Positions 1 through 64,000 of a stretch of 64,000 nucleotides of DNA are shown here, piece after piece. Made by a program: the position numbers and the translations under genes. Location of the stretch: the IMG/VR virus record IMGVR_UViG_3300007609_000013, positions 1 to 64,000 of that record. One strand, 5' to 3'. The notes beneath the pieces are model-generated. The model made no database searches and was not told the origin of the DNA. It worked only from the letters and a program-made list of their open reading frames with translations. Within the stretch, counting starts at the first letter, position 1. Every line of letters starts with the position of its first letter. The stretch is from a virus.

Positions 1-1130
1 AACAAGTATCGTTGTCCTTGTGTCAAGCTTGGCAGACCTGTTCCAGGACCGCTTTTTTTAGGATCAACTATTCTGTCAACAGCCGGCAGGGTATTGCTTG
101 GTATTGTATCTGAGTCAACATTGAACAGCAAAACATAAGGATCAGTAGGATGATAGCTCACAGTGCCAACAACATAATTGCCATTTTCCTGCTCTAGTCT
201 AACTTGACTTATGCCATTTTCTAGTTTGCCATATTGATCAATTAATCCACCCCAGCGTAGATCTTTACCGCCTTTTTGCGGTTCACCAATTTCATCATTT
301 TTAGGACTGACTCTTTCGTACACACTCAACAATTTTAATTGATTGCCTACTAGCATAACACCATAATTCATAGGAGTAAAATATCTACGTGTTCCTAACA
401 GTAGCGCATTGTCACTGATGCTGTTGGAAATTTCTCCATCTTCTTCCCAAATGCTAGTGATGATTTTTTGTATAACACCTAACTTTTTAACTTTAGCAGG
501 TAAACTCATCCAAATTGGACTAGTAAAGTTAATAGTAGACAGATCGATTGTATCTTCGGTTCCGACTGGAACAGTTCTGCTGCTCCAGGTTACACTTTCT
601 AGATCAACTGTGGTCAAGCTAGTCCAATCTAGATAATTATCTGTGGTTTGTAGCTCTAAGCTAGGATTAAACAGTGCTAATATTTGTTCTAATAATTGTA
701 ATTTTTGATCAGTGTTGCTGGTCCATATGTCAACAGTTATGCCAATTTTGTACGGCACAGGCATATGTCTTTCTACAGTAACAGCATTTGCTTGTTTGTT
801 GGTGTAAGCCCCAATAGTATCGTCGTATGTGCGTTGTCTAACACTAAACTTGTCCACAAAATTGGGCTCTTGCATTCTGTCTCTGTCGTAGTTTAATTCG
901 CCAATGTACACGCTGATTTGTGGAGTAGGTATCATTTTGTTTTCTGAATTGTCTTGCAATATGGTTAACCCTTGTCTGCTGGCATCGCCATACTTTACAG
1001 GCACACGCACCAGTGTGGAATTTCCATTTCTATCATTCATTTCAACGTTAAAATTGCTAAACATTCTTATAAACTGCAATAGATATCTGCGTATTTGTTT
1101 GTCATAAAAATATGTATCTGAAATTGCCAT
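1..1130 (-). CDS. T4 gp15-like tail completion/sheath stabiliser (partial, runs off the window)
   Basis: ATG at 1130 overlaps the upstream stop. It reads MAISDTYFYDKQIRRYLLQFIRMFSNF...RVPVKYGD, resembling the gp15 N-terminus. Not in the ORF track. Confidence 0.65.
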   Translation of the reverse strand, partial: MAISDTYFYDKQIRRYLLQFIRMFSNFNVEMNDRNGNSTLVRVPVKYGDASRQGLTILQDNSENKMIPTPQISVYIGELNYDRDRMQEPNFVDKFSVRQRTYDDTIGAYTNKQANAVTVERHMPVPYKIGITVDIWTSNTDQKLQLLEQILALFNPSLELQTTDNYLDWTSLTTVDLESVTWSSRTVPVGTEDTIDLSTINFTSPIWMSLPAKVKKLGVIQKIITSIWEEDGEISNSISDNALLLGTRRYFTPMNYGVMLVGNQLKLLSVYERVSPKNDEIGEPQKGGKDLRWGGLIDQYGKLENGISQVRLEQENGNYVVGTVSYHPTDPYVLLFNVDSDTIPSNTLPAVDRIVDPKKSGPGTGLPSLTQGQRYL

Positions 1131-2308
1131 CAATCATCTGCCTCTGGTCTAAATAAATCACTGAGTCCTTGTTTACTGTCTATTTGTGTACCATCTTGCA
1201 ATTCCACAGTGTTGTCGTTGCTGATAAAACTTTCTTTTTGTGTTTGATTGTTTTCATCGCCTCGAGTGATGTTTGTTTGCACATTGTCTTCGATTCTCGA
1301 CCATCTACTGCCGTTGTATCTAAACAACCTGTTGGGCATATAATCCAATCTTAACACATAGTCTCCTTCCAGTGCATCCTGCGGAAAACTCACAGCCGCT
1401 GTAACCAGCAATCCATTTGGTGGTTTCCCGTCGCCTACTAGATGACCTTGGTAATCTGCTCTAGGTGTTTCGAGTGCTTCACTAGCATCTAATAAATTGG
1501 TACTGGCCTTGTTGTCAGTGTCGTCTGCTGTCTTTCCAAACGGATCAGCAGGGGATCCATCTTCGCGTGTGCCTACAATATAAAAAGGAGATGTGTCATA
1601 TCCACTGGTGGGTGTTTCGTGTTCTGCTTGTTGTATGATAGCATCGTTGATCTCTAGAGTTTGTTTGTAGGTACTGAGCAAATCCTTTAATCCACCGTTG
1701 TCATCCGAAGGATCGTTGCTATCCAAACTTTGATCAAAAATATCTTTGTACTCTTGTGCATCCACCAGTGGTGTACATTTTACACGCCACAGATGTGGAT
1801 ACCACGTAGGAGAAAAACCTTCTGCAGCTCTACTACCTTCCTGCACAACATAATATCTTTTGAGTGCGCCATCTAATGTTTCGTCTAAGCCAAAAAAGTC
1901 TTTCAAGTGTGGCAATTCTAACACATCGCCACTCATCAACTTTCTTCCTAAGCGTTCAACCATAGTGTTGAGATGAAAAGTAATAAACAGTGTATCCCCA
2001 CTGAGAAACAAACCAAATTGACTTAGATCAAAATCTATGTCTTGTACGTTGTAAATGCCTCGCATTACATAGAGATCACGTTCGTAAACTCGATCTCTGT
2101 TTTCCAAAAATAGCAAATCTTGAATATTTTTTTCGCTAAGAGTGTCATACACTGGTTGTGTAGCATCACCTGTTTGGTCGCTGGTGGATCCAAGATATTT
2201 GTGTACAACTATGTCAGTTCCGCCAACAGTGAACATTTCATATATTCTATTGTCGTGGAATTTGTAGTCGTTAGCTCGTTCTGGCTTGTAAAGTGATAAG
2301 CGAGGCAT
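1130..2308 (-). CDS. neck/head-closure protein, gp14-like
   Basis: 392-aa ORF with LFLENRDR and LSQFGLFL...GDVLELP motifs; neck-gene context; TATAAATA upstream on the - strand (~2340-2347). Confidence 0.65.
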   Translation of the reverse strand: MPRLSLYKPERANDYKFHDNRIYEMFTVGGTDIVVHKYLGSTSDQTGDATQPVYDTLSEKNIQDLLFLENRDRVYERDLYVMRGIYNVQDIDFDLSQFGLFLSGDTLFITFHLNTMVERLGRKLMSGDVLELPHLKDFFGLDETLDGALKRYYVVQEGSRAAEGFSPTWYPHLWRVKCTPLVDAQEYKDIFDQSLDSNDPSDDNGGLKDLLSTYKQTLEINDAIIQQAEHETPTSGYDTSPFYIVGTREDGSPADPFGKTADDTDNKASTNLLDASEALETPRADYQGHLVGDGKPPNGLLVTAAVSFPQDALEGDYVLRLDYMPNRLFRYNGSRWSRIEDNVQTNITRGDENNQTQKESFISNDNTVELQDGTQIDSKQGLSDLFRPEADD

Positions 2309-2310
2309 GA

Positions 2311-2339
2311 TTGATTCTTTGTTTATCCTGTGTTATAAT
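2311..2339 (+). promoter_or_regulatory. sigma70-like promoter TTGATT-N17-TATAAT
   Basis: ttgatt 2311-2316 and TGT-tataat 2334-2339, upstream of the 2408 ORF. Confidence 0.55.
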
Positions 2340-2407
2340 GTATTTATAGCAAAAAAAAATGTAAAATATACTACCTGGGATAAAATAGCTGTAAGAGGAA
2401 AAGGAAT

Positions 2408-3562
2408 ATGGGAATGGCAAAAACCAAAGGCACAAACAATATCGACAATCCGTTTGACGGAAAAATTGATTGGAAAAATTCTCACAATTTAGACTATGCA
2501 GAATACAGTCGCAGGCTTTCGCAGTGGCTTAACTATCACGCATACAAGTACAACAGCAAAGATCTCAAAAAAGATATTGTTAAATGGATGAATCAAAATG
2601 GATATTCGTCAGAACAAACAAACGTCTTTTCTGCCAACGGTGACAGCTACCTAAGTGTAACAATGGGCAGTATTGCAAAAATGCTCACAGCTGGTGGTCC
2701 GGACAGCCATCCAGATTTTGTAAACGACCGCAGTCACAGTGAGTGGTTGCACAAACAGATCGAGCCTTGCTTGGCTAATACCAACATACAACAAGAACAG
2801 CCCAAGAATACAAATGTCGTAGATATTCAAACTAGAATGCGACAGCAGTGTTACACATATGTCGAACCCATTGAACAAATGCTCGATCAACTAGCAAATA
2901 ATCCCAGCAAGTTTGACATTGATGCTTTTACACCAGTAACTGTACTACAGGATGCAAACATAAGTCAGGCACACGCAAGAATTATAAAAAGTTTTTACGA
3001 GCCAGAAGCACAGGACTTCTTAGAGCTAGCACAAGGCTCTACAGACAACGAATTAAAGGAAGCATACAGTCACTTAAAGAAAACTGATATACGTCGCTTT
3101 GCAGACGTTTACACCAAGCTGTTGGAAGCGTGCGACACACTAATAGCAACTGCCAAAGCCAAAAGTGCTCCTAGAAAACGCAAACCTACTCCCCCGAGTA
3201 AGATTGTTGCTAAACTAAAATACAAAAAAGAAGATCAAGATCTTAAAATCAAAAGTGTCAATCCCACAGAAGTTGTTGGTGCTAAAGAAGTGTGGGTATA
3301 CAACACAAAAACTCGCAAACTAGGGCGTTATGTTGCTGACGAGTTTGTAGGCGAGCTCAGTGTAAAAGGCACAACCATTGTAGGATTTACTCCTACCAGT
3401 AGCGTGCAAAAAACATTGAGAAAACCTGCAGATCAACTCAAAGAGTTTATGCGGGCTAGCAAACCTAACACTCGTAAATTTTTAGACACCGTTAAAACTG
3501 TAGACATCAAACTAACCGGTCGAATCAATCCAGAAACCTTGTTGTTGAAAGTAATCAAATAA
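2408..3562 (+). CDS. phage hypothetical protein
   Basis: 384-aa ORF with AAGGA SD; basic C-terminal domain (WVYNTKTRKLG...QKTLRKP). Confidence 0.75.
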   Translation: MGMAKTKGTNNIDNPFDGKIDWKNSHNLDYAEYSRRLSQWLNYHAYKYNSKDLKKDIVKWMNQNGYSSEQTNVFSANGDSYLSVTMGSIAKMLTAGGPDSHPDFVNDRSHSEWLHKQIEPCLANTNIQQEQPKNTNVVDIQTRMRQQCYTYVEPIEQMLDQLANNPSKFDIDAFTPVTVLQDANISQAHARIIKSFYEPEAQDFLELAQGSTDNELKEAYSHLKKTDIRRFADVYTKLLEACDTLIATAKAKSAPRKRKPTPPSKIVAKLKYKKEDQDLKIKSVNPTEVVGAKEVWVYNTKTRKLGRYVADEFVGELSVKGTTIVGFTPTSSVQKTLRKPADQLKEFMRASKPNTRKFLDTVKTVDIKLTGRINPETLLLKVIK

Positions 3563-3589
3563 AATAAATACTAAAACAAGGTAAAAATT

Positions 3590-4348
3590 ATGTCCACAGA
3601 TTTAACCACTCTAAAGCAACAAGTGTTTGACTACGTTTATCTTCGCTTGGGTGGCGATATGGTTGACGTTGAACTTGATCCTAGTCATTATGACATCGCA
3701 CTTCAAAGAGCATTTGATGTTTATAGACAGCGTGCTAGCAACAGCGTAGAAGAAAGTTATGCTTTCTTAGAAATAGTCAAAGACCAAAACGAGTACACCT
3801 TGGACTCAAATATTGTGGATGTAAAAAGTGTACTTAGAAGAACCATTGGCAGCACACAAGGAAATTCAGCCAACCAATTTGAACCGTTTGAAGCTGGATA
3901 TCTCAATCACTATATGCTGAAAAGCGGAAGAGTTGGAGGTCTTGCAACCTATGATTTGTATGCAGGATACCAAGAACTGAGTGCACGGTTGTTTGGTGGT
4001 TTTATGCAGTTTCACTGGAACAAAGTAAACAAAAAGTTAACTTTGATAAGACACACTGAAGCCAGTGGCGAAGTGATGATGCTACACGTTTACAACTATA
4101 AACCTGATCAGATTATTTTACAGGATCCGCAAACAAAACCTTGGATGTATGATTATACACTTGCACAATGCAAATATATGCTAGGCGAAGCACGAAGCAA
4201 GTTTGCCACTATTGCAGGACCACAAGGTGGAACCACACTAAACGGTGATACATTAAAAGCAGAAGCACAAGCCGAAATGGACAAGTTAGAGCAGGATATA
4301 CTCAATTATGTTGATGGTAGTAATCCTATGAGCTTTATTATTGGTTAA
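3590..4348 (+). CDS. neck protein / head-tail adaptor, gp13-like
   Basis: YLRLGG.VDVEL N-terminus and GEARSKF..GPQGG.TLNG C-terminus; TAAATA upstream. Confidence 0.8.
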   Translation: MSTDLTTLKQQVFDYVYLRLGGDMVDVELDPSHYDIALQRAFDVYRQRASNSVEESYAFLEIVKDQNEYTLDSNIVDVKSVLRRTIGSTQGNSANQFEPFEAGYLNHYMLKSGRVGGLATYDLYAGYQELSARLFGGFMQFHWNKVNKKLTLIRHTEASGEVMMLHVYNYKPDQIILQDPQTKPWMYDYTLAQCKYMLGEARSKFATIAGPQGGTTLNGDTLKAEAQAEMDKLEQDILNYVDGSNPMSFIIG

Positions 4349-4617
4349 CCACGTTGTTCGCGATCGTGCACATACAACTCAATAAGTGCATAATGTAAAA
4401 CTTTCAATAAATCTTTGCGATTATATCCGTCTTTTTTGCCATATCGTTGTGCATATTTCATAACATTGCCAATACAAAACCCGTCGCCGTGGCCTGCGTC
4501 GATGATAAATTCTGTTGCTTGAAACTTATTTAAACTGTAATGTTCGCCGTAGGTGGCATCAACATACTCCTGAAATTCTTTGATCAGCTCGTCTTCGTTG
4601 TACTTGTAATCTGGCAT
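4345..4617 (-). CDS. DUF3310/SaV-like small protein
   Basis: HY...GDGFCIGNVMKYAQRYGKK...DLLKVLHYA; AAGGAG SD and its own promoter. Confidence 0.7.
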   Translation of the reverse strand: MPDYKYNEDELIKEFQEYVDATYGEHYSLNKFQATEFIIDAGHGDGFCIGNVMKYAQRYGKKDGYNRKDLLKVLHYALIELYVHDREQRG

Positions 4618-4642
4618 AGATTGTACTCCTTGTTAAACAACG

Positions 4643-4671
4643 ATTTTAACATATGTAATGAAAACTGTCAA
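4643..4671 (-). promoter_or_regulatory. sigma70-like promoter TTGACA-N17-TAAAAT
   Basis: Reverse complement of atttta(4643)...tgtcaa(4671); extended TG present. Confidence 0.6.
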
Positions 4672-4677
4672 TATCAA

Positions 4678-5028
4678 TCAGTCGGCGACCAGGTCAGATT
4701 TGCTCCAGCCTACTCCGCTGATTTTAAGTTCTATAAAACAGTTTTGGCAAACTGTTTTCAAGTTTCTCCAGTCTGTGTTGTTGAGATTGCCATCCACAAA
4801 ATGCACCGTAAGCTGTTGGGAAAACGTTGCTATAAATCCACATTTTTCACAATGGTTCAACTGTTGATACCCAGCTGATTGCCATCTAGGAATTTCTATG
4901 GGTTTTTTTCTGTTGGCTTTTCTTGCACAACTGTCACAGGTTTTTCTATAATATACCTTTTCGCCTTTGCGGTAATTCACTGCACAGGGTTTTTTGCTAC
5001 ATTTTGGACAAATTGGTCTATCTTGCAT
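4678..5028 (-). CDS. zinc-finger / degenerate HNH-like protein
   Basis: Four CxxC pairs and H.VDGN..N...NL..VCQNC; start moved to MQDRP. Confidence 0.6.
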   Translation of the reverse strand: MQDRPICPKCSKKPCAVNYRKGEKVYYRKTCDSCARKANRKKPIEIPRWQSAGYQQLNHCEKCGFIATFSQQLTVHFVDGNLNNTDWRNLKTVCQNCFIELKISGVGWSKSDLVAD

Positions 5029-5137
5029 AATAATTGAACCTTTATAGGTACCTTTATTTATGAGCCAAAACACCACCATTTTAGGTTTATCAACTAAATA
5101 TTACTAACAAAACTTTTTATTAAGAGGATTCTGACAA

Positions 5138-8100
5138 ATGGCATTAGTATCACCAGGTGTAGAAATTACAGTAGTAGATGAAAGCAATTATGTACCAGCC
5201 GCGGCTGGTAGTGTACCGATGCTTCTTGTTGCTACAGCTGCTAACAAATCAAGCGGCACAGGTTCAGGACTAGCACAAGGTACCCTAGCATCAGCAGTGG
5301 GCAACACATATCTTGTGAGTAGTCAAAGAGAGTTGGCTGAGGTTTTTGGAAACCCACTGTTCTACAGTGACACCACTGGCAACAGCTTACCAGGTTATGA
5401 GCTCAACGAGTACGGACTACAAGCTGCATATAGTGTGCTTGGCGTTCTAAACCGTGCGTATGTAGTGAGAGCAGACATTGATCTAAGTCAGTTGGTAGGC
5501 ACAGGAGTTCGACCAACAGGAAACGTAGACAATGGCACAGCGTGGCTTGATACAGCCAACACTGACTGGGGTATCTTTGAATGGAACAAAACCACAGGTT
5601 TGTTTAGTTTGGTTAGTCCTACAGTGATCATCAGCACTGATGATTTAGACAGCGGATTGCCTAAAGCCAGCATTGGCACAGTAGGCAGTTATGCAGTGGT
5701 TGCAACCAACACAGCCAATCCAGTTTATTATAAAAACAGCAACAACAACTGGGTACTAGTAGGCAGCGAAGATTGGAAAACCAGTTGGCCAGTTGTAGCA
5801 GGTTCAGAATCCAACCCATCTATAACAGCAGGTGATACATTAATCATCAACGGTACAACCATAACAGCTAGTGGAACAACTGTAGCGTCACTGGCTAGTG
5901 ATGTCAACACAGCCGCAATCACAGGAATCACAGCAGGTGTTACTGATAATAAACTGCAACTGTTTGCAGACAGTACTGCATCAACAGATGGCAGCACCAC
6001 TGATGGTGGATTGAGCATACAAAATGGTTTGGTTGGCACGATATTGGCAGACTTAGGAATCACAACTGGAACATATTACACACCATCTGTACAGCAGAGC
6101 AAACACACCAGTGTACCTGAGTGGAAAAACACAGACAACACGCCTCGTCCAACTGGCAGTGTGTGGGTTAAAACTACAACACCAAACACAGGTGCTGACT
6201 TTACACTTAGAGTGTATGACGAAAATGCAGACAGCTTTGTGCTAACAGCAGCTCCATTGTACGAAAACGATCGAACAGCAAACAAGAACTTAGATGCAAC
6301 CGGCGGTGGTAGAAACATTGCAGCAGGCAGCTACTATGTACAATTTGACACCAGTGAGAACGACACAGTAACATACAAGTTGTTTGTAAGAACAGCAAGC
6401 GGCGCAACAACTGTTTCAGGAACCAACACTTCACCTAGTTTTACAGCAGGTGAAACATTCACTATTCAAGCAAGTCAGATCAACAGCACTGAACTAACCA
6501 CTGCAACCACAGTTACACTCAGCGGAACAACAGCCAACGACGTAGTAGCAGATATACTAAGTGCAAATGTTGCTAATGTTACTGCTAGAATCACAGCTGC
6601 TGGCGCAGTTGAAATTGAACACACAGCTGGCGGTGTATTGGTATTAAAAGAAACCAACGGAAATCCACTGTCAGACGCAGGCATTGCTGATACTTTGACC
6701 AATGTACGAGCAGGCAACGACAGTGACTTGATCTGCAGCAACTGGATTCCTGCAACATACACAGCAGGCACAACTCGCCCAGGCACAGATCCAGCCGATG
6801 GTACATATTGGTACTACAGCGTTGCTGATGAATTTGATATTATGATACACGACGGGTCAAACTGGAAAGGCTATAGAACAGTCAGCAGTGATGCAAGAGG
6901 GTACGACCTCACAGCAACCAACAGTGCAGGACCAATAGTGAGTGCTAGTGAGCCAGAACAACAAGATGACGAAACTCCACTGGTTGTAGGAGATCTTTGG
7001 ATCAATACCAGTGATTTGGAAAATTTCCCAAGAATATATCGTTACGAAACCACAGCAGACGGCAACGAATGGGTACAGATTGATGTCAGTGACAGCGATA
7101 CTGAAAATGGTATTTTGTTCAGTGATGCACGTTGGGGAACCAGCGGGGATGTTGATCCTATAACCGACGAAGTGCCAAGCATCAGTGATCTAAGCGAAAG
7201 CAACTATTTAGATCTAGATGCTCCGGATGCAGACTTGTATCCAAGAGGTACTCTACTGTGGAACACAAGAAGAAGCGGTTTTGGTGTTAAAGTTTTCCGT
7301 AGAAGATACTTTAACGCAGATGATTTTGCAGGCACATTACCAAGTCAAACTAGCACTTGGGTATCACAACTTACAACACAAGCCAATGGTGCTCCTGCAC
7401 TAGGCCGCAAGAGTGTGAGACAGATTGTGGTTGCGGCTATGAAGAGTGCAATTGATACAAACAGCGATATTCGTGAAGAACAAAGAGAATTTAATCTAAT
7501 TGCCGCACCTGGATATCCGGAGTTGATGAGCAATATGGTTGCACTAAACAACGAACGCAGAAACACTGCATTTGTAGTAGGTGATTCGCCAATGAGATTG
7601 GCACCAGATGATATAGAAAACTGGGCATTAAACAGCAACAATGCTATTGTAGACAGCGAAGACGGCTTAGTAAGTGCTGATAACTACTTGGGTGTATTCT
7701 ACCCAAGTGGTACAACCAACAGCCTCACAGGACAAACCATCCAAGTACCGCCAAGTCATATGATGTTGCGTACGATTGCACGAAGTGATAATGCAAGCTT
7801 TCCTTGGTTAGCGCCAGCTGGCAACAGACGAGGTACTATTGACAATGCCAACAGCATTGGTTATATTGACAGCGACACAGGAAGATTTGTTAGTATCGGA
7901 GTCACCGAAGGTATCAGGGATACATTGTACCAAAATGCCATCAATCCAATTACATTCTTCCCAGGTGTTGGCTTGTTGAACTATGGTAACAAAACTCGCG
8001 TCACTACACCAAGTGCACTAGACCGAATCAATGTCGCAAGATTGATCAACTACATTAGATCGCAACTGGACAAAATTGCCAAAGCATTTATCTTCGAACC

Positions 8101-8362
8101 AAATGATAAACTCACACGTGATGAACTCAAAGGTGCGGTAGAAGGTTTCTTCAACGACCTAGTAGCTAAACGTGGTGTGTATGACTATTTGGTAGTGTGT
8201 GATGAGAGCAACAACACTCCAACACGCATCGACAGAAATGAATTGTATATGGATATTGCTATTGAGCCTGTGAAGAGTGTGGAGTTTGTGTACATTCCGA
8301 TTAGAATCAAGAACACTGGTGAATTAGAAGCAGGCAATACAGCAAGTTCTAGCGATGTGTAA
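5138..8362 (+). CDS. contractile tail sheath protein (gp18-like)
   Basis: MALVSPGVEITVVDES N-terminus; PWLAPAG.RRG, LDRINVARL, FEPND and VCDESNNTP motifs; large central insertion. Confidence 0.95.
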   Translation: MALVSPGVEITVVDESNYVPAAAGSVPMLLVATAANKSSGTGSGLAQGTLASAVGNTYLVSSQRELAEVFGNPLFYSDTTGNSLPGYELNEYGLQAAYSVLGVLNRAYVVRADIDLSQLVGTGVRPTGNVDNGTAWLDTANTDWGIFEWNKTTGLFSLVSPTVIISTDDLDSGLPKASIGTVGSYAVVATNTANPVYYKNSNNNWVLVGSEDWKTSWPVVAGSESNPSITAGDTLIINGTTITASGTTVASLASDVNTAAITGITAGVTDNKLQLFADSTASTDGSTTDGGLSIQNGLVGTILADLGITTGTYYTPSVQQSKHTSVPEWKNTDNTPRPTGSVWVKTTTPNTGADFTLRVYDENADSFVLTAAPLYENDRTANKNLDATGGGRNIAAGSYYVQFDTSENDTVTYKLFVRTASGATTVSGTNTSPSFTAGETFTIQASQINSTELTTATTVTLSGTTANDVVADILSANVANVTARITAAGAVEIEHTAGGVLVLKETNGNPLSDAGIADTLTNVRAGNDSDLICSNWIPATYTAGTTRPGTDPADGTYWYYSVADEFDIMIHDGSNWKGYRTVSSDARGYDLTATNSAGPIVSASEPEQQDDETPLVVGDLWINTSDLENFPRIYRYETTADGNEWVQIDVSDSDTENGILFSDARWGTSGDVDPITDEVPSISDLSESNYLDLDAPDADLYPRGTLLWNTRRSGFGVKVFRRRYFNADDFAGTLPSQTSTWVSQLTTQANGAPALGRKSVRQIVVAAMKSAIDTNSDIREEQREFNLIAAPGYPELMSNMVALNNERRNTAFVVGDSPMRLAPDDIENWALNSNNAIVDSEDGLVSADNYLGVFYPSGTTNSLTGQTIQVPPSHMMLRTIARSDNASFPWLAPAGNRRGTIDNANSIGYIDSDTGRFVSIGVTEGIRDTLYQNAINPITFFPGVGLLNYGNKTRVTTPSALDRINVARLINYIRSQLDKIAKAFIFEPNDKLTRDELKGAVEGFFNDLVAKRGVYDYLVVCDESNNTPTRIDRNELYMDIAIEPVKSVEFVYIPIRIKNTGELEAGNTASSSDV

Positions 8363-8370
8363 GAACACAC

Positions 8371-8394
8371 AAAGAGGGGATCGATCCCCTCTTT
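8371..8394 (+). terminator. hairpin / putative intrinsic terminator after the sheath gene
   Basis: aaagagggga-tcga-tcccctcttt. Confidence 0.6.
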
Positions 8395-8430
8395 GAATAA
8401 GATAAATAAATTTATATTAGGAGCAAATAA

Positions 8431-9063
8431 ATGGCAGTTTCATCATTAAACAAATTTACAGTTCCACTAGCTAGTGACCAATCTGCATCTGGCCAGGGAC
8501 TGTTGATGCCAAAACTCAAATATCGCTTTAGGGTGTTATTTGAAAACTTTGGTGTAAGCACACCAAGAAGCGAAATGACCAAACAAGTGATTGATATCGC
8601 TCGTCCTAACGTGACATTTGAAGAAATGCCAGTTGACGTGTACAACTCTAAAGTTTACCTATTAGGCAAGCACACCTGGGATCCAATCACAGTAAACCTA
8701 CGTGATGATATGAATGGATCTGTAAGCCAATTGGTAGGCGAACAATTGCAGAAGCAATTTGACTTTATGGAACAAAGCAGTGCAAGTTCAGGTATTGACT
8801 ACAAGTTTATCACCAAATTCGAAGTACTAGACGGTGGCAACGGAGCAAACGAACCTACAGTACTAGAAACTTGGGAAATGTATGGTTGTTTTCTCACAGG
8901 AGCAAACTACAACGATCTCAATTATGCCAGCAACGAGCCAGCAACTATATCGTTGAACATAAGATTTGATAATGCTGTACAAACACCTGAAAACAGTGGT
9001 GTAGGCAGCACTATTGCAAGAACACTTGGTACTAATACAACCGGCGTAAGCACAGGCTCATAA
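8431..9063 (+). CDS. tail tube protein (gp19-like)
   Basis: Follows the sheath gene; KYRFRV, GKHTW.PIT and W...GCF motifs; AGGAG SD. Confidence 0.85.
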   Translation: MAVSSLNKFTVPLASDQSASGQGLLMPKLKYRFRVLFENFGVSTPRSEMTKQVIDIARPNVTFEEMPVDVYNSKVYLLGKHTWDPITVNLRDDMNGSVSQLVGEQLQKQFDFMEQSSASSGIDYKFITKFEVLDGGNGANEPTVLETWEMYGCFLTGANYNDLNYASNEPATISLNIRFDNAVQTPENSGVGSTIARTLGTNTTGVSTGS

Positions 9064-9073
9064 GGAGTAGCCA

Positions 9074-10168
9074 GTGGCTAGTTTTTTAAACAATTTTTTA
9101 AAAGCGCTGGCCGCTGGCGACAATGTTCGTGACTACGAACACGCCAGTAGGGTTTTCCGAGACAACGGATATGACCTTGCTCCTAAATCACAACACCTTT
9201 ATTATGTACTGTTTGAATTCAACGAAGGTGTAAGACAGTTTACAGACTTTATGGCAGACCAAACTAGAACCTATGAAATTGGGGTACTAGTTAATCAGAT
9301 ACAATTGCCCGGGTTTTCGGTAAATCTTGCAGAAAAAAATCAATACGGCAAGCACACTTATACCCAAACACGAATCAATTATAATCCAGTAGAAATAACA
9401 TTTCACGATGATATGGCCAACACTATAACTGAGTTTTGGTCAAACTACTACAAATACTATTATGCAGATGGAACCGATCGCCAGTCAACTGCAAATGAAA
9501 ATCCCTACAAATATTCACCAGACTTCAACACTAATGCCTATGGCTATAAAGGATACACACCCACTGGAGAGAGCTCGCAGAACTTTCTCAAAAGTGTAAA
9601 AATCTACAGTTTGCACAAAAAAGAATTCACAGAATACACTCTTGTAAAACCTATGATTGAAAATATGACACACGGTACACACGCCAGTGCTGGCAATACA
9701 CTGATGGAGCACACTATGAGTTTGCGTTACCAAAGCGTACTGTATGGCAAAGGACAAGTAGCACAAGGCACACCTGCAGGATTTACCTTGCGGTATGACA
9801 ACAAACCAAGTGCAATCAGCACTGGTACAACCAGCATACTAGGTCAAGGCGGTCTTGTAGGAACAGCAAGTGGCATAATTGGCGATCTAGGCAACGGAAA
9901 TATATTGGCTGCAGGTGTAAAAGCACTGCAAGGACAGAACGCATTCGAAGGTGTAGACATTGGTAGAGTGATTGCAGAGGAGGGTGTGGGTTTATTGTCA
10001 GACACCATTAGAAATGCAGATCTCGGCACTAGTACCAACAACAAAGAAATTTCAGTGCCGAGACTGTTGTCCGGCATTACAGGGTCTAGCACCAACACCA
10101 CTGTTTCAAACGATGCATCAGCAACTGCTACTAACAACACAGTAAACATCAACGGACAAGATTTGTAA
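9074..10168 (+). CDS. baseplate tail-tube initiator/cap (gp54/gp48-like)
   Basis: Tube-fold motif LP...NQY...YNPVEITFHDD; located after the tube gene. Confidence 0.6.
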   Translation: MASFLNNFLKALAAGDNVRDYEHASRVFRDNGYDLAPKSQHLYYVLFEFNEGVRQFTDFMADQTRTYEIGVLVNQIQLPGFSVNLAEKNQYGKHTYTQTRINYNPVEITFHDDMANTITEFWSNYYKYYYADGTDRQSTANENPYKYSPDFNTNAYGYKGYTPTGESSQNFLKSVKIYSLHKKEFTEYTLVKPMIENMTHGTHASAGNTLMEHTMSLRYQSVLYGKGQVAQGTPAGFTLRYDNKPSAISTGTTSILGQGGLVGTASGIIGDLGNGNILAAGVKALQGQNAFEGVDIGRVIAEEGVGLLSDTIRNADLGTSTNNKEISVPRLLSGITGSSTNTTVSNDASATATNNTVNINGQDL

Positions 10169-10545
10169 TGAGCACACAAAATACAAACCTGCCTGTAAAT
10201 CAAAACCTTTCCAGTGCCGAACAACGTACACTTGTTTTTTTCAACGGATACTTTGATGAAGAAATTACAGTAGACAGTAGTGTACACGACACTGTGTACA
10301 GTTTTTTCTTGAGACAGACAAGTGATCCACAGAGTGCAAACGCTTTTACGCACAGCTTGATCACAATAAGCAATCAACTAAATGTAAACCCTACAGACTT
10401 ACTAGATCAATTCAACGGAGCAGGGATTACCGTAGATAGATTTATGGCAGCTTTAATCAATGACACTAGAAGAAACACCAGCTTGATCGGACTCAAGCAA
10501 TCCACTGTTGCTAGTCCTGTTGTAGCGAGAAATATCTTACCATAA
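10168..10545 (+). CDS. hypothetical (probable baseplate) protein
   Basis: Translationally coupled 125-aa ORF. Confidence 0.6.
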   Translation: MSTQNTNLPVNQNLSSAEQRTLVFFNGYFDEEITVDSSVHDTVYSFFLRQTSDPQSANAFTHSLITISNQLNVNPTDLLDQFNGAGITVDRFMAALINDTRRNTSLIGLKQSTVASPVVARNILP

Positions 10546-10552
10546 GTATGTT

Positions 10553-10993
10553 ATGGCTAGAAAATTTGCACAGGGTAAGTTTTATCCTAAAAACCCAAAC
10601 AAATATGTAGGCAAAAAAAATCCAACCTATCGCAGCAGTTGGGAGTGGGCTTTTATGAACTTTTGCGACAACAATCCAGCAGTGCTTCAATGGGCAAGTG
10701 AATCTGTAAGCATACCCTATAAAAATCCATTTGATGGAAGAAACACTATCTATGTTCCAGATTTTTTTATAGTATACACTGATCGCAACGGTGCTAAAAA
10801 CGCAGAGCTTATAGAAATCAAACCAAAAAAACAAACCACACTGGAAGCAGCAGGACGCAGCAAAAAAGATCAAGCCAGTGCAATTCTCAACGCAGCAAAA
10901 TGGCAGGCTGCCAATGCGTATGCTCGACAAAATAGAATTAAATTTAGAGTGGTAACAGAAGAAGAACTATTTCATCAAGGCGGAAAAAAATGA
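10553..10993 (+). CDS. head completion nuclease (T4 gp4-like, TnsA-like PD-(D/E)XK)
   Basis: F.PKNP.KY.G...YRSSWE...W.SE...IPY...YVPDF...EIKP...KW.AA. Confidence 0.9.
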   Translation: MARKFAQGKFYPKNPNKYVGKKNPTYRSSWEWAFMNFCDNNPAVLQWASESVSIPYKNPFDGRNTIYVPDFFIVYTDRNGAKNAELIEIKPKKQTTLEAAGRSKKDQASAILNAAKWQAANAYARQNRIKFRVVTEEELFHQGGKK

Positions 10994-11658
10994 GACTTGT
11001 AGTGTTTGGCGACAGTCATCCAGCTGGCAGTGAAATTGATCAGCAGTACAGTTTGCAGTGTTATGACAAAAGTTTTGCCAAAAAGCTAGCCAATCAATTG
11101 GATTTGGATTATGAAAATTACAGCATCGCAGGAGCAAGCAACTGTTACATTGCAACACAAACCTACAAATATCTCAGCACAGCTGACTCAGATATATTCT
11201 TACTAATCAGTTGGGGAGCTGCCAGAAGAGCAACTGTGTATGACTACGACAGCCGAGATTTCTTGCACATAAACGAATATGATGCAGATGCAGACTATTT
11301 GTCCAAAAAACAAAAGAGTATGATCAAAAGTTTTTATCAATATCAATACCCAGACGCAGAAGAAGAATGGAAAATATTAGGACATATCGTAGGATTGTAC
11401 AATTACTTGACAAACCAAGATTATAATTTTTTAATGATGGATTCAACTCAAGCATTTGCACACTGGCATCAAGGTTATTTCAAAATGAATAATTATTTTG
11501 ATCTACACAATCCACACACATACTGGCACCAATATGAACAATGGCGAACGCAAGAGATATATAACACTGATAGATGGGCAAAGCATGCTCCGGAACAATG
11601 GCATAGCGTGTGGGCTGATAAATTGTTTCATCACGTAAAAGAGTACAAATTATTATGA
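10990..11658 (+). CDS. SGNH/GDSL-like hydrolase #1
   Basis: VFGDSH, GASN and C-terminal HAP...H; ATGA overlaps at both ends. Confidence 0.65.
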   Translation: MRLVVFGDSHPAGSEIDQQYSLQCYDKSFAKKLANQLDLDYENYSIAGASNCYIATQTYKYLSTADSDIFLLISWGAARRATVYDYDSRDFLHINEYDADADYLSKKQKSMIKSFYQYQYPDAEEEWKILGHIVGLYNYLTNQDYNFLMMDSTQAFAHWHQGYFKMNNYFDLHNPHTYWHQYEQWRTQEIYNTDRWAKHAPEQWHSVWADKLFHHVKEYKLL

Positions 11659-12152
11659 CCAAAAAACTAGAAGAAATCTTCAACATATCCACTGACAGCA
11701 ACGACACTGATCAAGAAAAAAACACTCAGTCGTCCTTGCCGTTTGACAGCACTGAAAAAATGCAAGAGGTTGCAAACACTGTGGAAAAAGTAGATCGTGC
11801 TCTGCCTATGGTAAAAGATCTAGAAGCAAACGACAAGGAAATGGACGATTTGGCACAGGATGCCAAAGAAAGTTTTGAAACTCTCATGGATCTAGGTATG
11901 AATGTTGATCCACGGTTCAGCGGAAAATTATTTGAAGTTGCAGGACAAATGCTAGGGCATGCAGTGTCTGCTAAAAATGCAAAAATTGACAAGAAATTAA
12001 AAATGGTCGAGCTACAATTAAAACAAGCAAGACTTGAACAGATGGAAAAACGTCATGCCGACGACCGCGGAGAAATCGAAGGTGAAGGCATGGTTGTTGA
12101 TCGCAACGAGTTGCTGAAACAATTGCTAGAACAAAACAAAGACAATGAATAA
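11655..12152 (+). CDS. probable terminase small subunit
   Basis: Helical 165-aa protein with LMDLGMNV..R...FEVA..ML and DRNELLK tail, resembling gp16. Confidence 0.55.
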   Translation: MTKKLEEIFNISTDSNDTDQEKNTQSSLPFDSTEKMQEVANTVEKVDRALPMVKDLEANDKEMDDLAQDAKESFETLMDLGMNVDPRFSGKLFEVAGQMLGHAVSAKNAKIDKKLKMVELQLKQARLEQMEKRHADDRGEIEGEGMVVDRNELLKQLLEQNKDNE

Positions 12153-12925
12153 TGGATATACTCGAATTATGCAAAAATAAAAAAACGTTGTTGCTTACCA
12201 TAGGAGATAGTTGGACTTTTGGTGATAGTATGCTCGGCGAAAAAGAACACTATCTTAAAAGCCCAGCAGGTCAGCACCATAGGAAAAAACATCTATGGGG
12301 AAGACATCTTTCAGATCGGTTGGACTACGATTGGTTAAACATTGCCGAACCAGGAATTAGCAACAAGGTTATGGTAGACTACTTAGATTATTTTAAAAAT
12401 ACAAAAAAATATCATAGATACAAACATATATTTGCAGTGATTGTGCTCACAGAAACAGGCAGAGAATTAGAGCAACTAGATTGGAAAAACCATAGACAAG
12501 AACTGCAAACGTCAGAACAAAAAATCTACAATGCTATAAAAAAACACACCGACGAAAAGATGTCATTCACAGTGGCAAGAAATTTTACAGTGAACTACAA
12601 AAGAACACAGGTGCCACGCAATATAAAATTTGTAGAAAAAAACTGGCAAAGCGTATTGCTGGAATCTCAATGCATTCGGCTAGTTGATGTAAGAGGTCCT
12701 GCAAGTGGAGTAGCCTTATGGATCTATGAGAATTACAATCCAAGCGTTGTAAAAAACCCAGCATACAAAAAATTTGTAATAGACACAGTAGATTCAGCAC
12801 AGCCTCTATGGGATGCAATGGACGCTAGCAAACTTAATTATTCAAGAGCAACCAGACACCCAACTGAACAGGGCCACAGAATTTGGGCTGATTATTTGTA
12901 TGATAATTATTTTCAAAACAACTAA
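12152..12925 (+). CDS. SGNH/GDSL-like hydrolase #2
   Basis: IGDSWTFG, PGISN, HPTEQGH..WA. Confidence 0.7.
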   Translation: MDILELCKNKKTLLLTIGDSWTFGDSMLGEKEHYLKSPAGQHHRKKHLWGRHLSDRLDYDWLNIAEPGISNKVMVDYLDYFKNTKKYHRYKHIFAVIVLTETGRELEQLDWKNHRQELQTSEQKIYNAIKKHTDEKMSFTVARNFTVNYKRTQVPRNIKFVEKNWQSVLLESQCIRLVDVRGPASGVALWIYENYNPSVVKNPAYKKFVIDTVDSAQPLWDAMDASKLNYSRATRHPTEQGHRIWADYLYDNYFQNN

Positions 12926-12954
12926 ATATACTTAATAAATTATAGGATTTGCCA

Positions 12955-13527
12955 ATGAAATCGTTTAAACATTATCTCACAGAGAGTGTTAAAGAATACA
13001 ATTATAGATTGAAGTTTGCTGATTTGCCAGAAGAGTTTGACTTTGGCAAACTAGAAACAGCACTTGAAAAGTTTAGTTTGGTAAGTGTTGCCAAGCCTAA
13101 AAAGACTCCTATCCAAGAGCACCCAGCAGACTTTCAAACTCTACAAAATGCAGAGGTACACATCATTGATGCTACCGTGGCATACCCGGTATCCAGCGTA
13201 GAGCTTCACAATTATCTTCATACTGCACTTGGTGTTGCTCCAAGTCATCTTGTGGTAATCAACAAAGATCATCCAGAAGAAATTGCCAGAGAACAGCAAG
13301 TGGAAGCCGAAGACGAAGAATACGAAACAGCACTGGGCAACGATTATCCAGACGATGGTATTAAATCACAGGAATATTTCGGCGATGAATACAATGCAAA
13401 TCTTATCAAAGAACTAACTTCTAACAAAGAACTAGTTCAAGCCGAAGGTGGGAAAACTCCTGCCGCAACTACACTGGCCGATGAGCCACAAGGTACAGAC
13501 AGCCCGATCAGCGGAGGAGAAAAATAA
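12955..13527 (+). CDS. putative virion protein
   Basis: MKSFKHYLTE N-terminus resembles a capsid-targeting sequence; TAAATA upstream. Confidence 0.6.
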   Translation: MKSFKHYLTESVKEYNYRLKFADLPEEFDFGKLETALEKFSLVSVAKPKKTPIQEHPADFQTLQNAEVHIIDATVAYPVSSVELHNYLHTALGVAPSHLVVINKDHPEEIAREQQVEAEDEEYETALGNDYPDDGIKSQEYFGDEYNANLIKELTSNKELVQAEGGKTPAATTLADEPQGTDSPISGGEK

Positions 13528-14663
13528 TGCAACTAATAGACGTACTAAACAAACTAAGAGCAATTGAAAATCCAACACAAGAAGTAAAGGAAGCAATTGC
13601 ACAAGCAGAAAGCATGACCAACGAAGCAATGATGATGGTTTGCAAGGACTGCGGAGACAAGATGGGACATCCTACAACAGATTGTCCACATGATTGTCAC
13701 GATCCAAAAGGCAAGCACTGGATTATGTCTGACGTTCAAGAAGACGAAGACGTTGTAGTAGACATGCCTGTGATGGTTGAGCCAGAAGCAGAACTAGAGC
13801 CAGAGATTGAGTTGGAAGTTGAACCAGACCGTCAAGACAGGAATGAAGCTGTTGATATGGCCCACGGTCAACTTGAATTTATCAAGTATGCTGCCAAAGA
13901 AATTGAAGACTACCTGATGCGTGGCATGCCATTGCCAGAATGGATGCAAAACAAGTTGAGTCGCATGCATGCTAACATAATGAATTTGCATGCTTATATC
14001 GAAGGCGAAGAAGGCAAGGCTGGGTTAAATGAAAGCGAAGAATTTGCAGAAGCTGCAGGAGAATTTGCTGAACCATTTTATGCACTACAAGATGAGTTTG
14101 CTGGTGGCGAAGCATCAGGTGCACACAAAGAGTTGATTGATAATTTGATCATGTACATGAGTGGTGATGATGTTAAAGACTTTGTTGCAGACTTCCGTAG
14201 ACACTATGATATGAATTCAGTTGAGGAATCAGACTTAGACGATCTACGCACACTTGCTGGCATGGAAGATCTTGAAGAATATGCTAACACGCCAGATGGA
14301 TACAGTGAAGATCCGCAATATGGTGATGCAGAAGAACAAGTCAACGGACAAGCTGGCGGTATCAACGGACAAAAAACACAATACAACAAAGCCAATGCTG
14401 GCGACAATGCCATGGCAGTTGAGTCGATCAAAGAGCGACTATGGGCTGCACTGCAAGAAGAAAAAGAAGAAACAGCCGAAGGTCGTGGCAGAGGTCGTGG
14501 CAAAAAGAAAACTGACGAAGACGAAGAAGTGGCTGCCGAAGGCCGTGGCAGAGGCAAAGACAAAGTAATGGCCGGTCGTGGCAGAGGCAAAGACAAAGTA
14601 ATGGCCGGTCGTGGCAGAGGCAAAGACAAAGTAATGGCGAGTCGTGGTAGAGGAAAAAATTAA
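13527..14663 (+). CDS. acidic putative internal virion protein with GRGRG-repeat tail
   Basis: 378 aa, E/D-rich, LRTLAG motif, C-terminal GRGRGKDKVMA repeats. Confidence 0.65.
   Translation: MQLIDVLNKLRAIENPTQEVKEAIAQAESMTNEAMMMVCKDCGDKMGHPTTDCPHDCHDPKGKHWIMSDVQEDEDVVVDMPVMVEPEAELEPEIELEVEPDRQDRNEAVDMAHGQLEFIKYAAKEIEDYLMRGMPLPEWMQNKLSRMHANIMNLHAYIEGEEGKAGLNESEEFAEAAGEFAEPFYALQDEFAGGEASGAHKELIDNLIMYMSGDDVKDFVADFRRHYDMNSVEESDLDDLRTLAGMEDLEEYANTPDGYSEDPQYGDAEEQVNGQAGGINGQKTQYNKANAGDNAMAVESIKERLWAALQEEKEETAEGRGRGRGKKKTDEDEEVAAEGRGRGKDKVMAGRGRGKDKVMAGRGRGKDKVMASRGRGKN
14541..14657 (+). repeat. 33-bp coding tandem repeat (~3.5 copies, GRGRGKDKVMA)
   Basis: ggycgtggcagaggcaaagacaaagtaatggcc at 14541, 14574 and 14607; partial copy at 14640. 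Confidence 0.95.
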
Positions 14664-15009
14664 TTGGTCAGCGTACTTTGATCATATAAAACCTGTGTGC
14701 CCTTGGAGCACATCTGCTTGGAACAAAGGCGAGATCAAAATTACCAATTGGTCTGGCACAGTCGAAGACTTGGAAAACAACCAAGCCATTGTGTATGTTG
14801 TAGCAGGCGCCAATCGTAGACAACTTAAAAAGTTGTGTAAAAAGGTAGACAAGGATCTACGCTACGATTGGCTGTGGAGTGAGCCTTCGCACGGACCATA
14901 TGCTAGTCCCGTGCCAGTGCTGATTCAACAAGACAGCAGACATTTGTTTGAAGCAAGATACAAAGTAGGATACTACGACAACATAATCAAGGAACAGTTA
15001 AATGATTAA
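14644..15009 (+). CDS. hypothetical protein
   Basis: YF..I..VCPWS motif; start uncertain. Confidence 0.55.
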   Translation: MVEEKINWSAYFDHIKPVCPWSTSAWNKGEIKITNWSGTVEDLENNQAIVYVVAGANRRQLKKLCKKVDKDLRYDWLWSEPSHGPYASPVPVLIQQDSRHLFEARYKVGYYDNIIKEQLND

Positions 15010-15295
15010 AAAAATCATCAAAGCAGTAAAAAATATTTTTATACCACACCCGTCGGGTTTGCCAGTGATGAACTCTCCTGACATAAATTTTAAAAAACTC
15101 AACGAAGTGAGTGTGAACAAAAAAGAACCAACCATCAAATACACACCCGAAAAAATCAAAAAGCCCACTAGAAAAAGTTTAGAGGCTATGGACAAAAAAG
15201 CCATAGACGAATTGGCAAAAACACACGGCGTTAAACTAGATCGCCGAAAGAAAAAATCTACAATGATAGATGAATTATTAGAAGGATTAAAATGA
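15002..15295 (+). CDS. small basic protein with helix-extension-helix (Rho-N-like) C-terminus
   Basis: LEAMDKKAIDELAKTHGVKLDRRKKKSTMIDEL. Confidence 0.55.
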   Translation: MIKKIIKAVKNIFIPHPSGLPVMNSPDINFKKLNEVSVNKKEPTIKYTPEKIKKPTRKSLEAMDKKAIDELAKTHGVKLDRRKKKSTMIDELLEGLK

Positions 15296-15465
15296 TGACA
15301 AAATGGATACTAGCAAGATTCAAAGAACGCACCAGCTGGGACGGAGTGGCTCTGATTGCTGCAGGCATAGCATTTTTGTTTATTAAACCAATTGCAAGCT
15401 TAGTAGCATACGCTGCTATTCTTTATGGTGCATACACACTTTGGAAAAAAGAAGACAAAGAATGA
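15292..15465 (+). CDS. small membrane protein (57 aa)
   Basis: Not in the ORF track. Reads MMTKWILARFKERTSWDGVALIAAGIAFLFIKPIASLVAYAAILYGAYTLWKKEDKE; overlaps both neighbours. Confidence 0.65.
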   Translation: MMTKWILARFKERTSWDGVALIAAGIAFLFIKPIASLVAYAAILYGAYTLWKKEDKE

Positions 15466-15674
15466 ACATCAAGGACTTGAAGGTTCTAGCAGGAATATCT
15501 AATCGTGCAACTTTGAGTCCTTATTCAGTTGACGCTGATGAAAATATCAGTTATACTGCAAAAGAAAAATCAGACTATCAAAAAAAGCACAAAGTAAAGC
15601 CAGGCACAGATGAATGGTTTAGACTTTGGTTTGCAAGACCTCAACTCACAGGCGAAAAACCTTTCGACAAATAA
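15462..15674 (+). CDS. hypothetical protein
   Basis: LKVLAGI...KPGTDEWFRLWFARP. Confidence 0.6.
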   Translation: MNIKDLKVLAGISNRATLSPYSVDADENISYTAKEKSDYQKKHKVKPGTDEWFRLWFARPQLTGEKPFDK

Positions 15675-15676
15675 CA

Positions 15677-16048
15677 ATGATGGATATTTATAATAGAGTG
15701 CCCAACACGCAGGATGGTACTTTTACGTTTATGTGCGACCCTGCACAACAAGATCTCATGGATCGAATAGTAGAGGCTATCAAAACTGTTTACGATCCAG
15801 AAATTCCAATTGATGTACTAACATTGGGACTAATATACAGTGTTGAAATTGAGAACGCCCGCTGTAGCGTGCTTATGTCGCTTACAAGCCCCATGTGTCC
15901 AGTGGCAGGCGAGCTACCTATCTGGGTAGAAGACGCTGTAAAAACAGTAGACGGTGTTGACTCGTGTGATGCGGAAATAACATTTGAACCAATGTTCACT
16001 CCAGAACTAATGAGCGATGAAGCAAAACTAGTCACAGGCATGTATTGA
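15677..16048 (+). CDS. sufT: SufT/DUF59 (MIP18-family) Fe-S assembly protein
   Basis: VYDPEIP.D...LGLIY, MSLTSPMCPVAG and ITFEP.F.PELMSDEAK motifs. Confidence 0.85.
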   Translation: MMDIYNRVPNTQDGTFTFMCDPAQQDLMDRIVEAIKTVYDPEIPIDVLTLGLIYSVEIENARCSVLMSLTSPMCPVAGELPIWVEDAVKTVDGVDSCDAEITFEPMFTPELMSDEAKLVTGMY

Positions 16049-16815
16049 TGGAAATACTACCAGCTTCTCGTAATTTTGCAAACGGTACTTTTGATTTCTA
16101 TCCCAGCGATACTAAAAAGTTGTTCGAAACTAACAAGAAAAATTTCGGACCTAGCTGGGAGTTTTACAACAAGCCAATATTTTATGTGTGCAATGAATTT
16201 GGTTTCAGAGAGCAGAAGCTAAACACTATAGATTGGACTAACAGCACAGTGTGTTTTGGTTGTAGTCATACTTTTGGTATAGGTGTTCCGGATAACGAGA
16301 CCTGGGTAAGAAAATTACAAAAAAAGACCAGCACACCTTGTGTAAACTTGGGCATACCGGGCGGAAGTTTTGAAGCTATTTTCCACAACATAGTATGGCT
16401 AAACTATCATAATATAACGCCAAAAAATTTAATTGTACAAATTCCTGACCCGAGTCGTAATTATTATGTAGAAACCGAAATCGATCATCCTGCGTTTTGT
16501 CATATTATTCCAGAGCTACACGGAGTAATCTCTCAAAAAAACATGCAATACTACACAGATGTTCATCTAGCACACAAATTAGAACTAATGAAAACAACCA
16601 TCGATCTATTGTGCCCGGACATGGATGTGGTGTACTTTTTTCTTGGTTGCCCTAGTGCTGCAAAAAGTTTTTCTCTAAAACGACCTGTTTATTTCGATCA
16701 AAAACAGTATCCGAATATACATTGGGCTAGAGATCGTTCGCACTTTGGCAGTACAGTATCCGATGCAATTGTAGAGTTGGTGTGCCAGCTGTCAAGCAAT
16801 CTTGGCAGAGTTTAG
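16048..16815 (+). CDS. SGNH-like hydrolase #3
   Basis: NEFGFR, FGCSHTFGIG, NLGIPGGS, ARDRSHFG. Confidence 0.7.
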   Translation: MEILPASRNFANGTFDFYPSDTKKLFETNKKNFGPSWEFYNKPIFYVCNEFGFREQKLNTIDWTNSTVCFGCSHTFGIGVPDNETWVRKLQKKTSTPCVNLGIPGGSFEAIFHNIVWLNYHNITPKNLIVQIPDPSRNYYVETEIDHPAFCHIIPELHGVISQKNMQYYTDVHLAHKLELMKTTIDLLCPDMDVVYFFLGCPSAAKSFSLKRPVYFDQKQYPNIHWARDRSHFGSTVSDAIVELVCQLSSNLGRV

Positions 16816-17313
16816 ATATTGTCCCCAGCTGTGATGCTGTAGATGAATTTTGTTTTTCTTTTTCCTGGCTAATTCCCAGTAAGTAGGAGTATAAGGTTGA
16901 TTAATAGGCTTGATCAATCGCGATCCTTTGATGCTGTTGCAACTTTTACAACTAGCTACACAGTTTTCCCAATCTGTACCCCCTCCTAGACTGCGTGGAA
17001 TAACATGATCAACAGTTAGTTCACTTTGTGAAAAAAGTTCTCCACAATACTGACAATTGAATGTGTCTCTCAAAAATAGATTGTTTCTGCTGAATTTGGC
17101 TTCTTGAGGAATGCCATAGTATTTGTGAGTAACGCACACTGCTGGCATTTCCAGTGTGGTGCTAGGTGAATGAATCAGTTTGTCTTCGTAGGTGTGCAAA
17201 ACATGAACACGATTGAGCCAGTGTAGTTTTACGGCCTGCTGCCACGCTACTACACTGAGGGGTACAAAACTAATTGGCCGGTAATCAGCATTCAAAATTA
17301 GTGTATTGCTCAT
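16792..17313 (-). CDS. HNH endonuclease (McrA-like)
   Basis: LILNADY.P, FSR.N.FLRD...CQYCG...TVDHVIP.S.GG...WEN.VASC..CN..KG. Confidence 0.9.
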   Translation of the reverse strand: MSNTLILNADYRPISFVPLSVVAWQQAVKLHWLNRVHVLHTYEDKLIHSPSTTLEMPAVCVTHKYYGIPQEAKFSRNNLFLRDTFNCQYCGELFSQSELTVDHVIPRSLGGGTDWENCVASCKSCNSIKGSRLIKPINQPYTPTYWELARKKKNKIHLQHHSWGQYLNSAKIA

Positions 17314-17356
17314 GTTATAAATATTTATCTGGCATTAATTTTCAATTGGGAAAACT

Positions 17357-18088
17357 ATGGATTTATTAAAATCAACCAGCGACATTCGTTATGGTTATTA
17401 TAACACTAAGTGGCAAGGCACCGACCAAAGACACCTGTTTGATAAAAATTCTAAAAAACAATCTCATGATTGGAAATATGCAAAGTCCGAAGTAAACTAT
17501 ACATTAAACAAACACGGCTACAGATGTCCAGATTTTAACATAGTGGATTGGTCAAACAGTGTGGTTTGGCTAGGATGCAGCATAACGTTTGGCACAGGTG
17601 TTGATGACTCAGAAACTGTGACAGAATATTTTTCTCAACTGTGCAACATGCCAGTGATAAACCTTGGCCAACAAGGAGTTGGCATAGACTATATTGTGGA
17701 CAATCTTAATAGATTGTCCATTGCAGGTGTTAAGCCAAAACACATTGTTGTACAGTTTCCTCATACCAGCAGAACACTGCGTTTTAGAAGCTCAGAAAAA
17801 TTTGAAAATCTCAGTGTGCACAGTCCTTTTGACGACTTTCAAAAATACTTTTTTTTCTACAACTATCACCAAACTGGATACAGTACAATGTTCAAAAGAA
17901 TGATTGATGTGGCATATCCAGCTGCTATTTGTTATACCACACATGATTACGTAGCAGATGCACTGGGTGTACGCAGTCTTTCTACAGAGTCTGTGTGTGC
18001 AGGAGATCAAGCTAGAGATTTGGCGCATCCAGGTGCAGAATATCATCAGGCAGTTGCACAAGAGATCTATCGCACACACTTTGCATAA
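17357..18088 (+). CDS. SGNH-like hydrolase #4
   Basis: NKHGYR, LGCSITFGTG, NLG..G, ARDLAHPG. Confidence 0.7.
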   Translation: MDLLKSTSDIRYGYYNTKWQGTDQRHLFDKNSKKQSHDWKYAKSEVNYTLNKHGYRCPDFNIVDWSNSVVWLGCSITFGTGVDDSETVTEYFSQLCNMPVINLGQQGVGIDYIVDNLNRLSIAGVKPKHIVVQFPHTSRTLRFRSSEKFENLSVHSPFDDFQKYFFFYNYHQTGYSTMFKRMIDVAYPAAICYTTHDYVADALGVRSLSTESVCAGDQARDLAHPGAEYHQAVAQEIYRTHFA

Positions 18089-18096
18089 ATATTTTT

Positions 18097-18339
18097 ATGC
18101 AACCTCAATGGCGATTAACCACCATTCAGGTATACTACTACTTGCCTGATGTTGAACTAGACCTTACTAACTTGTTTTTGTGGCAAGCAATGGATCGCTA
18201 TCCCTACTTTCCAAGAATGCATCGTTTTGTAGATCATTGGCAGGAAAAAATCGAAGCTCGGTTGGACAGAGTGTATATACAACACACAGATCCGTTTGAT
18301 CACAAATGCTATAGGAATGTTTTGTTAATCAATGAGTAA
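18097..18339 (+). CDS. usg: Usg-like protein
   Basis: LTT..VYY.LPD....LFLWQ..D..P.FP....F...WQEKIE..L..V...H fits the Usg-like family. Confidence 0.7.
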   Translation: MQPQWRLTTIQVYYYLPDVELDLTNLFLWQAMDRYPYFPRMHRFVDHWQEKIEARLDRVYIQHTDPFDHKCYRNVLLINE

Positions 18340-19909
18340 AAGCTTAGATGGAGTGCTGGTAAAAAAGGCCTACAAGCCTCAGCAGTACACACAACATCAA
18401 TTGCTGGAATTTGCTAGATGTGCAGACCGAGATACAGGCCCGCACTATTTTCTCGAACACTATTTTTACATACAGCATCCTACTCGTGGCCAAATGTTGT
18501 ACAAGCCTTTTGAATATCAAGTGGGCCTAGTAGACAACTATCACAACTATAGATTTAGTATAAATTTACTCAGTAGACAGATGGGCAAAACCACCACAGC
18601 CGCAGGCTATTTGTTGTGGTATGCTATGTTTGTGCCCGACAGTACCATACTGATTGCAGCTCACAAATACAGTGGCGCACAAGAGATCATGCAGCGGGTG
18701 AGATATGCTTATGAACTCATGCCTGATCACATTCGCGCAGGTGTAACCAGCTACAACAAAGGCAGCATAGAATTTGAAAATGGCAGTCGTATTGTGGCAC
18801 AAGCCACTACAGAAAACACCGGACGTGGTATGAGCATAAGCTTGTTGTACTGTGATGAGTTTGCGTTTGTGCGCAATACAATAGCCCGAGAATTTTGGAC
18901 AGCCATCAGCCCTACACTGGCTACAGGTGGTAAGGCTATCATAACCAGCACACCTAACAGTGATGAAGATCAATTTTGGGAACTGTGGTTGGGTGCAAAC
19001 AAAAATCTAGACGAGCACGGCAACGAAACCGAGCTGGGCGTCAACGGCTTTAGAGCATACCGTGCTCTGTGGCATCAACACCCAGACAGAAACGATGAGT
19101 GGGCAGCAGAAGAACGTGGACGCATCGGCGAAGAACGCTTTCGTAGAGAAATGGAGTGCGAGCCGATCATCTTTGATGAAACACTCATAGCTGCAACCAC
19201 ACTCATACAGCTAGAACCCTCACAGCCAGTGCACATCACCGAAGGCAATGTGAGATGGTTTGACACGCCCAAAAAAGATCGACAGTATCTGGTGGCACTG
19301 GATCCAAGTTTGGGCACCGGAGGAGACAACGCTGCCATACAGGTGTACGAAATGGGCGGTGCCAACGGCTTACAACAGATAGCAGAGTGGTACCACAACC
19401 GCACACCCATTCGCGGACAGATCGGCACCATGGTGAAAATCAATCGCTATATATTAGATCACATCAACAATCCCACAGCCATATGGTACAGCATAGAAAA
19501 CAACAGCTTGGGCGAAGCCGGCTTGGTGGTGATCGAAGACATCGGCGAAGAAAACATTCCCGGTATGTTTGTGAGTGAGCCAATCCGCAAAGGACATGTG
19601 CGCAAGTTTCGCAGAGGCTTTAACACCACGCACAGAAGCAAGCTAACAGCGTGTAGCAAGCTCAAAAGCTGGATCGAGACCAAACGTATGCATGTGTGTT
19701 CAAAAGCACTAATAACCGAGCTTAAAGCATTCATACAAAGCAGCAACAGTTTTTCAGCCAAGCCTGGCGAGCACGACGACCTAGTGATGAGTACAGTGCT
19801 GGCAGTGAGAATGGCTATGCAGATTCAACAGTATGATGCAGACCTAGACAGTCAGTTCAAAGACGACATCGACGACTATGTAGAACCCATGCCATTTGCT
19901 ATTCTTTGA
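18332..19909 (+). CDS. terL: terminase large subunit (gp17-like)
   Basis: SRQMGKT Walker A, LLYCDEFAF Walker B, ITSTPN, LDPS.G.GGD and HDDLVMS nuclease motifs. Confidence 0.95.
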   Translation: MSKSLDGVLVKKAYKPQQYTQHQLLEFARCADRDTGPHYFLEHYFYIQHPTRGQMLYKPFEYQVGLVDNYHNYRFSINLLSRQMGKTTTAAGYLLWYAMFVPDSTILIAAHKYSGAQEIMQRVRYAYELMPDHIRAGVTSYNKGSIEFENGSRIVAQATTENTGRGMSISLLYCDEFAFVRNTIAREFWTAISPTLATGGKAIITSTPNSDEDQFWELWLGANKNLDEHGNETELGVNGFRAYRALWHQHPDRNDEWAAEERGRIGEERFRREMECEPIIFDETLIAATTLIQLEPSQPVHITEGNVRWFDTPKKDRQYLVALDPSLGTGGDNAAIQVYEMGGANGLQQIAEWYHNRTPIRGQIGTMVKINRYILDHINNPTAIWYSIENNSLGEAGLVVIEDIGEENIPGMFVSEPIRKGHVRKFRRGFNTTHRSKLTACSKLKSWIETKRMHVCSKALITELKAFIQSSNSFSAKPGEHDDLVMSTVLAVRMAMQIQQYDADLDSQFKDDIDDYVEPMPFAIL

Positions 19910-20975
19910 GGTTGATTTTTATTCGGTGGTGGTTTCTCACCTGTGATGTAGACTCCACGCTCTGATCTTTCCACACACCACAGGTGTTTTCGCATCTGCT
20001 GCATCTACCTTTGTCAACACTGGATTGTTGCCAACTGTGTTCCAACTGTTGAAACCATTTTATACTTTTGGCCAGCCCGTGGCGCAGTGCATTGTTTCTC
20101 CGAATAAACTTTCTCAGCTGAACAGTTTCTGGATTGTAAACTGAGTAGTCCGGATTGGCAAATGCAGTAAAACAACAGGGATACACAAAGCCCCTGCTGT
20201 CCACATATATGCTGTTGATGTGACTGCAATCTATGCTATCAGCTGGACGACGGGATGCGGGCATGTGTTTCCCTGTGTCGGTTTGGTCATAGGCCAGGAT
20301 CCTGCTGACACGGGCATAATCCGTGTCACCTTGCCAATCTCCAATGGTGTGTGAGAGGTTGCCGTCTTTGTCAAATGCTATGCCTACACTGCGCCCGTGA
20401 TTTTCCATGGAGAACAAGGAAAAGCCCCAAGCATCGGCCAGCTGTTGAGCCTGAGCTGCTTGATGCTGGTTGTGATCAAACACTATGAACTTCCACTGTG
20501 CATCTCCTCCTGCAGCTATGAAAGCACCAAAATTTCTCTGCAGCACCTGCCAGTCCACATCCTGCCGATAGAGATGATTGGTGTCTTCCAAGCCGTCTAT
20601 GCTGAATCTCACAGTCAAGTTGGGCACAGCAGCCAACTGTTGCCACCATGTCTCGCTTCTAGCGCCACCATTGGTGGTTACTTCCAGCTTCAACTGTGGG
20701 TTGGCCTCAGCAAAGTACCACAGTATGTCCGCCAGCTGAGGATTCATAATAGGATCGCCAAAGTTGCCTTCGCAGAGGAATAACTCTAGCTCGCTGATAA
20801 ACTCTGCGGAGAATATTTGTTTGACCTCTGCCAATGACAGATGATGCTGAACCACTCTAGGATCTGCCACACCGTGATCATTTCTAGGACAGATAGGACA
20901 TCTGGCATTGCAGTAGCTGGTGGGTTCTAGATGCACTCTGCGTATTTCTGCACCGCTGCTGAAACTGGTTTTCAT
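19899..20975 (-). CDS. radical SAM / SPASM-twitch domain protein
   Basis: CNARCPIC, GDP, FSIDGL, C...IYVD..G.VYPCC and CxxxC; start taken at MKTSF after TAAATA-N5. Confidence 0.9.
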   Translation of the reverse strand: MKTSFSSGAEIRRVHLEPTSYCNARCPICPRNDHGVADPRVVQHHLSLAEVKQIFSAEFISELELFLCEGNFGDPIMNPQLADILWYFAEANPQLKLEVTTNGGARSETWWQQLAAVPNLTVRFSIDGLEDTNHLYRQDVDWQVLQRNFGAFIAAGGDAQWKFIVFDHNQHQAAQAQQLADAWGFSLFSMENHGRSVGIAFDKDGNLSHTIGDWQGDTDYARVSRILAYDQTDTGKHMPASRRPADSIDCSHINSIYVDSRGFVYPCCFTAFANPDYSVYNPETVQLRKFIRRNNALRHGLAKSIKWFQQLEHSWQQSSVDKGRCSRCENTCGVWKDQSVESTSQVRNHHRIKINLKE

Positions 20976-21020
20976 GCATCTATTTAGCGCAATCTGCGGC
21001 TTGCGCGCCCATGCCACCTC

Positions 21021-21229
21021 AACGAGCGAAGCGAGCTTGCGATTCACGCAAAAAATTTCGCACCACAGCAACACTAGTAGTGATCAACACACAGTCACCC
21101 TCCAGGTTGTACACCACATACTGCCAAGTGTTCAATCGCACCAAACTTCGTCTAACTTGCATGCAGTTATTTACACACGAGTGCTCAGGCCCGGGCCCAG
21201 GCCACTCAAACGAGCGAAGCGAGCTTGCG
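21021..21229 (+). repeat. 21-bp direct repeat aacgagcgaagcgagcttgcg (21021-21041 and 21209-21229)
   Basis: Exact duplicate in the non-coding divergent region; each copy is followed shortly by cgcaaaaa. Confidence 0.9.
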
Positions 21230-21307
21230 GCGCAAAAACAATTTTTGCACTTTTCTCACTCACAGTCAGCTGCACACCAGTAAATACAACACCAGCCAAG
21301 GACACTG

Positions 21308-21562
21308 ATGAGCAGTCGCAGCATACTATTCCCGGTTAACAAAAAGCATGATCGCATGGTGCGTGAGTTCTGCAGACGCAACACTTTCGCACGACTGTTG
21401 CAGTGGAGCAGTCGCCACGGAACACTACTGTGTGTTCACAACACCGACCGTAGACGTGGCATAGTGATCAGCTTTGAAAACGAGCGCACACTCACCGCAT
21501 TTGCCGTCAGTTGGCATCACACAGAAAGCTGGTTGCAGTGGGAACTCAGCAGCTATGAATAG
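21308..21562 (+). CDS. hypothetical protein
   Basis: AAGGA SD; TAAATA upstream. Confidence 0.5.
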   Translation: MSSRSILFPVNKKHDRMVREFCRRNTFARLLQWSSRHGTLLCVHNTDRRRGIVISFENERTLTAFAVSWHHTESWLQWELSSYE

Positions 21563-21827
21563 CCACACACCTGTGATAGTGTTCACTGGCATCAGTGGCA
21601 GCAATCATCACACAGTAAACTGGAGTAGAATGAATGTGTTAGAACATGTGTTGGCATGGGCTGGTCACCACCGCACTAGAATATGTGTGCATGCCAACCG
21701 CAACAGTGTGCTGCACATACAACACTTGGACAGTGCACACTGGCTGTTGTGGCAGCTCACATGGAATCCTCAACAGCAACCTAGACTAGGCTACAGCACA
21801 ATGAATACCACAGTGCATTCACCTTAG
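21555..21827 (+). CDS. hypothetical protein
   Basis: Coupled to the previous ORF. Confidence 0.4.
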   Translation: MNSHTPVIVFTGISGSNHHTVNWSRMNVLEHVLAWAGHHRTRICVHANRNSVLHIQHLDSAHWLLWQLTWNPQQQPRLGYSTMNTTVHSP

Positions 21828-22165
21828 CCGGCCGAGGCAGTACAGCCCCCCCTATAGTGCAGCCAAAAAAAAATTGTGTGCGCAGAATCAGCAAACCCAA
21901 AAACACCACCCCCAGGAGCTTTTTGCACCCTAGGATATACACTGTGGAGATCTATGCTAGATCTAGTAGCGCACTTCGTTTGCTACTGGTGTGAGAGTTT
22001 TCTGTGAGGTGGAATTTCCCATGGGGTCATGGGGCCAATAGTGTGACCAGAAAAATTCTTGCGTCGGTTTGTCAAAGGGGGCAGTTTTTTCACCCCCACC
22101 ACTTTTATACCCCTGACGTTTTTTTTCTCACCGAAAAAAATATTTTTCTCAATGAAATCAAAAGG

Positions 22166-22363
22166 TTATGCACAGTTGGACAATTGTGCACGTTTGGCTA
22201 GTGTGCATGCACGGTCCATGCTGTTCAAGCAGGCTTGCATAGCACGCACAGTGGTCACATACTCATGATGCAACTGTTCCAACTGTGCTTGTTGCTCTGC
22301 TGTGTATGCACCTGCGGCTGTGCCTTCTGTGAGCAAGTCTGTGAAGTCTTTGAATGTATTCAT
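22166..22363 (-). CDS. hypothetical protein
   Basis: Last ORF of the early leftward run. Confidence 0.4.
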   Translation of the reverse strand: MNTFKDFTDLLTEGTAAGAYTAEQQAQLEQLHHEYVTTVRAMQACLNSMDRACTLAKRAQLSNCA

Positions 22364-22445
22364 CGCATCAACAGTGTGCTCACTGCCTCACAGAAGAATG
22401 CTACAGCAATCACAGTCACAAACCCTAGTGCCGCTACAGTTTCCA

Positions 22446-22754
22446 TTATGCCGCCTCCTCTACTGTTAGCATGCTGGCTGGCACACGATAGGTGGTGTTG
22501 AACATGCCGTTGCTGACGCCGCCCAACACTTCCACTGTCTTGCGATTCTTTTTGACTACTCGGCCAACCACCCGGGTACCGTTTCGTGCAGTAAAGCTTA
22601 CCACATCACCTTTGACAATCTTGCGAATGTTTGCTCGGCTCAGTTGCCGTTCCTTGTTGCGAATTGCATCGTAGATGTCACGCAGTTCATCCATGGTCTC
22701 TAATGCGTAGATGGCTGTGACGGCATCTGCTGTGCGTGTGAATGATGTGCTCAT
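22446..22754 (-). CDS. SH3-like early protein
   Basis: GDVVSF...G.VVKKNRKTV.V...YRVPASML; AGGAG SD. Confidence 0.7.
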   Translation of the reverse strand: MSTSFTRTADAVTAIYALETMDELRDIYDAIRNKERQLSRANIRKIVKGDVVSFTARNGTRVVGRVVKKNRKTVEVLGGVSNGMFNTTYRVPASMLTVEEAA

Positions 22755-22969
22755 GCATATACTCCTACTGCAAGTGGAAGTTCTTCAATGCTAACATTGC
22801 CTCGGAGTGGTTGGATGTATTCCAGTGGACAGGTGTGTACTTCCTCTGGTGCGTAACGATCCGAGAAGTACACAACACCGTTGTCATCAACTCGATCCAC
22901 AATACCATACACTGTGGGGAACTGTGCACCCCAGTGGCCGTAAATCTTGTCGCCTGGTTTGATCTGCAT
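22751..22969 (-). CDS. hypothetical early protein
   Basis: Starts MQIKPGD with GAGGA SD, downstream of an early promoter. Confidence 0.65.
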   Translation of the reverse strand: MQIKPGDKIYGHWGAQFPTVYGIVDRVDDNGVVYFSDRYAPEEVHTCPLEYIQPLRGNVSIEELPLAVGVYA

Positions 22970-23001
22970 ATTGATTTCCTCTATGACTAACCTACACACT
23001 A

Positions 23002-23029
23002 ATAATAACATGTGTAGGCCAGTTGTCAA
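23002..23029 (-). promoter_or_regulatory. early promoter TTGACA-N16-TATTAT (extended TG)
   Basis: Read directly from the reverse complement. Confidence 0.65.
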
Positions 23030-23070
23030 CCTCGGAATCCGTTTTTTTTGAAATTTATGGGCCGGAGGGC

Positions 23071-23188
23071 TGTGGATAAGTCTGTGGATTGAGGCATTTA
23101 ACATAATAGCGGTTATGCGCGGACTGTGGATTGTTTGGTCGGGGTTTGTGCACAGGTTATCCACAGCTTTTGCACACTAGTGTGCACA
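23071..23188. promoter_or_regulatory. array of 7 DnaA-box-like 9-mers
   Basis: TGTGGATAA 23071, TGTGGATTG 23083 and 23125; opposite orientation TTGTGCACA 23146, TTATCCACA 23157, TTTTGCACA 23168, GTGTGCACA 23180. Confidence 0.7.
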
Positions 23189-23189
23189 G

Positions 23190-23265
23190 TGGCTGCCTGA
23201 GCAGGACTCGAACCTGCGACCAAAAGATTAACAGTCTTCTGCTCTACCTGCTGAGCTATCAGGCA
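23190..23265 (-). tRNA. tRNA-Asn(GTT)
   Basis: Cloverleaf TGCCTGA...ctGTTaa...GGTTCGAGTCC...TCAGGCA-G-CCA. Confidence 0.95.
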
Positions 23266-23306
23266 AGGTTGGTGCCCGGGGGCACTTATAATATAGTGCA
23301 AAATAA

Positions 23307-23383
23307 TGGTGCCGCTGGAGGGAGTCGAACCCCCAACCTTCTGGACCTAAACCAGACGCCTCTGCCAATTGGGCCACAGCGGC
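23307..23383 (-). tRNA. tRNA-Leu(TAG) with short variable loop
   Basis: GCCGCTG...TCTGG-ttTAGgt-CCAGA-aggtt-GGGGGTTCGACTCCCT...CAGCGGC-A-CCA, 77 nt. Confidence 0.85.
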
Positions 23384-23512
23384 ATTACTTTGCTATTGCT
23401 CTATAGTATCTATCTCTGCACTGATGATAAGTTAAATTTAACTCTTTAGCAGCACCTCTGATACCATATTGCTCAACACATTTTGCTACCAAATCCACCA
23501 CCCGGGCAAGAG

Positions 23513-23588
23513 TGGTGCTCGTTCACGGAGTCGAACCGCGGACCTACGCATTACAAGTGCGTTGCTCTACCAGCTGAGCTAAACGAGC
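23513..23588 (-). tRNA. tRNA-Thr(TGT)
   Basis: Cloverleaf, anticodon arm ACGCA-ctTGTaa-TGCGT, encoded CCA. Confidence 0.95.
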
Positions 23589-23595
23589 ATGTATT

Positions 23596-24963
23596 TTAGG
23601 GTAACCCAATTTTTTTATAATCTACCCATGTAGATCTATCTTGTTCGATGTGTTGTTCTACATCTTTGTCGGACATTGGTTTACCAAGTTTTTGATTTTC
23701 ATCTATCCATGTGTTGTACATTTGCAAACATTCTTCGAAATTTTTTACTATATATTTTTTTTCTGCAAAAGTCTGTTTTTTAATAGGAATTGAAAATTGA
23801 AGTATTCCAAGTTTTACCATTTCGTCAACAGTGTCGTTTGCAATTTTATAATTATCATGATAGCTATCATTGAAGTCTTTATGCAAGTTATAAAATAGAT
23901 CTTCGCGCATCTTTTTATTCACAATTGTGACTTTTTGCGTTTGATTACTATATTTTTCCTGCATTTTATTATCAATTATTAACATTTGTTCTAGATAAAA
24001 CGTGATTTTATGAACATTTATACATTCTTGTTTGATCGATTCTGGTAGATTGATCCAATCATCTATCGAGTCCAATTGTGGCCAGTTTTCGTTTGCTACA
24101 GAATTATAATCTGTTACAAATTTTTCCCATGCTAAGTTGTATTGTTCCGAATAATCTAGATTTTCACTTTGAGTTTCTGCAGAAGCTGTTTCGATATATT
24201 GTTCTAATTTTTGTAAATCTTTGCGACTTTCCAAAGCAATGGTACCGATATCGCTGGAATAATAATGGCATTTATTGTAATCAGCAAAACTGATGTTGAA
24301 TTTGTCTTGCCAAGTGGTTTTTTCTTTGTCCGCAAAAAAAGGAAGGTTTAAAATAAATTGTTCTATATTTGGCATATGTTTTTCATACACATAATAGGAT
24401 GGTATATGAAATGTTGATTCTGCCCATTCTATATACTGTTTGTAGCTGTGTAAACTTTGCTTGACGCTCAAAGGGTCTATGGTTATTTGGTTTTTAAAGA
24501 TACTGTAAAATGTTCTAAGTTTTTCATCAGGTAAAAAAACATTTAGATTTTTTGTGATTTTGTTGATAGCCCAACTTAAAGAGTGTTCGAAAAGATTTTC
24601 TCGTTGACAACAAATGATATAATAGTTATCATTTAGATATTTATAAAACGATAATTGCTCTCCTATAGGATCTTTTCTAAAAAGAATGTTGTAATAAGGT
24701 AACTTTATGATTTTATAGTGATCAACACTTTCGAGTAATTCTTGAATTTCTCCCAGACTTTGCATATTGTTGTATTCACAATCATTGACACATCTAAGAA
24801 TTTCGCTGTTAAATTCAGGCGAATAATATTTTTCTAAACCTAATTCGACATGCCCGACATCAATCACTGGACGATCAAAGCTTTGAAATTGCATGTAAAC
24901 AGCAAGTGTTGTTTCTAAAAGTGTTCCTCCTACTGCATCAGGAGTAAGTAACAAAATGTTCAT
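23596..24963 (-). CDS. AT-rich hypothetical protein, sulfotransferase/P-loop-like N-terminus
   Basis: NILLLTPDAVGGTLL...RENLFEHSLSW; located inside the tRNA cluster. Confidence 0.65.
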   Translation of the reverse strand: MNILLLTPDAVGGTLLETTLAVYMQFQSFDRPVIDVGHVELGLEKYYSPEFNSEILRCVNDCEYNNMQSLGEIQELLESVDHYKIIKLPYYNILFRKDPIGEQLSFYKYLNDNYYIICCQRENLFEHSLSWAINKITKNLNVFLPDEKLRTFYSIFKNQITIDPLSVKQSLHSYKQYIEWAESTFHIPSYYVYEKHMPNIEQFILNLPFFADKEKTTWQDKFNISFADYNKCHYYSSDIGTIALESRKDLQKLEQYIETASAETQSENLDYSEQYNLAWEKFVTDYNSVANENWPQLDSIDDWINLPESIKQECINVHKITFYLEQMLIIDNKMQEKYSNQTQKVTIVNKKMREDLFYNLHKDFNDSYHDNYKIANDTVDEMVKLGILQFSIPIKKQTFAEKKYIVKNFEECLQMYNTWIDENQKLGKPMSDKDVEQHIEQDRSTWVDYKKIGLP

Positions 24964-25049
24964 CTAGTTTCTCATAATTTATCTGTGCGCACCCAAGTAG
25001 GAAATGAAATTCTCGTTTTTTGCTTGCGAGCAATCTCCCGGGGTGGTGC

Positions 25050-25140
25050 TGGCAGAAGCGGAGGGATTCGAACCCTCGGTAGGGTATTAGCCTACACTCC
25101 CTTAGCAGGGGAGCGCCTTCAGCCACTCAGCCACGCTTCT
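25050..25140 (-). tRNA. tRNA-Ser(GCT)
   Basis: CTCCC-ctGCTaa-GGGAG, long variable arm, G73-CCA. Confidence 0.95.
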
Positions 25141-25184
25141 GTTGTAGTGTATTTACACAGTGAACTTCACTGCTTTCTCTAGAT

Positions 25185-25261
25185 TGGCCTCGCCGGCTGG
25201 ACTCGAACCAGCAACCTACAGCTTAGAAGGCTGTTGCACTATCCGGTTGTGCTACGACGAG
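25185..25261 (-). tRNA. tRNA-Arg(TCT)
   Basis: ACAGC-ctTCTaa-GCTGT, encoded CCA. Confidence 0.95.
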
Positions 25262-25272
25262 AATTTGGTGTA

Positions 25273-26046
25273 CTACCTAGAATAGTATCGCTCCAACAAA
25301 AACTCAGCAAAGTCTTTGTGACCCGAGGGTCCCATGTGCCCAACCTTGTATGGTTTGTTGTTGACAACAGCTTCATGGTTGTCAACAGGTGCATGATTTC
25401 TCTGCAAGCACCATTCCAGAAACGAAAACTCAAATATATCCAGTATTCTTGAATTCTGTTTCATTTCCTCGTAAAAATTGGCCACAAAAGGTGCAGAAAA
25501 ATCAATGGTTTCTTGATACATAGGAGAAAAAATTATGTAATCAATGTTGTTGTTTTCGCACCAATTTGCAAATAATATTATTTTGGCCAAAAGATCAACA
25601 GTCTCAGCTTCAATATCATACCAATCAATGTAATTTCTGCAGAAGTTCCGGTATGCTTTGCCCTCATGAAGGTCAATTGATTTATTTCTGCGCTGATACC
25701 AGTTCTTTCCATCCAGTGGTTGAATACACACAAAGTCTCCGTCACTCAATGATTGCAAGTCCTCATGAGGAACCTGCCTCCATCTTGCTATGTCGTGTTG
25801 TGTGTGCCACAGTTCTGTTCTAAATATAAAACTTAGACTAACACAAGCTAAAATATTACTGTGCTTGTGTTTTAGCTCAAGTAAATCTCTTAGGCTGGTG
25901 CGGAATATTCTGCTGTTTGCAGACCCAAGCACTGCCCTATTGATCACGTGTGCGCCAAAAAAATCAGCAAGATGGTCAGCATACTTTTTGTAATTTCCGG
26001 ATCGGACATAGCTGTCCCCGTTGACGTAGATCAAATCATATGTCAT
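25273..26046 (-). CDS. SGNH-like hydrolase #5
   Basis: VNGDSY, NRA..GSAN, GHMGPSGH..FA; lies between two tRNAs. Confidence 0.7.
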   Translation of the reverse strand: MTYDLIYVNGDSYVRSGNYKKYADHLADFFGAHVINRAVLGSANSRIFRTSLRDLLELKHKHSNILACVSLSFIFRTELWHTQHDIARWRQVPHEDLQSLSDGDFVCIQPLDGKNWYQRRNKSIDLHEGKAYRNFCRNYIDWYDIEAETVDLLAKIILFANWCENNNIDYIIFSPMYQETIDFSAPFVANFYEEMKQNSRILDIFEFSFLEWCLQRNHAPVDNHEAVVNNKPYKVGHMGPSGHKDFAEFLLERYYSR

Positions 26047-26062
26047 GCTGTTTCCTGTGTAT

Positions 26063-26139
26063 TGGTGGACCCACCTGGACTCGAACCAGGGACCAATGAA
26101 TTATGAGTTCACTGCTCTAACCAACTGAGCTATAGGTCC
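26063..26139 (-). tRNA. tRNA with CAT anticodon, probably Ile2 (lysidine)
   Basis: GTGAA-ctCATaa-TTCAT; C4-G69/C5-G68 pairs as in TilS substrates; lacks the initiator G-C triplet. Confidence 0.85.
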
Positions 26140-26148
26140 TACTCTGTT

Positions 26149-26176
26149 ATTATAACACACTGTGCACATGTGTCAA
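26149..26176 (-). promoter_or_regulatory. promoter of the tRNA cluster, TTGACA-N16-TATAAT
   Basis: Perfect hexamers with extended TG; -10 ends 9 nt upstream of the first tRNA. Confidence 0.75.
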
Positions 26177-26358
26177 CGGGCAGCATTGATCAATTCCACT
26201 GCCAAGCGATACTCCGCTGCATTGTCATCCTCGCGGTCGTTGTTGTAAACCAAGCGTGTGTCCGGCCTCCTACGATTCTGATATTCATAGGCTGCCTGTT
26301 TGTCGTCAGTGCTGAACACCACGCGATTGTCACAATCTACCAGCAAAAATCTCTGCAT
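26173..26358 (-). CDS. hypothetical early protein
   Basis: MQRFLL start with GAGGT SD. Confidence 0.5.
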   Translation of the reverse strand: MQRFLLVDCDNRVVFSTDDKQAAYEYQNRRRPDTRLVYNNDREDDNAAEYRLAVELINAAR

Positions 26359-26374
26359 GTTATACCTCATGATG

Positions 26375-26687
26375 TTATAAGTCACCGCTGAATGTGCTCC
26401 AGGTAATCTGCTTTTCATCTACTTTTATGCAGTTATACCCTTCGCGTTTAAATGCTGCCAGTGGAGGACAGTCTCGTCTGCCGCCTAGATCACTCTCCAG
26501 TGGCTGGATCACCACTCGGCCGAGTGGTGAAATCCACCACCACACCAGGCAGGAGTCTACCATTGTGCACAGCCACCACGTGGTCACCTGGAGCTAGATC
26601 GGCGCCGAACACATCTTTTCTCCATCGATCCAGCACAGTAAAGTTTGTTAGGCCGAATTCGCCGCGTCTAGGCGTGTACTTTTTCAT
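26375..26687 (-). pseudogene. frameshifted small SH3-like protein gene
   Basis: Removing one base inside the 22-bp palindrome at 26509-26530 joins ORF 26490-26687 to the 26375 frame, giving 103 aa. Confidence 0.5.
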
Positions 26688-26780
26688 CGCGCCACTCTAG
26701 AATAAGCAATGTCACCTTGACGACCAGTCTTGCGATCATTGACCGGCCCGAACAAGCGAATCAACCTCAGTGTGTTCATG

Positions 26781-27077
26781 TTATACCCCCATGGTCTCTG
26801 CAGCAGCCGAATATTCCACAGCAACCCGCTCCACTCGATCATCGTAGTCTAGGCTGGTTTCAAAAGGAATATACCCCGTGTCACCCTCACGTCCAAAGCC
26901 TGCACCATCCTGTTCAATCTGAATGGTGTATCCGTCAAACAACATGTAAGCACCTTCCGGATTTCGCACTGCACCTTTGGCAATCACTGTGCCTTGGATA
27001 TATGCGTCTCGGCGACCCATGAAGTCATATGCACGAATCGTGTCGCCAACAGCAGCCAAATTCTGATATTTCAACAT
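26781..27077 (-). CDS. hypothetical early protein
   Basis: VGDTIRAYDF...G.V; GGGAG SD; own promoter. Confidence 0.7.
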   Translation of the reverse strand: MLKYQNLAAVGDTIRAYDFMGRRDAYIQGTVIAKGAVRNPEGAYMLFDGYTIQIEQDGAGFGREGDTGYIPFETSLDYDDRVERVAVEYSAAAETMGV

Positions 27078-27106
27078 GTTGTAGTCTCCCTAACCTCTAT
27101 ACATGT

Positions 27107-27134
27107 AGTATACAGTGTTATAGCATAGAGTCAA
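27107..27134 (-). promoter_or_regulatory. early promoter TTGACT-N16-TATACT
   Basis: Read directly from the reverse complement. Confidence 0.6.
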
Positions 27135-27363
27135 TCAGAAAACGCTGCAGCAGCAAAGTTAGAATTGTGTGCACAGTCAACAGGTTAGCACCAATATCTA
27201 GAATACTGTGAGGCGGTAGTGTGAAAAAGTGTGAAAATATCACAATATACCAGAATATACTGAGTTATATCTGGCATTGCCTATGAGGTTCCGGCGGATG
27301 GCATGCTCGTACGGTGACTATAATAGTGATTCAACCAGATCTGCTGCAGCAGCAACTTGACAG

Positions 27364-27609
27364 TTAGTAGTCAATGTCTGGATCCACTATGCCTTTGATG
27401 GTGAGAGCATGCTGAACACTGGTGATTTGTGCTTGAACAGCCGCTGTATAGCTTGCCACTTGACCGTTTACAGCTAAGCGTGCGGTTTCACGTGTTAAGA
27501 ATTCTGAGAAATATGCGTCTGCACGTGGATTACCGTAGAGCAGGTGATAACAGTGACGCAGCTTTGTCAACAGTGCTTTGTGTTGTGCGTAGTTTGTTGT
27601 TTTTTTCAT
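27364..27609 (-). CDS. hypothetical protein
   Basis: TAAATA-N5-ATG start. Confidence 0.5.
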   Translation of the reverse strand: MKKTTNYAQHKALLTKLRHCYHLLYGNPRADAYFSEFLTRETARLAVNGQVASYTAAVQAQITSVQHALTIKGIVDPDIDY

Positions 27610-27830
27610 TGGTGTATTTACTCGAGAACCATGGTTTTAATACCCCTACTCTTGTATCTTTGCTGTCTCTCTGCCACACAATTCAACACAATTCAACACT
27701 TTGACACACACTGTATTTTTTTATCGTACAGCATCACATGATGGGATTTTTTTGGTTGCTGTTGAGTGTGTTTTCATATATAGTATACAGAGACAGAGCA
27801 GTGTCTCTGCACAGGAGTTTTTCACAGCAC

Positions 27831-28419
27831 ATGCATATCAGTTGGCACACACATCCATGGACACACTGTGTGATTGATGAGGTTTTTGCACCCCATGAAC
27901 TCGCACAGGTGCGTGAGTTTGTGGCATCAGATCACAGTGGTACTTTGAATCCAGCTGCTGGCACATATGCTGCCACAGCTGATCTTCCTGCACACATTCA
28001 CAGTTTGTTCTCACAAAAAAAATCTAGAGATCTATCACAGTGTGTATGTGGATCTTTGGCGTCGCACACCCGCTCAACACTGGAGCAAACCCATGTCACT
28101 GCACCAGTGTGTGAATCACACAGATTTTGTGCTGGGACAACCTGGGTTTTCATATCCGGTGCACAACCATCATCCAGGCAAGCGATTGGTGTCAGTGGTG
28201 TATGCAGGATTCACTGGCGATGGCACAGTGTTGTGTGATCAGGATCACAGTGACGGCGTGCAGATTCCATGGCAGGAGAATCGTGCAGTGTGTTTTATTT
28301 CGCATGGCCACAGTTGGCACAGCTATCACAACTGCAGCGTCACGCCGCGGTTCACTGTAAATCTCATGTGGCAACAGGAGTATCCTGGGTTGCCACCCAT
28401 TCAACAGGAGTCATCATGA
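27831..28419 (+). pseudogene. 2OG-Fe(II) oxygenase-like gene frameshifted at an A8 run
   Basis: PWTHCVIDEVF in one frame and YPVH...W.ENRA..F...WHSY...RFTVN in the next; A7 at 28015 would restore 195 aa. Confidence 0.65.
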
Positions 28420-28760
28420 GCACACATGACATCAACATAAATTTAAACATCTCTTTGACAGTGCACACAGATGGATCAGTGAGTGTGGCTGGTGTGAGCA
28501 CACAGGATCAGTCAGCGGTGGGCGCATCACCAGACTCTGCTGTAGGAGAGCCAGCTGAGCCACTGGGTGCAGATGAACTGCGTGAGTTGGCCGCGCCTTA
28601 TAAGAAGAGTTTTGTGATTTCGCGCAAAGAGTTGGAAGCTCTCACCAAAGACGAAATCATTGCACTAGGTCAAGGCATGCTGGGTGTTGACATCTACAAG
28701 CGACAGCACAAGGATGATATCATAGCTGAGTTTTGGAGAGAGTATCGTGCTAGAAACTAG
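28416..28760 (+). CDS. hypothetical protein with Rho-N/HeH-like C-terminus
   Basis: AGGAG SD before MSTHD; C-terminus resembles that of 15002-15295. Confidence 0.6.
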   Translation: MSTHDININLNISLTVHTDGSVSVAGVSTQDQSAVGASPDSAVGEPAEPLGADELRELAAPYKKSFVISRKELEALTKDEIIALGQGMLGVDIYKRQHKDDIIAEFWREYRARN

Positions 28761-28806
28761 TGCATGGTGCAGCACCGGTGCGTGTTTGGGTTCCAGCAGC
28801 TGAGCT

Positions 28807-29676
28807 ATGTCAAAACCTGTGCTTCCTTTTGTTGAAACCATGATCACGTATGCATGCAATCTCAGTTGTGCTGGCTGTACCAACTACAGCGACTACAACA
28901 TGAAAGGCAGTGTGCGTTGGGCAGAAGCAAAACAATGGCTGTTGGATTGGATTGAACGCATTGACATACCTGACTTTGGCATCATAGGAGGAGAACCCAC
29001 GCTCAACCCTGAATGCAAACAATGGATCTACGGTGTCCGGCAACTGTTGCCCAACAGTCAAATAAGATTTACAACCAACGCTGTAAACTTTCATCAAAAC
29101 TCACAAATACTAGACTGGTGTGTGGACATTGGCAACTGTGTACTGAAGTTTAGCCTGCACCAAGACTTGCCCTATGCCCAAGCTGCAGTTGAACACGTGT
29201 TTGGTGCATACCAGTGGAAGCCCATCACTGAATACGGTATAAATCGCTGGATAGGACCCAACAACACTCGTTTTCAGATCAACAGCCCAGCACAGTTTGT
29301 CAAAACCTATCGCGGCAATTTTGGCAATATCCGTCCGCATCACAGTTCGCCGGCTGCAGCTTTTGACATGTGTGTACAACAACAGTGTCCACTGCTGTAT
29401 CAAGGAAACATCTACAAGTGCAGCAGTATTGCGCTGTTGAATCGTGTGCTGGAGGAGTGGAATCAGCCCGTGACCAATGATTGGCAACCATACACGGATT
29501 ATCAAGGCATCTCACCTGCTAGTTCTCACCAGGAGATTTCCAAATTTATTCAAAACTTTGGCCGGCCTCACCGGATTTGCGCCATGTGTCCCAGCAAAAA
29601 AGACACAAACAGCATTATTGATCATAAATCAAATGTGATATCAAAAAAACAATGGGTTAAACTGCGCAATGTTTAA
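28807..29676 (+). CDS. radical SAM protein
   Basis: CNLSCAGC, GGEPTLNP, TTN, C..L..G.IYKC, C.MCP. Confidence 0.9.
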   Translation: MSKPVLPFVETMITYACNLSCAGCTNYSDYNMKGSVRWAEAKQWLLDWIERIDIPDFGIIGGEPTLNPECKQWIYGVRQLLPNSQIRFTTNAVNFHQNSQILDWCVDIGNCVLKFSLHQDLPYAQAAVEHVFGAYQWKPITEYGINRWIGPNNTRFQINSPAQFVKTYRGNFGNIRPHHSSPAAAFDMCVQQQCPLLYQGNIYKCSSIALLNRVLEEWNQPVTNDWQPYTDYQGISPASSHQEISKFIQNFGRPHRICAMCPSKKDTNSIIDHKSNVISKKQWVKLRNV

Positions 29677-29800
29677 TTTGTACCTGGTGCAAACAGTGGA
29701 CAAGTACGGACCAAACAGTTTTTTACCCTTGGCCGTGAGTTATCAATGGTTGGATGATATCATAGCAGAGTTTTGGAAAGAGTATTGTGCTAGAAACTAG
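29669..29800 (+). pseudogene. chimeric remnant: foreign N-terminus fused to a duplicated C-terminus of 28416-28760
   Basis: MFNLYLVQTVDKYGPNSFLPLAVSYQWL-DDIIAEFWKEYCARN*. Confidence 0.6.
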
Positions 29801-30626
29801 TCCATGGCCCGGCATCACCACCAAAGATCTCCACAATCACCCGGTGCCTCGGTTGCTTTTCCCACCAGGAACTAGTCAAGAAACCTATCCTAATAGCGCC
29901 ACCATACCAGTGTTTCGCAACAGTCTAGGATACAGAACTGCAGAGTTTGACAGTGTAGGAGAGCATGTGCTGTGCTTGGGAGACAGTCGCACCGAAGGCA
30001 TGGGTTTGTTGTCTAGCGAGCGCTGGAGCGATCTTGTGGGTCAGCAGTTAGAGTGTGATGTGGTCAATCTTGGTGTGCGTAGCATAAGCATGGACGCTAT
30101 ATATCTGCTTGCAGCTGCTTGGGTGCAACATCGCCAACCATTGGCTGTGGTAGTTCAGACACCTCCTATGGTAAGGCACAGTGTATGGCACGATGTAGCG
30201 GGCGTTCCGCGTGCACACTGGTGCAATCTACACAGTAATTCTCACAGAAACCAGCGTGACAAAAAATCCTTAAGTGCAGCATACATGAACTTAGCTGAAG
30301 CTAGTATATACAATTTTGAGCATGCATGGGTTATCAATTTGTTGGCTGTACAAAATCTCTGTGCTGCTAAACAAATACCTTATTTTGCCTGGAGCTTTGA
30401 CACTAAGGAAGATCAAAATACGCAAGTGTTTGACCTCTGTGAAATACTTGGCGCACAGGTGGAGCACAACCAATACAATGACAAAAACAACAGTTTGCCC
30501 ATAGGTCATCCAATGGCAAACGTTTGGCCCGAAAACCACCTAGCCGCGGATGATGCTCACAGTGATGCAGACTGCAATCAAAAGTGGGCACAGCGTGTAA
30601 TATTGCAACTGCCACAACTGCGCTAA
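29787..30626 (+). CDS. SGNH-like hydrolase #6
   Basis: NSLGYR, LGDSRTEGMG, NLG, AADDAHSD...WA. Confidence 0.7.
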   Translation: MLETSPWPGITTKDLHNHPVPRLLFPPGTSQETYPNSATIPVFRNSLGYRTAEFDSVGEHVLCLGDSRTEGMGLLSSERWSDLVGQQLECDVVNLGVRSISMDAIYLLAAAWVQHRQPLAVVVQTPPMVRHSVWHDVAGVPRAHWCNLHSNSHRNQRDKKSLSAAYMNLAEASIYNFEHAWVINLLAVQNLCAAKQIPYFAWSFDTKEDQNTQVFDLCEILGAQVEHNQYNDKNNSLPIGHPMANVWPENHLAADDAHSDADCNQKWAQRVILQLPQLR

Positions 30627-30634
30627 ATACAACT

Positions 30635-33283
30635 ATGAATATCAGCACAGATCTCTACAACAAATTAGTAGCACGTTTTCCTAGTCTAAGCATGGGCACA
30701 CAAACTGCCGAAAGCACTGCCGATCCTGAAGAAGCAAGATTGTTTACCTTTGAATACGTGGAACAAGATCATGAACTAGGCACAGTCACAGTCAGCTTGC
30801 TGGCACCTGGCACACTGGAAATCATCTACAGTCGAGGCATCACTGATGCTGTGAAAGACACAGACAACTGGTTTGATTTTTTGCACAGCATGCGAAGATT
30901 TAGTGTGCGCAACGCACTGGATTTTGAAGTACAGGACATCAGCAAGCCGGCACTTAGTCAACAAGATCTTGAAACTCGCAGTCAGCGAGCTACACCGCCA
31001 GTGGTAGGCGAAGGCCGCATGTGGGGCAGTAGAAAAACCTCATATCAAAAGTTGCCTGCTGTCAAACTGATTGTGAGACACACCTCACCAGTGGACACTG
31101 AACGCAGAGGCGCACGCAGCCGACGCATACATAAAATTTTTGCAGAAACTGCTGTAGGTGAAAGATTTTTGCTGCCAACCACCAGTGTGCCTGTGGCCAG
31201 AGTGTATGCCCAACACATTGCTGCAGGTGGCAAGCCCTGGGACAGCATAGCTGAACACATCACAAGATTGGCAGAACAACCACAGGGGCGTGCGCAGGTC
31301 AAGCGTGCCTGCACAGCACCTGGATACCAAGCTTTGATTGCTGCCATACAAGAGGAAAACAACAACATGGAATTACAACTCACAGAAGATCCAGCAGACG
31401 ACCTGCTGGTGGCCAGTGCAGACTATGCTCGACCAGCTGACATGCTGGCAGCAGTGATGGCACTGATTGCCAGAAGAAGCACCAACCCACAGGTGGTGGA
31501 GTTTGCACAAAACTATACCCAAGACACAGCTGGTGCGATTGATCTGGCTAGACAGTGGATTGCCAGTGTGCAGGAAGGTCAGTCAGTGGAAACCACACAG
31601 CCACCGGCACAAGATCCCTCTGGGGAGTTTGACCAGTGGACACACTGGGTCACAGAGAGTGCGGAAGCCGCAGGGGCACTGCAAAATCTTGCACTGGACA
31701 TGACAGGCGAAGATCAAGAAGACGTGGTGCGAATTGCACTGATGATCAAAGATGGTGCAGAGATTGAAGACATTCGCAGAGAAATATTGGATCTTGACAC
31801 TGCACCGCGTGAAGAGATTCTTCGCACCATTGATGACTTTGACAGTGACTTTTTAGCAATGTTGTTTCCTGTGGATCATGAAGAAAGCTACTACGCTGTG
31901 ATGCGTGAGAATCCTGCGGCACCGCGGGATCCAAGCAAAAGTGGTGGCAGTGGATATGATTTGTACCACAAAGATTTCTCAAGTGCGATGCAACACGCAT
32001 ACGACTATGCCAAGAACAAGTTGGGTGTTGACATTGACCCACAAGAGATTGATCACAAGGTTGCAAGTGGTCCTCGCAAACCATCCGCAGGCAAGACCAA
32101 CATCTATCGTTTGATGGACAAAGATGGTAAGAAAGCAGTCCAGATTCAAGTTGCTAATCTCGACGATAAGAAGTTTGAACTCAACATGTATAAAGAGTCT
32201 GTAGAAATGAATGAAGCAAAATCTAAGGAACAGCAGATTGCCGATTTAGAAAAGATGTTAGGTCGTATCAGTGGCAACACTGCTTCAGTGAGAATGAAGA
32301 AGTTTGCTCTTCAGAAAAAGATTGATAAGTTGAAGAACGAAGAAGTTGAACTGGACGATGACGAATTTCACAAGGGCATGCATGTCAAACTAGGCGGTGA
32401 TCCAGACAAGTTTGTTCCGCATAGAAATCGTCCAACCACAGGCGATCACGTAGAACTGAAAGTGCCCAAAAGATATCGTAAAGCACAGGATGTGATCATA
32501 AAGATGTTTGCAAAACTCACTGGTATTGATCCTAGTAAACTGGACGTAGATTACACAACAGGAAGTCGTACAGTAATGATCGACGGTGAAACACCTCATC
32601 CAAGCATACTAAGTGCTCTCAACGGTACACTGGACAAGCTGGACACAGGCGAAATAACAGGATTGTACGAAGCATTCACCACTGCTATTGCACTTGAACC
32701 TAGCTTGGGCGACGAATACAAAACAGCAGTTGACATCATCAGCAAGTATCGTCCGCAGGGTGTGACCGCAGAGCCTGAAAAAATGGATGATCACTATGAA
32801 ATTGTGGTTGATGGTCCTGCCAAAGCAATGCGTGAATTGGAACGTGAAATCCGAGCGGCTGGTGTGAGAATGCGAGCCACAGAAGATGCAGAAGCTGTGA
32901 TCAGCGATGTGGACGAGGACGACGAAATTGTGCTGGGTAACGTGGAAGTAGACGGTACACCAGTTGAAAAATTTGTGTTGTATCCTATGGGCGGTGGTGT
33001 AGATGCATTTGGCAAAACCTTCAACAGCATGGAAGACATGTTGAAGTATGCTGAACAACAGCACGGCGGAGTCGCTGAAGCTGTGGAAGACCTTGAAGAA
33101 GACAATGCATTCAACACAGCGGCAGCCGAAGCGGCACTGGCTGACAAAAAAGAGTTTGAATTCAACGGCAAAACATATCCTGTAAAAATGAGCAAGGAAG
33201 CTGCCCGCAAGTTGGTGGGTGAGAACTTGGATCATGATTCGGCACTTGATCACATAAAGCAATTAGCAGGCTTGTTGCGATGA
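30635..33283 (+). CDS. large modular acidic putative virion protein
   Basis: GSRKTSYQ...RSRRI..IF.E...GERF motif; C-terminal IKQLAGL; TAAATA-N5-ATG start. Confidence 0.7.
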   Translation: MNISTDLYNKLVARFPSLSMGTQTAESTADPEEARLFTFEYVEQDHELGTVTVSLLAPGTLEIIYSRGITDAVKDTDNWFDFLHSMRRFSVRNALDFEVQDISKPALSQQDLETRSQRATPPVVGEGRMWGSRKTSYQKLPAVKLIVRHTSPVDTERRGARSRRIHKIFAETAVGERFLLPTTSVPVARVYAQHIAAGGKPWDSIAEHITRLAEQPQGRAQVKRACTAPGYQALIAAIQEENNNMELQLTEDPADDLLVASADYARPADMLAAVMALIARRSTNPQVVEFAQNYTQDTAGAIDLARQWIASVQEGQSVETTQPPAQDPSGEFDQWTHWVTESAEAAGALQNLALDMTGEDQEDVVRIALMIKDGAEIEDIRREILDLDTAPREEILRTIDDFDSDFLAMLFPVDHEESYYAVMRENPAAPRDPSKSGGSGYDLYHKDFSSAMQHAYDYAKNKLGVDIDPQEIDHKVASGPRKPSAGKTNIYRLMDKDGKKAVQIQVANLDDKKFELNMYKESVEMNEAKSKEQQIADLEKMLGRISGNTASVRMKKFALQKKIDKLKNEEVELDDDEFHKGMHVKLGGDPDKFVPHRNRPTTGDHVELKVPKRYRKAQDVIIKMFAKLTGIDPSKLDVDYTTGSRTVMIDGETPHPSILSALNGTLDKLDTGEITGLYEAFTTAIALEPSLGDEYKTAVDIISKYRPQGVTAEPEKMDDHYEIVVDGPAKAMRELEREIRAAGVRMRATEDAEAVISDVDEDDEIVLGNVEVDGTPVEKFVLYPMGGGVDAFGKTFNSMEDMLKYAEQQHGGVAEAVEDLEEDNAFNTAAAEAALADKKEFEFNGKTYPVKMSKEAARKLVGENLDHDSALDHIKQLAGLLR

Positions 33284-33525
33284 CTACGATTGTGCTGGTG
33301 TTCCAGTTGCTGTACATGGATTGGACACCAGCATCCGAAGTCACTATCAGCCAACGAGCTTTTAACAGCAAAGAAGAATGTGCTGAATTCATCAATGGCC
33401 TTGTGGCAGATGGCACAGACACAGTATGGGTCGATGACAACTATGCCTTCGACTTTGTTACACCAGACAACATAAGATTTGTAGGCGGATGTTACACTCC
33501 GCAAGAATACATGCGTCTACCTTAG
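33280..33525 (+). CDS. hypothetical protein
   Basis: Coupled ORF with F.SKEEC motif. Confidence 0.5.
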   Translation: MTTIVLVFQLLYMDWTPASEVTISQRAFNSKEECAEFINGLVADGTDTVWVDDNYAFDFVTPDNIRFVGGCYTPQEYMRLP

Positions 33526-33606
33526 AATTTGCCTTGGGACCGTTATAGCGAGGCAATGGGTGTGGTTAGCCCAGCAACAGCGATTCGCTACCGCTGTTGC
33601 TGAATT
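33526..33606 (+). ncRNA. candidate structured RNA (three hairpins)
   Basis: Pairings ttgccttg/cgaggcaa, tgggt/gccca and cagcaacagcg/cgctgttgctg; strand not established. Confidence 0.4.
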
Positions 33607-33620
33607 AACTAAAATAAAGG

Positions 33621-33649
33621 TTGACAAAAACCTATTTGATAAATATAAT
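33621..33649 (+). promoter_or_regulatory. consensus sigma70 promoter of the SSB gene, overlapping a TAAATA late motif
   Basis: TTGACA-N17-TATAAT exact match; ATAAATA at 33639-33645. Confidence 0.85.
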
Positions 33650-33735
33650 AGTGTACGATGCAAAGTAAAAGCGTCGTATGCACTAGGCATACACAGGCAA
33701 AGAGCAAAAAATAGGCAATATTAGGAGGCACTATC

Positions 33736-34743
33736 ATGGCATCATTAGCAGAAATACGAGCTCGTCTTCAGGCAAAAGAAGACAACGGGCGATCACAATC
33801 CACAGGCGGCGACAACGCCATTTACCCACACTGGAACATTCAAGAAGGCGAAAGCTGTACACTTCGTTTCTTACCAGACGGGGATCCAAACAACACTTTC
33901 TTTTGGGCAGAACGCCTAATGATCAAACTGCCATTCTCTGGCATCAAAGGCGAAATGGACAGTAAACCAGTTATTGTAAACGTACCCTGCGTTGAAATGT
34001 GGCAGGAAGCATGTCCAGTTTTGGCAGAAGTTCGCACTTGGTTCAAGGACAGTTCACTGGAAGACATGGGTCGCAAGTATTGGAAAAAACGCAGTTATGT
34101 ATTCCAAGGATTTGTACGTGAAAATCCATTGCAAGAAGATACACCTGCCAACCCAATTCGCAGATTCATCATTGGGCCACAACTGTTTGCACCAATCAAA
34201 GATGCACTGATGGACCCAGAGTTGGAAGAACTGCCCACCGATTATACCGCAGGACTTGACTTTGTGATCAAGAAAACTTCAAAAGGTGGTTATGCGGATT
34301 ACAGTACTTCAAAGTGGGCACGCAAGGAAACTGCATTAACCGAAGCTGAACAGGCTGCCATTGAGCAACACGGTCTTTACACACTAAACGACTTCTTGCC
34401 CAAAAAGCCCAGTGAAACAGAACTGCAAATCATCAAACAAATGTTTGAAGATTCAGTAGATGGTCAGCCATATGATCCAGACAAGTATGGTCAGTACTAT
34501 CGCCCAGCAGGCATGGCTGCTCCTGCAGGTGCTGTTGCCCCTACTCCGGCACCAACAAACCAGCCACAGTCAGCACCAATTCCGGAAGTCAAAGAAACAG
34601 CCGCTGTTGATTCGACACCACCGTTTGATGTTGATGAAAAACCAGCCGAAGCGTCGGCATCAGTTGAAACAGAAGCTAAACCGTCTGGCGATCGTGCACA
34701 AGATATCTTGGCAATGATTCGCAGTAGACAATCATCTTCCTAA
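33736..34743 (+). CDS. single-stranded DNA-binding protein (gp32-like)
   Basis: LRFLPD, CP, YWKK.SY, G.DF.I.KTSKGGYADYSTS.W; low-complexity tail. Confidence 0.85.
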   Translation: MASLAEIRARLQAKEDNGRSQSTGGDNAIYPHWNIQEGESCTLRFLPDGDPNNTFFWAERLMIKLPFSGIKGEMDSKPVIVNVPCVEMWQEACPVLAEVRTWFKDSSLEDMGRKYWKKRSYVFQGFVRENPLQEDTPANPIRRFIIGPQLFAPIKDALMDPELEELPTDYTAGLDFVIKKTSKGGYADYSTSKWARKETALTEAEQAAIEQHGLYTLNDFLPKKPSETELQIIKQMFEDSVDGQPYDPDKYGQYYRPAGMAAPAGAVAPTPAPTNQPQSAPIPEVKETAAVDSTPPFDVDEKPAEASASVETEAKPSGDRAQDILAMIRSRQSSS

Positions 34744-34815
34744 GATAAAACAAGGTCCTAACGGATATGAGCGAAGAGTCTATGCACCGCCTTGCTCATT
34801 TATTTGGAGCATTTA

Positions 34816-35892
34816 ATGGCAAAACCTTTTGACGTAAGTAAATTTAGAAAAGACATCACAAAAAGCATTGATGGTCTTAGTATCGGGTTCAATGACCCAA
34901 CTGATTGGATCTCAACAGGAAACTATGCATTAAACTATCTTGTATCAGGTGATTTCCATCGTGGTATTCCACTAGGCAAGGTTACTGTATTTGCAGGCGA
35001 GTCTGGATCAGGTAAAAGTTTTATGTGCAGTGGAAGTATTGTACGTCATGCACAGCAACAAGGCATCTATGTAGTGCTGATTGACAGCGAAAACGCACTA
35101 GACGAAAGTTGGTTACACGCATTAGGTGTCGACACCAGCGAAGAAAAACTGCTCAAACTCAGCATGGCAATGATTGACGATGTTGCCAAAACCATTTCTA
35201 CATTCATGAAAGACTACAAGACCATCGAAGAAGAAGAACGGCCTAAAGTGTTGTTTGTTGTCGATAGTCTTGGCATGTTAATGAGTCCAACAGAACTTAA
35301 CCAGTTTGAAGCAGGTGATATGAAAGGTGACATGGGCCGCAAAGCCAAAGCACTCAAAGCACTTGTTACCAACTGTGTTAACATGTTTGGAGCACACAAT
35401 GTTGGCATGGTGTGTACCAACCACACATATGCTAGCCAAGACATGTTTGATCCAGATGACAAAATTGCAGGTGGGCAAGGCTTTATCTATGCAAGCAGTA
35501 TTGTGGTTGCAATGAAGAAGTTAAAGCTAAAGGAAGATGCCGACGGCAACAAAGTAAGTCAAGTATTGGGCATACGATCCGGTTGCAAAGTGATGAAAAG
35601 TCGTTATGCTAAACCTTTTGAAAGTGTGCAGTTAAAAATCCCATACGAAACAGGACTTGATCCATATAGTGGTCTTTTGGAGTTGTTTGAAAAAGCAGGG
35701 CTAATTACAAAAGACGGCAACAAGCTCAAATACGTCAGCAAGTCAGGCAACGAAATCAAAGAATTTCGCAAGAATTGGACAGGCGAGTGTCTTGATGTAG
35801 TCATTGGTGATTTGCAAAGCAGCGGAAGTGTTGAACTAGAAGCCAAAGTTGACGTTGACGTCGACGTAGAAGAACAAGAGGCAGCTGAATAA
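34816..35892 (+). CDS. uvsX: RecA-like recombinase UvsX
   Basis: AGESGSGKS, DSENAL, VVDSLG, NHTY, GG.G..YASS. Confidence 0.93.
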   Translation: MAKPFDVSKFRKDITKSIDGLSIGFNDPTDWISTGNYALNYLVSGDFHRGIPLGKVTVFAGESGSGKSFMCSGSIVRHAQQQGIYVVLIDSENALDESWLHALGVDTSEEKLLKLSMAMIDDVAKTISTFMKDYKTIEEEERPKVLFVVDSLGMLMSPTELNQFEAGDMKGDMGRKAKALKALVTNCVNMFGAHNVGMVCTNHTYASQDMFDPDDKIAGGQGFIYASSIVVAMKKLKLKEDADGNKVSQVLGIRSGCKVMKSRYAKPFESVQLKIPYETGLDPYSGLLELFEKAGLITKDGNKLKYVSKSGNEIKEFRKNWTGECLDVVIGDLQSSGSVELEAKVDVDVDVEEQEAAE

Positions 35893-36105
35893 ATGGAAAA
35901 AGAATTACTAGAAGCAATGTACAATGCGTTTGTAAAGTATGTGTCGGGTAAGGAAAAACAAGGATGCGTTGATCATGTGGTTGCAGACATCATTGATGCT
36001 GGCGCCGACGAAGAAACGTTGGTTTACTTGAGCAACGTGGACAGATATCTCAAGCAGTCAATATCCGAGCAAGCAGACATTGACACTTACCACGAGGATG
36101 AGTAA
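35893..36105 (+). CDS. hypothetical protein
   Basis: 70-aa ORF between uvsX and uvsY. Confidence 0.6.
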   Translation: MEKELLEAMYNAFVKYVSGKEKQGCVDHVVADIIDAGADEETLVYLSNVDRYLKQSISEQADIDTYHEDE

Positions 36106-36110
36106 ACACT

Positions 36111-36569
36111 GTGACATGGTATTCCAAGGTAACAGATGACCTAGGTGCGATTCCAAATTTTATTTTTTTCTATGAGCAAGAAATAGAACAAGCCAAGCGA
36201 GAATGTGCTGTAAAAGGCAACCTGGAAAAAAATATCTCGTCCTTGCCAGGAATCACAGAACACAGGTTTAATCAACTTCAAGAAATCGAAGCAGTGCTAA
36301 ACTTTCTCAACATACAGCTGAGAAAGATTCGACGCAAACACTTTCAAAAATATCTAGAAAACTATCAGCGTGCACTCAGCAGTAGAGATGCTGAAAAATA
36401 CGTAGACGGTGAAGACGAAGTGGTTGACTTTGAAACCATCATTAACGAAGTGGCACTGTTGAGAAACAAATGGTTGGGCATAATGAAAGGTCTTGAAGCA
36501 AAGCAGTGGCAAATGGGTCACATAACACGACTGAGAACAGCAGGAATGGAAGATGTCACTATTGGCTGA
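36111..36569 (+). CDS. uvsY: recombination mediator, UvsY-like
   Basis: Helical protein with EKYVDG and K.L..K.WQ......R.AG motifs; next to uvsX. Confidence 0.7.
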   Translation: MTWYSKVTDDLGAIPNFIFFYEQEIEQAKRECAVKGNLEKNISSLPGITEHRFNQLQEIEAVLNFLNIQLRKIRRKHFQKYLENYQRALSSRDAEKYVDGEDEVVDFETIINEVALLRNKWLGIMKGLEAKQWQMGHITRLRTAGMEDVTIG

Positions 36570-36822
36570 AATTGATCTTGAACAGCACTATAGAGAAATG
36601 ACAGGGTGTGTTAGATCGATCAACAGTGTATGGAAGCACATGAACGAAGGCGAGCAGGCTCATTGCAAAGAGTTGGCCAATGATTTGTATGATACTTGGG
36701 ATAAACTACAACACTGTTACTATACTCACGACGAAGATCAACTAGAATATGTGTATGCACTGTATTCCAGCATACTCAATGATTATCAAACATACGCAAC
36801 CTGGGCAACACTGAGAAAATAG
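36553..36822 (+). CDS. hypothetical protein
   Basis: 89-aa overlapping ORF. Confidence 0.5.
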   Translation: MSLLAEIDLEQHYREMTGCVRSINSVWKHMNEGEQAHCKELANDLYDTWDKLQHCYYTHDEDQLEYVYALYSSILNDYQTYATWATLRK

Positions 36823-36823
36823 C

Positions 36824-37582
36824 ATGCTACCATCTTTTGAATCACACAACCAAAGTCATCAACACAGTCTAGCAACACTGGAAGTATTAGATGAATTCAC
36901 TAGTTTTATGGAGAGCATTGACACTGTGGTAGACATGGGCTGTGGCCATGGCAATGATGTTTTTTGGTGGGCCACCAGACGAGATCCAGAACCTCCACAT
37001 GTGCCGAGAAACTACAATGTTATCGGTGTTGATAAACAGATCAGTAGACAAAATCCTAATCTTGCCAACTGCTCAAATGTTGAAATCAAAGTAGCAGATT
37101 TTGAAACTGTGGATTTGCCAGCTGGCACTGTGGATGTGTTGTGGTGTCACAACAGTTTTCATTTTGCAAAAAATCCTCTAGCAACCCTGCAACACTGGAA
37201 CAGTCTTGTCAGCGATGGTGGATTTATCTATCTGTGTTTGCCATACACTGCGAACAGGCATTACAATCAATTTAGTGGCAAATCTCAGTCTCACAGTTTT
37301 TTCCACTACATGCCCAGCAACACTGTGTACATGCTAGCTTGTGCTGGTTTTGATCTCAGTGACAGCAGATTTGTAAAATTTGACGGTGATGTGTTTTTTC
37401 ACATCGCAGGATACAAAGATACCAGCGAAGTGGACTACAACTTGACCTGGTATGAACTTGCTGAAACCGGCAGACTGCCCAGTAGTTTGTGTAGTACTAT
37501 TCAACGCAAAGGTTATGTTGATGACTATGAGTTGGTAGGTGAGTGGTTCAATGGCAGTCGTTGTAGTTTCGACAAGCAGTAA
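36824..37582 (+). CDS. class I SAM-dependent methyltransferase
   Basis: VVDMGCGHG, D.LWCHNSF.F..NP. Confidence 0.85.
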   Translation: MLPSFESHNQSHQHSLATLEVLDEFTSFMESIDTVVDMGCGHGNDVFWWATRRDPEPPHVPRNYNVIGVDKQISRQNPNLANCSNVEIKVADFETVDLPAGTVDVLWCHNSFHFAKNPLATLQHWNSLVSDGGFIYLCLPYTANRHYNQFSGKSQSHSFFHYMPSNTVYMLACAGFDLSDSRFVKFDGDVFFHIAGYKDTSEVDYNLTWYELAETGRLPSSLCSTIQRKGYVDDYELVGEWFNGSRCSFDKQ

Positions 37583-38394
37583 TTTTCAATTCTTCTAAAA
37601 GGCACTCCTTTGGCTATTTCTTCCACAGTCCATTCTGTGTGAGCAATCTTCAACAGCCACTCCTGTCTGTTGGTGCAGTCTACTCCGTGATATAGAGAGT
37701 TTGAGCTAGACTCTACTGGGATACCTTTTAATAATGCTTGCAATCCTGTGTTACTGGTGTGGGTAATCAGCCTACGGCAGTCTGTGAGAAGTTCGTAAAA
37801 ATCAAAATCATCATATGTGCCTGGAATTTTTCGTGGGTAGCTGATTTCAACATTTTTGTCTTGTAAATCTGGTATAGGACATCGAGGATGAATTCTCACT
37901 ATGATTTTGTTGTTGTATTGTAGTCCAACTTGTTGTACAATTTTTTGTATCCACTCGCTCTGAGGTGGCATGTTCTTCCACAATTCACTACGATCATGTT
38001 GTCCGCATACGAGAATATGTCCGTGTGTGTTATCCTGCCAGTCTTCGAGTTTTACATTTAACTTGCTTGGACGGCCAATATCCAAAGGAAGATCCGTGCC
38101 GTAGTATCCTGTATTATCAATGTGATCCACTGCCACACGCCATGTGTGATTTCTTGCAAGAGCACCCACTTCTAGTATTATCACAGGTTTGCCTTGATTG
38201 ATATAATGTTGATATATTTCCTGAAACGGTGTCATTCTGCCGTGCCACAACACACTCCAAATCACTGCACAATCTGCGTGCAGGCTGTATTCCACAATCT
38301 CATGATGAGTATTTTGATGTATATAATCAACAAATGCATGGTAGACTGGTTTGCCAGCTATGCTAACACAATCAGGAAAAATACTAAATTTCAT
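37525..38394 (-). CDS. capsule-biosynthesis (KpsS-like) GT-B glycosyltransferase
   Basis: ILVCGQ..RS, RIHP, T.TSN.G..ALL.GIP, EWT.EEI..G; start taken at MKFSI. Confidence 0.6.
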   Translation of the reverse strand: MKFSIFPDCVSIAGKPVYHAFVDYIHQNTHHEIVEYSLHADCAVIWSVLWHGRMTPFQEIYQHYINQGKPVIILEVGALARNHTWRVAVDHIDNTGYYGTDLPLDIGRPSKLNVKLEDWQDNTHGHILVCGQHDRSELWKNMPPQSEWIQKIVQQVGLQYNNKIIVRIHPRCPIPDLQDKNVEISYPRKIPGTYDDFDFYELLTDCRRLITHTSNTGLQALLKGIPVESSSNSLYHGVDCTNRQEWLLKIAHTEWTVEEIAKGVPFRRIENYCLSKLQRLPLNHSPTNS

Positions 38395-38444
38395 ATGGTA
38401 TTTACAGCTAAATATACTATTATTAAAAAATTCAAAGGTGCAAA

Positions 38445-39236
38445 ATGTCAAATATAATAGCCGCAACCTGCTTTGGCCCTGATGGTTATCAGCAATATGG
38501 TCGTAGAATGCTGGAAAGCTTTCGGCAACACTGGCCAAAAAATGTTACACTGTACGCATATTTAGATGAGCCGATCACAGAAGATCAAAGTGTGTCTGCA
38601 GACAACATTGTGTATAAAATTCTGAATAATAGAGGGCTAGTGCATTTCAAAAACAAACATCTGCACAATCCTAGAGCAAGAGGACTTGCACCAGAACAAA
38701 TGAAAAACGGCAAGCAAAATTATGCGTGGGACGCTGTTCGCTTCGCTCACAAAGTGTTTGCATATGCCGAGGCAGCCACAACTACTGGGTGCGACATTGC
38801 TGTTTGGCTAGATGGGGATACTTTTACACACAGTTTGGTCACAGAACAAACCATTGAAAGTTGGTGCCCAAGTAATAAGTTTGCAGGATTCCTAGACAGA
38901 CCGTGGTTGTATACCGAAACCGGATTTCATATTTTTCGCATGAATCATCCAATTTCCAAACAGTTTGTGCAAAAATGGATTGATATGTACACACAAGAAA
39001 AAGTTTTTGATCTCAGTGGATACACAGACTGTCACACCTACGATCATGTGAGAAAACAATACGATCAGCGTTATTGGTACAATCTCAGTCCAGGGTTCGA
39101 ACATCCACACCCCTTTATAAATGGAGTGTTGGGCGAAGTAATGGATCACATGAAAGGGCCGAGAAAAAGCAAAGGATCTAGTCATAAAAAAGATCTAGTA
39201 GTAGAAAGAGATGGGTATTGGAACAATGTTACTTGA
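38445..39236 (+). CDS. GT-A glycosyltransferase
   Basis: DAVRFAHKVFA, WLDGD (DxD), ETGF, DHMKG.RK. Confidence 0.7.
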   Translation: MSNIIAATCFGPDGYQQYGRRMLESFRQHWPKNVTLYAYLDEPITEDQSVSADNIVYKILNNRGLVHFKNKHLHNPRARGLAPEQMKNGKQNYAWDAVRFAHKVFAYAEAATTTGCDIAVWLDGDTFTHSLVTEQTIESWCPSNKFAGFLDRPWLYTETGFHIFRMNHPISKQFVQKWIDMYTQEKVFDLSGYTDCHTYDHVRKQYDQRYWYNLSPGFEHPHPFINGVLGEVMDHMKGPRKSKGSSHKKDLVVERDGYWNNVT

Positions 39237-40041
39237 TCTTCATTGTCCGCCAAATCAAGACAGCAAAGCATATTTTATTTTTGATGCTATCAGCAACTGT
39301 TATGAGACTCGAAGAAAGAAAACACGAGTACTAGACAAAAATGCTGTACAGGTGTTTTGGGGTTTGGCAAACGGTAACAGTCAAGCAATTTATCATTGCG
39401 AAATGCAGAAAATACCATATATTTTTGTAGACATGCCCTACACTCACAGATGGACCAAGCATGATATTGATTGGAGTATGCAAAATGCACTATGGAGAAT
39501 TGTGCCTAACAACATACACATTACAAAATCACAAGAGTTTGACAATCAAAGATACAAAGACCTCAACATTCAAACAAAAGATTGGAACACACAAGGTTCA
39601 AAAATATTAATTTGTCCTAGCAGCTATGCACTAACAAGACACATTACTGGATTGAGTGACAGTCACTGGGCCGACAGCGTGGCTGCAAAATGCAGAGAAT
39701 TGTATCCAGACTTGATCACTATGATAAGATACAAACCACGTGCCAACGGCACCAGTGGTCCTGATGTAGAACCTATTGACTTTACAAATTGTTTTGCTAC
39801 CGTAACACTTGCAAGCATGGTTGGTGTAGAAGGCACTTTGCAAGGAATACCAAATCTAATTACTGCTAGCGGAGTAAGTCCTGCAGAAGATGTGAGCACT
39901 ATGTTGGGTGATCCATTGGTGTATCCTGCAAGACAACAATGGATCAACACGCTGGCAAACTATCAGTATAGTTTAGATGAAATAAAAAATAATAAGATAG
40001 GACATATAATAGAAAATGTTGTACGCATACATAACAGGTAA
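39226..40041 (+). CDS. KpsS-like glycosyltransferase paralog
   Basis: ILICPSS, RYKP, VT.AS..GVE..L.GIP, QYSLDEI. Confidence 0.55.
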   Translation: MLLDLHCPPNQDSKAYFIFDAISNCYETRRKKTRVLDKNAVQVFWGLANGNSQAIYHCEMQKIPYIFVDMPYTHRWTKHDIDWSMQNALWRIVPNNIHITKSQEFDNQRYKDLNIQTKDWNTQGSKILICPSSYALTRHITGLSDSHWADSVAAKCRELYPDLITMIRYKPRANGTSGPDVEPIDFTNCFATVTLASMVGVEGTLQGIPNLITASGVSPAEDVSTMLGDPLVYPARQQWINTLANYQYSLDEIKNNKIGHIIENVVRIHNR

Positions 40042-40867
40042 GCCCACACAAGATCTTACCGTACAAAGTTTTGCAAGAGGGTGCGGCGCACAAGTTTTGC
40101 ATATCAAGCATTATGAACGCAACGGATTTAATCCCAAGTGTACAGGAGTGATTTTTGCTGGAATACTGCGTGGCAATGCCCAGTTATATCAGCATGCAAG
40201 AGCACAAGGAATTGACACTTATATGATAGATCACGCATACCTAGGTGGCGGCACATATGAACCTCCGTACTGGATGCGTATAACCAAAAACGGATTTGTT
40301 CAAAACAAAATTGTAGATGATATTGATCAAAAAAGATACAAAAGGTATTTTAAAAAAAATCTTCAGCCGTGGAACTTCAAAGACAAAAAGAAAATTTACA
40401 TATTACCCCCGACTCAAGCAGTACAATATGCCATAGGTGCACAGAAATGGTTGAGCAAAACCGTCAGCAGTCTCAAAACACAAACTGAAGACACTAGACT
40501 ACAGTTGGTAGTAAGTGAAAAACCAAATCAGCCTGTGGTAAATCAGCAAACTGGCAAAATCACAGGAAGAACTCCTAAAAAGAAAAAAGCAGAAAACTGG
40601 AATCAACTATTAGACGAAGCCTATTGTGTGGTTGCTTTCAACAGCAATCTTGCAATCACTGCACTAGAAAAAGGAGTTCCGGTGATAACAACAAAATTTT
40701 GCCCAGCATATCCTCTCAGCAACAATGTAAAAAGTATATTGGATCTACAGTGTTTTCATCGCCAGGAGTTGTTTGAAAGTCTAAGCATGGGACAGTTTAA
40801 CATATACGAAATGCGCAACGGCTATGCATACAAAATGTTACAACAAATGGATCAAGTGCATGAATAA
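40016..40867 (+). CDS. KpsS-like glycosyltransferase paralog
   Basis: GILRG, IDHAY, EKP, VVAFNS..AI.AL..GVPV, QF...EM..G. Confidence 0.55.
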   Translation: MLYAYITGKPTQDLTVQSFARGCGAQVLHIKHYERNGFNPKCTGVIFAGILRGNAQLYQHARAQGIDTYMIDHAYLGGGTYEPPYWMRITKNGFVQNKIVDDIDQKRYKRYFKKNLQPWNFKDKKKIYILPPTQAVQYAIGAQKWLSKTVSSLKTQTEDTRLQLVVSEKPNQPVVNQQTGKITGRTPKKKKAENWNQLLDEAYCVVAFNSNLAITALEKGVPVITTKFCPAYPLSNNVKSILDLQCFHRQELFESLSMGQFNIYEMRNGYAYKMLQQMDQVHE

Positions 40868-41957
40868 AATAAAATTATTTGCTCCGATGAGTAGTAAGGC
40901 TGTTGCGGGCATGCAATCGTGGCTGGATAACAACTCACATGTGGTTGGCTTTGAAATGTACACATCTTCGAGAATAGCAAACAATATTATACAAAACGAT
41001 TGTTTTTTAACCCTAACCGAATGGCAATATTTTCTTGAATGTGACGCTGTGGTATTGTTTGGAACATGGGGTAGCACGCACCCAGACCGACAACTTACAC
41101 CTAATTCAACACTAGACCTATCTTGTGTAAAAAGACAAGCCTATTTGGAATACATCAACAGAAACATGGTGGATCTTTGCAAAAAGTATCATAAACCAAT
41201 CATTGTTATAGAAACTGCTACCTACAGCAGAACAAGGGCAAATCATCTAGATGAATGGCATCTCAAAGGTGTTAAGCCGAGGTATTATAGGATGGGCATA
41301 AATCACTGGACCTGGAGTAGAACCACATGGTGCGATGCATCCATGGACGAAGGCAACAGAGACCTAATTTTTTACAATAAGTTTGAAGAGTATGCAAAAA
41401 AACCTTTTCCTATAAACAGACGCAGATGGCGACACAATCTCAAAGGTGATGTATACATTGTTGCCGGCCTTGAGCATGATCCGACCAGCAACGAATCTAT
41501 AGATCGATGGATACAAAAAAGCATTAGAAAAATTCAACAGCATTCTACTAGAAAAATTATTGTGAGATCGCATCCGCTCAGCAGTCTTGACTATGAAGAA
41601 ATTCTCAAAGACTTTGATTCAAAAAAAGTAAGTTATATCCCCGAAGAAAAACAGCAGACTATCAAAGATGACAGCAAAAAAATGTATTGCGCTGTGGTAG
41701 ACAGCAGTACCAGCGTGTTTGAACTGTTAGATTTAGGAATTCCTGTTTTTTGTACTGAACACAGTTTTGCTGCACCTTTTGGCAACACTGATTTATCAAA
41801 AATCGAAAAGCCTGTTCTCAAAGACAAAAAATTCTACTCGCAATGGGTGCAACAAATGTGTTACACTGAGTTTTCTTTTGGTGAGTTCACAGAAGGGCAA
41901 ATTTTTAAATATATAAGAAAATTACTGGATAAGTATCACACAATAGGAATCAATTAA
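40860..41957 (+). CDS. KpsS-like glycosyltransferase paralog
   Basis: RSHP, SSTS..E....GIPVF, TEFS..E...G. Confidence 0.55.
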   Translation: MNKIKLFAPMSSKAVAGMQSWLDNNSHVVGFEMYTSSRIANNIIQNDCFLTLTEWQYFLECDAVVLFGTWGSTHPDRQLTPNSTLDLSCVKRQAYLEYINRNMVDLCKKYHKPIIVIETATYSRTRANHLDEWHLKGVKPRYYRMGINHWTWSRTTWCDASMDEGNRDLIFYNKFEEYAKKPFPINRRRWRHNLKGDVYIVAGLEHDPTSNESIDRWIQKSIRKIQQHSTRKIIVRSHPLSSLDYEEILKDFDSKKVSYIPEEKQQTIKDDSKKMYCAVVDSSTSVFELLDLGIPVFCTEHSFAAPFGNTDLSKIEKPVLKDKKFYSQWVQQMCYTEFSFGEFTEGQIFKYIRKLLDKYHTIGIN

Positions 41958-43126
41958 TGTATAGTTTAGCACACGACACCTGGGATCAGCGCGAAGTTGA
42001 TGCTCTACAAAAAGTAATATCCAGCGGTAGGTATACCATGGGCCCACAAGTAAAAGAATTCGAGCAACAGTTTGCCAAATATGTGGGCTCAAAACATGCA
42101 ATTATGACCAACAGTGGTAGCAGTGCAAATCTGGTTGCACTCACGGCCTTGGTTCAAAATCCACGTTATGACTTATCGCCTGGTGATGAAGTGATTGTAC
42201 CTAGTGTAAGCTGGAGCACTACGTATTTTCCTGTGCATCAAAACGGGCTTGTGTTAAAATTTGTTGATGTAGACAGATCTTCACTTAATCTGAATATTGA
42301 TCTTGTAAAAAACGCCATCACAGAAAAAACCAAAGCAATTTTTGCTGTAAACCTATTAGGCAACAGTTGCGAATTGCAACTGCTCAAAAACATCTGTGAA
42401 CAACATAATCTGGTGTTAATTGAAGATAATTGCGAAAGTTTTGGCGCTATGCACGATGACAAATATTGTGGAACTTGGGGTGCTGCCGGTACTTTTAGTT
42501 TTTTCTTCAGTCATCACTTGCAAACAATGGAAGGAGGAATGGTAGTAACCAACGACAGCGATCTTGCAGATTATATGCGAAGTATTCGAGCTCACGGTTG
42601 GGTAAGAGACTTGTCTCCTCAAAATAGTTTGTATGAGCACACAGGCAACAGTTTTGAAGACAGTTTCCGGTTTGTTCTTCCAGGATATTGTGTTCGCCCA
42701 CTTGAAATGAGCGGCGCAGTTGGAAAAGTACAGTTGGAAAAATCCATAGAAATGTTGTCCCAGCGCAACGCTAACGCGATGGCGTATCACGAGCTGTTTG
42801 ACGACTTTGATGTAGTACAAACTCAAACGCCTACTATACCTGGACAGCACAGCTATTTTGGTTTTAGTCTTATACTACAAAATCAACTTGCTGGTCGCAG
42901 AGAGGAAGTTGTCGAACTATTCAAACATCACGGTATCGAGTGCCGTCCTATTGTGGCTGGCAACTTTGTGCGCAATCCTGTGATCAATAGACTCAATCAT
43001 ATTCGAGAAGATCAATATCCTGTTGCTGATGATATCCACGACAACGGATTCTTCTTGGGCAATGATAATCGTGTGCTGGTTGAAAGTTTATGCAAAGTAA
43101 AAGAACTATTAGAGAGTTTGGTATGA
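41957..43126 (+). CDS. colD: GDP-4-keto-6-deoxy-D-mannose 3-dehydratase (PLP-dependent)
   Basis: DegT fold with His in place of the catalytic Lys (FSHHLQTMEGG); SGSSANL, VSWSTTY.P, EDNCES, RAHGW.R.L, FVLPGY.VRPLEMSGA, IECRPIV. Confidence 0.85.
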   Translation: MYSLAHDTWDQREVDALQKVISSGRYTMGPQVKEFEQQFAKYVGSKHAIMTNSGSSANLVALTALVQNPRYDLSPGDEVIVPSVSWSTTYFPVHQNGLVLKFVDVDRSSLNLNIDLVKNAITEKTKAIFAVNLLGNSCELQLLKNICEQHNLVLIEDNCESFGAMHDDKYCGTWGAAGTFSFFFSHHLQTMEGGMVVTNDSDLADYMRSIRAHGWVRDLSPQNSLYEHTGNSFEDSFRFVLPGYCVRPLEMSGAVGKVQLEKSIEMLSQRNANAMAYHELFDDFDVVQTQTPTIPGQHSYFGFSLILQNQLAGRREEVVELFKHHGIECRPIVAGNFVRNPVINRLNHIREDQYPVADDIHDNGFFLGNDNRVLVESLCKVKELLESLV

Positions 43127-44094
43127 CCACAGCAGTAATCACAGGATTTCCAGGACAAGATGCATGTTATCTTGCAGATTTTTTGCTGCAAAAAAATTAT
43201 ACTGTTGTAGGTGTAATCAAACGTTACAGTGTGCCTAATCTTTCTAACCTAGAATTTTTCAAACTTCAGCAACGTGGTCTAATATTAGAAACAGGTGATG
43301 TCACTGATGTTGGCAGTTTGTTTGATATTGTTGAGCAGTACCAGCCAGATGAGTTTTATAATCTTGCCGCACAGAGTTATGTAGGAGGCAGCTGGCGACT
43401 AGCACACACAACCACAGATGTAGATGCTATTGGTCCATTAAACTGCTTAGAAGCTGTTCGTAGAATTAAACCAGACTGTAGATTTTATCAAGCAGGCACC
43501 AGCGAAATGTTTGGCAACAGCCACAACAATGGATGGCAAAGAGAAAACACAAACATGATGCCACGCAGTCCTTATGGAGTTGCTAAACTCTATGGCTATC
43601 ACATCACACGAAACATGAGAGAAAGCTATGATATGTTTGCATGCAGTGGTGTTTTGTTTAATCATGAGTCGCCCATTAGAGGAATAGAGTTTGTGACTAG
43701 AAAAGTCACCGACGGAGTTGCACAGATTGTGACAGGCAAAGCAGATAATATTGAACTTGGCAATCTCGATGCAGAAAGAGATTGGGGCTTTGCCGGAGAC
43801 TTTGTGGAGGCTATGTGGATGATGTTGCAAGCTGAAACTCCAGTTGACTATGTGTGTGCCACCGGCGAAACACATTCAGTTCAAAAGTTATGCGAAACGG
43901 CTTTTGCCGCTGCAGGAATTAACAATTGGCAAAAGTATGTTGTGTCCACAGATAGATACAAACGTCCAGCAGAGCTGAATTATCTCAGAGGGGATAGCAC
44001 CAAACTAAGAGAAGAACTTGGCTGGCAACCCAGAGTAAATTTTGACACTCTTGTTGCTATGATGATAGAAGAAGACATTGCTAGGCACCAATGA
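43123..44094 (+). CDS. gmd: GDP-mannose 4,6-dehydratase
   Basis: TG..GQD..YLA, YNLAAQS.V, QA.TSEMFG, PRSPYGVAK, FNHESP.RG..FVTRK, RDWG.A.D. Confidence 0.95.
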   Translation: MTTAVITGFPGQDACYLADFLLQKNYTVVGVIKRYSVPNLSNLEFFKLQQRGLILETGDVTDVGSLFDIVEQYQPDEFYNLAAQSYVGGSWRLAHTTTDVDAIGPLNCLEAVRRIKPDCRFYQAGTSEMFGNSHNNGWQRENTNMMPRSPYGVAKLYGYHITRNMRESYDMFACSGVLFNHESPIRGIEFVTRKVTDGVAQIVTGKADNIELGNLDAERDWGFAGDFVEAMWMMLQAETPVDYVCATGETHSVQKLCETAFAAAGINNWQKYVVSTDRYKRPAELNYLRGDSTKLREELGWQPRVNFDTLVAMMIEEDIARHQ

Positions 44095-44630
44095 AAATTT
44101 ACATCACAGGACACACCAGCGGACTAGGGCTAGCATTGTACAAATGGCTACCGCTCAGCGGACACGAAGTTGCAGGACTTAGCAGAACAAATGGTTATGA
44201 TCTCAACAAGTTTTTGCCAGTGTATGATGATTTTGACGTTTACATAAACAATGCGTATGTAGGCTATCGACAGATTGATCTGTTGTATGCTCTCTTTGAA
44301 AAAAATCAACACAGAAAGTGCCAAATTGTCAACATTGGCAGTGTAAGCGCCGATGGTAATTATGATAGAGTAAACGAATATGCAGTACACAAAGCTGCTC
44401 TTGACAAAGCATGTATGCAATTGCAACTCATAGACAGCGAGTGCAAAGTAGTGCAGGTAAAACTAGGTAGAATGGATACACCTTTGGTTGCCGACAAAGT
44501 TAACATGCCAAAAATCAATCCAGAATTTGTAGCTCAGTATATTACTAGCAATGTAATTAATGTACCAAAAAACATTCTAGTGAAAAATCTTACTTTAGAC
44601 ATAATGCACAGTCGGAGACCAACACAATGA
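44091..44630 (+). CDS. short-chain dehydrogenase/reductase
   Basis: ITG.TSGLG, INNA, NIGS, YAVHK. Confidence 0.8.
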   Translation: MKIYITGHTSGLGLALYKWLPLSGHEVAGLSRTNGYDLNKFLPVYDDFDVYINNAYVGYRQIDLLYALFEKNQHRKCQIVNIGSVSADGNYDRVNEYAVHKAALDKACMQLQLIDSECKVVQVKLGRMDTPLVADKVNMPKINPEFVAQYITSNVINVPKNILVKNLTLDIMHSRRPTQ

Positions 44631-45247
44631 CAAAAGCACTGAAAAAAGCATTTAATATAAGTCAATGGAACTCTTTAAAGTTAAACTATTGGGGTATACC
44701 CAAATGCGGAAATACCAGTGTTAAATATGCATTGTTAAAAACAATTAATAAAACACATCAAGATACCAGCGAAACACATCAATGGGTACATGGGCTTGAT
44801 CATGCAGAGTATATCAGCAGGGAAACAGCATTAAGCAATGGGTATAACAATTTTGCAACAATACGAAATCCATACGATCGTGTAAAAAGTTTATACAAAG
44901 ATTTTGGAATACGCAGGGCCGATATTAAAATCATGCCCGGTGTTGACAGTGGAAAACTACAGAATTTAGATTATTTTTTAAAACATTATATTCAGCAAAG
45001 CACCGATGCCAACAATATTCATCTTAGAAGTTTGTCTTATTTTTTAATAAAAGACAATAAACTTCTAATTGATAATGTTGTAGATATCAATCAAGTGGAT
45101 ATTTTCCTATCTAAATATAAAATTGATGTACCTACCTTAAATACCACTCAAGACATTGATATTGAATTCACAGATCAACAAAAGTATCTAATTTACACTA
45201 GATATCAACAAGATTTTGAAATATTTGGATACAACAAATGCTTCTAG
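44627..45247 (+). CDS. sulfotransferase family 2
   Basis: IPKCGNTS (5'-PSB), RNPYDR..S.Y (3'-PB), Y..DF..FGY. Confidence 0.85.
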   Translation: MTKALKKAFNISQWNSLKLNYWGIPKCGNTSVKYALLKTINKTHQDTSETHQWVHGLDHAEYISRETALSNGYNNFATIRNPYDRVKSLYKDFGIRRADIKIMPGVDSGKLQNLDYFLKHYIQQSTDANNIHLRSLSYFLIKDNKLLIDNVVDINQVDIFLSKYKIDVPTLNTTQDIDIEFTDQQKYLIYTRYQQDFEIFGYNKCF

Positions 45248-45819
45248 CAGATCAAACTCTTAAAATTTTACTCAACGAATATAATTTTAACACTGTACTA
45301 GATATAGGATGCGGTCCTGGAAAGCACAGCAATAGATTGCGTGCCGCTGGAAAAAATGTAACCAGCACTGATTTTACTGCAAGGTTTGAAGGGGTAGTAG
45401 AAGGAGACTATGCTAGTTTAAAATTTCAACCACACGACGCTATATGGTGTAGTCATGTGTTAGAGCATGTTTTAGACATTCAAAGTTTTCTTTCCAAGCT
45501 AATCAGAGAATGCAAAGAAGGTGGGCCTATTGCAATTACCGTACCACCGCTCAAGCATCAAATAGTAGGAGGGCATGTGAGTCTTTGGAATGCTGGACTG
45601 CTATTGTATAGGTTAGTATTAGCAGGGCTGGACTGTAGAGAAGCCAGAGTAGGATGTTATGGATATAATGTTAGCGTTATAGTTGAAAAGAAAATGATTC
45701 AACAAATGCCATCTATTAGAATGGGCGGTGGCGATATTGAATTATTATCAGATTATTTTCCAATACCAGTAAAACAAGGATTCAACGGCAAAGATATTAG
45801 TCATCGTTGGACTAACTAG
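45238..45819 (+). CDS. class I SAM-dependent methyltransferase
   Basis: VLDIGCG.G, SHVLEH, TVPP. Confidence 0.85.
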   Translation: MLLADQTLKILLNEYNFNTVLDIGCGPGKHSNRLRAAGKNVTSTDFTARFEGVVEGDYASLKFQPHDAIWCSHVLEHVLDIQSFLSKLIRECKEGGPIAITVPPLKHQIVGGHVSLWNAGLLLYRLVLAGLDCREARVGCYGYNVSVIVEKKMIQQMPSIRMGGGDIELLSDYFPIPVKQGFNGKDISHRWTN

Positions 45820-46495
45820 TGTACATGTTAATTACTTCTTTTTTCCACACATCTGAATATTCGCAATCTCTCATGTGCTCGAACCACGGACCGCCTTCGG
45901 TGAGGTGCAGCATTTTTGGCTGTCCGTCGGCGGGCTCATGATAATGTCCGACCAACCAATTCCACTCGTGTGAAATTTCCCCTATCTCACTGTCTTTACA
46001 CCACTCGAATCTATGTAGATACTTGCCTGTTTGAACGTTGACATTTTCTTTGGTTAGATTTTTAACTACACTAGGATGAGCACAGTTCAACAACATCACA
46101 CTGCTCCAATTTTTCCGTGGATAAGGTAATTGTAATTGTCCGTCCATCTTGGTACCTTCAGGTGGATTGTAGTTGTGTTTTGCAACCATCACTGCATATT
46201 GATCATCTGCTTGGTCAAACAGGGTGTTTACATCTTCCAAGCATACCATATCGCAGTCAATGAACAATGCCCATCCTTTGTATCCGGCTAGATAAGGTAC
46301 TAGAAATCGTGTGAATGTAAATTCAGTGCTGGCAAGTTTGTCTGGCTCCCTAAAATAGTGGCCGTGCTTTCGCAAGTCTTGATGTTTGAGTGGTATAAGT
46401 TTAACAGGTTTGCTGGCTCGTCGTTGTATACTGTGTTCGCAGACCTGGTATGCAATGTCTTCTCGGCTGTCCCAGCCTATGTAAATTTTGTTCAT
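45812..46495 (-). CDS. GT8-like glycosyltransferase
   Basis: IYIGWDSRE, STEF.FTRFLVP, FIDCD, RKNWSS, WN.LV, H.T.GGPWF. Confidence 0.8.
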   Translation of the reverse strand: MNKIYIGWDSREDIAYQVCEHSIQRRASKPVKLIPLKHQDLRKHGHYFREPDKLASTEFTFTRFLVPYLAGYKGWALFIDCDMVCLEDVNTLFDQADDQYAVMVAKHNYNPPEGTKMDGQLQLPYPRKNWSSVMLLNCAHPSVVKNLTKENVNVQTGKYLHRFEWCKDSEIGEISHEWNWLVGHYHEPADGQPKMLHLTEGGPWFEHMRDCEYSDVWKKEVINMYTS

Positions 46496-46534
46496 GCGAG
46501 TATTTATTGAGTAAATATACAACGAGAGCATTCT

Positions 46535-47272
46535 ATGACCACATACAAAACTATTTTTATTTCTGACATTCATCTAGGCACAAGAGGTTGTAAAGCAGAT
46601 TTGCTGTGCAAGTTTCTCAAAGAGCATACCTGTGAACAATTGTATCTAGTAGGCGACATCATCGACGGTTGGCGCATGAAAAAGAGTTGGTACTGGCCAC
46701 AAAGTCATACCAACGTTGTAAGACGCATCCTCACAGCAGCCAAGCGCGGCACAGAAGTACACTATGTGTTGGGCAACCACGACGAAGATCTGCGTAGATT
46801 CTTACCATTTGATATATCATTTGGCAGGATCGAAATCAGCAATCGCCGAGACTATATAGGTGTTGACGGAAAAAAGTATCTTGTGATACACGGAGATCAA
46901 TTTGATACGGTGATGACTAAACACAAGTGGATGATGTTTTTTGGTGATAATTTATACAACACTCTTATATGGACTAACACCAAACTTAACCATATTCGCG
47001 GATTGCTAGGCATGGACTATTGGAGTTTGAGCCAGTATCTCAAAAGCCGCACCAAACAAGCACTGAACTTTATCTACAAGTTTGAAGAACACTTGGCATT
47101 GTATTGTCATAAAAAGGGCTACAACGGCGTGATATGTGGACATATTCATACACCTTGTATTAAAGACATAAGTGGTATTGCATACATGAACGACGGCGAC
47201 TGGGTGGAAAGCTGTAGTGCTCTAGTAGAACATCATGATGGTACATGGGAATTAATAAGGTACACAAAATGA
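46535..47272 (+). CDS. calcineurin-like metallophosphoesterase (LpxH2-like)
   Basis: SDIHLG, GDIIDGW, GNHD, HGD, GHIH, NDGDWVE. Confidence 0.85.
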   Translation: MTTYKTIFISDIHLGTRGCKADLLCKFLKEHTCEQLYLVGDIIDGWRMKKSWYWPQSHTNVVRRILTAAKRGTEVHYVLGNHDEDLRRFLPFDISFGRIEISNRRDYIGVDGKKYLVIHGDQFDTVMTKHKWMMFFGDNLYNTLIWTNTKLNHIRGLLGMDYWSLSQYLKSRTKQALNFIYKFEEHLALYCHKKGYNGVICGHIHTPCIKDISGIAYMNDGDWVESCSALVEHHDGTWELIRYTK

Positions 47273-48045
47273 AAATAATTCTAGTCTCTGGCGGATTTGA
47301 TCCGTTGCACAGTGGTCACATCAAATACTTTCAAGCCGCAAAAGCACTAGGGGACAGGCTAGTAGTCGGTGTAAACAGCGATGCATGGCTTGAAAGGAAA
47401 AAAGGCCGTGCGTTTATGCCCGTAAAAGAACGTGCAGAAATTATTCGAAATTTAAGATGTGTTGATGCAGTAGTTGCATTTGACAATGAATATGATGTAG
47501 ACGGAACTTGTAAACAGTTTGTAAAAGACAGTTGTCGAAACTACGAGGAAGACGAAGTAGTATTCGCTAACGGTGGTGATAGAACAGAAATCAACATCCC
47601 AGAAATGAATGTATCAGCAGAAAATTTAAGTTTTGAATTTGGCGTAGGCGGAGAAGACAAAGTCAACAGCAGTAGTTGGATACTGTCTAATTGGAAAGCA
47701 CCCAAGACAAAACGTCCGTGGGGGTACTACAGAGTGTTGCACGAAGACAGTGGTGTAAAAGTCAAAGAGCTTTCTGTAGAACCAGGCAAGCAACTGAGCA
47801 TGCAAAAACATTTTCATCGCAGTGAATATTGGCTAGTAAGTGAAGGCGAAGCAACCATTGAATATCAGCAAAATGCCAAATGGACTACCGAAATAGCCAC
47901 CAAAAAAAACAAGTTCGAAGATATCAAAATACCTGTGGGCACTTGGCATAGGCTGAGCAATCACACCGAACACCCTTTAAAAATTATAGAAATACAGTAT
48001 GGTGATATCTGCGAAGAATCGGATATAGTTAGACGCAATGATTAA
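47269..48045 (+). CDS. HIGH-type nucleotidyltransferase fused to a mannose-6-P-isomerase-like cupin
   Basis: GGFDPLHSGH, GVNSD, FANGGDR; RPWG, LSMQKH.HRSE.W, WHRL.N, IEIQ.G...E.DI.R. Confidence 0.85.
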   Translation: MKIILVSGGFDPLHSGHIKYFQAAKALGDRLVVGVNSDAWLERKKGRAFMPVKERAEIIRNLRCVDAVVAFDNEYDVDGTCKQFVKDSCRNYEEDEVVFANGGDRTEINIPEMNVSAENLSFEFGVGGEDKVNSSSWILSNWKAPKTKRPWGYYRVLHEDSGVKVKELSVEPGKQLSMQKHFHRSEYWLVSEGEATIEYQQNAKWTTEIATKKNKFEDIKIPVGTWHRLSNHTEHPLKIIEIQYGDICEESDIVRRND

Positions 48046-48733
48046 TTTTGCTGTGGTGTGTGTTGGCAAGAAATACAGCACAGACTATGTGGTAAAAATG
48101 CGAAACATGATAGAAAGAAATTGCACTCTACCGCATCAATTTCACGTGTTTACAGATCAAGCATTTGCCTACAAAGATTGTGTGGTTCACCTTGTTCCAG
48201 AATTGCCAGTAGAAAAAACTGACCTTAAAGGCTGGTGGTATAAAATTTATCTATTCGATCAGCACAATGGTTTGTCAGGCAAGGTTTTTTATCTAGATCT
48301 AGACTGTGTTATTATCGACAACATAGATCATCTCATTGAAGCAGATGATGAATTCTACATCTGCCAAGATTTCAATCGACACAGAATACCTCATATTAAA
48401 TTGGTCAACAGCAGTGTAATGCAGTGGACTGTGAGTGCAAGCACACACAAAATCTGGCAACAATGGCAGGAAAGATCTAGTCTTTATGTAAAAAAACACA
48501 GAGGAGATCAAGATTATCTGGCCAATGAATGTCCATGGATCACATTTAAATTTAATAATGCACAATCAATAGTCAGCTACAAATGGGAAGTTTGCAACAA
48601 TCGCCACAACAAGTTAAGTGAACTAGAATATAATGCTCTGTATCAACCACAGCATTCTATTTTGGTTTTTCATGGTAAGCCTGATCCTCATGAAGTTAAT
48701 AGCGATGCAATAATAAAAAATGCATGGAGATAA
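48038..48733 (+). CDS. GT-A glycosyltransferase
   Basis: KYS..YV, GWW.K..LF, YLDLD, NSSVM, GDQD, FHGKPDP. Confidence 0.75.
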   Translation: MINFAVVCVGKKYSTDYVVKMRNMIERNCTLPHQFHVFTDQAFAYKDCVVHLVPELPVEKTDLKGWWYKIYLFDQHNGLSGKVFYLDLDCVIIDNIDHLIEADDEFYICQDFNRHRIPHIKLVNSSVMQWTVSASTHKIWQQWQERSSLYVKKHRGDQDYLANECPWITFKFNNAQSIVSYKWEVCNNRHNKLSELEYNALYQPQHSILVFHGKPDPHEVNSDAIIKNAWR

Positions 48734-48774
48734 AAATGAGATCAACGTTTTCAAAAATAGAACAGTTTAAAAAT

Positions 48775-49719
48775 CTATCTCTTTGTACCTACTAGCAATT
48801 GCAATTCTTGGTCTAATTTCTGCACAATAGTATTTGGCAAATCAAGTGCAGCCCGTTGATTGTACTCTGGGTAGGGATCTATAGGGTTGGGATTTAGTGC
48901 TAGGGCCAGCTGAAATCTTTCGTCATTTTCTGCTTTGTCAAATGCTGTGTCCAGGTAGTCCACATTGAATCCATAGTACTGTAGATGTTTACAATAATTT
49001 TTTTGACACAATGGAACCACGGCCTGTTTTGCCAAAAATGGCTGTATGGTTTTTTCTGTGATAAAACTATAAGGATCAAAATAACTGGTTTCAACTAGGT
49101 AGTTCGTGGATGCTTGTTGATAATTTTTCACAAGACTGATAAAGTTGTGTACATTAACATCTCTGTCCGTTGTTTGGCTGCACCAATAATTATTGTATTC
49201 TATTCCTGGGTACTTGGGTTCTATGCCCACTTGTTGTAAGCTAATATTGAGATTGGCAAAACCTTCCTTGATTAGGTAGTTGTATATTAAAATTCTATGA
49301 TGTCGCCGTTGCCGCATCAAGCACAATTTTTCGTCATTGGATCTATCTGGGTTTTCGAAATAATGCAAGTACAGGTGTTTGTTTTCTCTAAAAGCACATG
49401 CATTGCCGTGCAAAACATGATTATGGTAGATCATATTGAGATGTGGGTAAAATTCTGGCATTTTCCAGTGTGGCACATAAAAATAATATCTATGTATGTC
49501 TGGAATATTTTGTTGGTACCACTCTATTTCCAAGCATGTAGAATCTTTCCATGTGAGATTGTCTTGAAATACTATGTGTTTGGTTTTTTTATCTGCAGGA
49601 AATTTGTTTTCCAAAGGCCACATTTCCCTATCAAAAGGAAATCCTAGAGGAGCGAAATCAATGTAAATGTTCGTACCAAAATATTTTTCAATAATTTGTT
49701 GTGTGTGTTCGTTGTGCAT
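48775..49719 (-). CDS. hypothetical protein, glycosyltransferase-like C-terminus
   Basis: LVET...FITEKT..P......L...GF; start taken at MHNEH. Confidence 0.6.
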   Translation of the reverse strand: MHNEHTQQIIEKYFGTNIYIDFAPLGFPFDREMWPLENKFPADKKTKHIVFQDNLTWKDSTCLEIEWYQQNIPDIHRYYFYVPHWKMPEFYPHLNMIYHNHVLHGNACAFRENKHLYLHYFENPDRSNDEKLCLMRQRRHHRILIYNYLIKEGFANLNISLQQVGIEPKYPGIEYNNYWCSQTTDRDVNVHNFISLVKNYQQASTNYLVETSYFDPYSFITEKTIQPFLAKQAVVPLCQKNYCKHLQYYGFNVDYLDTAFDKAENDERFQLALALNPNPIDPYPEYNQRAALDLPNTIVQKLDQELQLLVGTKR

Positions 49720-49733
49720 CGGTAAATATTTAT

Positions 49734-49997
49734 ATGGAAGACCATGGCAAGATTCAACAAACCAAAGACGCTCTCTACGATCTAGTAGATTTGCACGGCG
49801 CATACAGTGTCGAAACCATCGATCAAATTCTAGAAAATGTCATGCAAGGCAGTGATTTAGAAACTGCCACAGACACACTCACAATGGCAATAAGTTGCTA
49901 TATGTACCATCAGCGAACCGGAACTCAAACAGATCTTGACAAGTCCTTGTTGTTTCTCCGCGAGTTAGAAAACAAAATTTCACAAAACATACATTGA
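49734..49997 (+). CDS. hypothetical protein
   Basis: TAAATA-N5-ATG start. Confidence 0.55.
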   Translation: MEDHGKIQQTKDALYDLVDLHGAYSVETIDQILENVMQGSDLETATDTLTMAISCYMYHQRTGTQTDLDKSLLFLRELENKISQNIH

Positions 49998-50001
49998 CCG
50001 G

Positions 50002-50029
50002 TTGACCTTTGCTGCACATGTGCTATACT
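50002..50029 (+). promoter_or_regulatory. early promoter TTGACC-N16-TATACT
   Basis: Extended TG; GTAGG leader and GAGGA SD. Confidence 0.65.
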
Positions 50030-50062
50030 TAGTTTGTAGGGTAAAGCAAAGAGGAAACAATC

Positions 50063-50422
50063 ATGTCGAATTCAGTAGAAACAATGTTAGTGCAGTCTGC
50101 GCATGAAAAAGCACTTCAAGCTGCTCGTAATACTGCCCAAGCGTTTGCAGACAAACACTTTGGCGGTGGCGACGGTGGTGCTTGTGGGTTTGGCTGGGTT
50201 GAAGTTTACGGTGTCAAAGGCAATACACGTCTTGGCAAAGCATTAAAAGCTGTGGGCTTTGATAAAAGTTACACAGGCAATCTTCAACTTTGGAATGGTC
50301 GTAACGGCTGGTATTTTGGGCAAAGTGTTGATGCCGCAGAAGCTGGTGCACGAGCTTATGCAGATGTATTCAAGTCGGAACTTGGACTTGAAAAAGTGTA
50401 TCCAGGTTCACGGTTAGACTAG
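50063..50422 (+). CDS. phage early protein
   Basis: ACGFGWV...QS.D..EAGA.AYA...SRLD. Confidence 0.75.
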   Translation: MSNSVETMLVQSAHEKALQAARNTAQAFADKHFGGGDGGACGFGWVEVYGVKGNTRLGKALKAVGFDKSYTGNLQLWNGRNGWYFGQSVDAAEAGARAYADVFKSELGLEKVYPGSRLD

Positions 50423-50430
50423 GATTTGTT

Positions 50431-50640
50431 ATGTTTCAATTGGGTGATCAAATAGTGTTTGACCAAAACGGTAAACAGGTGCAAGGAATGGTGCTTCGCA
50501 CTATCAGTTGGGAAGATGATGAAATATTCTATCTTGTACAATTGCCCAACGGTGACAGAGTGAGCATTCCTGTAAACGAACAAACTAAACCAGCAGGGGA
50601 CGACAATGTCTGCTATCCAGGCAGTGACTGCCAAGTCTAA
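50431..50640 (+). CDS. hypothetical protein
   Basis: SH3-like; AGGA SD. Confidence 0.5.
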   Translation: MFQLGDQIVFDQNGKQVQGMVLRTISWEDDEIFYLVQLPNGDRVSIPVNEQTKPAGDDNVCYPGSDCQV

Positions 50641-50794
50641 ACTAGACGAAGTGATCTATGAAAATTTTGTTAAATATCACGTGGAAAATCGTGTGTTTAG
50701 CTATCGCGAGTATCGCAATATGGTTCTACAAGATCCAGACCACGTGAAAGATCTTGAGCGCACTATTGCCAAAGGAAAACTAGAAAATGTTTGA
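50606..50794 (+). CDS. hypothetical protein
   Basis: Overlapping 62-aa ORF. Confidence 0.45.
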   Translation: MSAIQAVTAKSKLDEVIYENFVKYHVENRVFSYREYRNMVLQDPDHVKDLERTIAKGKLENV

Positions 50795-50946
50795 ATTGTA
50801 TGCACTATTTTTTGTTATTCTTGCAGCCAACACATACTTTGTGTATCGCAGTGCTTTCACTCAAGGTTATGTAGCAGGAGTGCTGGACGCAGATCAAGTG
50901 CAAGAAGAAATTGAAAAAGTTTTTGCAAAAAATTTGCAAAAAGAAC

Positions 50947-50974
50947 TTGACAAAGACAGCTAATCTGTTACTAT
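50947..50974 (+). promoter_or_regulatory. early promoter TTGACA-N16-TACTAT
   Basis: Extended TG; GTAGGTTA leader and GAGGA SD. Confidence 0.65.
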
Positions 50975-51007
50975 ATGTGTGTAGGTTAACAAAGAGGAAC
51001 ACACAAA

Positions 51008-51802
51008 ATGGGCAAAGTCACAGCACTGCCAGTTTGCGATGAAACTCGCAAAAAAGAAATTGCCGAGCGTTTTGACATTTTACACGAAATGACTCGTGCA
51101 ACCATTGAAGGCAACATTCGTGCAATGATCGTAACGGGTCCGCCGGGTGTAGGTAAAAGTTTTGGTATTACCGAAGAGCTTGAAAAAATGAATTTGTTTC
51201 GAGACATTGGCGGACAAAAAGCTCGATACCAAGTGGTAAAAGGTGCAATGACAGCACTAGGACTTTATTGCAAGCTGTATGAGTTTGCAGACAAAGGCAA
51301 TATTCTAGTGTTTGATGATTGCGACAGTATTTTGCAAGACGAGCTGAGTCTAAATATTCTAAAAGCGGCACTGGACAGCGGCAAAAAGCGTAGAATTTTT
51401 TGGAACACAGACAGTCGTAAACTGGACAATGACGGTATTCCTAACAGTTTCGACTTTCACGGCAGTGTGATATTTGTAACAAACATCAAGTTTGAAAATA
51501 TCCGCAGTAAAAAAATGCGAGATCATTTGGAAGCACTGGAATCTCGTTGTCACTATTTGGATCTAACACTGGATACACAGCGAGACAAGTTTTTGAGAAT
51601 TGAGCAAATTGCAGAAACAGGCGCTTTATTTAGAGATTATAAGTTCGATGACGAAGGCGAAGAAGTGCTGGAGTTTATGAAAACAAACAAAGACCGTTTG
51701 CGAGAAATCAGTTTGCGAATGGCAGTGAAAATTGCGGATTTGCGTAAAAGCACACCGCGTTGGAAGGAAACTGCACAGGTCACATGTATGCGTAGAGGGT
51801 GA
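51008..51802 (+). CDS. AAA+ family ATPase
   Basis: GPPGVGKS, LVFDDCD, FVTN, ALESR. Confidence 0.85.
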   Translation: MGKVTALPVCDETRKKEIAERFDILHEMTRATIEGNIRAMIVTGPPGVGKSFGITEELEKMNLFRDIGGQKARYQVVKGAMTALGLYCKLYEFADKGNILVFDDCDSILQDELSLNILKAALDSGKKRRIFWNTDSRKLDNDGIPNSFDFHGSVIFVTNIKFENIRSKKMRDHLEALESRCHYLDLTLDTQRDKFLRIEQIAETGALFRDYKFDDEGEEVLEFMKTNKDRLREISLRMAVKIADLRKSTPRWKETAQVTCMRRG

Positions 51803-51892
51803 CACTAGTGGTTAGAGGGGAAACACCAGTTGAAACTGCCCCGACTTGCTCCTCTAACCTAACCTACACCCTCAACTAGAGTCGGGCGTTTC

Positions 51893-51920
51893 ACAGGGCA
51901 CCTTCGGGTGCCCTGTTCTT
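51893..51920 (+). terminator. intrinsic terminator with UUCG tetraloop
   Basis: acagggcacc-ttcg-ggtgccctgt-tctt. Confidence 0.8.
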
Positions 51921-51932
51921 ATTGAGTAGAGT

Positions 51933-52937
51933 ATGTACGTAGAAGATTACATAGATTTATTAGCAGGAAAGATTGCTTGCGAGCACTGCAACAACTATGA
52001 TATTGTAAAACTTGCAAAATACGATTATAGCCCTGTGAGAAATATTTCTCGAATTGTAGAATCTGACAGAGGACTGTCAGATCGCCAACGAGAACTTGCA
52101 ATAAAAATTGTGCATACCTATCGTCGTCAATTTGCCAAACACGGTTACGACTGTGAGCACGTTGTTGAAAATCCCAAATGGAGAAGTCCACTAAGAACAG
52201 TTGATAGAACCAAGCTGGTTTGTATCAAGGACCACAGGTTGACAGTTAAATTTCCATTTGAACCCACAATGGTAGACCATTTTAGAAATCTACAGAGATA
52301 TAGTTCAGAAAAATATCCTTGGATAGGCGAAATTGAGTGGAACAAAACTGAAAAACACTGGACTTTTTGTTTGACAGAACACAATATGCTGGGAATTTAC
52401 AACCTAACAAAAAATAAAAATTTTGAATATTGTAATAATTTTAACACTATCATAACTAAAATTTTAAAGGTCAAAAAAAGCAAAAACGCTTACCAAATAA
52501 TCTGTGACATTGTGGATGGAAAAATCAAAATACACAATGCCAGTGAAAGTCTGCAACAGTCATTTGATGCACAAGTCACAGGAGACTTGTTGCTGGATAT
52601 CGGGCTTGCCAAACGCTTAGGAGTAAACAAGTATAGTTTGTCTGTGTTAAGATATCTCCGCAAGAAAAATCCTTTGCTGGTAAAACTGGTGGCAAAAAGA
52701 GTTCTGTGGTTTAAAAAATCCAGTTCGTTGCATGAAATAAGTGCACTGGCAGACGATATAGGACTGTTGCCCATGGGGAATCACACACACTATGATCCTC
52801 CAAAATCTGTTTTTTTCAAAGAAACAATCTACGGATTGAAATCAAAATATCTTGAACAAAGGGTATCACTTGTGTTATACTGTACTCAATATGCGCCATG
52901 GGGTATTGAAGACGCATATTACTTGGAAGGTTATTAA
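51933..52937 (+). CDS. hypothetical protein
   Basis: LSDRQ..LA.KI...Y.RQ, P.WR.P.R.VD; coupled to the helicase gene. Confidence 0.65.
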   Translation: MYVEDYIDLLAGKIACEHCNNYDIVKLAKYDYSPVRNISRIVESDRGLSDRQRELAIKIVHTYRRQFAKHGYDCEHVVENPKWRSPLRTVDRTKLVCIKDHRLTVKFPFEPTMVDHFRNLQRYSSEKYPWIGEIEWNKTEKHWTFCLTEHNMLGIYNLTKNKNFEYCNNFNTIITKILKVKKSKNAYQIICDIVDGKIKIHNASESLQQSFDAQVTGDLLLDIGLAKRLGVNKYSLSVLRYLRKKNPLLVKLVAKRVLWFKKSSSLHEISALADDIGLLPMGNHTHYDPPKSVFFKETIYGLKSKYLEQRVSLVLYCTQYAPWGIEDAYYLEGY

Positions 52938-53962
52938 TGGCTACGGCAAAAATTATTGTCAAAGACGAAGTAAACTGTAAGATCGAAGGTCTCGATCTCA
53001 TGGATCGCAAAAAACTTGTGCAGAAGTTCAAGTATGAAGTTCCATATGCAAGACATTTGCCTGCTGTAAAGTTGGGTAGGTGGGACGGAAAAATAGCATT
53101 TTTTCAAATGGGCGGAAGCACATACATCAATCTATTGCCGGATATTTTGCCTTACTTGGACCAAGCTGGATATGATATTGAGCTAGAAGATTACAGAGAA
53201 TACAAAACAGATTTTGAGTTTGAAAAAATCACCGAGCACAGTTACAATGATAGAGTATGGCCGCCAAAGCATCCAGCAGAAGGCCAGCCTATTACACTGA
53301 GAGACTATCAAGTGGATGTGGTTAATAAATTTTTGCAAAATCCACAGAGTCTACAGGAAGTGTCAACAGGTGCCGGAAAAACCATTATGACTGCTGTGCT
53401 CAGCGACCAGTGCGAAAAGTATGGCAGAACAATTGTGATTGTGCCCAACAAGGATCTTGTGAGCCAAACAGAAGCTGATTACAAAAACATGGGACTGGAC
53501 GTTGGAGTGTTCTATGGAAGCAAAAAAGAGTTTGGCAAAACACACACAATCTGCACATGGCAAAGTTTAAACAGTTTGCTTAAAAAGACCAAAAACCAAG
53601 AAGCTCCTATCACAATTGGAGAGTTCTTAGAGGACGTGGTAGCAGTCATAGTGGATGAATGTTTTGATGGAGATACTCTTATTACTACGACTCGAGGCAA
53701 AACGCCTATTAAAAATTTGAAAGTAGGCGATAAAATAATAAATCTCTGCGAAAAAACAAAACAATATAAAGAAGATACCGTTGCCAAAGTTCATAAAAAT
53801 CTAACACACAGCGAAAGTGAAAAGATGTTAGAATTGGAATTTGACAACGGTATAAAAACTCAAGTCACTGCTAATCACAAATTTCTAACAAACAAAGGAT
53901 GGATTAGAGCAGACGAATTAACAGATAATTTAGAAATTATTGACATAAATACATACGGCTAA
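52937..53962 (+). CDS. uvsW: UvsW-like SF2 helicase N-extein (241 aa) + split intein IntN (100 aa)
   Basis: LRDYQ, TGAGKT, TWQS and VIVDE, followed by CFDGDT (block A) ... TANHKF (block B), then a stop. Confidence 0.92.
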   Translation: MATAKIIVKDEVNCKIEGLDLMDRKKLVQKFKYEVPYARHLPAVKLGRWDGKIAFFQMGGSTYINLLPDILPYLDQAGYDIELEDYREYKTDFEFEKITEHSYNDRVWPPKHPAEGQPITLRDYQVDVVNKFLQNPQSLQEVSTGAGKTIMTAVLSDQCEKYGRTIVIVPNKDLVSQTEADYKNMGLDVGVFYGSKKEFGKTHTICTWQSLNSLLKKTKNQEAPITIGEFLEDVVAVIVDECFDGDTLITTTRGKTPIKNLKVGDKIINLCEKTKQYKEDTVAKVHKNLTHSESEKMLELEFDNGIKTQVTANHKFLTNKGWIRADELTDNLEIIDINTYG

Positions 53963-53978
53963 AGGAGATGTATTTATG
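53944..53978 (+). promoter_or_regulatory. late promoter motif plus 11-bp hairpin covering the endonuclease start codon
   Basis: cataaatacat (53944-53954) / atgtatttatg (53968-53978); AAGGAG in the loop. Confidence 0.75.
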
Positions 53979-54884
53979 GCAAAGCAGTTCGATACGGAAC
54001 GATTTAATAGAATTTTGAGAGAACACAACCAACAACTTCGCGCAGAAAAAATAACTGGTAAGCAAGTTGTTTTATCAAATGGGCTTGTTTTAGATTTGAA
54101 AAAAGAAGTTGATCGTTGTAAAAAAAGAGTTTTGTCAGGACACGATATTTGGAAAAATAATTTCGATCAATTATATTCACTTGATCAACACAAAAGAATT
54201 TCTACAGAAGCAGAATGTAAAAGTTTAATATCAAAAATTGGAGGTATAAACTGTCAAAGAAAGCATGGCGAAAAAGTAAAGTTCAATTTGAATACCGGTA
54301 TTCCGTGGAATAAAGGAACCAAAGGAAATTACCCTTATTCTCATCAACATTCTAAACAGACCAAGGAAAAAATAAGTAATGCCAATCTTGGACAAAAAAA
54401 CGGAATGTTTGGCAAGAAACTCTCTGCAGAACAAAAAGCAGAAAAAAGTAAAAAAATGAAAGAATTAATTTTGTCAGGTAAATTTACTCCTAACTCCAAC
54501 AACAGAAACACTCATTGGGAATCTTTTTATAATAACAAAAAATATAGAAGTTCTTGGGAAGCATTGTATCAGTATTTGGACAATCAGGCAGAATACGAAA
54601 CGCTCAGAATTCCTTATATTTTTGACAATCAAAATTATGTTTACATTGTAGATTTTGTAAACCATGAAACTAAAACAGTAGTTGAAGTAAAACCACAAGA
54701 ACTTATTAATGACAAAAAAACACAGGCAAAAATATCTGCCGCAAAAAAATGGTGCAACGATAACGGATACGTATTTGTGTTAGCAGATAAGAATTATTTT
54801 ATTTCTCGTCCAATACCTAAGGATTTAACAGGGTTTGATATTAAAACTCAAAATAAAATTAGGAAAATTTATGAAATTGGTTAA
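53976..54884 (+). CDS. putative free-standing homing endonuclease (NUMOD3 repeats + TnsA/gp4-like PD-(D/E)XK domain)
   Basis: PWNKG, HSKQTKEKIS, GMFGKKLS; YRSSWE...IPY...YIVDF...VEVKP...K..AAK.WC. Confidence 0.85.
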   Translation: MAKQFDTERFNRILREHNQQLRAEKITGKQVVLSNGLVLDLKKEVDRCKKRVLSGHDIWKNNFDQLYSLDQHKRISTEAECKSLISKIGGINCQRKHGEKVKFNLNTGIPWNKGTKGNYPYSHQHSKQTKEKISNANLGQKNGMFGKKLSAEQKAEKSKKMKELILSGKFTPNSNNRNTHWESFYNNKKYRSSWEALYQYLDNQAEYETLRIPYIFDNQNYVYIVDFVNHETKTVVEVKPQELINDKKTQAKISAAKKWCNDNGYVFVLADKNYFISRPIPKDLTGFDIKTQNKIRKIYEIG

Positions 54885-55713
54885 CAAAAAAGAAATTGAA
54901 AAACCACAAGAAACATATAATTTGCACATAGAACAGGATCATAATTACATTGCAAATGATGCTGTAGTATCAAATTGCCACCAAGCCAAAGCAGATGCTC
55001 TAAAAACACTGCTCACAGGTGTGATGTCGCACATACCCATTAGATGGGGACTCACTGGCACAGTACCAAAGGAAGACTTTGAATTTGTGGGCATTAAAGT
55101 TTCTCTTGGAGATGTGATCAATCGTGTTGCAGCCAGCGATCTGCAAAGCAAAGGCGTGCTGGCAAACTGTCATGTTAATATTGTGCAAATGATTGATCAT
55201 GCCGAGTATCGCGATTATCAAAGTGAACAAAAATACTTGCTCACAGATGATGCCAGATTGGACTACATCAGCACACTTGTACAGGAAGTGAGAAACACAG
55301 GCAATACACTTATATTGGTAGACAGAATCAGCTCGGGCCAGGCACTGGTAGATAAAATACCAGGCGCGGTGTTTATATCTGGCGAAGTAAAAAGCGAACA
55401 ACGCAAAGAACACTATGATGAAATTGCAGACACACAGGACAAAGTGATTGTTGCCACATACGGAGTCGCTGCTGTTGGCATTAATATACCTCGCATCTTT
55501 AATCTTGTGCTTATTGAACCAGGCAAGAGTTTTGTTCGAGTGATTCAAAGCATAGGCAGAGGCGTAAGAAAAGCCAAGGACAAAGACTTTGTACAGATAT
55601 GGGATATCACCAGTACTTGCAAGTTTGCCAAGCGACATTTGACCAAACGAAAACAGTTTTACAAAGAAGCGAACTATCCATTTGCAATTGAAAAGGTAGA
55701 TTGGAAACTATGA
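54871..55713 (+). CDS. uvsW: split intein IntC (35 aa) + UvsW-like helicase C-extein (245 aa)
   Basis: MKLVNKKEI...TYNLHIEQDHNYIANDAVVSN|CHQAK; GLTGT, ATYG....GINI, QSIGRG.R. Confidence 0.92.
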   Translation: MKLVNKKEIEKPQETYNLHIEQDHNYIANDAVVSNCHQAKADALKTLLTGVMSHIPIRWGLTGTVPKEDFEFVGIKVSLGDVINRVAASDLQSKGVLANCHVNIVQMIDHAEYRDYQSEQKYLLTDDARLDYISTLVQEVRNTGNTLILVDRISSGQALVDKIPGAVFISGEVKSEQRKEHYDEIADTQDKVIVATYGVAAVGINIPRIFNLVLIEPGKSFVRVIQSIGRGVRKAKDKDFVQIWDITSTCKFAKRHLTKRKQFYKEANYPFAIEKVDWKL

Positions 55714-56366
55714 CGAAACCAACATTGTTAATTTCTGGGGATAGCTATATGGCTCTTCATAAAGACGGAATAGGCACACCAGAAAGTGTAGAGAAAGATA
55801 ATCAAATTCATTGGTCTAGACATTTAGATCCTTATTTTGAAATCCAAAATGTAGCAAAGGCAGGAAGTTCAAACACTTCAATTGTGTATAGGCTGGTAGA
55901 GGCAATTAAAAAACAAAAACCAGACTACATTCTAATAGGATTCACTGATTATGCTAGACTAGAGTACAATAAATATGAGACTAATTGTCATCCTAGCATA
56001 CAGAAAGATAAATCTGCATACAATGCCTGGAAACAGTATATCAAATATGCAGACGATGATTACATGCGATATAAAAGTATGGCGATTATCGAATATGCGG
56101 TTACCTTAGCAAGATCAATTGCTCCAACATGTTTTGCTCTTAACCTGTTAAACCCATCGGACAGCGACTGGTCATTTTACAACAAACACCAGTTTATGAT
56201 TAATTTTGAGAAAGAATCTTTGCCGGTGAATTTAAGTGATTATCCAGAAATTAGTTTAAACGACCCTAATTGGAAAAGTTTTCATGTGGTCGACCCAAAG
56301 GTTCACGAAAAATTTGCTGAAACTATCCTAGACGAATTCAACATTTGCAAATCAGACAAGGTATAA
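55710..56366 (+). CDS. SGNH-like hydrolase #7
   Basis: ISGDSY, NVA.AGSSN, FHV.D...H..FA. Confidence 0.7.
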   Translation: MTKPTLLISGDSYMALHKDGIGTPESVEKDNQIHWSRHLDPYFEIQNVAKAGSSNTSIVYRLVEAIKKQKPDYILIGFTDYARLEYNKYETNCHPSIQKDKSAYNAWKQYIKYADDDYMRYKSMAIIEYAVTLARSIAPTCFALNLLNPSDSDWSFYNKHQFMINFEKESLPVNLSDYPEISLNDPNWKSFHVVDPKVHEKFAETILDEFNICKSDKV

Positions 56367-56370
56367 CAAA

Positions 56371-56871
56371 ATGAAAATATTAACACTTGAACATGGCATT
56401 TATGAATTAGATCAGATACCCGACGAAGTAGATGATCTAAGATTTGCTATCCTAGACAACAGCAATCCAAAAGAACCCGACTACTATTTTGTGCCTATGA
56501 TATTTTTAGAATCATTTAGTGCACCTGCTTTGGTATTGCAAATTGGCAACAAACAAGTTAAAATGCCAGTTGACTGGAAAATTGTTATCGGCGAAGAGGA
56601 TCACGGAGACCTAGAAGTTATGCCGTTGACCAGTATCAATGACAGAGATTTCAAAGCATTTGAATTCAATCCGTTGGGTGCATATTCTCCTACATACTTG
56701 CCAATTGATCTGATTGATGTTTACACTGAAGTGAAGTGGTATTTTCCCAAACTAAAAAGCGGACAAATTTTGTGTGTGCCACTGACTGATGATGCAAATT
56801 CACCTTGTGTGTATTTTGTAAAAGAAATCACCAAGACCAGCGAAGTTATTGACATCACAAAGGCTTGGTAA
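56371..56871 (+). CDS. hypothetical protein
   Basis: 166-aa ORF in the replication module. Confidence 0.7.
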   Translation: MKILTLEHGIYELDQIPDEVDDLRFAILDNSNPKEPDYYFVPMIFLESFSAPALVLQIGNKQVKMPVDWKIVIGEEDHGDLEVMPLTSINDRDFKAFEFNPLGAYSPTYLPIDLIDVYTEVKWYFPKLKSGQILCVPLTDDANSPCVYFVKEITKTSEVIDITKAW

Positions 56872-57341
56872 TGTCAGATAAGATTCCGTTGAACGCTGTA
56901 CTGCAAGCACTGGACCTCAAAGACAGAGAATTTTTTGATCTATTGTCGGATCAGCAGAAAAAGAGTGTAGCACCTTTTTTGCTCAACAGATATATGAGCA
57001 GTGTGCAAGGAGCAACTGAGCTGCAAGAATACTACCTGCTGGCAGAAAATCAACGTGTGAACACAAACTTTTTTGACTACAGCAAACACCCTAAACTACA
57101 ATGGTTGTTGTTGACCACAGTGAGTCCCGGGCTGGGTTCGCACAGACATGATTGGATTGCTCCCAAACGCAAAAGCAAAGACCCGAATGCAAAAAAACTA
57201 AAGTTTTTCGAAACAGTATATCCTGGCATGGAGGACACTGATCTACAACTGCTAGCAGAACTGCACACCAAAGATGAAATTGAATCTATTGCACAAGATC
57301 TCGGATGGGATAAAAAAGAGATAAAAAGTATTTTCAAATGA
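56871..57341 (+). CDS. clamp-loader small subunit-like protein (gp62-like)
   Basis: PFLLNRYMS...N...KHP.LQ...WI pattern. Confidence 0.55.
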   Translation: MSDKIPLNAVLQALDLKDREFFDLLSDQQKKSVAPFLLNRYMSSVQGATELQEYYLLAENQRVNTNFFDYSKHPKLQWLLLTTVSPGLGSHRHDWIAPKRKSKDPNAKKLKFFETVYPGMEDTDLQLLAELHTKDEIESIAQDLGWDKKEIKSIFK

Positions 57342-58063
57342 TTCCAACAAATGTTTTACAACAGGCTCGTGAGTTGAACAAAAGTCAAACCAAAGACTAT
57401 GAATGCAAGTATTGCAGCAAGAAATTTGCCAAAGAGTCCACACTGTTGTCGCACATGTGCGAGAAAAAAAGACGCTGGCTACAAGAAAAAGAAATTGGTG
57501 TGCAATTGGCTCTGCAAGCGTTTGTGCGCTTTTATGAATTAACCAGCACCGGTGCTACTAAGACCTACGCAGACTTTGTACAAAGCCCGTACTACAACGC
57601 TTTTGTAAAGTTTGGTCGTTATGCCCATCATTTGAGAGCAGTGAATTATCGGCATTTTGTTGACTATCTTTTGAAGAAGCAGATCAAGCTGGATCATTGG
57701 TGTAGAGATCAGCATTACGAAGACTATCTGCAGGATTACCTAAGAAAAGAACATGTGCAGGATGCACTAGAACGCAGTATCAAAACAATGACAGAGTGGT
57801 CCGAAGAAACAGGTGCTGAGTTTAATCATTATTTTTTGTATGCCAGCAGCAATCGAGTGGTGCGCGACATAACCAATGGCAGAATCAGTCCTTGGTGTGT
57901 GTACAACACCAACAGCGGCATTGACTTTTTGGACAAATGCACAGCGGAGCAGATCAACCTTATGTTTTCCATCATAGATCCTGACTTCTGGCAAAAACAC
58001 TTTGCCAAGCATTTGGATGATGTAGATTTTGTAAAAGCTGTGCTCAAGGAAGCAGGCATATGA
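57338..58063 (+). CDS. C2H2-like zinc-finger replication-module protein
   Basis: C.YC.K.F..E.TL..H.C; G.ISPW. Confidence 0.65.
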   Translation: MIPTNVLQQARELNKSQTKDYECKYCSKKFAKESTLLSHMCEKKRRWLQEKEIGVQLALQAFVRFYELTSTGATKTYADFVQSPYYNAFVKFGRYAHHLRAVNYRHFVDYLLKKQIKLDHWCRDQHYEDYLQDYLRKEHVQDALERSIKTMTEWSEETGAEFNHYFLYASSNRVVRDITNGRISPWCVYNTNSGIDFLDKCTAEQINLMFSIIDPDFWQKHFAKHLDDVDFVKAVLKEAGI

Positions 58064-58629
58064 GCAACTTACCTGATGTAGACATTGATGTAGCAGATAG
58101 AACTAAATTGCTGAAATTGTTCAGCAGATGGACCAATGCTAGACTAGAAGACAATTCCAAACACAACACAGGAGTGTATTTTACTGACATTCCATACGAT
58201 GCACTAGCTGATTGTGCAACTCTTGATCATAAAACTGCTGAGCGTCTGGGCTATTTTAAACTAGACATACTAAATGTAAGTGTGTACCAATTGGTAGAAA
58301 ACCATGCGCATATGCAACAGATGTTGGACAAAGAACCACCATGGCAAAAACTGTGGACAGATGCTGAGTATACCAAACAAATTATACACATCGGCAGTTA
58401 CTATGATCTACTGAAGCAAATGAAACCCGACTCGGTAGAAAGAATGGCAATGTTTTTGGCGGTGATTCGTCCTAGCAAACGACATCTAGTTGGCAAAGAT
58501 TGGAAAATAGTAGCAGAAGATATTTGGAACAAGCCTGCGGATGGCGAGTACTATTTTAAAAAGTCACACAGTGTAGGATATGCACACCTAGTTAAACTGC
58601 ACATGAATTTACTTGACTCGTTTGACTAG
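58060..58629 (+). CDS. miniature DNA polymerase III alpha (DnaE)-like protein
   Basis: PDVDID, KHNTGVY, GYFKLDILN, AVIRP, Y.FKKSH..GYA. Confidence 0.75.
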   Translation: MSNLPDVDIDVADRTKLLKLFSRWTNARLEDNSKHNTGVYFTDIPYDALADCATLDHKTAERLGYFKLDILNVSVYQLVENHAHMQQMLDKEPPWQKLWTDAEYTKQIIHIGSYYDLLKQMKPDSVERMAMFLAVIRPSKRHLVGKDWKIVAEDIWNKPADGEYYFKKSHSVGYAHLVKLHMNLLDSFD

Positions 58630-58983
58630 TTGAATACTGCGTCTTTTTATTCTTTTTTCTGTGATATTATTTAGATTTACCACATGTCCTGCAAGTATTT
58701 CGACATCCTTGTTGTTGAAAGTACGAAGTGTATGCTTGAATATGTTCCAATCCTGTTTGAGAAACACATTTATAGGAATCAATCTATTGGATTCCCACCA
58801 CCATTGATCAGCAAGGTTTAAAAATACCTGTTTTTGTTCAGTGGACTTGCAAAAATTGATATCATACAGACTGGTAAATTGACTATCCTGATTTTGTATC
58901 ACACCGACATATTCCATGTCGTTGTACTTCAACACAGAAAGAAAAGGATATTGTTCAAAAAGCTCATTGTAAGTGTTTAACAT
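58609..58983 (-). CDS. hypothetical protein
   Basis: YPFLS...WWWESNR.IPIN.FL; basic tail. Confidence 0.7.
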   Translation of the reverse strand: MLNTYNELFEQYPFLSVLKYNDMEYVGVIQNQDSQFTSLYDINFCKSTEQKQVFLNLADQWWWESNRLIPINVFLKQDWNIFKHTLRTFNNKDVEILAGHVVNLNNITEKRIKRRSIQLVKRVK

Positions 58984-59014
58984 TATTATAAATATTACTG
59001 AGAGTATTTAACCT

Positions 59015-59773
59015 ATGCAAGCAGTACCAGTTTATTTATATGACAACAACTTAACAGTGCTCTACAGTGATGTTACAGTTCCCAACAGAGGTGACAAAGT
59101 GTACCAACGAGATTTAAAAGCATACAAGGGTGTCGACAACACCATAAAACTACAGGTCAAAAACAACGACCAAAAAAAAGTTGACATGAGCAACAGAACC
59201 GTGCAATTTAATGTGGTCGATCGAGCAAATCGTGTTAATTACATCACCAAGACAGCAGAAAATGTAAATGCAACCAACGGGCTGTTTAGTGTTACTCTCA
59301 GTGAAAATGATCTGTTAGATCTAGAAGGCCAGTGGTATAATTACAGCATCACTGTGTTGAATGCAGACAACACCAAAAATGTTGCATACACTGACGATGC
59401 GTTTGAAGCCAAAGGCAATATCCAAGTGATCGATGCTGTGTACCCAGACTTTGTAGACAGTGCACAGTTGGAGTTGTTACAAGGCACAGAATACACTCCT
59501 GCGGTGGATGCAAACGCAGACCTAAACAAAAACACAGCACTACACACTGCACAGGTGCAATTTTCCAGTGTATTTACTGGCACAATCACAGCACAGGCCA
59601 GTATGAGTACTAGTATTAGCCAAGACAACAATGAATTTTTTGATGTTGCAAGTGTTGACTATATCAATCAGGCATCTACAGATTACTTTACTTTTGCAGG
59701 CGTGTATGCACAGGTGAGATTTAGAGTGCAAACCACTAGTGGATCCGTTGAAAATATTCTCTATAGAAGTTGA
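59015..59773 (+). CDS. beta-rich virion protein (BppU-like N-terminal domain)
   Basis: YKGVDN.I...VKN.DQK; TATAAATA upstream. Confidence 0.6.
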   Translation: MQAVPVYLYDNNLTVLYSDVTVPNRGDKVYQRDLKAYKGVDNTIKLQVKNNDQKKVDMSNRTVQFNVVDRANRVNYITKTAENVNATNGLFSVTLSENDLLDLEGQWYNYSITVLNADNTKNVAYTDDAFEAKGNIQVIDAVYPDFVDSAQLELLQGTEYTPAVDANADLNKNTALHTAQVQFSSVFTGTITAQASMSTSISQDNNEFFDVASVDYINQASTDYFTFAGVYAQVRFRVQTTSGSVENILYRS

Positions 59774-59798
59774 TTATTACAGTTTAATCTGTTATACT
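59770..59798 (+). promoter_or_regulatory. promoter TTGATT-N17-TATACT before the primase gene (probably leaderless)
   Basis: ATG lies 7 nt after the -10 hexamer; no SD. Confidence 0.55.
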
Positions 59799-59805
59799 AC
59801 ACCTT

Positions 59806-60798
59806 ATGAATCCTGTGCAACAGACACTATTAAGCTTGCTTCCAGGCAAACAACGAAAAACTCCTAGCGGTTGGATCAGTTTCAATGCACCCTGTTGTGT
59901 ACACAATGGAGAAAGCACAGATACCCGCAGCCGCGGCGGAGTAATTGTAAACACCAACAACATAAGTTATCATTGTTTTAATTGTAATTACAAAACAGGC
60001 TGGCAACCAGGTTGGCATCTCAGCTATAAATTTCGCAAATTGCTCTCATGGTTAGGAGCTGATGACAACGAAATCAAACGTTTGGTGCTGGAAGCTATTC
60101 GTGTCAAAGACGAAACTGAACAGATTGGATTTGAAACTGAACAATTTGATCCAGATTTTGAAACCATAGATTTGCCCGATAGTGTGTCGTTGGTGTTGGA
60201 CAGCCATGCTTCTGGGTACGACTATCCTGCAGACATGGTGGATTGTAATAATTATCTATATCAAAGAAAGTTACCACCGCATAAATTTTATTGGACGCCG
60301 GAAACAACCAATCGATTCAATAGACGTGTGCTGTTGCCTTTTGTGTACAACGGTCAAAGTGTAGGCTACACAGCCAGAATCATTGACCCCGATACCAAAC
60401 CTAAATACTATACCAGAAGTCAGCCTGGGTTTGTGTATAACATTGACGCACAATCACCAGACAGAAAGTTTGTGCTAGTAACCGAAGGACCTTTTGATGC
60501 ATTATGTGTTGACGGAGTTGCAACATTGGGCAACGAGATCAGCGAACAACAGGTTGACATGATTGACAAACTTGGCAAAGAAGTCGTGCTGGTGCCCGAT
60601 AGGGATGGGTCCGGCAAGCGTATGATAGAACAAGCTGTGGACTTTGGGTGGAGTGTGAGTTTTCCTGAGTGGCATGACACCTGCAAAGACGTTAACGAAG
60701 CGGTGATTAAGTATGGAAAATTGTTTGTGTTTTGCAGTATTATAAGTAGCATTGAAGCAAACAAAGTCAAGATAAAGGTAAAAGCTAACAAATTATGA
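59806..60798 (+). CDS. DNA primase (gp61-like, Zn ribbon + TOPRIM)
   Basis: CC.H...YHCFNC, EGPFDA, PDRD..G, KD.NE. Confidence 0.92.
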   Translation: MNPVQQTLLSLLPGKQRKTPSGWISFNAPCCVHNGESTDTRSRGGVIVNTNNISYHCFNCNYKTGWQPGWHLSYKFRKLLSWLGADDNEIKRLVLEAIRVKDETEQIGFETEQFDPDFETIDLPDSVSLVLDSHASGYDYPADMVDCNNYLYQRKLPPHKFYWTPETTNRFNRRVLLPFVYNGQSVGYTARIIDPDTKPKYYTRSQPGFVYNIDAQSPDRKFVLVTEGPFDALCVDGVATLGNEISEQQVDMIDKLGKEVVLVPDRDGSGKRMIEQAVDFGWSVSFPEWHDTCKDVNEAVIKYGKLFVFCSIISSIEANKVKIKVKANKL

Positions 60799-61547
60799 AT
60801 ATTATTTTTAATGGTTGCAGTTGGACTTACGGCGAAGGTTTCTTAGAAAATGATAGGAAAAAATACGTTTACCCATATCTTGTTGAAGATTTTTACAATT
60901 GCCAAATAGAGAATATAGCAATAGGCGGAAGTAGTAATTGTTTAATATTCCAGCGAACAGCCAATCATATGTACGAAAATCAAAATAATATTTACGTTGT
61001 GCAATGGTCTATTTTAAATAGAATATGGTTGTATCCAGATGCGGACCTGAGAATTAATACCAACATGGATAAAAATAGCATAGACTCGATATCTCAGCGA
61101 ATGGGCATGTCAAAAAAGAAATTAGGAGAATTTTGTGATGTATTACGTATAATCAACGGTGATTATCATAATTTGCAATTACTTGTTACATATTGCACAG
61201 CACTTGCACATATTGCTAAATCAACTCACAATAAAATAATTTTTGTAGATGGATTGATTGATTTGCCTAACGACTTATTACACAGGTGTAATCAGCTGTC
61301 AGATTTGTCAGATTTTACAAAAGATGTTATTCGGTTTGATCATCGACCTGATGGGGAATTATGGGATTTATACAAAAAACTCTATGAATCTTTTCAAACA
61401 TTAGACACAACTCTGTGGGCAAATTTATGCAATTCCTTCCAGCAAGTTAGAGTTGACACTGGTCCGTTAGGACATCATCCGGGTATTAGAAGTCATGAAA
61501 ATTTTTTTAATCAGGTCAAAGGAAAAATAAGCGAACTGTATGAATAA
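60795..61547 (+). CDS. SGNH-like hydrolase #8
   Basis: FNGCSWTYG, NIA.GGSSN, QWS, D....HHPG..SH; lies between primase and helicase. Confidence 0.72.
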   Translation: MNIIFNGCSWTYGEGFLENDRKKYVYPYLVEDFYNCQIENIAIGGSSNCLIFQRTANHMYENQNNIYVVQWSILNRIWLYPDADLRINTNMDKNSIDSISQRMGMSKKKLGEFCDVLRIINGDYHNLQLLVTYCTALAHIAKSTHNKIIFVDGLIDLPNDLLHRCNQLSDLSDFTKDVIRFDHRPDGELWDLYKKLYESFQTLDTTLWANLCNSFQQVRVDTGPLGHHPGIRSHENFFNQVKGKISELYE

Positions 61548-62961
61548 AGAATATAGCGTTGATTTGCAAAAATTGTTTTTAGAGATTATGATTCATGATC
61601 CACAGAGCTTTGTGCGTGTTCGCAACATCTACAATGTAGAAAACTTTGACAGGAGCTTGCGAGCGTCTGCACAATTTATATTAGATCATGCCGACAATCA
61701 CAGCACTATGCCTAGTTTGCAACAGATCAACGCAACCACTGGCAGCAAACTACAACCTGTTGAACAGTTAGACGAAGGGCAGTTAGATTGGTTCCTAGAA
61801 GAGTTTGAAGGATTTACTAAACGTGCAGAGCTAGAACGCGCCATCCTTAAAAGCGCAGACTTGTTAGAAGAAGGCAACTATGATCCAGTAGAGAAAATGA
61901 TCAAAGACGCTGTGCAAATTAGTCTGCAGAAAGATTTAGGTACAGAATACTTTGAAGATCCCAAAGCTAGATTGTTACGCATCAAGGATAATAATGGCCA
62001 GCAAAGCACAGGTTGGCCTGCATTAGACAAGAAGTTGTATGGTGGTTTTAACAGAGGTGAACTACAGGTATTTGCAGGCGGATCCGGATCTGGAAAAAGT
62101 TTGTTTATGCAGAACTTGGCTGTAAACTGGGTTACCACAAGTTTGCACGGTGTGTATCTTACACTAGAACTTTCGGAAGAACTGTGTGCAATGCGCATAG
62201 ACAGTATGATCACCGATATGCCCAGCAGAGACATCTTAAAAAGCGTAGATGATGTAGAAATCAAAGTAAAAATGGCCGGCAAAAAAGCTGGTAAATTATA
62301 CTTGAAATACATGAGTGCCCAAAGCACCATCAATGATGTAAGAGCATACATCAAAGAATTGCATATTCAAACCGGAGTTAAGCCTGACTTTTTGTGTGTA
62401 GATTACTTAGATTTGTTGATGCCCAGCACAGTCAAAGTAGCACCAACTGATCAGTTTATCAAAGACAAGTATGTTGCAGAAGAATTGAGAAATCTAGCCA
62501 AAGAGCTGGATTTGATGTTAGTGACTGCTTCGCAGTTGAATCGTAGTGCTGTCGAAGAAGTAGAACTTGATCATTCGCACATTGCAGGTGGTATCTCTAA
62601 GATCAATACAGCAGACAATGTATTCGCTATCTACACTAGTCGTGCTATGCGAGAGCGCGGCAGATATCAGCTACAGTTGATTAAAACGCGAAGTAGTAGT
62701 GGAGTTGGCAGCAAAGTAGACTTGGAGTTCGACATTGACAGCTTGCGTATCAAAGACTTAGCCGAAGACGAAGAATACTCAGAGTTTAAAAAACGCAGCA
62801 GTACAATCTATGATAAAATCAAAGCAACCAGCAGTGTATCCACTGGTGAAACCAGCAGCGGATCTTTAGAAGTTGATGAGCCTGGAAAGATATCCGCTGA
62901 TGTTAAAAGCAGCAAACTCAAAGGTATGCTAGCCAACCTAAAAACCAATCAGCAAGATTAA
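61540..62961 (+). CDS. replicative helicase (gp41/DnaB-like)
   Basis: GGSGSGKS, TLELSE, VDYLDL, TASQLNR, KTR. Confidence 0.93.
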   Translation: MNKEYSVDLQKLFLEIMIHDPQSFVRVRNIYNVENFDRSLRASAQFILDHADNHSTMPSLQQINATTGSKLQPVEQLDEGQLDWFLEEFEGFTKRAELERAILKSADLLEEGNYDPVEKMIKDAVQISLQKDLGTEYFEDPKARLLRIKDNNGQQSTGWPALDKKLYGGFNRGELQVFAGGSGSGKSLFMQNLAVNWVTTSLHGVYLTLELSEELCAMRIDSMITDMPSRDILKSVDDVEIKVKMAGKKAGKLYLKYMSAQSTINDVRAYIKELHIQTGVKPDFLCVDYLDLLMPSTVKVAPTDQFIKDKYVAEELRNLAKELDLMLVTASQLNRSAVEEVELDHSHIAGGISKINTADNVFAIYTSRAMRERGRYQLQLIKTRSSSGVGSKVDLEFDIDSLRIKDLAEDEEYSEFKKRSSTIYDKIKATSSVSTGETSSGSLEVDEPGKISADVKSSKLKGMLANLKTNQQD

Positions 62962-63041
62962 CACCAGCATTCCAAATGACAGCATGTGCGGAGTAGACTA
63001 ACATCTACTAAATACACTGTATACAATTTAAGGACCTTTCT

Positions 63042-63290
63042 GTGAAACGACAAACCCGATCTATACTACAAGAACTAGAAACTATTGCTGTAAGCAAGGA
63101 TCGCCAGCACATAGTAGAAAGCAGAGGGCAACACATAATTGAAAGTGCTGTAAACTTGATCAATACCATACGCGAAACCTACGATGAAGAAACAGCCGCA
63201 GAACTAGAGCGCAGACTGATCAACAGTATCAAAGCACAAGATCCTAAAAAATTCCAAAGGAGCATTCGCAAAGCCAATGAGAATCGTTGA
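63042..63290 (+). CDS. hypothetical protein
   Basis: TRSIL.EL...ELERRL.NSIK..D..KF. Confidence 0.65.
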   Translation: MKRQTRSILQELETIAVSKDRQHIVESRGQHIIESAVNLINTIRETYDEETAAELERRLINSIKAQDPKKFQRSIRKANENR

Positions 63291-64000
63291 AGTAAACATA
63301 GGCAAAAGCATTGCACAACTCAAAGGTAGATTTGCAGGCGCCCAAGAACTAAAACAAAAAGCCAAAACCAAAAAAGAATTGGCCAAAAAGTTTGTGCCGT
63401 TAAGAAACAAAGCATTGAGTGCATGGTACGAATATCAGGCCAAGATTCTCACCACTCGTAGCTTAAATGATGCTGACGTAACCAAGCAAGAAAAACAACA
63501 GATGTACAAGCAGTGGGCCAAGGGCATGTTTCCTAAAACCTACACAGGCAAAGTGCCAAACTTGTTTACAACCAAGTCTACACAGGCGTTTGTAGGCAAA
63601 GAAGTGGAAGAGTTTCTCAAAACCAAAATGCCCAAAACCAACGAAAGTGTTATTCGAGAAGACAAAAACCTACATCTTGAGCACGCTGAAGATTTGATCT
63701 TTGATCAAGGCTACGATGGTGCAGTCAAGGCACTAAAGTATATAGATGCTGTGGTAGATGTGCTGGAGCAAGGACAAGGCAAAAGCAAACTCACAGTAAA
63801 GTGGGACGGTGCACCTGCGGTGTTTGCAGGCATTGACCCAGACGATGGCAAGTTTTTTGTAGGCACCAAAGGTGTGTTCAACAAAAAAGAACCAAAAATG
63901 GTCAAGAGCAAACAAGATTTAGAACAGTACGGTGACGGCTTGGCTAAAAAACTAGGTGTTGCATTCGAACAGTTGAAAGATCTTGGCATAGGCAATGTAC
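63277..64000 (+). CDS. protein with ligase-like KWDG motif (DUF6267-like), partial
   Basis: Open to the window end; HLEHAED...TVKWDGAPAVFAG...FFVGTKG.FNK. Confidence 0.65.
   Translation, partial: MRIVEVNIGKSIAQLKGRFAGAQELKQKAKTKKELAKKFVPLRNKALSAWYEYQAKILTTRSLNDADVTKQEKQQMYKQWAKGMFPKTYTGKVPNLFTTKSTQAFVGKEVEEFLKTKMPKTNESVIREDKNLHLEHAEDLIFDQGYDGAVKALKYIDAVVDVLEQGQGKSKLTVKWDGAPAVFAGIDPDDGKFFVGTKGVFNKKEPKMVKSKQDLEQYGDGLAKKLGVAFEQLKDLGIGNV

Follow-up and report, generated by a model that had tools for sequence, protein, structure and literature searches.

A UvsW-type helicase gene in the 64,000-nucleotide stretch analyzed here (the window, positions 1 to 64,000 of IMG/VR record IMGVR_UViG_3300007609_000013) very probably contains a working class-1 split intein, within a "fractured" gene such as others have reported (Dassa et al., 2009; PMC2677866). 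Three open reading frames (ORFs) lie on the same strand in three different frames. They encode, in order, the N-terminal half of the helicase with the N-terminal intein piece (IntN), an endonuclease-like protein, and the C-terminal intein piece (IntC) with the C-terminal half of the helicase. The features of the locus are as follows.

52937 to 53962, + strand: ORF A, 341 aa, with 241 aa of helicase to VIVDE, then 100 aa (CFDGDT..TANHKF..DINTYG) and a stop
52937 to 53659, + strand: N-extein, N-half of the UvsW-type SF2 helicase, 241 aa, containing Walker A (GAGKT) and the part of motif II that ends in VIVDE
53660 to 53962, + strand: IntN, 100 aa, with Cys1 and block B T-A-N-H, TAA stop included
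53944 to 53978, + strand: hairpin with an 11-bp perfect stem
53976 to 54884, + strand: ORF B, endonuclease-like, 302 aa, with an N-terminal domain, a NUMOD3 DNA-binding region and a C-terminal PD-(D/E)xK nuclease
54871 to 55713, + strand: ORF C, 280 aa from the ATG at 54871, with 35 aa (MKLVNKKEI..DAVVSN), then CHQAK and the helicase C-half
54871 to 54975, + strand: IntC, 35 aa, with blocks F and G and the terminal Asn at its end
54976 to 55713, + strand: C-extein, 245 aa followed by a stop: Cys+1, the DExH His and the C-half of the helicase
53660 to 54975, + strand: whole mobile insert, 1316 bp, made up of IntN, the endonuclease gene and IntC

In-silico excision of the 1316-bp insert joined the exteins into a 486-aa protein, the length given for the spliced helicase in an earlier, sequence-only reading of this DNA. 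As that reading had suggested, the spliced product was aligned to intein-free relatives; the alignment to six intein-free 485-aa metagenome helicases was gapless over 485 aa, at 92-96% identity. This alignment puts the insertion point in the DExH box of motif II, precisely after the Glu and before the x residue (DE/CH). The GC fraction is approximately 0.30 across the insert vs. approximately 0.41 outside.

The N-half of the helicase matched Pfam ResIII (8.5e-15) and DEAD (3.3e-7), PHROG 16259 "DNA helicase" (8.7e-62), and the T4 UvsW structures 1rif and 2oca at E ~1e-5 (3.6e-5 for 2oca); its match to Pfam UvsW_N was below cut-off (19.6 vs. 25.3 bits). The C-half matched Pfam Helicase_C (2.2e-8) and aligned to residues 232-476 of T4 UvsW (2oca, E 3.1e-17), with the N/CH junction of the query opposite the T4 DECH. 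The protein is ~50% identical to jumbo-phage helicases annotated as UvsW, and RadD and XPB models score about as well as UvsW for it. On the strength of these matches it is best called UvsW-like. The source virus is a large phage. The whole locus gave no match by megablast against 50,697 phage records.

Both intein pieces were recognized by the profile searches that the sequence-only reading had proposed as a check. IntN scored above cut-off with TIGR01445 intein_Nterm (29.9 vs. 24.5 bits) and Pfam Hint (30.5 vs. 29.7 bits), as did IntC with TIGR01443 intein_Cterm (24.6 vs. 15.6 bits). Together, the ORFs, these profile matches and the gapless alignment bear out its proposal of a split intein that interrupts motif II at DE/CH and whose halves flank a free-standing endonuclease gene. 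The acidic tail ascribed to IntN is present (net charge -5 over the last 50 aa); the "basic N-terminus" of IntC amounts to a net charge of +1 over the first 15 aa, but the whole IntC has a net charge of -2. The penultimate intein residue in the window is Ser, not the canonical His, and Ser, Ala, Thr, and His all occur at this position in UvsW DE/CH inteins. The likeness to Npu DnaE noted earlier on account of this Ser agrees with the best PDB matches of IntC, which are Npu DnaE IntC chains, albeit weak ones (E 0.2-0.9); one of the matching chains, 5ol7, is a fused DnaE construct whose C-terminal "IAS" is included in the alignment.

Fold evidence was taken from a contiguous orthologue, L117, and not from the window's own two chains; the IntN and IntC regions of L117 are ~61% and ~70% identical to those of the window, respectively. 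On superposition, the L117 model (pLDDT 87, pTM 0.84) gave TM scores of 0.74-0.86 and E-values of ~1e-8 to 1e-10 against the NpuDnaB, NrdJ-1, gp41-1, and NpuDnaE inteins, at a sequence identity to solved split inteins of at most 28%. Its only weak block, residues 101-110 (pLDDT 62), matches the split point of the window intein. As modelled on this orthologue, IntN and IntC are predicted to be the two halves of a HINT-fold class-1 intein.

The residues on which class-1 splicing depends were invariant in 49/49 intein-bearing alleles (the window and 48 others), i.e., Cys1, T-x-N-H, the block F D-H, the terminal Asn, and Cys+1; the IntC pattern YNLH..DHNY..VV.N was also conserved among alleles. 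Cys+1 was present in every one of these alleles, consistent with the nucleophilic role assigned to it earlier. By comparison, intein-free alleles read DEVH in 152/160 cases and DECH in 1/160, and the closest intein-free relative (P0035, 95.7% identical) has DEVH; a metagenome scan for DNA of such relatives gave none above 75% identity. The +1 codon is TGY at occupied sites vs. GTA at empty sites. Every intein-bearing allele thus has Cys at +1, where the clade usually has Val, and outside these alleles this Cys is very rare; given that the intein-free relatives are DEVH, Cys+1 travels with the intein. The "intact DECH motif" of the sequence-only reading would indeed be rebuilt by splicing and is native to T4 UvsW, but DEVH is the norm for this clade. 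A clustering of amino-acid differences at the junction, considered separately as a signal of co-conversion, was unconvincing, with only 3/21 differences nearby.

According to the mechanism that we propose, the cassette-bearing gene would give rise to three polypeptides, namely N-half plus IntN (341 aa), endonuclease (302 aa), and IntC plus C-half (280 aa). IntN and IntC would dock into a single HINT fold and undergo class-1 protein trans-splicing, in which an N-S acyl shift at Cys1 would be followed by trans-thioesterification to Cys+1, cyclization of the terminal Asn, and an S-N shift. The predicted product is a 486-aa helicase with DECH. Alternatively, the intein halves might act as a non-splicing clasp that docks the helicase fragments non-covalently, to form a heterodimer that retains ~135 aa of intein within motif II. 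There is precedent for fractured phage genes that function unspliced, as reported for Aeh1 nrdA/mobE (PMC3045599). A docking module, however, would not need the full set of catalytic residues that is invariant in the 49 alleles, and the exchange of the usual Val for Cys exactly at +1 is expected only if Cys+1 serves as nucleophile. We therefore regard a clasp as improbable.

The inteins also bear the marks of selection, with dN/dS values of 0.09 for IntN and 0.12 for IntC, which are as low as or below those of the exteins (intein and extein range, 0.09-0.27) and are rough, because dS is near saturation (1.4-1.9). The pieces could, in principle, be pseudogene remnants of a uvsW gene inactivated by endonuclease invasion; the gene is interrupted, and T4 can grow in the laboratory without UvsW. 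Against such decay, all three ORFs are intact, the intact layout is found in 40 loci at 50-85% identity, dN/dS remains low throughout, and more than 100 protein clusters keep a full-length N piece, making this explanation still less probable than a clasp.

The three-frame layout is common to 40 independent loci, the cultured phages S16 and PM2 among them, with the same pattern of a separate stop (TAA after IntN) and start (AGGA-ATG for IntC) in different frames, and so the layout is very unlikely to be an assembly artefact. Although contiguous mini-intein alleles exist at the same site, a single polypeptide (a contiguous intein with a nested endonuclease domain, broken up by assembly or read through programmed frameshifts) is barely credible, since it requires two frame changes in the presence of the IntN TAA, the AAGGAG-ATG of the endonuclease and the AGGA-ATG of IntC, and since the frame pattern recurs in independent assemblies and cultured phages and endonuclease-less alleles stay split.

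A trans-splicing intein would be made from separately translated halves, and the locus carries signals for this. The IntN TAA is 13 nt upstream of the endonuclease ATG, which has its own AAGGAG. The IntC ATG is preceded by AGGA and overlaps the 3' end of the endonuclease gene by 14 nt; this start is backed by the endonuclease-less loci L099/L115, in which a stop lies four codons upstream of the same Met. The hairpin has ATAAATA within its 5' arm and the endonuclease ATG within its 3' arm, and its loop contains the stop codon of IntN as well as the Shine-Dalgarno sequence AAGGAG. Its minimum free energy is -12.7 kcal/mol (z -3.0), with 0/200 shuffles folding as well, and the same stem over the endonuclease ATG was predicted in 14 related loci. 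By sequestering the Shine-Dalgarno sequence and ATG, the hairpin probably limits translation of the endonuclease.

The protein encoded between the intein halves had matches above cut-off to Pfam Tn7_TnsA-like_N (36.8 bits) and NUMOD3 (33.4 bits). Among 17 homologues, E195, D226, E237, and P240 were invariant and K239 nearly so (at least 90%), and 484 relatives were found in metagenomes. In a wide search, the modelled C-domain resembled TnsA (Z 7.6), Vsr (6.2), and I-Bth0305I (5.8). The model of the whole endonuclease gave nothing at E<=0.001 by Foldseek against the PDB, phmmer against PDB sequences returned chance matches only, and there was no sequence match between the endonuclease and 3R3P at E<=1. 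On its sequence signatures, the enzyme is a canonical PD-(D/E)xK/NUMOD3 enzyme, homing-endonuclease-like. The cassette, in turn, appears to be mobile. It is more conserved than its host gene, the window and L083 cassettes being 85% identical in IntN and 80% in IntC plus flank, vs. 54% and 65% for the host genes, and the closest extein relatives lack the cassette and have DEVH. Presumably, the endonuclease would cut intein-free (DEVH) alleles of co-infecting phages, and the ensuing repair would bring in the complete cassette along with the Cys+1 codon.

The earlier suggestion that this may be a new example holds in part. Literature searches found no published description of a UvsW split intein, nor of an intein in phage S16. 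The same allele, however, is already present in GenBank, in Salmonella phage S16 and its close relatives and in Proteus phage PM2, where the pieces are annotated only as helicase, hypothetical protein, and helicase; it also occurs in PHROGs 16259 and 9690, and in more than 100 protein clusters from metagenomes. The arrangement is of a known kind and not a new principle; what lacks a published description, as far as our searches go, is the UvsW host. A split intein named "VidaL T4Lh-1" by Thiel et al. in 2014 is said to reside in a T4-like helicase, a host that may or may not be UvsW.

The related alleles take several forms. In L097/L098 and L099/L115, which have a degraded endonuclease or have lost it, the halves are still split, and contiguous mini-inteins occupy the same site in L117-L121, L123, P0122, P0123, and P0125. 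With 15/26 inner branches open, the intein tree is largely unresolved and does not show in what order split and contiguous forms arose. The stages of an intein life cycle that seem to be preserved among the relatives are the empty DEVH site, the fractured gene with endonuclease, the split gene with decayed endonuclease, independently re-fused contiguous mini-inteins, and a possible DECH loss footprint. Certain relatives resemble helicases naturally made in three pieces, an arrangement that would call for two split inteins orthogonal to each other.

The gp41-1 and NrdJ-1 inteins, which come from phage fractured genes, are among the fastest protein-ligation tools known. With its wide distribution and an identity of no more than 28% to solved inteins, the UvsW DE/CH intein is a reasonable candidate for an orthogonal pair, with a Cys+1 junction and a short, 35-aa IntC. 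Helicase activity is not expected before splicing, because the allele lies inside the catalytic DExH box of a recombination/repair helicase, and the allele can be tested at the bench because it is present in the cultured phages S16 and PM2. Furthermore, because empty, fractured, endonuclease-less, and re-fused alleles form a closely spaced series in nature, intein gain, splitting, and loss could be compared directly within one gene. A broader proposal is that the DE/CH intein is a fast trans-splicing pair, orthogonal to others and hitherto undescribed, that it is driven by a canonical PD-(D/E)xK/NUMOD3 class of homing endonuclease not recognized before, and that its relatives keep every stage of the intein life cycle. 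Taken jointly, we consider these claims possible rather than probable.

Among known systems, the closest in kind are the fractured genes gp41-1 to -8, NrdJ-1, IMPDH-1, NrdA-2, DnaE, ligase, and terminase (Dassa et al., 2009; PMC2677866). The parallel with gp41, NrdJ, and IMPDH drawn by the sequence-only reading is upheld by the layout, since these loci have the same order of N-half plus IntN, same-strand endonuclease ORF, and IntC plus C-half, with overlapping or abutting frames. They likewise concern phage DNA-metabolism enzymes, have a hairpin upstream of the endonuclease ORF, and include some loci without an endonuclease. However, the eight hosts listed there do not include a UvsW-type SF2 helicase, here interrupted at motif II. 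Moreover, the endonucleases in the locus figure of that study are GIY-YIG or Vsr-like (EDxHD) enzymes, whereas the window enzyme, although its restriction-endonuclease-like fold resembles Vsr and I-Bth0305I at Z ~6, has a classical E...D...ExK arrangement and a TnsA-like Pfam signature.

The loci of S16 (gp114/gp114.1/gp115; NC_020416) and PM2 (gp180-182; NC_055727) share with the window the DE/CH insertion point, the split point and the endonuclease family, at ~61% identity in IntN and 40% in the endonuclease. Their host gene, by contrast, is a genuine uvsW of the T4 type (Straboviridae) whose product shares only 23-27% identity with the window helicase, and their penultimate residue is His; the records name the pieces "DNA helicase" and "hypothetical protein", without intein annotation. 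Npu DnaE and the canonical split inteins have in common with the window intein the class-1 residues, an IntN of ~100 aa and an IntC of 35 aa, the penultimate Ser, Cys+1, and a split at the canonical endonuclease-insertion loop, but sequence identity to Npu DnaE is only ~21%. For DnaE, the genes for the two halves lie at distant sites and have no endonuclease gene between them.

As regards the endonuclease, I-Bth0305I and the EDxHD enzymes (PMC3239194) resemble that of the window in having a NUMOD-type region N-terminal to a domain of restriction-endonuclease fold, and in occurring in fractured genes. The EDxHD motif itself, with its general-base His and second Asp, is not evident in the window enzyme, which keeps ExK (E237, K239). 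Finally, T4 SegE, a free-standing GIY-YIG endonuclease encoded between inh and uvsW, targets uvsW (PMC2988022). It belongs to another nuclease family, and its gene adjoins uvsW rather than lying inside it and involves no intein; nevertheless, it shows uvsW to be a recurrent target of phage homing endonucleases.

The helicase gene of the window belongs to a locus of three ORFs, which lie on one strand in three different frames and flank or form an insert in the DExH box (motif II):

52937-53962, + strand: ORF A, helicase N-half and N-terminal intein half (IntN), 341 aa
53976-54884, + strand: ORF B, endonuclease, 302 aa
54871 (ATG) to 55713, + strand: ORF C, C-terminal intein half (IntC) and helicase C-half, 280 aa; a TTG lies upstream at 54835
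53660-54975, + strand: whole insert, 1316 bp, between the Glu and x residue of DExH
53944-53978, + strand: hairpin with an 11-bp perfect stem, enclosing the IntN stop, Shine-Dalgarno and endonuclease ATG

ORF A carries SF2 helicase motifs up to VIVDE (residue 241) and continues for 100 aa, from an initial Cys-Phe-Asp-Gly-Asp-Thr through T-A-N-H to DINTYG, where it stops. ORF C has 35 aa ending in VVSN ahead of CHQAK, and the helicase C-terminal domain comes next. All of the ORFs, motifs and intein halves described in the sequence-only reading were found where it had placed them. GC content was ~0.30 across the insert vs ~0.41 outside. No intein matches besides that of the helicase were found in the 74-kb record, a virus fragment of 21% estimated completeness.

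We consider it highly probable, judging from the sequence, that this is a fractured helicase. Three separate proteins would be produced from the locus, IntN and IntC would dock, and class-1 splicing would link Glu241 to Cys242 to yield a 486-aa DECH helicase; during co-infection, the endonuclease would carry the cassette (IntN, endonuclease gene and IntC) into DEVH alleles. Splicing, and the activity and target of the endonuclease, are what we infer in this scheme.

The spliced product was built by script, joining residues 1-241 of ORF A to residues 36-280 of ORF C. This gave the 486-aa helicase claimed earlier, which aligned to six uninterrupted 485-aa metagenome helicases with 0 gaps over 485 aa and 92-96% identity. 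In the alignment with T4 UvsW (PDB 2oca), the T4 DECH lies opposite the window N↓CH (↓, intein junction). Together, the two alignments place the insert exactly at 53660-54975.

Both intein ends scored above the cut-offs of curated models (IntN, TIGR01445, 29.9 bits, cut-off 24.5; IntC, TIGR01443, 24.6 bits, cut-off 15.6), as did the match to Pfam Hint (30.5 bits, cut-off 29.7), and the earlier intein assignment thus holds against HMMs. The junction pattern DE↓C ... T-[AG]-N-H ... [S/A/H/T]-N↓CH was present in 49/49 alleles, the window included; 47 related loci came from the IMG/VR scan with IntN, and the cultured phages S16 (Salmonella) and PM2 (Proteus) make up the other two. The intein is under purifying selection, with pairwise NG86 dN/dS at 0.09 (IntN) and 0.12 (IntC), as compared with 0.27 and 0.12 in the flanking extein (helicase) segments; these figures are rough, as dS is near saturation.

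The IntN stop is TAA, with the endonuclease ATG 13 nt further and preceded by AAGGAG; IntC, whose ATG comes after an AGGA, shares 14 nt with the endonuclease 3' end. IntN, endonuclease and IntC occupy separate ORFs in 40 loci from independent assemblies, S16 and PM2 included, most of which use three different frames. In two related loci (L097, 376-1004, and L098) the endonuclease is down to a 26-aa remnant and the intein is still in two halves; in two others (L099, 1754-2312, and L115) it is deleted, with the IntN ORF reading into its last residues. IntC retains its own Met, in another frame, in both kinds of locus. Because both halves persist after endonuclease decay, these sequences argue that the halves are needed, i.e., for trans-splicing.

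A contiguous mini-intein of ~134-145 aa occupies the same site in six loci (L117-L121, L123) and three metagenome proteins (P0122, P0123, P0125). The linkers in L117 (812-1234), L120 (242-664) and the three proteins are mutually unrelated, and P0123 retains the IntC start MKLV in frame, which suggests independent re-fusions of split halves after endonuclease loss. The L117 intein (797-1249), an orthologue rather than the window's own chains, was folded from an alignment that combined contiguous inteins with intein halves (pLDDT 87.3, pTM 0.84). By Foldseek, the model matched the NpuDnaB intein (E 2.8e-10, TM 0.81/0.86), as well as the NrdJ-1 split-intein fusion, gp41-1 and NpuDnaE, establishing the intein fold by way of this predicted orthologue structure. 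Its sole low-confidence block (residues 101-110) is the loop at the split point of the window intein, the canonical place for both endonuclease insertion and splitting.

The distribution of the cassette is patchy. The nearest, in locus L083, is 85% identical in IntN, 69% in the endonuclease and 80% in IntC plus flank, with host exteins only 54% (N) and 65% (C) identical; the nearest exteins (95.7% identity) are without a cassette. The spliced product does carry the DECH proposed earlier, but "intact" describes it less well, given that the clade norm is DEVH (152 of 160 intein-free alleles; DEAH in five, DETH in two, DECH in one, locus L003). Cys stands at +1, the first C-extein residue, in every intein-bearing allele, and at the DNA level only the +1 codon differs consistently, being GTA in empty sites and TGY in occupied ones. 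The +1 Cys is therefore not ancestral in this clade; it moves with the intein and turns V into C in the mature helicase. T4 UvsW is natively DECH, and the substitution ought therefore to be tolerated. Precise loss of an intein may have left the DECH of L003 (6001-7455) as its footprint. Of the 21 amino-acid differences that separate the spliced product from P0035, the closest intein-free protein, ten fall within residues 92-129 of the N-extein (52937-53659), possibly a mosaic or recombinant patch.

The endonuclease matched Pfam NUMOD3 (33.4 bits) and Tn7_TnsA-like_N (36.8 bits) above cut-offs; in NCBIfam it matched group-I-intron endonucleases over their NUMOD-rich DNA-binding part, at a score below cut-off. 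Amongst 17 homologues, E195, D226, H230 and E237 are invariant and K239 is present in at least 90%, a residue set that makes up a classical PD-(D/E)xK signature. In the AlphaFold model (pLDDT 82.8), the C-terminal domain (179-297) resembles TnsA, Vsr and I-Bth0305I at modest Z values (7.6, 6.2 and 5.8, respectively). Nearly all of its 484 metagenomic relatives are without a name. In many T4-like phages (records H91-H110, e.g., NC_028820, NC_019909), homologues of the C-terminal nuclease part (41-47% identity) lie directly upstream of the large terminase gene or overlap it, and a number of them are annotated as part of the terminase. The hairpin at the endonuclease start (MFE -12.7 kcal/mol, z -3.0), whose stem recurs in 14 loci, may regulate the endonuclease; its 5' arm doubles as IntN coding sequence, so conservation alone is no proof of function.

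We refer to the helicase as UvsW-like, rather than as a proven UvsW orthologue, because its UvsW_N match is sub-threshold and RadD and XPB models score comparably; its nearest cultured homologues, at ~50% identity, are jumbo-phage genes annotated uvsW. In three loci (L085:1629-4300, L108:1508-4167, L121:1621-5155) the helicase is fractured at Walker A as well: piece 1 ends in GAGK, then Cys and only ~27 aa; the next ORF (381 aa) has a Vsr-like VEFNG..FH motif; and a middle piece begins with ~134 aa ending HHN↓T, after which the helicase resumes and ends in the DE↓CH IntN. A Pfam search did not recognise this Walker A intein. The N-half proteins P0121 and P0124 (715-717 aa) and P0061 (508 aa) end in the same IntN and also hold another contiguous insert further upstream, which carries a LAGLIDADG_3 domain in the former two and is ~150 aa long in the latter. 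The UvsW-like helicase is a hot spot for inteins.

The same allele is found in S16, its relatives STP4-a, SEA1 and CF-SP2, and PM2, as well as in PHROGs 16259 and 9690 and >100 metagenomic clusters. For the fractured uvsW of S16 (NC_020416 104626-107352) and PM2 (NC_055727 101056-103788), the annotations go no further than DNA helicase, hypothetical protein and DNA helicase. In S16, a separate homing endonuclease gene lies directly upstream of the gene for the helicase N-half, with inh on its other side; the GIY-YIG gene segE occupies this inh-uvsW interval in T4 (PMC2988022). The suggestion that this may be a new example stands insofar as our literature search found no published description of UvsW with a split intein, but the allele itself was already in public phage genomes.

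The endonuclease has the same domain order as the EDxHD enzymes present in the fractured genes described in 2009 (PMC3239194; PMC2677866), but the EDxHD composite motif is not evident in it. The paper of Dassa et al., 2009 (PMC2677866) also describes hairpins upstream of fractured-gene endonuclease ORFs, and states eight types of host, naming gp41 helicase, IMPDH, DnaE, NrdA, NrdJ, DNA ligase and terminase; UvsW is absent from that list. The parallel drawn earlier with gp41, NrdJ and IMPDH is borne out, as the locus has the layout of the "fractured gene" set out there. The UvsW-like split intein is a so far undescribed case of this known arrangement, not a new kind.

Follow-up and report, generated by a model that had tools for sequence, protein, structure and literature searches.

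A free-standing gp4/TnsA-like endonuclease gene between the halves of a split intein in a phage uvsW gene, a probable homing element

In a stretch of 64,000 nucleotides of phage DNA (hereafter the window), taken from a 74-kb genome fragment of an uncultured phage that is estimated to be 21% complete, the helicase gene uvsW is found as two neighbouring ORFs on the same strand, an N part at 52937-53962 and a C part at 54871-55713. Between them lies a third ORF, and the question raised by the locus is what this ORF encodes and what it does inside a helicase gene. An earlier, sequence-only reading had placed an endonuclease ORF at 53976-54884, between the intein halves, and so we found it, as an ATG-initiated ORF of 302 aa on the plus strand. 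In our view it is probably a free-standing homing endonuclease gene, lodged in a split intein that interrupts uvsW at DE^CH (here and below the caret marks the insertion point). The features of the locus, and the gp4 gene used for comparison, are collected in Table 1.

Table 1. Features of the interrupted uvsW locus and of the comparison gene in the window
Feature	Position	Strand	Evidence
uvsW N-extein, 241 aa, ends with helicase motif II (...VIVDE)	52937..53659	+	Pfam ResIII, DEAD, UvsW_N; phrog_16259 DNA helicase; sequence
IntN, 100 aa from Cys1 on, followed by a stop	53660..53962	+	Pfam Hint, Intein_splicing N-part
Hairpin, perfect 11-bp stem	53944..53978	+	RNAfold -11.9 kcal/mol, z -3.25
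Free-standing endonuclease gene, ATG start, 302 aa	53976..54884	+	
Endonuclease N-terminal domain, residues 1-106	53976..54293	+	AF2 model
NUMOD3 region, flexible in the model; residues 107-160, of which Pfam matches 123-154	54294..54455	+	PF07460
gp4/TnsA-like PD-(D/E)XK nuclease domain, residues 161-302	54456..54881	+	PF08722, conservation, fold
AGGAAA, Shine-Dalgarno-like box for IntC, within the 3' end of the endonuclease gene	54861..54866	+	sequence
IntC, 35 aa (MKLV...NDAVVSN), ATG at 54871	54871..54975	+	Pfam Intein_splicing positions 120-155
uvsW C-extein, first residue Cys+1 (CHQAKAD...)	54976..55713	+	Pfam Helicase_C; phrog_9690
gp4-type head-completion nuclease, 146 aa, comparison partner	10553..10993	+	PF08722 77.8 bits; phrog_218 7e-45

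The split intein is inserted between the Glu and the Cys of helicase motif II of uvsW, and the DNA at the two junctions reads gtggatgaa^tgt and tcaaat^tgccaccaa. The reconstructed junction given by the sequence-only reading (gtggatgaa^tgccaccaa) and the 14-nt overlap that it reported between the endonuclease ORF and IntC both match the sequence. The residues of splicing are all there, namely Cys1, TANH in the TxxH block, the terminal Asn and Cys+1; the penultimate residue is Ser, not His. IntN opens with CFDGDTL..., ends with ...INTYG followed by the stop and scored 30.5 bits with Pfam Hint (cut-off 29.7). Among 50,697 phage records, megablast found nothing that matched the locus.

Relatives were retrieved from IMG/VR with the family alignment, giving 80 loci whose nucleases are 45-70% identical. 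In 80/80 of them the layout is N-extein, IntN, nuclease, IntC and C-extein, as far as the contigs reach, and the junctions follow (V/I)DE^C ... (S/A)N^CH. Across these loci IntN is 53-87% identical and IntC 60-94%. The whole endonuclease had 485 relatives at E<=1e-3 in a word-indexed database, the best 120 of them nearly all of 300-316 aa, and more than 100 clusters contain a full-length ORF of about 302 aa. A search with the nuclease domain alone found 1174 cluster representatives at a cut-off of E<=1e-3, of which 607 remain at E<=1e-10. The family is large and recurrent, so that the window is a good instance of it and not a singular case.

The DNA-binding repeats of NUMOD3 type that had been proposed for the endonuclease are borne out by Pfam, with PF07460 above its cut-off at residues 123-154 (33.4 bits; cut-off 20.4). 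NUMOD3 regions occur in phage GIY-YIG and HNH homing enzymes. Residues 85-204 also match the DNA-binding half of the TIGR01453 group I intron endonucleases (I-TevI-type), at a sub-threshold 28 vs 56 bits, and this partial match is in keeping with a modular design, where a DNA-binding arm of NUMOD type would be joined to a different nuclease. That nuclease had been predicted to be a TnsA-like PD-(D/E)XK domain, and the prediction is upheld by Tn7_TnsA-like_N (PF08722), which passed its gathering threshold at residues 208-269 (36.8 bits; threshold 26.5). The candidate catalytic residues are E195 (54558-54560), D226 (54651-54653), E237 (54684-54686) and K239 (54690-54692), which form the canonical E...D...ExK set and do not vary in 20 homologues at 51-72% identity; the FTPNSNNRNTHW motif is likewise kept in these 20. 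Conservation extends to the C-terminal tail, ...FD.KT..KI.KLYE. In nine pairs the dN/dS of the nuclease gene was 0.12-0.35, which indicates purifying selection.

Structure prediction, which the earlier reading had named as a check, gave a concordant picture. The AlphaFold (AF2) model, built on the homologue alignment with a pLDDT of 83, has three parts: a confident segment of residues 1-106, a poorly ordered NUMOD3 stretch (pLDDT 50-67) and a confident C-terminal alpha/beta domain. Residues 177-285 of the model matched PD-(D/E)XK folds, TnsA (1t0f) being the closest (Z 7.9, 117 residues aligned, rmsd 4.9 Å), followed by Vsr (6.3), VRR-NUC, I-Bth0305I (5.6), Hjc and many other restriction-fold nucleases; this search was made with a tool other than Foldseek, and these Z values are middling on its own scale. 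Foldseek with the whole model returned weak rows only, with TnsA first (E 0.05), and the family profile found no chain at E<=1 among all PDB sequences, 3r3p and 1cw0 included. The assignment of a TnsA-like fold is drawn from Pfam, motif and fold taken together. The N-terminal domain is a small alpha/beta unit followed by a 36-residue helix, with pLDDT mostly >90. Folded alone it had no Foldseek match; the fold of MerR-type regulators was considered for it (best VIA Z 3.9, rmsd 7-8 Å) and not accepted as an assignment. Presumably this domain and the NUMOD3 region serve DNA recognition.

The sequence-only reading had stressed the resemblance of the endonuclease to the phage's own gp4 head-completion nuclease. 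The motif series that it saw in both proteins was aligned by BLASTP (31% identity over 128 residues, E 5e-10), with YRSSWE, IPY, Y..DF, E.KP and AAKW in register, and E195, D226, E237 and K239 line up with SSWE, PDF and EIKP of gp4. The gp4 of the window belongs to the same Pfam TnsA-like family at 1e-21 and to phrog_218 ('head closure'), within a gp4 family of more than 6000 homologues. Considering that the endonuclease covers positions 4-143 of the 148 of the phrog_218 profile, its C-terminal 140 residues correspond to the whole of gp4. Its best PHROGs are 22417 and 15427, not 218. We also built a domain tree with FastTree, without outgroup, from 71 endonuclease domains (metagenomic representatives and those of S16, PM2, phiR1-RT, Lak-B4 and WX1) and 17 gp4s, including those of S16, PM2, phiR1-RT and WX1. 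One branch, with an SH-like support of 99, parts the 17 gp4s from the 71 endonuclease domains, so the likeness reflects an old family relationship and not a recent copy of the phage's own gp4. What stands of the earlier claim is therefore the kinship with the gp4 family, while a special tie to the gp4 of the same phage does not.

Besides the homologous C-terminal part, both proteins have the GKF.P.N, YRSSWE, DF and E.KP motifs in common. They differ in that gp4, at about 146 aa, stands alone, whereas the endonuclease has a further 160 residues, which form putative DNA-binding domains, and is lodged within an intein. In PMC7824862, which cites Benler 2020, T4 gp4 is described as a TnsA-like REase-fold nuclease, reported to be a non-specific DNase and needed for morphogenesis. 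Given that report of a non-specific T4 gp4, any site specificity of the endonuclease would have to come only from its added domains.

By comparison with TnsA of Tn7 (PDB 1f1z, 1t0f), which is the closest solved fold, the endonuclease has the TnsA-like N domain of Pfam and the PD-(D/E)XK arrangement, but it is without the C-terminal domain of TnsA and without TnsB/TnsC partners. TnsA nicks one strand within a transpososome. The endonuclease also resembles I-Bth0305I, Hef and other Vsr-like (EDxHD) enzymes in being modular, with an N-terminal NUMOD-type region and a C-terminal nuclease of restriction-enzyme fold, and those enzymes occur in fractured genes, in introns and free-standing (PMC3239194). 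It was nevertheless proposed to be distinct from them, and this holds: EDxHD is missing, the core is E...D...ExK with its Lys, DUF559 stays below threshold (13.7 bits; cut-off 20.6), and the fold is nearer to TnsA than to I-Bth0305I (Z 7.9 vs 5.6). Hef of phage U5 was considered as a family member and set aside, as it belongs to the Vsr-like family (PMC3239194). An established PD-(D/E)XK homing endonuclease is I-Ssp6803I (discussed in PMC2677866), which uses a canonical PD-(D/E)XK site for homing but is compact, intron-encoded and without NUMOD modules; no similarity of the endonuclease to I-Ssp6803I was detected.

The arrangement of the locus is of a known kind. Fractured genes, which combine a split intein with a free-standing homing endonuclease, were described by Dassa, London, Stoddard, Schueler-Furman and Pietrokovski in 2009 (PMC2677866). 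The endonucleases of that study were GIY-YIG or Vsr-like, with no TnsA-like enzyme, and the hosts included gp41, IMPDH, DnaE, NrdA, NrdJ, ligase and terminase; uvsW was not among its eight host enzymes. A hairpin with a late promoter was reported at 15/16 loci and overlaps with IntC of 6-69 bp at 15 loci (PMC2677866). The uvsW locus shares with these cases a DNA-metabolism gene in two ORFs, the intein halves with an endonuclease ORF between them, the hairpin with a TATAAATA-like late promoter over the endonuclease start, the 3' overlap with IntC (here 14 nt) and the phage origin. The placement between IntN and IntC is likewise the one expected of a homing endonuclease and would agree with homing, as the sequence-only reading had inferred it. 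The endonuclease is unlike those of Dassa and collaborators in being gp4/TnsA-like with a canonical E-D-ExK core; by fold and motif it is a third nuclease type for fractured genes. T4 SegE targets uvsW from outside the gene (PMC2988022). Our literature search turned up no paper that connects TnsA or gp4-like nucleases to homing or to inteins, and none on a split intein in UvsW. As far as we searched, the nuclease type and the uvsW host appear to be undescribed, within an arrangement already known.

The expression signals of the locus follow the same pattern. In the hairpin, a late-promoter-like ATAAATA (53945-53951) lies in the 5' arm, the IntN stop and AAGGAG (53962-53967) fall in the loop, and the ATG of the endonuclease is part of the 3' arm. 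Nearly all of 51 distinct loci retain the stem words CATAAATAC and G(T/C)RTTTATG. They stand in two different reading frames relative to IntN, and in one subfamily the IntN stop falls within the motif, which implies that it is conserved as DNA and not as codons. On the plus strand of the window, 6/8 ATAAATA words lie 12-40 nt before long ORFs. TATAAATA was found 7 times in the window against 2.5 expected, only 2 of them on the coding strand; as the coding strand of the window shows no clear enrichment of TATAAATA or of ATAAATA, the promoter reading is weak. At the other end of the gene, an overlap of 4-38 nt between nuclease ORF and IntC is present in each of the about 50 loci that allowed its measurement. 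The overlap had been taken by the sequence-only reading as a sign of coupled translation of IntC, which could make the helicase depend on expression of the endonuclease. These features do not establish such a dependence, since most loci have an AGGAA Shine-Dalgarno-like box 6-8 nt before the ATG of IntC (two have a bare ATGA overlap), and overlaps had already been reported for fractured genes generally. Hairpin and 14-nt overlap are standard for such genes, and by its organization the locus is a textbook fractured gene.

A search with the C-extein sequence of the window was evaluated for its best 80 uvsW loci. Among them 77 were uninterrupted, 2 had a contiguous intein of 140 residues at exactly the same site and without nuclease, and 1 was cut off at its end. 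The C-exteins of the 77 empty alleles are 69-77% identical to that of the window, above most occupied alleles. At the site they read DEVH (75), DEAH (1) or DETH (1), and Cys at +1 (DECH) in 0/77, so acquisition of the cassette must supply the Cys+1 codon; clean excision products (DECH) were not seen among these 77. When 136 exteins were placed in a tree (71 of empty alleles, 64 of occupied ones and 1 with a mini-intein), the occupied and empty states interleaved; no fewer than 12 changes are needed, and well-supported branches force 8 of these. Such DE(V/A/T)H empties, interleaved among occupied alleles, agree with the proposal of the sequence-only reading that the endonuclease targets intein-free uvsW alleles.

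The cassette and the exteins give discordant pictures of relationship. The window cassette is nearest to that of locus L004 (intein 87%, nuclease 70% identical), but the exteins of the two are only 61% identical, and occupied loci with the closest exteins (70-72%) have nucleases only 47% identical. Intein and nuclease identities co-vary (Spearman 0.70), and the relation of each to the exteins is weaker (rho 0.51). Taking together the pattern of empty and occupied alleles, the changes of state, this discordance, the co-variation and the purifying selection, the cassette looks like a homing element that is, or was until recently, active and that is passed on as a single unit. Related phages carry it in a scattered manner, which suggests that it still moves between them; part of the patchiness could come from ordinary recombination between co-infecting phages and not from nuclease-driven homing.

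The course of events that we infer for cleavage, target site, homing and regulation is the following. In a mixed infection the endonuclease would cut or nick an intein-free, DEVH-type uvsW near the insertion point. Recombinational repair would then copy IntN, the endonuclease gene, IntC and the Cys+1 codon into the empty allele, and occupied alleles would be protected by the disruption of the target site by the cassette. Since TnsA cleaves just one strand, it is not assured that the endonuclease makes a double-strand break. The halves of UvsW would be joined by trans-splicing after translation, presumably at little cost to the host. On read-through mRNA the hairpin may mask the start codon of the endonuclease, following the pattern known for fractured genes, and the late-promoter-like ATAAATA in its 5' arm, together with the IntC overlap, may control expression.

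An alternative which we consider unlikely, and which fares best among those weighed, is that the nuclease gene no longer homes and is a passenger, kept because its 3' end holds both the ribosome-binding site and the start of IntC, so that its deletion would disrupt uvsW, or with a role for the host in excluding markers of competing phages or in gp4-like general DNA processing. The universal overlap with IntC (4-38 nt) and the conserved C-terminal tail would suit the first form; for the second, marker exclusion is a known effect of free-standing endonucleases in T4 (PMC2988022), and relatives of gp4 act in morphogenesis (PMC7824862). The constraint of the overlap is, however, insufficient for what is observed, as the whole 302-aa protein is under purifying selection with its catalytic residues invariant. 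Against a passenger also stand the interleaving of occupied and empty alleles among close relatives, the separation of the nuclease domains from gp4 as a clade apart, and the contiguous mini-inteins, which show that uvsW can be retained when the nuclease gene is lost.

These mini-inteins bear as well on how the split arose. In a region-restricted search, at least 10 uvsW protein clusters proved to have a contiguous intein, 131-162 residues long, at this very site (DE^C...N^CH). In the intein tree, which has only 133 columns and is poorly resolved, contiguous and split forms interleave with about 6 changes, 2 of them forced. The break of the split form lies directly after the conserved ...INTY. 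The invasion by the nuclease had been suggested as the cause of the split, and this is plausible and would agree with the model of Dassa and collaborators; the reverse step, from split to contiguous, probably happens as well. The contiguous intein of P0394, which groups near that of the window, has a Met exactly at the IntC start after a 6-residue linker, and this hints that its nuclease gene was lost and the intein re-fused. The data show that contiguous and split forms interconverted repeatedly, with gain and loss of the nuclease gene both possible. A LAGLIDADG-bearing intein (P0422, P0427) was considered as the same intein with a classical endonuclease in frame and rejected, as the Pfam coordinates put LAGLIDADG in a second, upstream intein of uvsW.

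It is improbable, in our judgement, that the endonuclease targets not the empty uvsW site but the nuclease-less contiguous mini-inteins, at the point where inteins usually take up an endonuclease, and so spreads within inteins and not along with them. The presence of mini-inteins at the same site in at least 10 protein clusters, the changes between forms in the intein tree and the position of the break after ...INTY would all suit such a target. The strong co-variation of intein and nuclease divergence (rho 0.70) speaks against it, as does the finding of the whole cassette in very distant uvsW genes with exteins only about 25% identical, which points to movement as a unit; the tree itself is the poorly resolved one of 133 columns. 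It is hardly credible that we see here a remnant, decaying or inactive, with a gp4 likeness that means nothing for function: degeneration after fixation is common for homing endonuclease genes and activity here is a prediction, but full-length ORFs in more than 100 clusters, dN/dS of 0.12-0.35, invariant catalytic residues and a confident AF2 model all stand against it.

To our knowledge the accepted homing endonucleases come from no more than a handful of nuclease families. If the preferred reading of a homing endonuclease is right, an abundant gp4/TnsA type would widen this picture and tie a selfish element to an essential assembly nuclease. A wider and more doubtful reading, which we put forward tentatively, is that gp4/TnsA-like enzymes form a large, unrecognised seventh lineage of homing endonucleases that fractures phage ATPase genes. 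It would comprise more than 1000 clusters at 50% identity, with repeated fracture at the Asp-Glu of Walker B (uvsW and terL; phoH is also split), and the essential gp4 of T4-like phages would be a domesticated descendant or the source of these endonucleases. In that case a selfish element and a function central to morphogenesis would go back to one common origin.

The family may also serve as a source of new modular site-specific nucleases and of naturally split inteins for protein ligation, both of the ordinary 100 + 35 residue split (uvsW) and of an atypical short-N split (terL). With empty alleles, contiguous mini-inteins, the split form with nuclease and IntN-nuclease fusions all displayed at uvsW, the life cycle of the element is directly testable, and cultured phages with the same cassette provide an experimental system. 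These are Salmonella phage S16 (gp114, gp114.1 and gp115) and Proteus phage PM2, whose IntN is about 60% identical to that of the window, with exteins of only about 25% identity.

The same cassette is held by uvsW of a Lak megaphage, read with TAG=Q. Outside uvsW, the large terminase gene terL is split by related nucleases in phiR1-RT and many other T4-like phages; there a short N-piece follows IDE^C and the 108-residue C-piece ends with SHN^C, which makes it an atypically split intein. The phoH gene of Campylobacter phage WX1 is also split by a related nuclease. Some metagenomic proteins, P0164 and P0188 among them, carry IntN and the nuclease as a single in-frame fusion. The public names of family members are 'hypothetical protein' or 'endonuclease', and two are called very-short-patch-repair endonuclease (JGI).

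In several relatives, a second interruption of the uvsW N-extein was observed around residues 148-211, and the gap holds an ORF or extension of 370-553 aa that matches nothing in Pfam. In two proteins, P0422 and P0427, a LAGLIDADG domain precedes the ResIII region of the helicase; this domain is apparently part of a second intein. Considering both this domain and the second break, the number of invasion sites in uvsW is at least two. On the upstream side, the fractured uvsW of Salmonella phage S16 is adjoined by gp113, the second annotated homing endonuclease gene of that phage. This is the same site relative to uvsW that segE occupies in T4, and uvsW is the target of the T4 segE product (PMC2988022).

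The large terminase is also split, at Walker B, in Yersinia phage phiR1-RT as well as in similar T4-like phages. There a 37-residue piece after IDE|C is followed by a 199-aa gp4/TnsA-like nuclease and then by a 108-residue piece with an SHN|C end, which looks like an atypically split intein whose N half is short; the RefSeq labels for this locus name only two terminase genes and an 'endonuclease'. The metagenomic protein P0233 (435 aa) has an intein C-end (...VISHN|C) with just eight extein residues, CSLLYIDE, behind it; next come the N-start of a new intein (CLVGDTKV...) and then a TnsA-like nuclease. These would be two nearly adjoining inteins in one terminase. It was also possible to see a 370-aa nuclease of this family interrupting the PIN-PhoH ATPase gene of Campylobacter phage vB_CjeM_WX1; its N-terminal part gave a weak C2H2 zinc-finger-like match.

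The window has eight ATAAATA words on the plus strand. Six of them are found 12-40 nt 5' of ORFs of at least 80 aa, and these six are candidate late promoters of the phage. The ORFs directly 3' of gp4 and of uvsW-C both start with a GDS(H/Y) motif like that of SGNH/GDSL-type hydrolases. Taking into account this common start and their similar length, the two may be paralogues.

Coordinates of the features, in the window or in the compared loci (L numbers)
Feature	Location	Detail
ATAAATA before ORFs	window 3564, 8402, 17317, 18085, 53945, 58988	+
Split large terminase	L003:2429-5278	Yersinia phage phiR1-RT
Second N-extein break, uvsW	L006:350-2987, L103:749-2404; also L007-L015, L034, L055	
Split PIN-PhoH ATPase gene	L086:1056-4031	vB_CjeM_WX1
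ORF directly 3' of gp4	window 10990-11658	~221 aa
ORF directly 3' of uvsW-C	window 55701-56366	~221 aa
gp113, annotated homing endonuclease	L001:1676-2311	Salmonella phage S16
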